Source: Schaalia odontolytica | GTDB lineage: Bacteria > Actinomycetota > Actinomycetes > Actinomycetales > Actinomycetaceae | DNA length: 32,000 nucleotides | Assembly (NCBI RefSeq): GCF_005696695.1 | Contig: NZ_CP040006.1 | Coordinates: forward strand, 2,220,001-2,252,000 | Direction of reading: 5' to 3' | Part shown: positions 1-32,000 of the stretch, piece after piece | Position numbering within the stretch: position 1 is the first letter of the stretch | Layout: each line of letters begins with the position of its first letter | Made by a program: the position numbers and the translations under genes | The notes under the pieces: generated by a model | The model's database searches: none | Told to the model about the DNA's origin: nothing | Seen by the model: only the letters and a program-made list of their open reading frames with translations

Positions 1-1
1 T

Positions 2-466
2 GACGTCGCTTTCGATTCCAACAAGCACGCCCAAACTCGCCAGGACGTCGAACAAGGGGAGGCGGCAATCACCTCCAGCTCCGAGGCAATCACTCGCCTC
101 TCGAACGGACAATACGAGCGTTTTTGGACCGATGAAGCAGGCCCTCAGGCACTGCGGAACGCGTTTATCTCTTTCCTCGGCACATACGGCAAAATTGCCG
201 CTACCGAGCGCGACACTCTCCTCTCCTTCGGGCGCAATGTCGATCAAGCGATCGAGGACTTTGCCGCCGTTGAGCAGGCGACGGGGGACGAGCTGAAGGC
301 GCTTCGCGACTCGATGGGCGACCCATCGTCCTACACCTCACCAACGCCCACTTCTTCGACAAGCCCGTCCTCCTCACCTGCCGGGGGATCAGCAACGAGT
401 CCCGATCCTGCAACGACGGCGGGCACCAACGGCGCGCCCACCCAGGACGCGCAGACAGATTTCTAG
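2..466 (+). CDS. 3' part of a gene entering from the left edge: helical region plus Pro/Ser/Thr-rich tail. Hypothetical, possibly secretion-substrate-like.
   Basis: Frame 2 is open from nt 2 to TAG 464-466 (154 codons). It is absent from the ORF track because it has no in-window start. I translated it by hand: ...AITRLSNGQYERFWTDEAGPQALRNAFISFLGTYG...DQAIEDFAAVEQATGDELKALRDSMGDPSSYTSPTPTSSTSPSSSPAGG.... GC3 is high, and the next gene starts 26 nt downstream. Confidence 0.6.
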   Translation, partial: DVAFDSNKHAQTRQDVEQGEAAITSSSEAITRLSNGQYERFWTDEAGPQALRNAFISFLGTYGKIAATERDTLLSFGRNVDQAIEDFAAVEQATGDELKALRDSMGDPSSYTSPTPTSSTSPSSSPAGGSATSPDPATTAGTNGAPTQDAQTDF

Positions 467-492
467 CCCGAGACGCACGATAGGAGACAGAC

Positions 493-2037
493 ATGGTGAG
501 TAGCCCCATGTACGACCGCCTCATGAAGTTCGTTGAAGGCGTGGAGGAATCCCGCAAGCTCAGCGGCTACGACACCGAGCATTCCGCGATTATTGCCGGA
601 ATGGGGATGATGAGTTCCAGGGTGTCCCACTTCAAGGAATACCAGGGCTTCGAGGGGCAAACGGGCGAGGCCATCGATGGCTGGATCGATCGGGCGCAGC
701 AACGCTACAGCAGCGAACGACAGGGGTACGTGACCGGCACCGAGCACTACGTCGAAGGCCGACGCCTGCTCGTGCACGCCGCCGAGGACGCTAAGCTCCT
801 ATCACCAACGCTCCTAGACAAGGCAACCGAAGCAATGCGGGGGCTTGCTCAGGTCGTCATTCCTGTCACGAAGCACATGGGCCCATTCGGAGAGACCATC
901 AACACGATCGCCACAACTGGCGCCGCCTACGTGGACGCTATCGAGGCGCAGGCAAACGCACAGCGCGAGGCTGCGGCCACGGCAATCCTGCAGCGAGTCA
1001 ACGACGAGGCGCAGAAGCTCGCCGACCAGTTGCAAGCACACACGGAACAGCTCAAAGATCTGAAGGACGGCATTGACGATAGGTCCTTTCCTTCCCATTC
1101 AGGCCCCTCTAGCCCATCCGTGTCCGATCAACTAAACCAGGGCAACATGTGGGTCTCCCCTCACGAAGCAGGCGTGTACGGAGCCAGCCGCGATGACGAC
1201 TACGGGCGTTCCGACCTTCGGGGTCAAGGGTCGGGCCTGTACGCGGACGGATACGACGAGGGCGGTCCCATCGATTCCCGCGTCATGTCCTCGAAGCGTA
1301 TTCCCAACCAATACATTTCCGAAGGAGAGCTTGGATCCCGCCTGAACCCCGTCACCGATCCGCAGGATCTGATGGATATCGACCTGCTACACACGCGCGT
1401 CAACGGTGACCGACACGCGAACGGCGTCATCGGCGGTCACACCCCGGCTTCTCCCGTCGATCGCGATCACCCTCTATGGCGCTTCAACGGAGGCCCTGCC
1501 AGCGAATCGTCAACGGCTGGTCGCCTCGGCGGAGCCGGCATCCTCGGCGCAGGGGCGTTAGGCCTTCGCGGCTCCGCTCGTATGGGTTCTGCTGGAACCA
1601 GCATGGGGCGAGCCGGTGGAGCGGGAGCAGGAAGCGCGGCCGGCTCAACGGCCCTGCGCACCGGTTCCTACTCCGGTGCCGGATTTGGCAAGTACACGCC
1701 CCCTGCTCCTGCTGGCGCAACGGGGGCTGGTGCCAACGGAACCTCTGGAGTGACGGGCTTGTCAGGGACGTCCAGCGGCGCGAATAGTGCTGGAAGCTCC
1801 GCGGCCGGCGGTCGCACCCAGGGAGCCGGCGGTTTCATGGGTGCTGGCGGCGCTGGCGCTGGAGGAAAGAAGGACGAGAAGAAGGTCCAGCGACGCCGCT
1901 ACACGCCGTTCCGATTTGAGGAAGACGATGAGCTGCCCGAGGGCTACGTGAACCCACTGTCGCAGACCTACGGTTCCGACAAGGACATTTCGCCCGCACC
2001 ACGCAAGGACGACGGATGGGATCCCCGCCAATGGTGA
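493..2037 (+). CDS. Hypothetical protein with ESX/T7SS-substrate-like architecture (helical N-domain, Gly/Ala/Ser low-complexity block, charged tail)
   Basis: The ATG is preceded by AGGAGA (482-487). The 514-aa product has an N-terminal region of about 190 aa (FEGQTGEAIDGWIDRAQQRY) and a G/A/S-rich stretch (GGAGILGAGALGLRGSARMGSAGTSMGRAGGAGAGSAAG...). Its tail reads GGKKDEKKVQRRRYTPFRFEEDDELPEGY. Overlapping antisense or alternative-frame ORFs are Arg/Pro-rich shadows. Confidence 0.8.
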   Translation: MVSSPMYDRLMKFVEGVEESRKLSGYDTEHSAIIAGMGMMSSRVSHFKEYQGFEGQTGEAIDGWIDRAQQRYSSERQGYVTGTEHYVEGRRLLVHAAEDAKLLSPTLLDKATEAMRGLAQVVIPVTKHMGPFGETINTIATTGAAYVDAIEAQANAQREAAATAILQRVNDEAQKLADQLQAHTEQLKDLKDGIDDRSFPSHSGPSSPSVSDQLNQGNMWVSPHEAGVYGASRDDDYGRSDLRGQGSGLYADGYDEGGPIDSRVMSSKRIPNQYISEGELGSRLNPVTDPQDLMDIDLLHTRVNGDRHANGVIGGHTPASPVDRDHPLWRFNGGPASESSTAGRLGGAGILGAGALGLRGSARMGSAGTSMGRAGGAGAGSAAGSTALRTGSYSGAGFGKYTPPAPAGATGAGANGTSGVTGLSGTSSGANSAGSSAAGGRTQGAGGFMGAGGAGAGGKKDEKKVQRRRYTPFRFEEDDELPEGYVNPLSQTYGSDKDISPAPRKDDGWDPRQW

Positions 2038-3215
2038 CACGCACGAATAGCACGGCACACCTGCTCGGCGTCGCAGCATCGACCCTGGCGCTCGCCGCGG
2101 CAGCCACCGCTCTGCCATCCGGACCTGCTCATGCGGCGGACACCATCACTGCCGCCGACCAGCCCTATTTTGCTTACTACCACCTCGACCAGGCGCGCGC
2201 GAAGGGCTTCACCGGGCAGGGTGTCACGATCGCCATCCTGGACGGCGAGGTCGACCCCAACGCGCCCGAGCTGGCAGGCGCTGACATTACCGATAAGTCG
2301 CCCTGCACAGTAACATCATCGAAGGCATCAATCACCCACGGCACTGCCATGGCATCACTCTTGGTTGCGCGAGACTACGGCATCTCTCCCGATGCCAAGA
2401 TCCTCTCGTATCGATTGGTTTTTTCCGATGACTCAGCCGGTTCAGATTGTTCGAGCACCTCTGGCATTGACAAGAATGAACCCTCATCGCTGATCAATAC
2501 TGCGATTAACGACGGCGCTCAGATCATTAGTATTTCGTCGTCTAATAAGAGTGGAACGACTCCTCTCAAGTGGGCAATGGCGCGGGCATTGTCGCAGGGG
2601 ATCATCATCACCGCCGCCGCCGGTAATGACGCAAAGAACGAAACGGATGTCACCTACGAAAAGTGGTCCGGCGTCATTGGTGTCACTGCCATCGATACCA
2701 ACGGCAACTTTCAGGACTATTCCTCGTGGGGCGAAGGCGTCGTCAGCGCAGCTGTTGGAGGTCCCGTAAAAATTCGTGATTATTCAAGTGGGGAACTTGT
2801 AACCACCAGCGGCACATCAGCTTCGGCCCCCCTCGTCGCTGGTTCTCTCGCGCTCGCCCGACAGAAGTGGCCCCAGGCCACCACGAACCAGCTCCTTCAG
2901 CTCCTCATTCACACGGGAACCAATCCGGACCACACGTGGAACAAGTACACGGGCTACGGCGGCGTCGCGCCCGGGGCGATGGTGAACACCGATCCCAGCC
3001 AGTACCCGGACGAGAACCCGCTGGCAGTCAAGGAAGGCGGTTCCAGTCCGACGCCCGACGAGGTCAAGCAGTACACCGACGGCGTTGTCTCCCCCTTCGA
3101 GATCGCCTACGACAACTCCTACACCTACCGTGGCCTGGACGAGAACGTGATCGGTGACAGTCGAAACCCATACCCCACCCACCTGGGGACCAGCCCGCGC
3201 TACCACGGCAAGTAA
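2031..3215 (+). CDS. Secreted subtilisin-family (S8) serine protease, mycosin-like but without a C-terminal membrane anchor
   Basis: Triad motifs are present: IAILDGEVD (Asp), ITHGTAMASL (His) and SGTSASAPLVAG (Ser). There is a Sec-type signal, MVTRTNSTAHLLGVAASTLALAAAATALPSGPAHA/AD. ATG 2031 lies in an ATGGTGA overlap with the upstream stop (2035-2037); the track start at 2016 is an alternative. No hydrophobic C-terminal segment is present. Confidence 0.9.
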   Translation: MVTRTNSTAHLLGVAASTLALAAAATALPSGPAHAADTITAADQPYFAYYHLDQARAKGFTGQGVTIAILDGEVDPNAPELAGADITDKSPCTVTSSKASITHGTAMASLLVARDYGISPDAKILSYRLVFSDDSAGSDCSSTSGIDKNEPSSLINTAINDGAQIISISSSNKSGTTPLKWAMARALSQGIIITAAAGNDAKNETDVTYEKWSGVIGVTAIDTNGNFQDYSSWGEGVVSAAVGGPVKIRDYSSGELVTTSGTSASAPLVAGSLALARQKWPQATTNQLLQLLIHTGTNPDHTWNKYTGYGGVAPGAMVNTDPSQYPDENPLAVKEGGSSPTPDEVKQYTDGVVSPFEIAYDNSYTYRGLDENVIGDSRNPYPTHLGTSPRYHGK

Positions 3216-3332
3216 TCCAATCTCGGGGTTATAGGTCAAAACGCGTTGGTTGTGGTTCAGTCCCAGGCTTCGTCGAGGGCAGTGTCGTTGGGCTAGCACG
3301 CTCGCACCGCTGCACCTCAGACAGGATCAACC

Positions 3333-3455
3333 CCATCGGGAAGATTCCACCTGATCGGGAGCATTCAACCCGTTAGGGAAGATTCCACCCTATCGGAAGG
3401 TGTTGAATCTTCCCGATCGGGTGTAACACCTCATCGGCAACAAGCGTCATCTCGG
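3333..3455. repeat. Degenerate tandem array with a roughly 19-bp period (units begin ATCGG; core GGGAAGATTCCACC)
   Basis: GGGAAGATTCCACC occurs at 3338-3351 and 3376-3389, and a degenerate copy GGGAGCATTCAACC at 3357-3370 (exact 19-bp steps). An inverted copy GGTGTTGAATCTTCCC lies at 3399-3414. ATCGG recurs at 3335, 3354, 3392, 3416 and 3433. Confidence 0.65.
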
Positions 3456-3649
3456 AGCCGGCCGCTCGCGGTGCCCCTTGTCGTTGAGTCGGCAACGCCC
3501 TACCGGCGTTTATCGGCACCCTGCCGGGCAGTCATGCACTAGTGAGGGAATATGACACCGGGGGTAATGGCGGGGTTTTGCGGCTGAGGTGGTCTGCGTT
3601 TTGAACACAACAGTGCACGGCCTGGCATGTAGCTCGCACGCGAACCGCT

Positions 3650-3810
3650 GAATATGCGCGTCAACCCCTTGATACGCACGTAAACCTCTAGATGTGCGCG
3701 TGGGCGGCGCTGCCCACGCGCACATCATCGGGTTAACGTGCGAGTTGTCGCACCCACGCGCATGTCATCGGGTTCACGTGCACATTAGCGGGTCCACGTG
3801 CGCGGCGAGG
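3650..3810. repeat. Array of about eight 20-bp-phased boxes with core CACG(C/T)GC(A/G)C; the left three are inverted relative to the right five
   Basis: Direct units GAATATGCGCGT (3650), GATACGCACGT (3671) and GATGTGCGCGT (3691) are followed by CCCACGCGCAcaTCATCGGGTTaACGTGC (3713-3741) and CCCACGCGCAtgTCATCGGGTTcACGTGC (3753-3781). A partial unit CGGGTCCACGTGCGC (from about 3789) ends the array. A 15-bp-arm palindrome GATGTGCGCGTGGGC-N6-GCCCACGCGCACATC lies at 3691-3726. Confidence 0.65.
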
Positions 3811-3860
3811 AGCGCAGGCAGCTAGCACGCCTCGGCACACGGAACGCGACAGCACAAACT

Positions 3861-3892
3861 CGAAGGGGCCGGCCATAAGGCCGACCCCTTCG
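3861..3892 (-). terminator. Probable terminator hairpin downstream of the tad operon
   Basis: CGAAGGGGCCGGCC-ATAA-GGCCGACCCCTTCG forms a 14-bp stem with one mismatch. On the minus strand it is followed by AGTTTGTGCT. It lies about 150 nt beyond the last tad gene stop (4042). Confidence 0.5.
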
Positions 3893-4041
3893 AGTATCCC
3901 ATCAACACAGTGCAAGTCTTCCGATGCGCTCCCTTTCTTGGCTCACCCTTTGTGGGTGTCGCCCTTGGCTTGATGACTATTAATGTACGGACCCCACCTG
4001 TGGGAACCATTGAACGAACCTGGCAATTTCCTGAGAATTTT

Positions 4042-4473
4042 TCACCGCTCGGGTCCGGCGCGAGCCCGGGCGCTCACATTCGTTGAAATACCGGCGATTC
4101 TGACTGGCTGTGTGAGGACCACCAGGCAGTCGAGATCGCGCACCTCGCAGGACTGGACGCCCACGCCGTTCGCCGCAGCGACGGCGGAGGCCGCCCCGCA
4201 TGGCCGCTCCCCCACGTCCTCCCAGTCAGCGGTTGCAGACTGTTCTGCCCCCGCCAGGGCCGCCAGGTCGGCGATGGCCTGCAGGTGCACCCGCTCACGG
4301 AGGGCGACACCAACCCCACCGAGGACAACCGCGAGCGCCAGGGCCAGGACAATGAGCCCCACGGAATTGATGGTCCCCGATCCTTCGTCATCGGAACGGT
4401 CGCCGGCACGCCCATACGCGACAGGCTCACCTCGGTACACAGCAGCACCCCTACCTGGCGCTCGCGGCGTCAC
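4042..4473 (-). CDS. TadE/TadG-like pilus-assembly protein (Rv3654c-like)
   Basis: It has an N-terminal hydrophobic segment, SGTINSVGLIVLALALAVVLGGVGV, followed by AIADLAALAGAEQ, which is typical of actinobacterial TadE-like proteins. GTG 4473 overlaps the upstream stop in a GTGA (4470-4473). The extension in the track to 4575 is Arg-rich and unlikely. Confidence 0.7.
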   Translation of the reverse strand: MTPRAPGRGAAVYRGEPVAYGRAGDRSDDEGSGTINSVGLIVLALALAVVLGGVGVALRERVHLQAIADLAALAGAEQSATADWEDVGERPCGAASAVAAANGVGVQSCEVRDLDCLVVLTQPVRIAGISTNVSARARAGPER

Positions 4474-4808
4474 GGCAGGTCCCCCTCGTCGATGGTGGTC
4501 ACCGAGCATCGGGCGACGCCCCCGACCCAGCCGGCCGCCCCACGGTAGGGGGCGGTGCCGGTGACGCTCACCCACCCACCGCTACGCGACACCGCGTATG
4601 ATCCGGGCGGGTAGGCGGCCGAGGCAGCTCCCTGCGGGTCGGTCTGCCCGATGGAGGCGGCCCGCGCGCCCTCGCGCACAGCCTGGCACAGGGAGGCTCC
4701 GGTCATCCCGGCCTGCGCGGCGGTGACGATGACGCCGACGACGAGGGTGACGGCAACGAACCCGATGGCGTGTTCGACGGTGACGTATCCGCGCTCGTCA
4801 CTGTTCAT
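4470..4808 (-). CDS. TadE-like pseudopilin (Rv3655c-like)
   Basis: The product MNSDERGYVTVEHAIGFVAVTLVVGVIVTAAQAG carries the TadE signature (E at +5 of the hydrophobic helix). ATG 4808 lies in an ATGA overlap with the flp-like stop (4805-4808). Confidence 0.75.
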   Translation of the reverse strand: MNSDERGYVTVEHAIGFVAVTLVVGVIVTAAQAGMTGASLCQAVREGARAASIGQTDPQGAASAAYPPGSYAVSRSGGWVSVTGTAPYRGAAGWVGGVARCSVTTIDEGDLP

Positions 4809-5077
4809 CGGGTGTTGAGCGCCTCCTGAATGATGGATTCGAGGGCGGCGCGCACGGTGTCCGATTTGAGGATCACGATGAGCAGGCCCGCGAATCCGGC
4901 GGCGGCAATGGTGCCGATCGCGTACTCGACGGTGGTCGCGCCCTCCTCGGGGTCGCACCCATCGGTGGGCTCGGCCGTGGTCCGGGGGCGCAGGGCCCGA
5001 GCTCCCTCCTGTACGGCCGCGATCGCGATGAGCTGGGCGCGCGTAGCGGCGCTGTCGATTCTGTCGATGATCGTCAT
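4805..5077 (-). CDS. flp: Flp-like pilin (DUF4244 / Rv3656c-like), 90 aa
   Basis: The C-terminal half, EEGATTVEYAIGTIAAAGFAGLLIVILKSD, matches the actinobacterial Flp/DUF4244 pattern. ATG 5077 has AAAGGA 7 nt upstream. The longer track ORF (to 5302) would run through the regulatory gap. Confidence 0.75.
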   Translation of the reverse strand: MTIIDRIDSAATRAQLIAIAAVQEGARALRPRTTAEPTDGCDPEEGATTVEYAIGTIAAAGFAGLLIVILKSDTVRAALESIIQEALNTR

Positions 5078-5162
5078 TGATCTGTCCTTTCTTCCGTTGC
5101 GCGCGGTCGCGCGCAGGGCCAGTGTGCGCGAGGGCCATCCCACGTTTCCAGGCGGATTCGAA

Positions 5163-5207
5163 CCCCTGTGGATAACCAACGAGGCCCCGCGACCCCTGTG
5201 GATAACC
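5163..5207 (-). promoter_or_regulatory. Pair of CCCCTGTGGATAACC boxes (gene-sense GGTTATCCACAGGGG), 30 bp apart, upstream of flp
   Basis: Identical 15-mers lie at 5163-5177 and 5193-5207, in the 133-nt gap between the tadB/C stop (5211) and the flp ATG (5077). The core TTATCCACA equals the DnaA-box consensus. Confidence 0.5.
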
Positions 5208-5210
5208 CGC

Positions 5211-6458
5211 CTACACACCGATTCCTCCGACGAGATGCGCGAGCAGGGGTGCGATGCCCAGGGCCAGGAAGGCTGGCAGGAAGAAGGTGCCGAGCGGACC
5301 AACGAGGCGGACGCTCAGCTCCTCGGCCTGTGCCTTCGCGTCGACGAGGCGGGAGCGGCGCTCCCACGCGGCACTGCGGGCGAGCAGCGTTTCTGGGGCG
5401 GTTCCACTGGTCCACGAGGCCTCGAGGGCGTCGCGCAGGGGATGGCTCCACTCGGGCGCATCCTCCCAGGCGTCCGCCCAGGTCGCCCCGAGCCGCAGCG
5501 AGGCGGCGGCCCACGACAGTGCCTCGTCGACGCAGGCGTCGGCAAGGGCTTCCAGTGCGCGGGGGATCGCTGCACCGCACGCCAGGGCGGAGGCGACGAG
5601 GTCGCAGGCGAGCGCGCCGTCTATCCCCTCCTCGACGCGCCTGCACCGGGCAAGGATCCGTCGACACGAGGCGACCCCCGCCGCCCACGCGGACACACCC
5701 ACGAGGGCGCACACCCGTCCCACCCCACCTCCCGTGTAGAACTGCCAGGGCGATGCCCCGAGCGCGAGCGCACACGCGATCCCCACGAGGGGAAGGGCCG
5801 CGAGGACACGCGCGGACATGAGCGGGCCGGCGGCGGCAACGCGACGAGCCTCCTCGAGCGCCTGCGCGTCGTCTATCGCGCTGCCGATCGCATCGAGCAC
5901 ATCGGCGAGGGGCGCGCCGAGGTCGTGGCTGAATCGGCAGGCGAGGGCGACGGATGCAGCGCTCGCACGGGATGCGGCCGCGCCCGGCACCCTTTCTGCT
6001 CTGCGCAGGGAGCGCCAGCGCGTCGGCGCGCGCGCCCACTCGTCGAGGACCGCGGGGTAGGAATAATCCACGCCGACGCTCCCTCCCGCACCGATGCGCG
6101 CCAACGCGAGGCCCCAGGCAAGGGAGGTGGGGGCTCCCGCGCGCAGGCGGGTCGCGACCTCGGCAACGAGGAGGGAGAGCTCGCGCGGGGTGGGCGGGCC
6201 CTGTGCGCGGCCGCGATGACGCGCGGATCTTTCCGCCCCGGGGAATAGCCGACCCCACCGCCCCCGGGCCTCGCGCCTTGGGCTACACACACGCGTCGGC
6301 CGCGCCCACGCGCGCGCGATGCGCCTCTCGCGCGCTCCCCGATACACCACGACACAACACTGACAACACAACGCAACCACGCATATAACGAACACGCTGA
6401 CCGCCGCCACCTCACCAAGGCCGAGGCAGTCCACAAACGCATCCCAGCCCGCCCTCAT
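5211..6458 (-). CDS. Fused TadB/TadC-like (GspF family) inner-membrane platform protein
   Basis: A single 415-codon frame has TadB-like (VLAALPLVGIACALALGASPW) and TadC-like (DLVASALACGAAIPRALEALADA...VGPLGTFFLPAFLALGIAPLL) halves. ATG 6458 lies in an ATGA overlap with the tadA stop. Confidence 0.8.
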   Translation of the reverse strand: MRAGWDAFVDCLGLGEVAAVSVFVICVVALCCQCCVVVYRGARERRIARAWARPTRVCSPRREARGRWGRLFPGAERSARHRGRAQGPPTPRELSLLVAEVATRLRAGAPTSLAWGLALARIGAGGSVGVDYSYPAVLDEWARAPTRWRSLRRAERVPGAAASRASAASVALACRFSHDLGAPLADVLDAIGSAIDDAQALEEARRVAAAGPLMSARVLAALPLVGIACALALGASPWQFYTGGGVGRVCALVGVSAWAAGVASCRRILARCRRVEEGIDGALACDLVASALACGAAIPRALEALADACVDEALSWAAASLRLGATWADAWEDAPEWSHPLRDALEASWTSGTAPETLLARSAAWERRSRLVDAKAQAEELSVRLVGPLGTFFLPAFLALGIAPLLAHLVGGIGV

Positions 6459-7567
6459 AGCCCGACCCGTCGGGCGAGGGAGGACCAGGCCTCGTGCGTG
6501 GTGACGCAGCCATCGGCGGTGGCACTGAGAGCGAGCGCGCACTCGAGTGACCCGCGGGCGCGCGTAAGGACCCCGACCTCGGACACCCAGCGGTGCCCGG
6601 AGGGGGCTCGGCGCAGGTGGAGGACGGCGTCGATGGCGCTGGCGGCCTGGGCGGCGACCGCACTTTCGCTCATCCCGGCGAGCGCTCCAAGGGCAGCGAG
6701 CCGTGCGGGCACGTCACGCGCCCCATTGGCGTGGATCGTCGCCCATCCTCCGTCATGCCCGGTGTTGAGAGCGGTGAGGACGTCGCGCACTTCGGGGCCT
6801 CGACACTCGCCGAGGATGAGGCGGTCGGGGCGCATGCGCATGGCCGCGCACACGAGGTCGGCGAGGGTGACCGCGCCCCTCCCCTCGACATTGGGTGCGC
6901 GCTCGATGAGGTGCACGCAGTGCGGGTGCGCGGGCGCGATTTCGGCGACCTCTTCGACGCAGACGATCCGCTCACCAACGGGGACAAGGGCAAGCGCGGC
7001 GCTCAGGAGCGTCGTTTTTCCGCTTCCTGTCGCCCCACTGACGAGGACGTTGGCGCGCGAGGCGACAAGGGCCCGCAGGAGCGTCCCCACCTCGCCGGGC
7101 AAAGTCCCACAGGCCTCGAGATCCGCAATGCCCAGCCGACGGGTGCCGAGGACGCGCAGAGAGATGAGTGTGCCGGATCCCGACACGGGGGCGAGGACCG
7201 CGTGGAGGCGCACGCCCCCGGGCAGGGTGCCGTCCGCGATGGGGCGCGCATCGTCGAGGCGCACGCCGCACGCGCTCGCGAGGCGGATGGCGGCGCGGCG
7301 GGCGTCCGCATCGTCTCGGATCCCTGCGTCCACGCGCACGAGGCCGCCCCCTCGGTCGACCCACGCCTGGGGACCGTTGATGAGGACGTCGGTGACGGCT
7401 GGGTCGTCGAGGAGGCGCGCGAGGGGCGGGTCCATGCCGCGTTGCCGGGCGCGTAGGGACTCCAGGGTGGAGGTGACCGCGGCGGCTCCGCAGCCGGGCG
7501 GAGCGCACGCGGCGGCCGCACGAGCGGGGTCCTCACCGTGGGCGAGCAGGCGCAGCGCGTCACGCAT
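6455..7567 (-). CDS. tadA: TadA/CpaF-family secretion ATPase
   Basis: It carries Walker A (VSGATGSGKTTLL), Walker B / Asp box (PDRLILGECRG) and a His box (TGHDGGWATIHAN). ATG 7567 overlaps the upstream gene end (7560) by 8 nt. Confidence 0.9.
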   Translation of the reverse strand: MRDALRLLAHGEDPARAAAACAPPGCGAAAVTSTLESLRARQRGMDPPLARLLDDPAVTDVLINGPQAWVDRGGGLVRVDAGIRDDADARRAAIRLASACGVRLDDARPIADGTLPGGVRLHAVLAPVSGSGTLISLRVLGTRRLGIADLEACGTLPGEVGTLLRALVASRANVLVSGATGSGKTTLLSAALALVPVGERIVCVEEVAEIAPAHPHCVHLIERAPNVEGRGAVTLADLVCAAMRMRPDRLILGECRGPEVRDVLTALNTGHDGGWATIHANGARDVPARLAALGALAGMSESAVAAQAASAIDAVLHLRRAPSGHRWVSEVGVLTRARGSLECALALSATADGCVTTHEAWSSLARRVGL

Positions 7568-8573
7568 GACGTGCCTCGATCGCGAGGAACTCACCCGGTG
7601 ACGACGCGGCCCCACCTCCATGCGCGGAGGAGGCGGATCCGAGGGCGCGCATCAGCGCGCGCAGGTCCCGCCCGGGGCGCGTTGGGGCGCGCAGGATGGG
7701 CCCGGGGGCGCACGCGCGCAGACCGGCTCCCCAACGCTCGCCAGCACTCACGAGCGTGATCGCGGGACATGGAGGGGGAACCGCCGCGCATGTCGCCGAC
7801 AGAGCGGCGGCTCCCTCCAGGTCCCCGTGAGTCACGACGATAAGCGCGTCGGCGTGGATCGCGGACACGCATCGGGCGGCTCGCTCGTCCCATCGGCCTG
7901 CGTCCACGATGAGGGGCGCGTCGAGGGATCGGCACGCCGCGACCACGCGGGGATCGTCGGCGGCGGCACCGCCTCGGGAGTCCCCGACGAGGGCCCGCAC
8001 GTCCCCAACGACGGGCAGGTACTCGCGTAGTGAGGGCAGATACGAGTCTTCGGAGGCGTCGAGATCCGCCCAGCGCACGCCGGGCACATCATGGTCAGCC
8101 GCGAGCGCGACACCGGGCACGGACCCGGACGCGTCGACAACAACCGCCTCGCCCGACCCCGCTCGGCGGACACCGCGCTCCCCGCGCCGCACACTCCCTC
8201 GGACACCCCGACGACGCCCGCACTCACGTGCCAGCAGCCGCACAATGCCGGTGACCCCAACCCCTCCGGCGATCCCGGCGACCACCCACACCGCACCCGA
8301 GCGGCGAGTTTGCGCACAGGCCTCGGCGATGAGGGACACGAGGAGCGCGCTATCCCCCGGCAGCCTCACCTGACCGCCCTGCCCGACGCGCACGCAGGGC
8401 GCTCCCTCGGGCACGGGAGCCGACGGGGAGGCCAGGATCAACGAGGCCTGGCCCGGGTTCGAGCACACGCGCGCCCCCGCGAGCACCGCGGCATCGCGCG
8501 CACCATCGAGGTCGGGCGGGGCGAAGCCGACGAGGGCGACGGTTCCTCGAGGTGGGGTGACGTGGGCGTTCAT
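7560..8573 (-). CDS. TadZ/CpaE-like, Ssd-like (Rv3660c-type) protein
   Basis: It sits directly upstream of tadA. A degenerate P-loop-like region is present (VWVVAGIAGGVGVTGIV). I start it at ATG 8573 (MNAHVTPPRGTVALVGF), because the track extension to 8771 would overlap the divergent HAD gene and its promoter gap. Confidence 0.7.
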   Translation of the reverse strand: MNAHVTPPRGTVALVGFAPPDLDGARDAAVLAGARVCSNPGQASLILASPSAPVPEGAPCVRVGQGGQVRLPGDSALLVSLIAEACAQTRRSGAVWVVAGIAGGVGVTGIVRLLARECGRRRGVRGSVRRGERGVRRAGSGEAVVVDASGSVPGVALAADHDVPGVRWADLDASEDSYLPSLREYLPVVGDVRALVGDSRGGAAADDPRVVAACRSLDAPLIVDAGRWDERAARCVSAIHADALIVVTHGDLEGAAALSATCAAVPPPCPAITLVSAGERWGAGLRACAPGPILRAPTRPGRDLRALMRALGSASSAHGGGAASSPGEFLAIEARHA

Positions 8574-8621
8574 GGGACGACGATGCGCCCGCACCGATTG
8601 TCTCGTCCACCCGCGTGCGCG

Positions 8622-8698
8622 CCCCTGTGGACAACGCCAACCCGAGGTGCGAGGCTGTGCATAGAGGGGTCCGATGGAGGACCCCTGTGGATTGATCC
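8622..8698 (-). promoter_or_regulatory. Pair of CCCCTGTGGA(C/T)... boxes 60 bp apart in the tadZ / HAD divergent gap
   Basis: CCCCTGTGGACAAC lies at 8622-8635 (gene-sense GTTGTCCACAGGGG) and CCCCTGTGGATTGATCC at 8682-8698. A hairpin GGGGTCC-N6-GGACCCC at 8666-8685 overlaps the second box. Confidence 0.45.
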
Positions 8699-8716
8699 AA
8701 CGCTGGAGTAGACGCA

Positions 8717-9487
8717 ATGGTACGCGCGGCCTTTTTCGACCTGGATAAGACGATTCTGGACACGTCCTCAAACGTGGCGCTCTCGGGTCCGTTCATCGAG
8801 GCCGGCCTCATGAACCGTCGGACCGCGCTCACCTCCGTCCTGGTTCAACTGCCCTACCTGCTCGCGGGCGCGGACGAGTCCCGCATGGAGCAGATGGCGC
8901 AGGCCCTGGGGCGCATGGGGCGAGGCTGGAACGCCGCTTTCCTCGAGGCAACGGTGGAGGACGCGCTCGAGCGCACGATCCAGCCAGTCTGCTACGCGCA
9001 GGCCCTCGCGCGCATCGAGCAGCACAAGCGCGCGGGAGACGTCGTCGTCATCGCGTCGGCATCGGTCGAGCAGGTGGTACGTCCCATCGCGAAGATGCTG
9101 GGGGCTGACGAGGTTCTCGCCTCGCGCGCGGCGGTCGACGAGGACGGGTGTTTCACGGGCGAGATCACGCACTTCAACCAGGCTCAGGGAAAGGCGGATG
9201 CCTGCGAGGCCCTGGCTCGCGCGCGCGGCTGGGACCTGTCGGAATGTTCGGCGTACTCGGATTCGGTGTCGGACGCACCGCTCCTGCGCCTCGTCGGCCA
9301 CCCCTACGCGGTCAACCCGGACCGCGGCCTGCGCGAGATGGCGCAGCGCGAAGGCTGGCCCACCCTCACGTTCACGTCCACGGTGCGCGTCCTGCCGCGC
9401 GAGGTTCCCACGCCCGCGAAGGTCGCGGTGCCTTTCATCGCCGGCGTCGCCGTGGGCGCGGCGGCCTGCGCGCTCCTGCGCCGCTGA
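8717..9487 (+). CDS. HAD-IB family hydrolase (SerB-like, Rv3661-like) with a C-terminal TM segment
   Basis: HAD motifs are present: FFDLDKT (motif I), IASAS (motif II) and YSDSVSDAPLL (motif IV). GGAG lies 8 nt upstream of the ATG. The gene is divergent from tadZ, as I recall for mycobacteria. Confidence 0.85.
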   Translation: MVRAAFFDLDKTILDTSSNVALSGPFIEAGLMNRRTALTSVLVQLPYLLAGADESRMEQMAQALGRMGRGWNAAFLEATVEDALERTIQPVCYAQALARIEQHKRAGDVVVIASASVEQVVRPIAKMLGADEVLASRAAVDEDGCFTGEITHFNQAQGKADACEALARARGWDLSECSAYSDSVSDAPLLRLVGHPYAVNPDRGLREMAQREGWPTLTFTSTVRVLPREVPTPAKVAVPFIAGVAVGAAACALLRR

Positions 9488-9496
9488 GAAACAGCC

Positions 9497-10333
9497 CTAG
9501 GAGAGGCGGCCCGCCTGCACGTGGCGGGCGACGTCGCGCCCCACCTGGGCGCCGTAGACGACTCCCGCGCAGTAGTGGATGATCCACCGGGCCAGGCCGG
9601 CCTCGTCGGCGCTCACCCACCCGGCGAGTTCGCGTCCCGCGCGCGCCGGATCGAGCGCGTCGTAGGCACTGGGCACGCACACGCCGGTCGGGTCAACGCC
9701 TCGGGTGACGAGGATCCACCGCGCTAGTCCGCCTCCCACGACGGACGAGGCCGGGTCAAAGACGCGCCGGAAACGGAAGTGTGCGGTCAGGGCGGCGGCG
9801 ACCGCGAGGGCGGGCGCATCGACGCGCGTGTAGGCGAGGGCGGGCGCGAGCAGGGACGGGTCGGCGGGCACGGCGACGGACCGCGACTCAACAAGGCCGG
9901 CGGCAACAAGCCCCGAGCAGGCATCCCTGTGCAGTCCCGCGATCAGTGCGGGAAGGGGCGTGGGGGCAACGCGCGCACCCCCCTGGGATCGGGTGTTGAG
10001 CGCGGGGAAGCGCGAGGCCAGGTTCCACTGCGAGCGCCAGATCCCCAGCGCGAGGGCGGCCCCCGGATCCGAGGCCGCTCCCCCTTCGTCAGCCATGGAC
10101 AGGGCACGCACGTCGTCGACGCTCGTGCGAGCACCCTCGATGATGGACAGGGCGGCGGCCTCGCGCACGGCGGCCTCCGCGCGCGCCTCCTCCCAGCCTC
10201 GGCGCAGTCCCTCGCTAAAGCGCAGGTCGGCGAGGGCCGCGTGGGCCTCGTTCATGGCGGAGGCGACGTCGGGGCGGGCTGCCGCCGCACGCAACACGGC
10301 GGGTGCGGGGTCGACGAGGGCTTCGATACTCAC
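9497..10333 (-). CDS. Conserved hypothetical protein
   Basis: This is a 278-codon frame with normal composition and high GC3, starting at GTG. The opposite-strand ORFs over it are Arg/Gly-rich. I cannot see a diagnostic motif. Confidence 0.65.
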   Translation of the reverse strand: MSIEALVDPAPAVLRAAAARPDVASAMNEAHAALADLRFSEGLRRGWEEARAEAAVREAAALSIIEGARTSVDDVRALSMADEGGAASDPGAALALGIWRSQWNLASRFPALNTRSQGGARVAPTPLPALIAGLHRDACSGLVAAGLVESRSVAVPADPSLLAPALAYTRVDAPALAVAAALTAHFRFRRVFDPASSVVGGGLARWILVTRGVDPTGVCVPSAYDALDPARAGRELAGWVSADEAGLARWIIHYCAGVVYGAQVGRDVARHVQAGRLS

Positions 10334-10338
10334 CCCTC

Positions 10339-10345
10339 TACACTA
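10339..10345. promoter_or_regulatory. Overlapping back-to-back -10-like hexamers for two leaderless divergent genes
   Basis: TACACT (10339-10344, plus strand) lies 6 nt before ATG 10351. TAGTGT (10345-10340, minus strand) lies 6 nt before GTG 10333. The whole intergenic gap is only 17 bp. Confidence 0.35.
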
Positions 10346-10350
10346 GGGGC

Positions 10351-11280
10351 ATGACGCTTTTGCAGCATCGAAACCTCTCCGCGCGCCTGCGCTCAGGGTT
10401 GTTCGCGTTCGTTTTCGCCCCGATCGCCCTGGTGTTCCTGGGGTCCTCGATGGTCGACGTACAGGCGTTGGCCTCGGTCGGCCAGCCCCTGGCCTCGGTC
10501 GAGGGGCTCATCGGCATGGCGCTCGCGTCACTGCTGCTGGCCCTCATCGCCCTCAATTGCGAGGAGTCGAGCGCGGGCATGGTCGTGACCTTCGTGTGGT
10601 CGATCGTCGTGGGGGTGGCCCAGTTCTTCGGCGTGGCGCGCCTTCCTTTTCTCATGAAGTCATCCGTGGGCGCCGAGGATGTCATCGCGGGCGTGTCCTG
10701 GTGCCTCTACCCGGTGTGCATGTCGCTCATGCTCGGCGCGTGCGCGCTGACGATCAAGTCGGTGCGAGTGCGCGCCGGTAAGAGCACGCGCGTGCCTCTG
10801 GCCCGCGTGCACCGCCACGGATTCGGCACGACGGTAGCGCTTCCCGCGGCGGTCGCGGCGGGCACGCTGATGGTCGCGGCGGCCCCCTCGGACACGACGA
10901 ACGTCGCGGCCATGGGCCTGGAGGGGGTCACCGAGGGCTTCGAGCCGATGCACTGGCTCGCGCTCGGAGCGGGCGTCGCGTTCGCGGTGCTCGTCGTGAG
11001 CGCCCGCTGGTCGATCACGGGCACGCAGATCGCGAGCTGGTTCATTTTGGTGCTCCCCACGTACGTCGTGCTGCCCGTGTGGGCGTCGCTGACGGGCAAC
11101 GTGATCGTCCCCGGCCCGTCCCTGCTGACGAAGATCGCGCTCGCGAGCCCGCCGCTGGCGGCCCTCGGAATGGCGACCGGCTGCGCTTCGATGGGTGTCC
11201 TGTGGGCCCGCGTGCGGGCGCTCAAGAAGCTCGAGACGGATGAGGATTCGACGGCAAAAGAGGGGCCTGCCGAGGGCTAA
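10351..11280 (+). CDS. Polytopic membrane protein, hypothetical
   Basis: The 309-aa product has about 8 hydrophobic segments. I use ATG 10351 (MTLLQHRNLSARLRSGLFAFVFAPIALVFLG), because the track start at 10303 would overlap the divergent gene. Confidence 0.75.
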   Translation: MTLLQHRNLSARLRSGLFAFVFAPIALVFLGSSMVDVQALASVGQPLASVEGLIGMALASLLLALIALNCEESSAGMVVTFVWSIVVGVAQFFGVARLPFLMKSSVGAEDVIAGVSWCLYPVCMSLMLGACALTIKSVRVRAGKSTRVPLARVHRHGFGTTVALPAAVAAGTLMVAAAPSDTTNVAAMGLEGVTEGFEPMHWLALGAGVAFAVLVVSARWSITGTQIASWFILVLPTYVVLPVWASLTGNVIVPGPSLLTKIALASPPLAALGMATGCASMGVLWARVRALKKLETDEDSTAKEGPAEG

Positions 11281-11334
11281 TGCGCGCAAGCGCTCACCCT
11301 GACCGTAATATGTGGGCAGATATAAGGAGGAAGC

Positions 11335-13122
11335 ATGTCTGATAACGAGTTTGACGCCCAGCGCGACCGCGCCGAGGAGGTACCTGACAACCTGGTGCTG
11401 ACCGGTGAGGAAATCGAGCTGCCCGGTGAGGATTCCGACGCGTCGGCGATCATCGGCGAGTCCAGCGAGCCCATCCACACGGGCGAAATCGAGGCCGTCG
11501 CGATCGGCGGCCTGACGGGCCGCGTGCCGGCCGCAGCGCCGCTCAAGCCGACGATCGAGGACAAGATCTCCACGGGCGAGCTGCCCGTCGTGTCCGCCCC
11601 CGAGGGCGATCTCCCGGTCGTTTCTTCCTCCGACGAGGCCGACTCCGCCCCCGAGCAGGAGCAGACCGAGCAGGAGTCCGCCGCCGACGCTCCGGCCGCC
11701 GACCAGGGCGCCGATGAGTCTGCCGAGGCCGACGCTCCGTCCGCAGAGGCGACCGATGAGTCCGAGACCACCAATGAGGCCCCCGCTGAGGAGGCCCCCG
11801 AGGAGCAGGCTCCCGCAGACGACACCGCTTCCGACGAGCCCGCCCCCGCCTCGTCGAACGAGGAGGGCGAGCAGCCCGAGGCCTCCGCGGACCAGCCGGA
11901 AGAAGGCGGGAATTCCTTTGCTTCCCTGCTCTCCTCCGCAGACGAGGACGCAGCAGGCGAGGCGACCGAGGACGTGACCGAGGATCCGGAGCCCGCGCTC
12001 GCCCCCGTCATGACGCCCGCGCAGGCGGCCGCCGCCCTGAGCGAGGCCAACGACGAGGCGACCGACGATACTTCCGACGAGGCCGAGGCCCCCTCGAGCG
12101 ACGATCAGCCCTCCGAGGACGAGCCGGCCGAGAGCGAGGTCGCCGCAGTCGGTGGCGCAGCCGCCGAGGCCTCCGCGCACTCGCCGTCCTCGCGCCGCTC
12201 CATGATCTTCGGCGACGACGAGACCCTGTCCTCCTCGATTCCCGCGGTCGCGGCCGAAGAGGAGAACGCTCCCGCCGAAACCTCCGCGGAGGAAGAGCCC
12301 GTGGCTGAGGAGGAGGCCCCCTTCACCGAGCCGACGACCCAGCTGCCGACGCAGGACACCGAGGCCTCGTACTCCTTCGAGGATCAGGATGCCGCCGAGG
12401 CCGCACGCCCGCGCCGCCGCTCCCTGCTGGGCGAGGGGAACGAGGACAGCGAGGCGGCAACCCTGGCAGCCATCGCGTCGACCGCCGCGCGCGGCGACAA
12501 GTCCGACGCGCCTTCGAGCCTGGACGACGAGCTCTTCTCCGCCGCCCCCGAGATCACGGAGATGCCCTCGCGCACGGGCGCCCACTGGCTGTCCTTCCTG
12601 CTCTTCCTGCTGCTCGTGCCCGCCGGCTGGTACCTGGCCGCCGACGCGGGTGCCCGAATGACTCTGGCGGACACCGCCCCCATCTACACGGGCGTCGCCT
12701 CGATCGTGGCCCTGGGCGAGATCCTCGGCGCGATCGTCATCTCCGCGATCCTTTTTGTGACCGCGCGCCGCTCGTCGCTGGGCGCCTGGCTGATGGGCAT
12801 CGTGACCCTCATCGTGGGTCTGCCGTGGCTCATGGCCCCCGGCATCACGGAGGCGTCGGTGCTGTCTACGCTCACCGCGCTGACCAACACGGGTTCCCTG
12901 GGCGCAAACCTGTCGCATCACCTGCAGGCCTCCGGCTACTCCGGCCGCTTCGCGCTGCTGGGCATCGCCCTCATGGGCCTGGCCTACGTGTCCCACTCGG
13001 CACGCCGCACGGGTCGCGCCGAGGAAGCGCTGCGCGTCTCGCTCGAGTCCACCAACCCGGCGGGCGCCTTCTACTCCAAGCGCGCCCGTAAGAAGGCAGC
13101 GAAAGAAGCGGCCCGCAAGTGA
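11335..13122 (+). CDS. Membrane protein with a roughly 400-aa highly acidic disordered N-terminal region and about 4 C-terminal TM helices
   Basis: A strong RBS, AAGGAGG, lies 5 nt upstream of the ATG. The N-terminal Asp/Glu/Ala/Ser/Pro-rich sequence is followed by WLSFLLFLLLVPAGWYLAA...LGIALMGLAYV and a basic tail. Confidence 0.8.
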   Translation: MSDNEFDAQRDRAEEVPDNLVLTGEEIELPGEDSDASAIIGESSEPIHTGEIEAVAIGGLTGRVPAAAPLKPTIEDKISTGELPVVSAPEGDLPVVSSSDEADSAPEQEQTEQESAADAPAADQGADESAEADAPSAEATDESETTNEAPAEEAPEEQAPADDTASDEPAPASSNEEGEQPEASADQPEEGGNSFASLLSSADEDAAGEATEDVTEDPEPALAPVMTPAQAAAALSEANDEATDDTSDEAEAPSSDDQPSEDEPAESEVAAVGGAAAEASAHSPSSRRSMIFGDDETLSSSIPAVAAEEENAPAETSAEEEPVAEEEAPFTEPTTQLPTQDTEASYSFEDQDAAEAARPRRRSLLGEGNEDSEAATLAAIASTAARGDKSDAPSSLDDELFSAAPEITEMPSRTGAHWLSFLLFLLLVPAGWYLAADAGARMTLADTAPIYTGVASIVALGEILGAIVISAILFVTARRSSLGAWLMGIVTLIVGLPWLMAPGITEASVLSTLTALTNTGSLGANLSHHLQASGYSGRFALLGIALMGLAYVSHSARRTGRAEEALRVSLESTNPAGAFYSKRARKKAAKEAARK

Positions 13123-14024
13123 AAACTCTGATTCCCGCCAGCGCGATCGAGCTTGAGGGTCCGTGGACCCATCGGCACGTGAGCGCTGGCGGCGCCGCAT
13201 TCCACGTCGCCGACATGGGCGAGGGCATGGACCATGCGCTCGTCCTCCTGCACGGCTTCCCCGAGCACTGGTGGGCATGGCGCGACGTCCTGCCCGCCCT
13301 CGCGGAGTCGACCTCGCGCGTGTTCGCCCTTGATTTGCGAGGCTTCGGTACCTCCGACCTGACGCGCGGAGACTGCGACCTACAGCAGATGGCGAACGAT
13401 GTGATCGGCGTTGTGCGCGCCCTCGGCGTGGCATCGTTCTCCGTGGCCGGCATGGGGATCGGCGGCACGGTCGCGTGGATGATCGGGGCGCTGGCCCCCC
13501 TCGAACTGCGATCGGTGGCCGTCCTGTCGGCGCCGCACCCCCTCGGCGTCCAGCCCGTGATCGGTCGCGCGCCCTGGGCGGGTGGCCGCGTCCTGCAGGG
13601 TCGCCTCGCGCTGCCCACCGGGCGTGAGCGCGCGCTGCGTTCGGGTGCTCTCGTGACGACCGTGTTCCGCGCGTGGGCCTCGCCCGGGAACGTCGACGCC
13701 CTCGTCTCCCAGTCGGGCACGTACCGCGCCGCGCTGCGTCGCCCCTTCGCGGCGCATACCGCGCTGCGTGGCCTGAGCGCCGCCCGCAAGATCTCGCGTG
13801 AAGAGCGCCGACTGCTGTCGGAGCCTGTGCGCGTGCCCGTCCTGTCCCTCGTCGGGCGCGACGACGGGGCATGGTCGGCGCTGGATCACGCGGCGGACGC
13901 CCAGTTCGTGGATGCGCCGCTGACGCAGATCGTCATTCGCGAGGCCGGACACTTCCTCCCCGAAGAAGCACCGCAGGCTGTGGCCGAGGCTCTGTCAGAG
14001 CACGTCGGCGCGCACGCTCAGTAA
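13119..14024 (+). CDS. Alpha/beta hydrolase, epoxide-hydrolase-like (EphE-like)
   Basis: It carries LLHGFPEHWWAWRDV and DLRGFGTSD motifs, with GMGIGG in the nucleophile-elbow position. The GTG start lies in a GTGA overlap with the upstream stop (13119-13122). Confidence 0.85.
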   Translation: MKTLIPASAIELEGPWTHRHVSAGGAAFHVADMGEGMDHALVLLHGFPEHWWAWRDVLPALAESTSRVFALDLRGFGTSDLTRGDCDLQQMANDVIGVVRALGVASFSVAGMGIGGTVAWMIGALAPLELRSVAVLSAPHPLGVQPVIGRAPWAGGRVLQGRLALPTGRERALRSGALVTTVFRAWASPGNVDALVSQSGTYRAALRRPFAAHTALRGLSAARKISREERRLLSEPVRVPVLSLVGRDDGAWSALDHAADAQFVDAPLTQIVIREAGHFLPEEAPQAVAEALSEHVGAHAQ

Positions 14025-14204
14025 CCGGTTTTTCATTAGACAGGTCACACAAAACGCGAAATGAAGCCCATTTCACCTGATAGATAGGGCATAATGGTGT
14101 GATGCGCGGTACCTCCTCGTGAGTGGTATTACGTATGGGATCCACTGCGCAATCCAAATCGAAACGCCCGAGCAATCGGGCACGAGCGGAAGGAGCTCCG
14201 CACC

Positions 14205-14888
14205 ATGATCGGTGACGGAAACTTCATCAGCCAGGTGCCGCTGTTCGGTGGCCTTGATGATGCACAGCAGGTGTCCCTCCAGCAGAAGATGGGTCACACG
14301 ACCCTGCGTCGCGGAGAGACTCTCTTCGACGAAGGCGATCTCGGCGATCGCCTGTACATCGTGACCGAGGGCAAGGTGAAGCTCGGCCACACGTCCAGCG
14401 ACGGCCGCGAGTCTCTGCTCGCAGTCCTGGGCCCCGGAGAGATCATCGGTGAGCTCACGCTCTTCGATCCGGGTCCGCGCTCAACCACCGCAACCGCCGT
14501 TTCCCCGGCGTCCCTCCTCTACCTCGAGCACGAGGATCTCATGCACGTGCTCGACACCAACCCGACCCTGGCCAAGCACATGCTGCGCGCCCTCGCGCAG
14601 CGCCTGCGCCGCACCAACGAGTCCCTCTCGGATCTCGTGTTCTCCGACGTTCCCGGCCGCGTCGCCAAGGCCCTCCTGGACCTTGCAGATCGCTTCGGCA
14701 CCGCGACCGACAAGGGCGTCCACGTCCCCCACGACCTCACGCAGGAAGAGCTCGCCCAGCTGGTCGGCGCCTCCCGTGAGACCGTGAACAAGTCTCTGGC
14801 CGACTTCGTGTCGCGCGGCTGGATCCGTCTGGAAGGTCGCGCCGTGACCCTCCTCGACGTTGATCGCCTGGCGCGTCGCGCTCGCTGA
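14205..14888 (+). CDS. crp: Crp/Fnr-family cAMP receptor protein (Crp/GlxR orthologue)
   Basis: The cNMP domain reads RGETLFDEGDLGDRLYIVTEGKVKL...GELTLFDPGPRSTTATA. The HTH region RETVNKSLADFVSRGWIRLEGRAVTLLDVDRLARRAR is close to mycobacterial Crp as I recall it. GGAAGGAG lies upstream of the ATG. Confidence 0.95.
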   Translation: MIGDGNFISQVPLFGGLDDAQQVSLQQKMGHTTLRRGETLFDEGDLGDRLYIVTEGKVKLGHTSSDGRESLLAVLGPGEIIGELTLFDPGPRSTTATAVSPASLLYLEHEDLMHVLDTNPTLAKHMLRALAQRLRRTNESLSDLVFSDVPGRVAKALLDLADRFGTATDKGVHVPHDLTQEELAQLVGASRETVNKSLADFVSRGWIRLEGRAVTLLDVDRLARRAR

Positions 14889-14903
14889 CCGCAGCCTACA
14901 CAG

Positions 14904-14947
14904 GGTTGGGCCCGACACCGTGAGGTGTCGGGCCCAACCTTTTGCTT
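14904..14947 (+). terminator. Intrinsic terminator of crp
   Basis: A perfect 16-bp stem, GGTTGGGCCCGACACC-GTGA-GGTGTCGGGCCCAACC, is followed by TTTTGCTT. It lies 16 nt after the crp stop. Confidence 0.85.
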
Positions 14948-14952
14948 GACGA

Positions 14953-15013
14953 TATGAACGAGGCCGTGGCCCCTCGTGCGATGTCCGCACGGCCGACCAC
15001 GGCCTCGTTCATA
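14953..15013 (-). terminator. Large compound hairpin downstream of the whiB/DUF4177 unit
   Basis: The 17-bp arms TATGAACGAGGCCGTGG and CCACGGCCTCGTTCATA enclose a 27-nt loop containing an inner CGTGCG/CGCACG stem. There is no clear T-tract. Confidence 0.45.
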
Positions 15014-15030
15014 CGCAGAGCTGCTGCGCG

Positions 15031-15210
15031 TCAGTTCTGAACGGCGGGTGCTTCCTCAATCGGACGCTTGAGGTAGGCCACCAGGTTCTCAGAACCTGTA
15101 GGACCGGGGATCACCTGGACGAGTTCCCACCCGTCGGCGCCCCACTGGTCGAGGATTGCTTTCGTCGCGTGCGTGAGCAGCGGAATCGTGGAGTATTCCC
15201 ATTTAGTCAT
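15031..15210 (-). CDS. Small conserved protein, DUF4177-like (59 aa), not in the ORF track
   Basis: Hand translation gives MTKWEYSTIPLLTHATKAILDQWGADGWELVQVIPGPTGSENLVAYLKRPIEEAPAVQN. ATG 15210 lies 9 nt after the whiB stop, with AGGA upstream. The stop TGA is at 15031-15033, and GC3 is high. Confidence 0.75.
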   Translation of the reverse strand: MTKWEYSTIPLLTHATKAILDQWGADGWELVQVIPGPTGSENLVAYLKRPIEEAPAVQN

Positions 15211-15219
15211 AGCTCTATC

Positions 15220-15570
15220 CTACCCGCCCGCCAACTGGGGGCGCACGAAGGACAGGACCTTCGGGACGTGGGGGCTGCGGAGCTCGCGGGCGAGGGGCTC
15301 GTCGGAGGTGCGCAACCATTCCAGCCAATTGTCCGCGTGAGGATAGTGGCGCAGAATCGCTCGACGTTCACGTTCCGTCAGTCCGCCCCACACGCCGTAG
15401 TTAGCCTCAGACTCGAGAGCATCGGCGAGACATTCGAGGCGAACCTCGCATTCGTAGCAGCGCATACGAACCTGACGCTGGGAGGCACCCTGCACGAACA
15501 GCACGTCCGGTTCGATGGACGCGCAGAGCGCGCGGGCGACCCAGCTCTGGTCGTCGCCTTGCGTTGACAT
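15220..15570 (-). CDS. whiB: WhiB-family Fe-S transcriptional regulator (WhiB4-like by neighbourhood)
   Basis: The four Cys are arranged C-Xn-C-X2-C-X5-C (ALCAS...RCYECEVRLEC), and the GVWGG turn plus basic tail are present. ATG 15570 has GGAG 7 nt upstream. The gene is divergent from the PBP gene. Confidence 0.9.
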   Translation of the reverse strand: MSTQGDDQSWVARALCASIEPDVLFVQGASQRQVRMRCYECEVRLECLADALESEANYGVWGGLTERERRAILRHYPHADNWLEWLRTSDEPLARELRSPHVPKVLSFVRPQLAGG

Positions 15571-15739
15571 CGTGGAACTCCACTTCACTGTATTTCGAGC
15601 CCTGCCTGTGACCATACACACATGCGTGTGCCGGTGCAAACGCTGCGACCACTGTCGAAGGCACCTCAAGGTGATTCATCAGGCAATTCTCACGCGCCGC
15701 CAAACGCCAGATGAGCGGGCCGACACGTAAGCTAGGAAC

Positions 15740-17860
15740 ATGTCGCACTCTCACTCTCGCGCTGTCCGACCGGCCCAGCTGCTCGCGCTGCTACTGGCGT
15801 TCCTGAGCGTGTCCTCGCTCATGGGCGTCGTCACGGCCGGCATGCTCGTCCCCGTCGCGGGACCCACCGCGCTGGCAGCAAAGTCGGTCCCCTCCGTCTT
15901 CAACGAGCTGCCCGGTGACCTGCAGACCGTGGCCCCGGCCGAGGAGTCGCAGCTCCTCGATTCGTCCGGCGGCGTGATCGCACACTTCTACGACAAGCAG
16001 CGCATCGTGGTGCCCAGCGCCAACATCGCTGACGTTATGAAGAAGGCAATCGTCGCGATCGAAGATAAGCGCTTCTACGAGCACAACGGTGTCGATGCCA
16101 CGGGTATCGCTCGTGCGCTCGTGACGAACCTGGGCGATAGCGGCCGCCAGGGCGCTTCGACGATCACCCAGCAGTACGTGCGTAACTCGCTGGCAGAGCG
16201 CGGCTACCTCGAGGGCGACGCGGACCAGGTGAGCGCAGCGACCGAGCAGACCACTGAGCGCAAGCTGCGCGAAATCAAGTACGCGCTGGCATTGGAGAAG
16301 ACCCAGTCGAAGGACGAAATCCTCACGGGTTACCTCAACATCGCCCCCTTCGGCCCCATCACCTACGGTGTCGAGGCCGCTTCGCAGCGATACTTCTCCA
16401 AGTCCGCGTCGGAGCTGAACTACCTGGAGGCTGCGCTCCTCGCAGGCCTCGTCCAGTCCCCCGTCCAGTATGATCCGCTGACCCACCCGGAAGCCGCTCA
16501 GGAGCGCCGCGACACGGTCCTGGCAACGATGCTTGACCAGGGCGTCATCACGCAGGAAGAGTACGACGAGGGCATCGCAACGTCGGTCGATTCGATGCTG
16601 CACCCGACGGTATCCTCGGAGGGCTGCTCGGGCGCCGACTCCTCGAAGGCATACTTCTGCGACTACGTCCTGTCCCAATTCCTGGAGGACCCGACATTCG
16701 GCGCGACGCGCATCGAGCGCGAGCGCCTGCTCAAGACCCAGGGCATCACGATCCGTACGACGCTGGACACCGCGAAGCAGGACGCAGCCTACGCCTCGTT
16801 GACGAACGCGATCCCCGTGGGCGACGCCTCCGGCCTGAACGACGCGCTCGTGTCGCTGGACCCGCGCACCGGCAAGGTGCTCGCGATGGCCCAGAACACG
16901 ACCTACGGCATCGAGAGCGGCCAGACCATGGCAAACTACTCGGCCGACGGTAACTTCCAGGTGGGCTCGACCTTCAAGGTGTTCACCCTCCTGCAGTGGT
17001 TCAAGGAAGGACACTCGGCCTACGAGACCGTGGGGTCGGCCAACACGTTCTACCCGAACGGCTCCTTCAAGTGCGATGGCCGCTCCATCACCACCGAGGG
17101 CTACCAGGTCAACGACCTCGCGGGTAAGACCGGCACGATGAACGTCGTGCGCGCCACCGGCCAGTCGGTCAACCAGGCGTTCGTGAACATGGCGTCGCGC
17201 GTGGACTTCTGCTCGATCTTCGAGACCGCCTACGACATGGGCATCACAGAGGACGGCGAGGTCCCGGCCCCCTTCCCCGCCAACATCCTCGGCTCCGTGT
17301 CGAGTTCCCCGCTGCACATGGCGTCCGTGTTCGCCACGATCGCGAACTCCGGCCAGCAGTGCAAGCCCCAGTCCATCGAGTCCGTGACCGACCGCGACGA
17401 GAACGTTCTCAAGGAGTTTGCGGCGGACTGCAAAGAGGTCATCTCCCCTGACCTTGCGAACAAGACGGCGGCCCTTCTGACGGCCTCGGCCGGCCAGTAC
17501 TACACGTCGACGCGCCTGGGCGACGGTCGGCCCTTCGCCGCGAAGTCGGGTACCACCGACGGGCACGCGAACACGTGGCTGACGGGCTTCACGCCGTCGC
17601 TCGCGACGTCCGTGTGGGTGGGTCACGGCGACAACTCCTCGCAGGAAGTGTCCGGCGTTGTCATCAACGGCGTCTACCACTCCGAGATCTTCGGTGAGAC
17701 CTACGTCGGCCAGAACATCTGGGCTCCCTACATGACGCAGGCGCTGGCGGGCACTCCGGTCGAGGCCGTGTCGAACGCGAACATCGGCGCGACGACGCCT
17801 CAGCGCGGCGCGACTCCCACTCCCACACCGAGCGCGTCACCCACCAGCAATGACCACTAA
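15740..17860 (+). CDS. ponA: Class A penicillin-binding protein (GT51 transglycosylase + transpeptidase), PonA2-like
   Basis: Transglycosylase motifs are EDKRFYEHNGVD and ITQQYVRN. Transpeptidase motifs are SxxK (GSTFKVF) and KSG(T) (AKSGTTD). It has an N-terminal signal anchor, and AGGAA precedes the ATG. Confidence 0.95.
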   Translation: MSHSHSRAVRPAQLLALLLAFLSVSSLMGVVTAGMLVPVAGPTALAAKSVPSVFNELPGDLQTVAPAEESQLLDSSGGVIAHFYDKQRIVVPSANIADVMKKAIVAIEDKRFYEHNGVDATGIARALVTNLGDSGRQGASTITQQYVRNSLAERGYLEGDADQVSAATEQTTERKLREIKYALALEKTQSKDEILTGYLNIAPFGPITYGVEAASQRYFSKSASELNYLEAALLAGLVQSPVQYDPLTHPEAAQERRDTVLATMLDQGVITQEEYDEGIATSVDSMLHPTVSSEGCSGADSSKAYFCDYVLSQFLEDPTFGATRIERERLLKTQGITIRTTLDTAKQDAAYASLTNAIPVGDASGLNDALVSLDPRTGKVLAMAQNTTYGIESGQTMANYSADGNFQVGSTFKVFTLLQWFKEGHSAYETVGSANTFYPNGSFKCDGRSITTEGYQVNDLAGKTGTMNVVRATGQSVNQAFVNMASRVDFCSIFETAYDMGITEDGEVPAPFPANILGSVSSSPLHMASVFATIANSGQQCKPQSIESVTDRDENVLKEFAADCKEVISPDLANKTAALLTASAGQYYTSTRLGDGRPFAAKSGTTDGHANTWLTGFTPSLATSVWVGHGDNSSQEVSGVVINGVYHSEIFGETYVGQNIWAPYMTQALAGTPVEAVSNANIGATTPQRGATPTPTPSASPTSNDH

Positions 17861-18830
17861 CATCGCGTCTACACTCGCAGGGGCCACGGCCTCGTCCGCT
17901 CGACGAGGCCGTGGCCTCCTGCGCACTGCGGGAGCGGTCGTCGGCGGGCTGGGTCTCGCTGGCCTGGCCGCGGGCGGCGCGGCGCTCGCATGGGGTTCGG
18001 TCGAGCGTACGATGCCGGTGCTGCGCCGCTACGACGTCCCCGTTGAGGGTGACGTTCCCGAGGTAACGATCCTCCAGATCGCGGACCTGCACCTGTTTGC
18101 CGGACAGGATTTTCTCCTGCGTTTCCTATCGGATGTCGCAGCCTCGGAGCGCTTCGACATGGTCGTAGCGACCGGCGACAACTTCGGATCTGTGGATGCA
18201 CTGGACATGGTGATGGACGCGTACCGCCCGTTCCTGTCCTATCCGGGCGCTTTCGTGCTCGGTTCGAACGACTACTACTCACCGATTCCCAAGCGCTGGA
18301 GCCGCTACCTATCACGATCGAAGCCGCACCCCGCACGGGTTGTTCCCGATCTTCCCTACCTGCCGATGGTGCGTCACATGCGTCAGGCCGGCTGGGTCGA
18401 TCTGTCGAATGCTGCCGGCACGATCAGCCTGCCCGCCGGCACGGTGTCCCTGCTTGGCACGGATGACGCTCATATCCACCGGGATCGTGTGGGAGCGCCG
18501 GCCTCGTCATGGGCGGCACCGGGCACCCTGCGTCTGGGCGTCACGCACGCCCCCTACACGCGCGTCGTGTCCGCGCTGACGTCGGCAGGCTCGGACCTGA
18601 TCCTCGCCGGGCACACGCACGGCGGCCAGATCGGCATTCCCGGAGTCGGGGCGATCATCACGAACTGCGACATTTCGCGCCCCTACGCGAAGGGCTTGAA
18701 GCGGTGGGAGGCTCCGGACGGCACTGAAGCGTGGCTGCATGTTTCGGCTGGCCTGGGAACCTCCCCCTACGCAAAGATTCGCATCGCAACGCGTCCCGAG
18801 GCATCTCTGCTGCACGTGCACCCCGCATAG
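17850..18830 (+). CDS. Membrane-anchored metallophosphoesterase (Rv3683-like)
   Basis: Metallophosphoesterase motifs are present: IADLHL, TGDNF, GSNDYY and GHTHGGQI. There is an N-terminal TM segment, and the start overlaps the PBP stop by 11 nt. Confidence 0.85.
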   Translation: MTTNIASTLAGATASSARRGRGLLRTAGAVVGGLGLAGLAAGGAALAWGSVERTMPVLRRYDVPVEGDVPEVTILQIADLHLFAGQDFLLRFLSDVAASERFDMVVATGDNFGSVDALDMVMDAYRPFLSYPGAFVLGSNDYYSPIPKRWSRYLSRSKPHPARVVPDLPYLPMVRHMRQAGWVDLSNAAGTISLPAGTVSLLGTDDAHIHRDRVGAPASSWAAPGTLRLGVTHAPYTRVVSALTSAGSDLILAGHTHGGQIGIPGVGAIITNCDISRPYAKGLKRWEAPDGTEAWLHVSAGLGTSPYAKIRIATRPEASLLHVHPA

Positions 18831-18927
18831 GAGGGAGTCGCGCCACCGGCTGCCGGGCTTTCTGGAGCCCACGCGGCCGGACGACATGCGGCGTGGACCA
18901 CACTTCGAGCGCTCACTCCGTCTCCGT

Positions 18928-18957
18928 TTGGGAATTTCGACGGGGTGAGGCTATACT
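18928..18957 (+). promoter_or_regulatory. Candidate promoter of tRNA-Pro copy 1
   Basis: TTGGGA (18928-18933), an 18-nt spacer and TATACT (18952-18957) end 10 nt before the mature tRNA 5' end. Confidence 0.4.
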
Positions 18958-18967
18958 CGAACGGCAC

Positions 18968-19041
<74 letters not shown>

Positions 19042-19047
19042 CCGGTA

Positions 19048-19081
19048 GTCGCCGGGACCGAAAGGTCCCGGCGACTTTTGT
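19048..19081 (+). terminator. Intrinsic terminator after tRNA-Pro copy 1
   Basis: GTCGCCGGGACC-GAAA-GGTCCCGGCGAC forms a 12-bp stem followed by TTTTGT. Confidence 0.8.
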
Positions 19082-19180
19082 ATAGGCGCTATGCTCAGAA
19101 TCACTGACCAATGGGTCGAAAGAGCATAATCGCCCATTAGACTGAGGTCGTACCCATCACTCACTTTGAGGAGAATCTTT

Positions 19181-19699
19181 ATGAAGCGTCGTCTTGCAGC
19201 AGCTCTGCTCATCGTCACGCTCCCCCTGGGCATGGCAGCATGCCACGGCACGAAGTCCCGCAAGGCCACTCCGAGCACCCCGGCGCCCGCGGCGACCGCC
19301 AGCGCTGATCCGACGCAGGCCCCCGGTCCGACCCAGGCCCCCGCCGCCACGCAGGCCCCCGGCAACTCCAGCCAGTCCGTCGACCAGGCTTGCGGCCTGA
19401 TCACGGACCAGATGAAGACTTTTACCACGAGCTTCGACAGCGTCAATGACGAGGTGAAGCAGAAAGCAATCGTTGACACCACCATCGAGACGCTCAACTC
19501 GCCGAAGATCACCAACCCTGAGGTCAAGCAGGCTTCCAGCAACGTGGCCACTGTCCTGACGGACATCCTGGCCTACGGCAAGAAGTACGAGTCGAACCCG
19601 AGCGCTGCCGATCAGAACGAGGCCAACGAGCTCATCGCGCGCCTCGGCACCTCGCTACTCTCGCTGAACGACCTCTGCCCCGGGATTGTGGAGAAGTGA
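19181..19699 (+). CDS. Small secreted lipoprotein, family member A
   Basis: GAGGAG lies 8 nt upstream of ATG 19181. The lipobox is LPLGMAAC. A TQAP x3 linker is followed by a helical domain with Cys at QACG and LCPG and the motif KITNPEVKQ. Confidence 0.8.
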   Translation: MKRRLAAALLIVTLPLGMAACHGTKSRKATPSTPAPAATASADPTQAPGPTQAPAATQAPGNSSQSVDQACGLITDQMKTFTTSFDSVNDEVKQKAIVDTTIETLNSPKITNPEVKQASSNVATVLTDILAYGKKYESNPSAADQNEANELIARLGTSLLSLNDLCPGIVEK

Positions 19700-19736
19700 C
19701 GCACACCTACGTCATCTCACCGATCAGGTAGTAGAT

Positions 19737-19765
19737 GGAGGGGCGGCCCATCGGGCCGCCCCTCC
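19737..19765. terminator. GC hairpin copy 1 between convergent lipoprotein genes A and B
   Basis: GGAGGGGCGGCCC-ATC-GGGCCGCCCCTCC forms a 13-bp perfect stem. No T-tract is present on either side. Confidence 0.6.
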
Positions 19766-19791
19766 AACGCTATGTTCGACTCAGTGACTAA

Positions 19792-20205
19792 TCAGTGCTG
19801 GTATCCGCACTTGTTGAACAGTTCCGTCTGCTTCGCGCTGAGATCCTCCATAATCTTCTGGTATTCCTCGAGCTTCTGGACGTCCATGCTCATCGGATCC
19901 GCCTTCAGAACACCCGAGTTGTCAGCAGCGGCACGCCATCCAGCAGCGACCTGATCGACGGACTCTTTAATCTCCTTGTTGGTGATCTTCTTAGAGGCCT
20001 CTTCGTAGGTGGTGGCAAACGTGGTGTAGGTGTCGGCGATGTTGGCAGCGTCACCATTCTGTGCTGAATTCACGAGGGCGAGGCCCGCGTCATTGAGAGG
20101 CTTCTCGAGCAGCTTGCAGGCGTCAGCCTTCGACTGGGACCCACACGCGGCCATGCCGAGAGGGAGAAGGGTCACGAGGATCGCGGCGGCGATGCGGCGC
20201 TTCAT
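19792..20205 (-). CDS. Small secreted lipoprotein, family member B
   Basis: AGGAG lies 7 nt upstream of ATG 20205. The lipobox is LPLGMAAC. Cys residues occur at DACK and KCGY, and the motif KITNKEIKE is present. Confidence 0.8.
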   Translation of the reverse strand: MKRRIAAAILVTLLPLGMAACGSQSKADACKLLEKPLNDAGLALVNSAQNGDAANIADTYTTFATTYEEASKKITNKEIKESVDQVAAGWRAAADNSGVLKADPMSMDVQKLEEYQKIMEDLSAKQTELFNKCGYQH

Positions 20206-20470
20206 ATGTTTGCTCCTTGATGTGTTGATGATGGATGCTCTTCGAGCCTATCGACCTACGAGAGCCTGACTCAACGGTCAGAGCGTGCCTCTGCTCACAC
20301 ATCGAAAGGCCATAAATATCGACACACACGAACGGTGACCACGGATGACCAACAGCCATCATAATTACCCTCTCAAATTGAGCAAGAGTGCCGACTCGCG
20401 ACCTCCGTCGACGATCTCACCAACCTGTGCAGCGTGGACAAGTAAGCAACCACTGACTCATGGCAACGCA

Positions 20471-20499
20471 GGAGGGGCGGCCCGACGGGCCGCCCCTCC
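20471..20499. repeat. GC hairpin copy 2 (same stem, loop GAC)
   Basis: The sequence is GGAGGGGCGGCCC-GAC-GGGCCGCCCCTCC. It lies between the symporter relic and the upstream region of lipoprotein B. Confidence 0.6.
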
Positions 20500-20564
20500 T
20501 CGCTGTCTAATCGACCGATAACCGGTGCTGGGGATCAGCGCCCCCGCGCCCCGACCTCGTCGAT

Positions 20565-20666
20565 TCAGGCCGCTCCGCCGTTCTTCCAGCGACGGAAGAA
20601 CATGGCAAGCAGCGCGCCGGAGAGGTTGTGCCACACAGAGAACACAGCCGCCGGGAGCGCGGTCTC
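20565..20666 (-). pseudogene. 3'-terminal relic (33 codons + stop) of the BASS symporter gene
   Basis: It encodes ...TPETALPAAVFSVWHNLSGALLAMFFRRWKNGGAA*. The intact gene end (21902-22003) encodes ...TPETALPAAVFSVWHNLSGALLAMFFRRWKNGGQA*. The relic stops abruptly at the 5' end of tRNA-Pro copy 2. Confidence 0.85.
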
Positions 20667-20740
<74 letters not shown>

Positions 20741-20746
20741 CCGGTA

Positions 20747-20780
20747 GTCGCCGGGACCGTTTGGTCCCGGCGACTTTTGT
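20747..20780 (+). terminator. Intrinsic terminator after tRNA-Pro copy 2
   Basis: The 12-bp stem is the same as after copy 1, with loop GTTT instead of GAAA, followed by TTTTGT. Confidence 0.8.
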
Positions 20781-20879
20781 ATAGGCGCTATGCTCAGAAT
20801 CACTGACCAATGGGTCGAAAGAGCGCGATCGCCCATTAGACTGAGGTCGTACCCATCACTCACTTTGAGGAGAATCTTT

Positions 20880-21365
20880 ATGAAGCGTCGTCTTGCAGCA
20901 GCTCTGCTCATCATCACGCTCCCCCTGGGCATGGCAGCATGCCACGGCACGAAGTCCCGCGAGGCCACCCCGAGCACCCCGGCACCCGCCGCAACCGCCA
21001 ACGCCAACCCGTCGCAGGCCCCCGGCGCTTCCAACCAGTCCGTCGACGAGGCCTGCGGCGTTGTGCAGACCCAGATGAAGCCATACATCGACGCCGGCAA
21101 CAACGACTCCAGCAACACCGCGCAGCAACTGATAGCTGCTGAATCCACCATCAACGGCCTGAATTCTGCGCAGATCGGCAACCCCGACGTGAAGCAGGCG
21201 GCCAGCAAGTTTGCCGCGGCCCTCACGGATGGGATTAACTTCAGCAAGAAGTACGGGCCAAACCCGCCTGCCGCCAACCAGCAAGAGTATAAGCGATTGG
21301 TGCAGAACCTGATCGACTCCGTGGCCTCTCTGCAAAAGCTGTGCCCCAGCATCCAGTTGTACTGA
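20880..21365 (+). CDS. Small secreted lipoprotein, family member A'
   Basis: It has the same RBS and signal peptide as A (MKRRLAAALLIITLPLGMAAC). Cys residues occur at EACG and LCPS, and the motif is QIGNPDVKQ. The track start at 20790 is upstream of the conserved RBS. Confidence 0.8.
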   Translation: MKRRLAAALLIITLPLGMAACHGTKSREATPSTPAPAATANANPSQAPGASNQSVDEACGVVQTQMKPYIDAGNNDSSNTAQQLIAAESTINGLNSAQIGNPDVKQAASKFAAALTDGINFSKKYGPNPPAANQQEYKRLVQNLIDSVASLQKLCPSIQLY

Positions 21366-21403
21366 CGCTCGCCTGAACATTCATTCATCGATCACGTAGT
21401 GTT

Positions 21404-21432
21404 GGAGGGGCGGCCCGATGGGCCGCCCCTCC
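21404..21432. terminator. GC hairpin copy 3 between convergent lipoprotein genes A' and B'
   Basis: The sequence is GGAGGGGCGGCCC-GAT-GGGCCGCCCCTCC. Its left flank (ATCACGTAGTGTT) resembles that of copy 1 (ATCAGGTAGTAGAT). Confidence 0.6.
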
Positions 21433-21476
21433 TCACTCAACGCCCGCACGCGGGCACATACATCTGATGTTGCTCG

Positions 21477-21842
21477 TCAGCGCGCGTTGCACACCGTCTC
21501 AAGCGACGACATTGACGTCGCGAGGTTCGTGTACAGATCCATAGCCTCAGTCATCTGCTCTTGCGAAGGTTCGTCTCCCACCGTCTTGGCGAAATCAGCG
21601 AGAGCCTGAGCACTATCGCCCGCAGCCACCGCAGCAGCCTTCACTTCCGAGTTGGTAATCTCGTCAGACTTCAGGACAGTCGCAACGCTGCTCATACCCT
21701 GGACCATGTCTTCCGTGTTGCTCGGATCAAGGCCATCAATTGCCTTGACGGCCTTGTCATTGATGATCTGACAGGCAGCCTGCTTGGACTGCCCACCACA
21801 GGCGGCCAGGCTCAGGGGCAGCAGTGCAACGAGGCTCGTCAT
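21477..21842 (-). CDS. Small secreted lipoprotein, family member B'
   Basis: The lipobox is LPLSLAAC. Cys residues occur at AACQ and VCNA, and the motif EITNSEVKA is present. I checked the frame codon by codon against the sequence. Confidence 0.8.
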   Translation of the reverse strand: MTSLVALLPLSLAACGGQSKQAACQIINDKAVKAIDGLDPSNTEDMVQGMSSVATVLKSDEITNSEVKAAAVAAGDSAQALADFAKTVGDEPSQEQMTEAMDLYTNLATSMSSLETVCNAR

Positions 21843-21901
21843 CTACTCAGTTGAGAACCGGACGCGGGGACCAGTGCTCGTCCCGCCCCGGCCTCGTCTA
21901 T

Positions 21902-22900
21902 TTAGGCCTGTCCGCCGTTCTTCCAGCGACGGAAGAACATGGCCAGCAGCGCGCCGGACAGGTTATGCCACACGGAGAACACAGCTGCCGGGAGCGCGGT
22001 CTCCGGGGTGGAGGCGAAGTGGGTCTTCGCCAGCGTCGCGGCCAGCGCCGAATTCTGCATGCCGACCTCGATTGCGGTCGTGCGCGCCGCCTTGTCGGAG
22101 CCACGGCCGACGCGTCCGGCCAGGTAGCCGAAAAGGTAGCCCAGGAGGTTGTGGCAGATGACAACCGCAATGATGAGAGCGCCAGACGTCAGGATCTTGT
22201 TAACCGAGCCAGACACGACGACCAGCAGCACGTAGCAGATACCGAACACGGAAATCCAGGGGAGAAGCGGCAGGATCTTCTCCACGAACTTGCCAGCGAC
22301 GAAGCGCACGATGAAGCCGCCCAGGACGGGGGCGAGAACCATCAGCAGGATGTTCTTCGCCATCGCCGCGCCATCCACCGGCATGCGATTACCCACCAGC
22401 CAGGCGGTGAGCAGCGGCGTCATGAGGGGTGCGAGCAGCGTCGAGATCGAGGTCATGGTGACCGACAGCGCGACGTCAGCCTTCGCCAGGTAGGAGATCA
22501 CGTTCGAGGCCGTACCACCGGGCGCACAGCCGACGAGGATGACGCCGACCGCGACCGCGTCGGGCAGACCAAACACGTAGCACAGGGCCCAACCGACGAG
22601 GGGCATGATCAGGTACTGGGCGACAACACCCACGAGCACGGGCAGCGGACGCTTGACGATAAGCCCAAAGTCGGGCAGCGTCAGGGTCAGGCCCATGCCG
22701 AACATGATGACACCGAGCGCCCAGTTAACGCCGGGGGCCAGCGGCTTGAAGGTGTCGGGCGTGATCATAGCGATCGCGAAGGCCGCCAGGATCAGCAGCG
22801 GGAAGACCGTGACGGCGATGCGCGCACTTCGGTCTTCGGAGGAAAGGACGGGGGATTGAGTTGTAACTGCGTCTGATGTGGACATGCCACCATATTTCAC
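21902..22900 (-). CDS. Bile acid:sodium symporter (BASS/SBF) family transporter
   Basis: The polytopic 332-aa protein carries BASS-like segments (GLTLTLPDF, GVILVGCAPGGTASNV, AIEVGMQNSALA). The start is GTG 22900 or ATG 22885. Confidence 0.85.
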   Translation of the reverse strand: MKYGGMSTSDAVTTQSPVLSSEDRSARIAVTVFPLLILAAFAIAMITPDTFKPLAPGVNWALGVIMFGMGLTLTLPDFGLIVKRPLPVLVGVVAQYLIMPLVGWALCYVFGLPDAVAVGVILVGCAPGGTASNVISYLAKADVALSVTMTSISTLLAPLMTPLLTAWLVGNRMPVDGAAMAKNILLMVLAPVLGGFIVRFVAGKFVEKILPLLPWISVFGICYVLLVVVSGSVNKILTSGALIIAVVICHNLLGYLFGYLAGRVGRGSDKAARTTAIEVGMQNSALAATLAKTHFASTPETALPAAVFSVWHNLSGALLAMFFRRWKNGGQA

Positions 22901-23106
22901 CGCTCGTTGTATTTTTCCCGCTTCAGTCTCACGTTATGACCCTCCCAGTATTGAGCCTCACAGGAGTACTTCACTAAGCTAAGGCTATGCACAGTGCAGC
23001 GCCGCAGACTCACTCAACGCCCGAACGCACCGCGGAGAGCTCCCCCAACCGCCCATCGGGGCGCCTCCAGGGGTGCCCGAAGCCGCGCCACCACAACAAT
23101 CCCCGC

Positions 23107-32000: not shown

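Follow-up and report, generated by a model that had tools for sequence, protein, structure and literature searches.

Tandem DnaA-box-type repeats at a fixed promoter position precede tad pilus, W-x-G and DNA-processing genes in many Actinomycetota

Introduction

DnaA is well known as a transcription factor, acting in dnaA autoregulation and at nrdAB in Escherichia coli, at sda and a replication-stress regulon in Bacillus subtilis, and at gcrA/ftsZ in Caulobacter. In Pseudomonas aeruginosa, the gidAB-parAB genes have a DnaA-box promoter (PMC13438810). The promoters that we describe here are like these known DnaA-regulated promoters in that canonical high-affinity boxes lie beside the promoter, and in the idea that expression is coupled to replication status. 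They differ in their stereotyped architecture of two or three boxes in the same orientation, set at steps of 29 to 30 bp, with the proximal box 34 to 36 nt before the -10 hexamer; a spacing of 30 bp is, to our knowledge, new among DnaA-dependent promoters. They differ from known DnaA regulons, moreover, in that the module is kept across many orders, often in front of leaderless genes, and in the gene set itself, which here includes tad/flp, comEA, an ssb paralog, yraN-comM, a comF-type gene and AbiEi-like genes.

Competence regulons offer a second comparison. Among their cis-elements are the ComK boxes of Bacillus and the ComX cin-box of streptococci. The regulon of gamma-proteobacteria uses CRP-S sites as its dedicated cis-element (PMC1635313). 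The likeness is that a single shared upstream element stands before pilus, comEA, comF, comM/dprA-operon and ssb genes; the differences are that the element here is a DnaA box and not a CRP, ComK or sigma-X site, and that many of the genes concerned have no part in DNA uptake.

A third system, RecA-NDp/PafBC, relies on the promoter motif TGTCRGTG-N8-TAnnnT. Like the boxes, this is a promoter-linked motif that is widespread in Actinobacteria, found at DNA-metabolism genes and often at leaderless ones, but it has another sequence and another position, immediately upstream of the -10 hexamer.

In Micrococcus luteus, the only one of these organisms known to be transformable, Tad pili are needed for transformation (PMC4322843), and mutations in Mlut_14660 (HTH_17) and Mlut_14650 (SAF) alter both comEA/EC promoter activity and transformation (PMC8467076). 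The parallel with the present data lies in the tie between actinobacterial tad/flp and DNA uptake and in the SAF, TadZ and comEA loci; the difference is that the M. luteus work names trans-acting genes (HTH_17, SAF, ClpXP and others) (PMC8467076). A search of the M. luteus competence papers for promoter sequences or motifs in print found none (PMC4322843, PMC8467076). A paper of January 2026 says that little is known about the control of competence and of Tad/Flp expression in Actinomycetota (PMC12849477), and in open-access papers and preprints we found neither the paired-box module, nor a DnaA regulon of Actinobacteria, nor a cis-element for actinobacterial competence/tad genes described. 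DnaA as a transcription factor being already known, what appears to be new here is the paired-box module and its gene set.

Results

Six boxes in one orientation precede three gene groups of the window. The window, meaning the whole 32-kb stretch of DNA that was analyzed, has a G+C content of 66%. An earlier note made from its sequence had described six copies of a DnaA-box core, all in the same orientation relative to the downstream gene, and their sequences, coordinates and start-codon distances were all reproduced. TCCACAGGSG matches the window six times, at 5163, 5193, 8622, 8682, 27579 and 27609, always on the minus strand and always in intergenic DNA, against a chance expectation of 0.20; none of 100 dinucleotide-preserving shuffles reached six. 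The boxes lie 86 and 116 nt (flp), 49 and 109 nt (tadZ) and 83 and 113 nt (WXG-like gene) upstream of the start codon. Since a weight matrix built on the six sites gave them scores of 20.7 to 27.2 bits, while no other position in the window, on whichever strand, scored above 11.0 bits, the six boxes form a discrete class. One degenerate box had nevertheless been missed. It reads CTATGCACAGCCT (8664-8652; 9-mer CTATGCACA) and lies in the tadZ promoter, midway between the two tadZ boxes and exactly 30 bp from each. The phasing, which had been given as 30 or 60 bp, is therefore 30 bp throughout: this holds directly for flp and the WXG-like gene, while the 60 bp at tadZ are really two 30-bp steps through the weak middle box. 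A weak variant that had been placed at 3993-4007, just downstream of the tad genes, was dropped as a box; it reads GTTCCCACA, lacks the T at box position 4 and has neither a -10 hexamer at +36 nor other promoter features downstream.

All genes downstream of the boxes are on the minus strand. The putatively regulated tad locus (4042-8573), as annotated with Pfam and NCBIfam, consists of a tadZ/Ssd-like ATPase gene (7560-8573), tadA (6455-7621), tadB/C of the T2SSF type (5211-6542), a Flp-type pilin gene (4805-5077), an unnamed small open reading frame (about 4470-4808), which in relatives is called as a 112-aa gene, and a TadE-like gene (4042-4575); the gene order is the same in the related loci L121 to L126. 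Of the gene names used in the earlier note, flp stands (DUF4244, with a G/ATTVEY motif), whereas tadZ corresponds to a match below cutoff to the actinobacterial CpaE/Ssd model TIGR03815. The WXG-like product, a protein of 101 aa (27191-27496), does contain W-x-G but matches no family, and the "lipase," a 564-aa protein (25503-27197), has only weak matches to lipase/thioesterase-type (alpha/beta-hydrolase) families; together the two form the putatively regulated pair at 25503-27496. The tadZ boxes lie within a 143-bp divergent region, the opposite gene being that of a HAD hydrolase (8717-9487, plus strand), and the third pair of boxes lies between two divergent genes, purB (ATG at 27740, plus strand) and the 101-aa W-x-G gene. 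The flp boxes had been assigned to an operon of their own, but they begin 3 nt past the tadC stop codon and hence belong to an internal promoter. At its other end, the tad cluster probably terminates at a hairpin (3858-3895) that precedes a run of T on the minus strand. The only regulator gene near the tad locus of the window encodes a CRP-family protein.

The three sites share one promoter layout. At each of them, boxes 30 bp apart are followed by 12 nt, a -35-like element TGGnnn, 18 nt and a -10 hexamer, all read on the minus strand; the -35-like and -10 elements are TGGAAA/CACACT at flp, TGGACG/CATCGT at tadZ and TGGTGG/TAGCGT at the WXG-like gene. Relative to start sites that are predicted and not mapped, we infer that the 9-mers are centered near -57 and -87, and additionally near -117 at tadZ. 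At flp, the distal box GGTTATCCACAGGGG (5193-5207) would be centered at about -87, and its TTATCCACAG is invariant in 11 orthologous promoters; the proximal box, also GGTTATCCACAGGGG (5163-5177), would be centered at about -57 and is conserved in orthologs. The putative -35-like TGGAAA (5145-5150), of which TGGA is conserved, follows the proximal box after 12 nt, and the -10 hexamer CACACT (5121-5126) follows it after 36 nt, with a predicted transcription start at about 5114 and the ATG at 5077. The sequence GCGCACACTGG at this -10 element is almost invariant in the 11 orthologs, and its position coincides with the peak of offsets among the scanned loci (see below). A weak "terminator" predicted in the spacer between the flp boxes is probably a false positive, one having been found where 0.7 was expected.

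The tadZ promoter has three boxes. The distal one, CAATCCACAGGGG (8682-8694; about -117), keeps ATCCACA invariant in eight orthologs. The degenerate middle box (8652-8664; about -87) keeps TATGCACAG invariant in the same eight orthologs, in which it mostly reads TGCACAGGG, and fits the relaxed DnaA consensus TTATNCACA, which leaves free the very position, 5, at which this box varies. The proximal box, GTTGTCCACAGGGG (8622-8635; about -57), is conserved in orthologs and is followed after 12 nt by the putative -35-like TGGACG (8604-8609; GGAC or AGAC conserved) and by the -10 hexamer CATCGT (8580-8585). The ATG at 8573 comes only 6 nt after this hexamer, so that a leaderless tadZ mRNA is predicted; GGCGCAnCGT, six variable nucleotides and ATG are conserved in the eight orthologs, which agrees with the start-codon peak at +46 to +48 described below. 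In front of the W-x-G/lipase pair, the distal box GTCGTCCACAGGGG (27609-27622) is invariant in four orthologs and the proximal box GGTTATCCACAGGCG (27579-27593) is conserved in orthologs; the putative -35-like TGGTGG (27561-27566) lies 12 nt past the proximal box and the -10 hexamer TAGCGT (27537-27542), invariant in the four orthologs, 36 nt past it, with a predicted transcription start at about 27530 and the ATG at 27496. This promoter has orthologs in L040, L087 and L101. A scan for E. coli-type sigma-70 promoters matched none of the three, as expected of an E. coli consensus at 66% G+C.

The boxes resemble high-affinity DnaA boxes beyond the 9-mer. Four of the six window boxes contain TTATCCACA and a fifth contains TTGTCCACA; others are listed as TCGTCCACA and CAATCCACA. 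The first two sequences are published high-affinity DnaA boxes of the E. coli type and of the Mycobacterium/Streptomyces type, respectively (PMC4285127, Table 1). The 14-mer GTTATCCACAGGGG is identical to E. coli oriC R1, GTTATCCACAGGGC, at 13 of 14 positions (R1 taken from published oligonucleotides, PMC11952115). For comparison with a high-G+C origin we used L031, from Nocardiopsis, the sole such origin among the retrieved loci, none coming from Actinomycetaceae; it qualifies as a genuine origin in that dnaA and dnaN flank a cluster of about 21 boxes, which lie on both strands, and recF follows downstream. Its boxes read G-TT-R-TCCACA-G-G and the promoter boxes G-T-Y-R-TCCACA-G-G. Position by position, G at -4 is found in 64 to 71% of promoter boxes and in 67% of the L031 boxes, T at -3 in 64 to 67% and 86%, G at +6 in 90% and 95%, and G at +7 in 50 to 75% and 67%; both sets have Y at -2 and R at -1, and neither shows a preference at +8 and +9. 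The search pattern of each of the two scans constrains the flank profile on one side; the 3' frequencies are those of a metagenome scan in which the 3' flank was left free.

The earlier note had taken the 9-mer for a DnaA box and its conserved 3' extension for something outside it. The first half of this reading stands; the second does not hold for the G residues at +6 and +7, which, like the G at -4, are equally conserved in the L031 origin and present in E. coli R1, and most of the 3' extension thus belongs to the DnaA box. Lineage specificity is limited to the last two bases of the GGGG tail: in its strict form the tail is confined to boxes of the Actinomycetaceae lineage and is missing from the L031 origin boxes. 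Judged by 9-mer and flanks, with one high-G+C origin for comparison, the window boxes have the sequence features of high-affinity (R-type) DnaA boxes. They share this sequence, flanks included, with R1/R4-type boxes of oriC and with actinobacterial oriC boxes (TTGTCCACA), but differ from oriC boxes in their regular spacing, in being locked to promoters and in lacking dnaA or dnaN nearby. With two or three boxes per site, all in one orientation, and with tad, HAD and purB genes as neighbors, the window sites do not have the makeup of an origin, datA or DARS. Three further loci, L068, L102 and L039, were considered as origins and rejected, being box clusters outside oriC.

The paired-box module occurs widely in Actinomycetota. 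When one genome per species was scanned for two boxes 19 to 21 nt apart, with a pattern that took in nothing downstream of the boxes, at least 120 matches were obtained. Among the matches listed, most come from Actinomycetota of many orders, including Streptomyces, Nonomuraea, Nocardiopsis, Kutzneria, Knoellia, Nocardioides, Aeromicrobium, Brevibacterium, Citricoccus and Schaalia/Actinomyces/Pauljensenia, and the remainder are coding tandem repeats or box clusters. The listed matches comprise 90 unique high-G+C loci, of which 57 carry an nAnnnT -10 signature 34 to 36 nt past the proximal box (background, 2.2 per offset) and 39 have ATG or GTG at +46 to +48. The gap between boxes is N19 or N20 in 51 of the 55 promoter-type loci listed. 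A scan of viral contigs gave seven matches, all of them coding tandem repeats, and the boxes are thus not a phage feature.

A set of tad loci retrieved solely through TadZ protein homology (43 to 69% identity), and hence independent of the motif, gave the same picture. The tadZ promoter retains three phased boxes, the middle one being TGCACAGGG in the more distant relatives (L121 to L123), and the flp promoter retains two or three boxes 28 to 30 bp apart, with CACACT 36 nt past the proximal one. Even in L125, the relative furthest removed, a weaker pair of boxes is present at a distance of 29 bp; TCCACT stands 36 nt beyond the pair, and the ATG comes after a further 6 nt. Alignments of 11 flp, eight tadZ and four W-x-G promoters show spacers that drift between invariant boxes and invariant -35-like and -10 elements. 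A pattern-independent search of the retrieved genome loci for further box pairs returned none except one coding repeat. The proposal that a shared, orientation-specific operator with a DnaA-box core, bound by DnaA or by some other regulator, links tad/flp with the WXG-like/lipase pair is strongly supported by this comparative evidence, namely invariant boxes, drifting spacers, a fixed distance to the -10 element and a coherent gene set across orders. Nor is the feature a local one: the same architecture and regulon recur in many orders of the phylum.

The genes downstream of the boxes include a competence-like set. A Pfam census of 62 genes downstream of boxes, selected by motif alone among the matches listed, found SSB nine times, DUF4244/Flp and AbiEi_4 six times each, ComEA (SLBB plus HHH_3), FtsK/SpoIIIE and NuoJ three times each, YraN/UPF0102, TadZ-type CbiA, DUF4192 and MTAP-type phosphorylase twice each, and a ComF-type phosphoribosyltransferase, SAF, Tag, PurD and ThiF once each. 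The same families came back in an independent metagenome scan. As judged by eye, L059 and L091 are yraN-comM promoters. Some genomes have two targets: comEA and tadZ in Aeromicrobium CF3.5, yraN and an AbiEi-like gene in Knoellia remsis, ssb and a TPR gene in Actinomyces HPA0247, and the W-x-G gene and ssb in Pauljensenia. Within the Actinomycetaceae, the box-associated genes among the matches listed are tad/flp, an ssb paralog, FtsK/SpoIIIE-like, Tag, TPR and W-x-G/lipase genes; comEA, comF, yraN and comM are absent from the Actinomycetaceae matches listed.

A pilus, comEA, comF, a yraN-comM operon and ssb make up the classic signature of a competence regulon. With many genera pooled, a common cis-element does stand before pilus, comEA, comF, comM and ssb genes, and the identity of the box and of these genes suggests that DnaA may control a competence-like gene set. 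AbiEi-like, NuoJ, MTAP and PurD genes are also box associated and are not DNA-uptake genes. Because many box-associated genes are of this kind, "competence regulon" describes only part of the picture.

Discussion

On balance, we favor the interpretation that the tandem same-orientation boxes are upstream operators of sigma-A-type promoters and are probably bound by DnaA. One DnaA monomer would bind each box through domain IV, and the monomers would stabilize each other through the actinomycete-specific domain I dimer, carried on a long flexible linker. In actinomycetes, domain I of DnaA forms a conserved weak head-to-head dimer that has been proposed to link DnaA on distant boxes (PMC13270200, June 2026); bridging of this kind would explain why the boxes come in pairs, which the step of 29 to 30 bp sets roughly on one face of the helix. 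Set at a constant distance upstream of the promoter, the complex would touch RNA polymerase, most likely to activate transcription, although repression is conceivable. Placement of the boxes relative to the core promoter, as looked for in a DnaA-regulated promoter, was found at 57 of the 90 loci listed and at all three window promoters. Such a fixed distance and orientation would suggest that the bound protein touches RNA polymerase directly, from a site adjoining the -35 element on its upstream side, where activators typically bind. In the window, the targets would be the tadZ-tadA-tadBC operon, the internal flp-tadE promoter and the W-x-G/lipase pair, and elsewhere in Actinomycetota ssb paralogs, comEA, yraN(-comM), a comF-type gene, flp/tadZ and AbiEi-like genes. 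In this way, a competence-like program of DNA uptake and single-stranded DNA handling would probably be coupled to DnaA or to replication status.

The boxes could instead be read by a dedicated actinobacterial transcription factor, their likeness to DnaA boxes being convergent or competitive; candidates would be a small, possibly essential HTH_17/excisionase-family protein or another phylum-wide regulator. The genetics of M. luteus implicate HTH_17 and SAF proteins, and not DnaA, in com expression (PMC8467076). SAF, TadZ and ComEA genes are themselves among the box-associated genes, and the GGGG tail of the Actinomycetaceae boxes is missing from L031, the sole origin compared. Head-to-tail binding to direct repeats, as by BldC and similar small excisionase/MerR-like proteins, would suit such a factor. 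We nevertheless consider it rather unlikely, since the box profile matches that of the L031 oriC boxes wherever a flank position is informative, no further position shows conservation phylum-wide (+8 and +9 stay unconserved when the 3' flank is left free), no HTH_17 gene adjoins the box-bearing SAF loci (L070 reads FmdB-SAF-mscL), and the protein would have to bind origin boxes too. The CRP-family gene near the tad locus is a poor candidate, as CRP proteins bind palindromes. MtrA, an essential response regulator of Actinobacteria that binds oriC as well, has a published site, GTCACAGCG (PMC4285127), that loosely resembles GTCCACAGGCG, and it does bind direct repeats and is conserved across the phylum. 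Its site, however, differs from the box by two insertions and has no counterpart of the 5' TTR that the promoters conserve. OmpR-family sites are moreover tandem with a spacing of about 10 to 11 bp; the boxes, at 29 to 30 bp, do not form GTCACAGCG-type direct repeats about one helical turn apart, and binding by MtrA seems to us very improbable.

Binding by DnaA need not serve transcription of the neighboring genes. It could contribute to DnaA homeostasis, through titration or through datA/DARS-like inactivation and reactivation, and non-promoter clusters of the same boxes do occur: Kitasatospora and Streptomyces have one between pheA and serS (L068, L102), and in Micromonospora one lies between convergent genes (L039). 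Titration sites, however, would not be expected to keep a fixed distance and orientation to the -10 element and the start codon, as seen in the window and in most of the matches listed, nor to stand before a coherent gene set, which makes this use of the window boxes improbable. The least credible of the readings that we weighed, and one that we hardly entertain, is that the boxes act in RNA as a 5'-untranslated-region or processing element, or are chance or selfish repeats. Their strict orientation relative to the gene would suit an RNA element, and the flp boxes, lying inside the tad cluster, may be transcribed by read-through from tadZ. The tadZ boxes, in contrast, lie upstream of the predicted leaderless start and so cannot be in the tadZ mRNA. 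Folding z-scores of the three leader/upstream regions were -0.40, -2.30 and -0.24, the predicted folds have no common structure, and the only matches of the window to Rfam at E<=1 were two tRNA-Pro genes and noise. Chance is excluded by the six boxes found against 0.20 expected and by the shuffles, and a mobile element is opposed by the conservation, which is limited to the 10 to 15 nt of the boxes while the flanks drift.

If the boxes are indeed operators bound by DnaA, a broader proposal can be made, tentatively and as a possibility. DnaA might be the master regulator of a DNA-uptake and single-stranded-DNA-processing (competence-like) regulon in many Actinomycetota, acting through domain-I-bridged monomers whose boxes, centered at -57 and -87, are spaced by 30 bp; the Tad/Flp pilus would then be primarily a DNA-uptake organelle switched on by replication status. 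In pneumococcus, replication status is linked to competence through gene dosage. Were the proposal true, this link between replication and competence would be extended to a direct, DnaA-dependent mechanism, and the actinomycete-specific domain I dimer of DnaA would gain a transcriptional role. For the control of natural competence and of Tad/Flp expression in Actinomycetota, the finding offers a concrete cis-element, a precise geometry and a named candidate regulator, DnaA. Tad pili matter for colonization in oral Actinomyces/Schaalia. The paired-box module also predicts regulon members in any actinobacterial genome.

As to RecA-NDp/PafBC, its motif is missing from or unconserved in the three window promoters, and it also occurs in some of the box promoters elsewhere (L043, L108, L159, L018 and L189).

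DnaA-box promoters in other Actinomycetota

Among the fetched loci, five (L043, L108, L159, L018, and L189) have paired-box promoters in which TGTCGGTG-N8-TAnnnT, the RecA-independent (PafBC) DNA-damage promoter motif, follows the proximal box and precedes the start codon. The presence of a PafBC-type motif inside several paired-box promoters suggests that some genes, for example, DUF222-HNH, are under joint DnaA-box and PafBC control.

In Actinomycetaceae, boxes were found in the promoter of a gene for a long SSB paralog of 260 to 284 amino acids (loci L016, L052, L063, L082, and L084). This promoter harbors two or three boxes in 30-bp steps, three being present in L016, L052, and L084. A 12-nt spacer separates the boxes from a strong -35 element (TTGAAA or TTGAAG, and TTGATG in L084), after which come 18 nt and the -10 element, which is atypical (TTTCCT) at least in L063 and L082. 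In L052 (NZ_JVKM01000001.1), titled Xylanimonas cellulosilytica strain 352_XCEL, the ssb promoter and gene are almost identical to their counterparts in Schaalia sp. ORNL0103 (L016), which probably reflects mislabelling or contamination of the assembly. Paired boxes together with a CAGACT -10 element were also observed upstream of nuoJ (Oxidored_q3) in Nonomuraea and Streptosporangium (L036, L086, and L111), where the pair sits within what is normally the nuo operon.

DnaA-box clusters and repeat arrays

Between pheA and serS, a region that is not oriC, five to seven DnaA boxes sharing the same G...GG flanks are clustered in Kitasatospora (L068, positions 4918 to 5269) and Streptomyces (L102, positions 2223 to 2516). 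These boxes may form a chromosomal cluster that serves in titration or in regulation. Four tightly packed boxes of mixed orientation occur in a Micromonospora metagenome-assembled genome (L039, positions 5759 to 5806), in an intergenic region on which a tRNA adenosine deaminase gene and a deoD-type phosphorylase gene converge, with no associated promoter.

A further locus, with a GC content of 0.59 to 0.62, recurs in human-gut metagenomes (L146, L149, L157, L170, L183, L187, L201, L238, and others). It carries three DnaA boxes in which the +6 G is missing (GTTATCCACAC...TCATCCACAC-TTATCCACAA) and occurs twice on some contigs, at a distance of about 3.55 kb. In the fetched stretches, tblastn searches detected neither dnaA nor dnaN. 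Another fetched locus, L233, contains three 30-bp direct repeats, each composed of a DnaA box and a palindrome (GTTATCCACAGGGTGACGnnnGTCACACG), an arrangement that looks like an iteron-like array.

Sequences flanking the tad locus

On the minus strand, an inverted repeat, GGGGTCC-N6-GGACCCC, is located at 8666-8685, between the middle and distal tadZ boxes, and is conserved in part among relatives (GGGGTCC...GGATCCC). It accounts for the lone notable RNA-fold z-score (-2.3). The repeat could represent a second protein-binding site or could be tied to the divergent HAD gene, the ATG of which is just 23 nt from the distal tadZ box.

At the other end of the locus, a minus-strand hairpin at 3858-3895, with a 17-bp stem (94% complementary) and a 4-nt loop, is followed on that strand by TTTGTGC and probably serves the tad/flp cluster as its intrinsic terminator. 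Directly downstream of it, at 3675-3812, lies an array of approximately 20-nt units with CACGTG (for example, CACGTGAACCCGATGA...), part of which is a 34-nt inverted repeat whose arms abut. A weak match of the array to the Rfam family 'MIR918' was dismissed as noise.

Other genes in the window

A tandem pair of DUF4853 genes and an Abhydrolase_8 (PF06259) gene (29288-31970, minus strand) lie on the far side of purB from the W-x-G/lipase pair, with no DnaA boxes upstream of them. Two identical tRNA-Pro(CGG) genes, at 18968-19043 and 20667-20742 on the plus strand, are 1.7 kb apart with short open reading frames between them and may reflect a local duplication.

A CRP/GlxR-family regulator gene (14205-14888, plus strand) is separated from the tad locus by about 6 kb. 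Its synteny near tad is kept in five fetched loci (L121 to L125), the order shared with the window being CRP, hydrolase, three unnamed genes, HAD, and then divergent tadZ; in L125, a WhiB gene is also located nearby.
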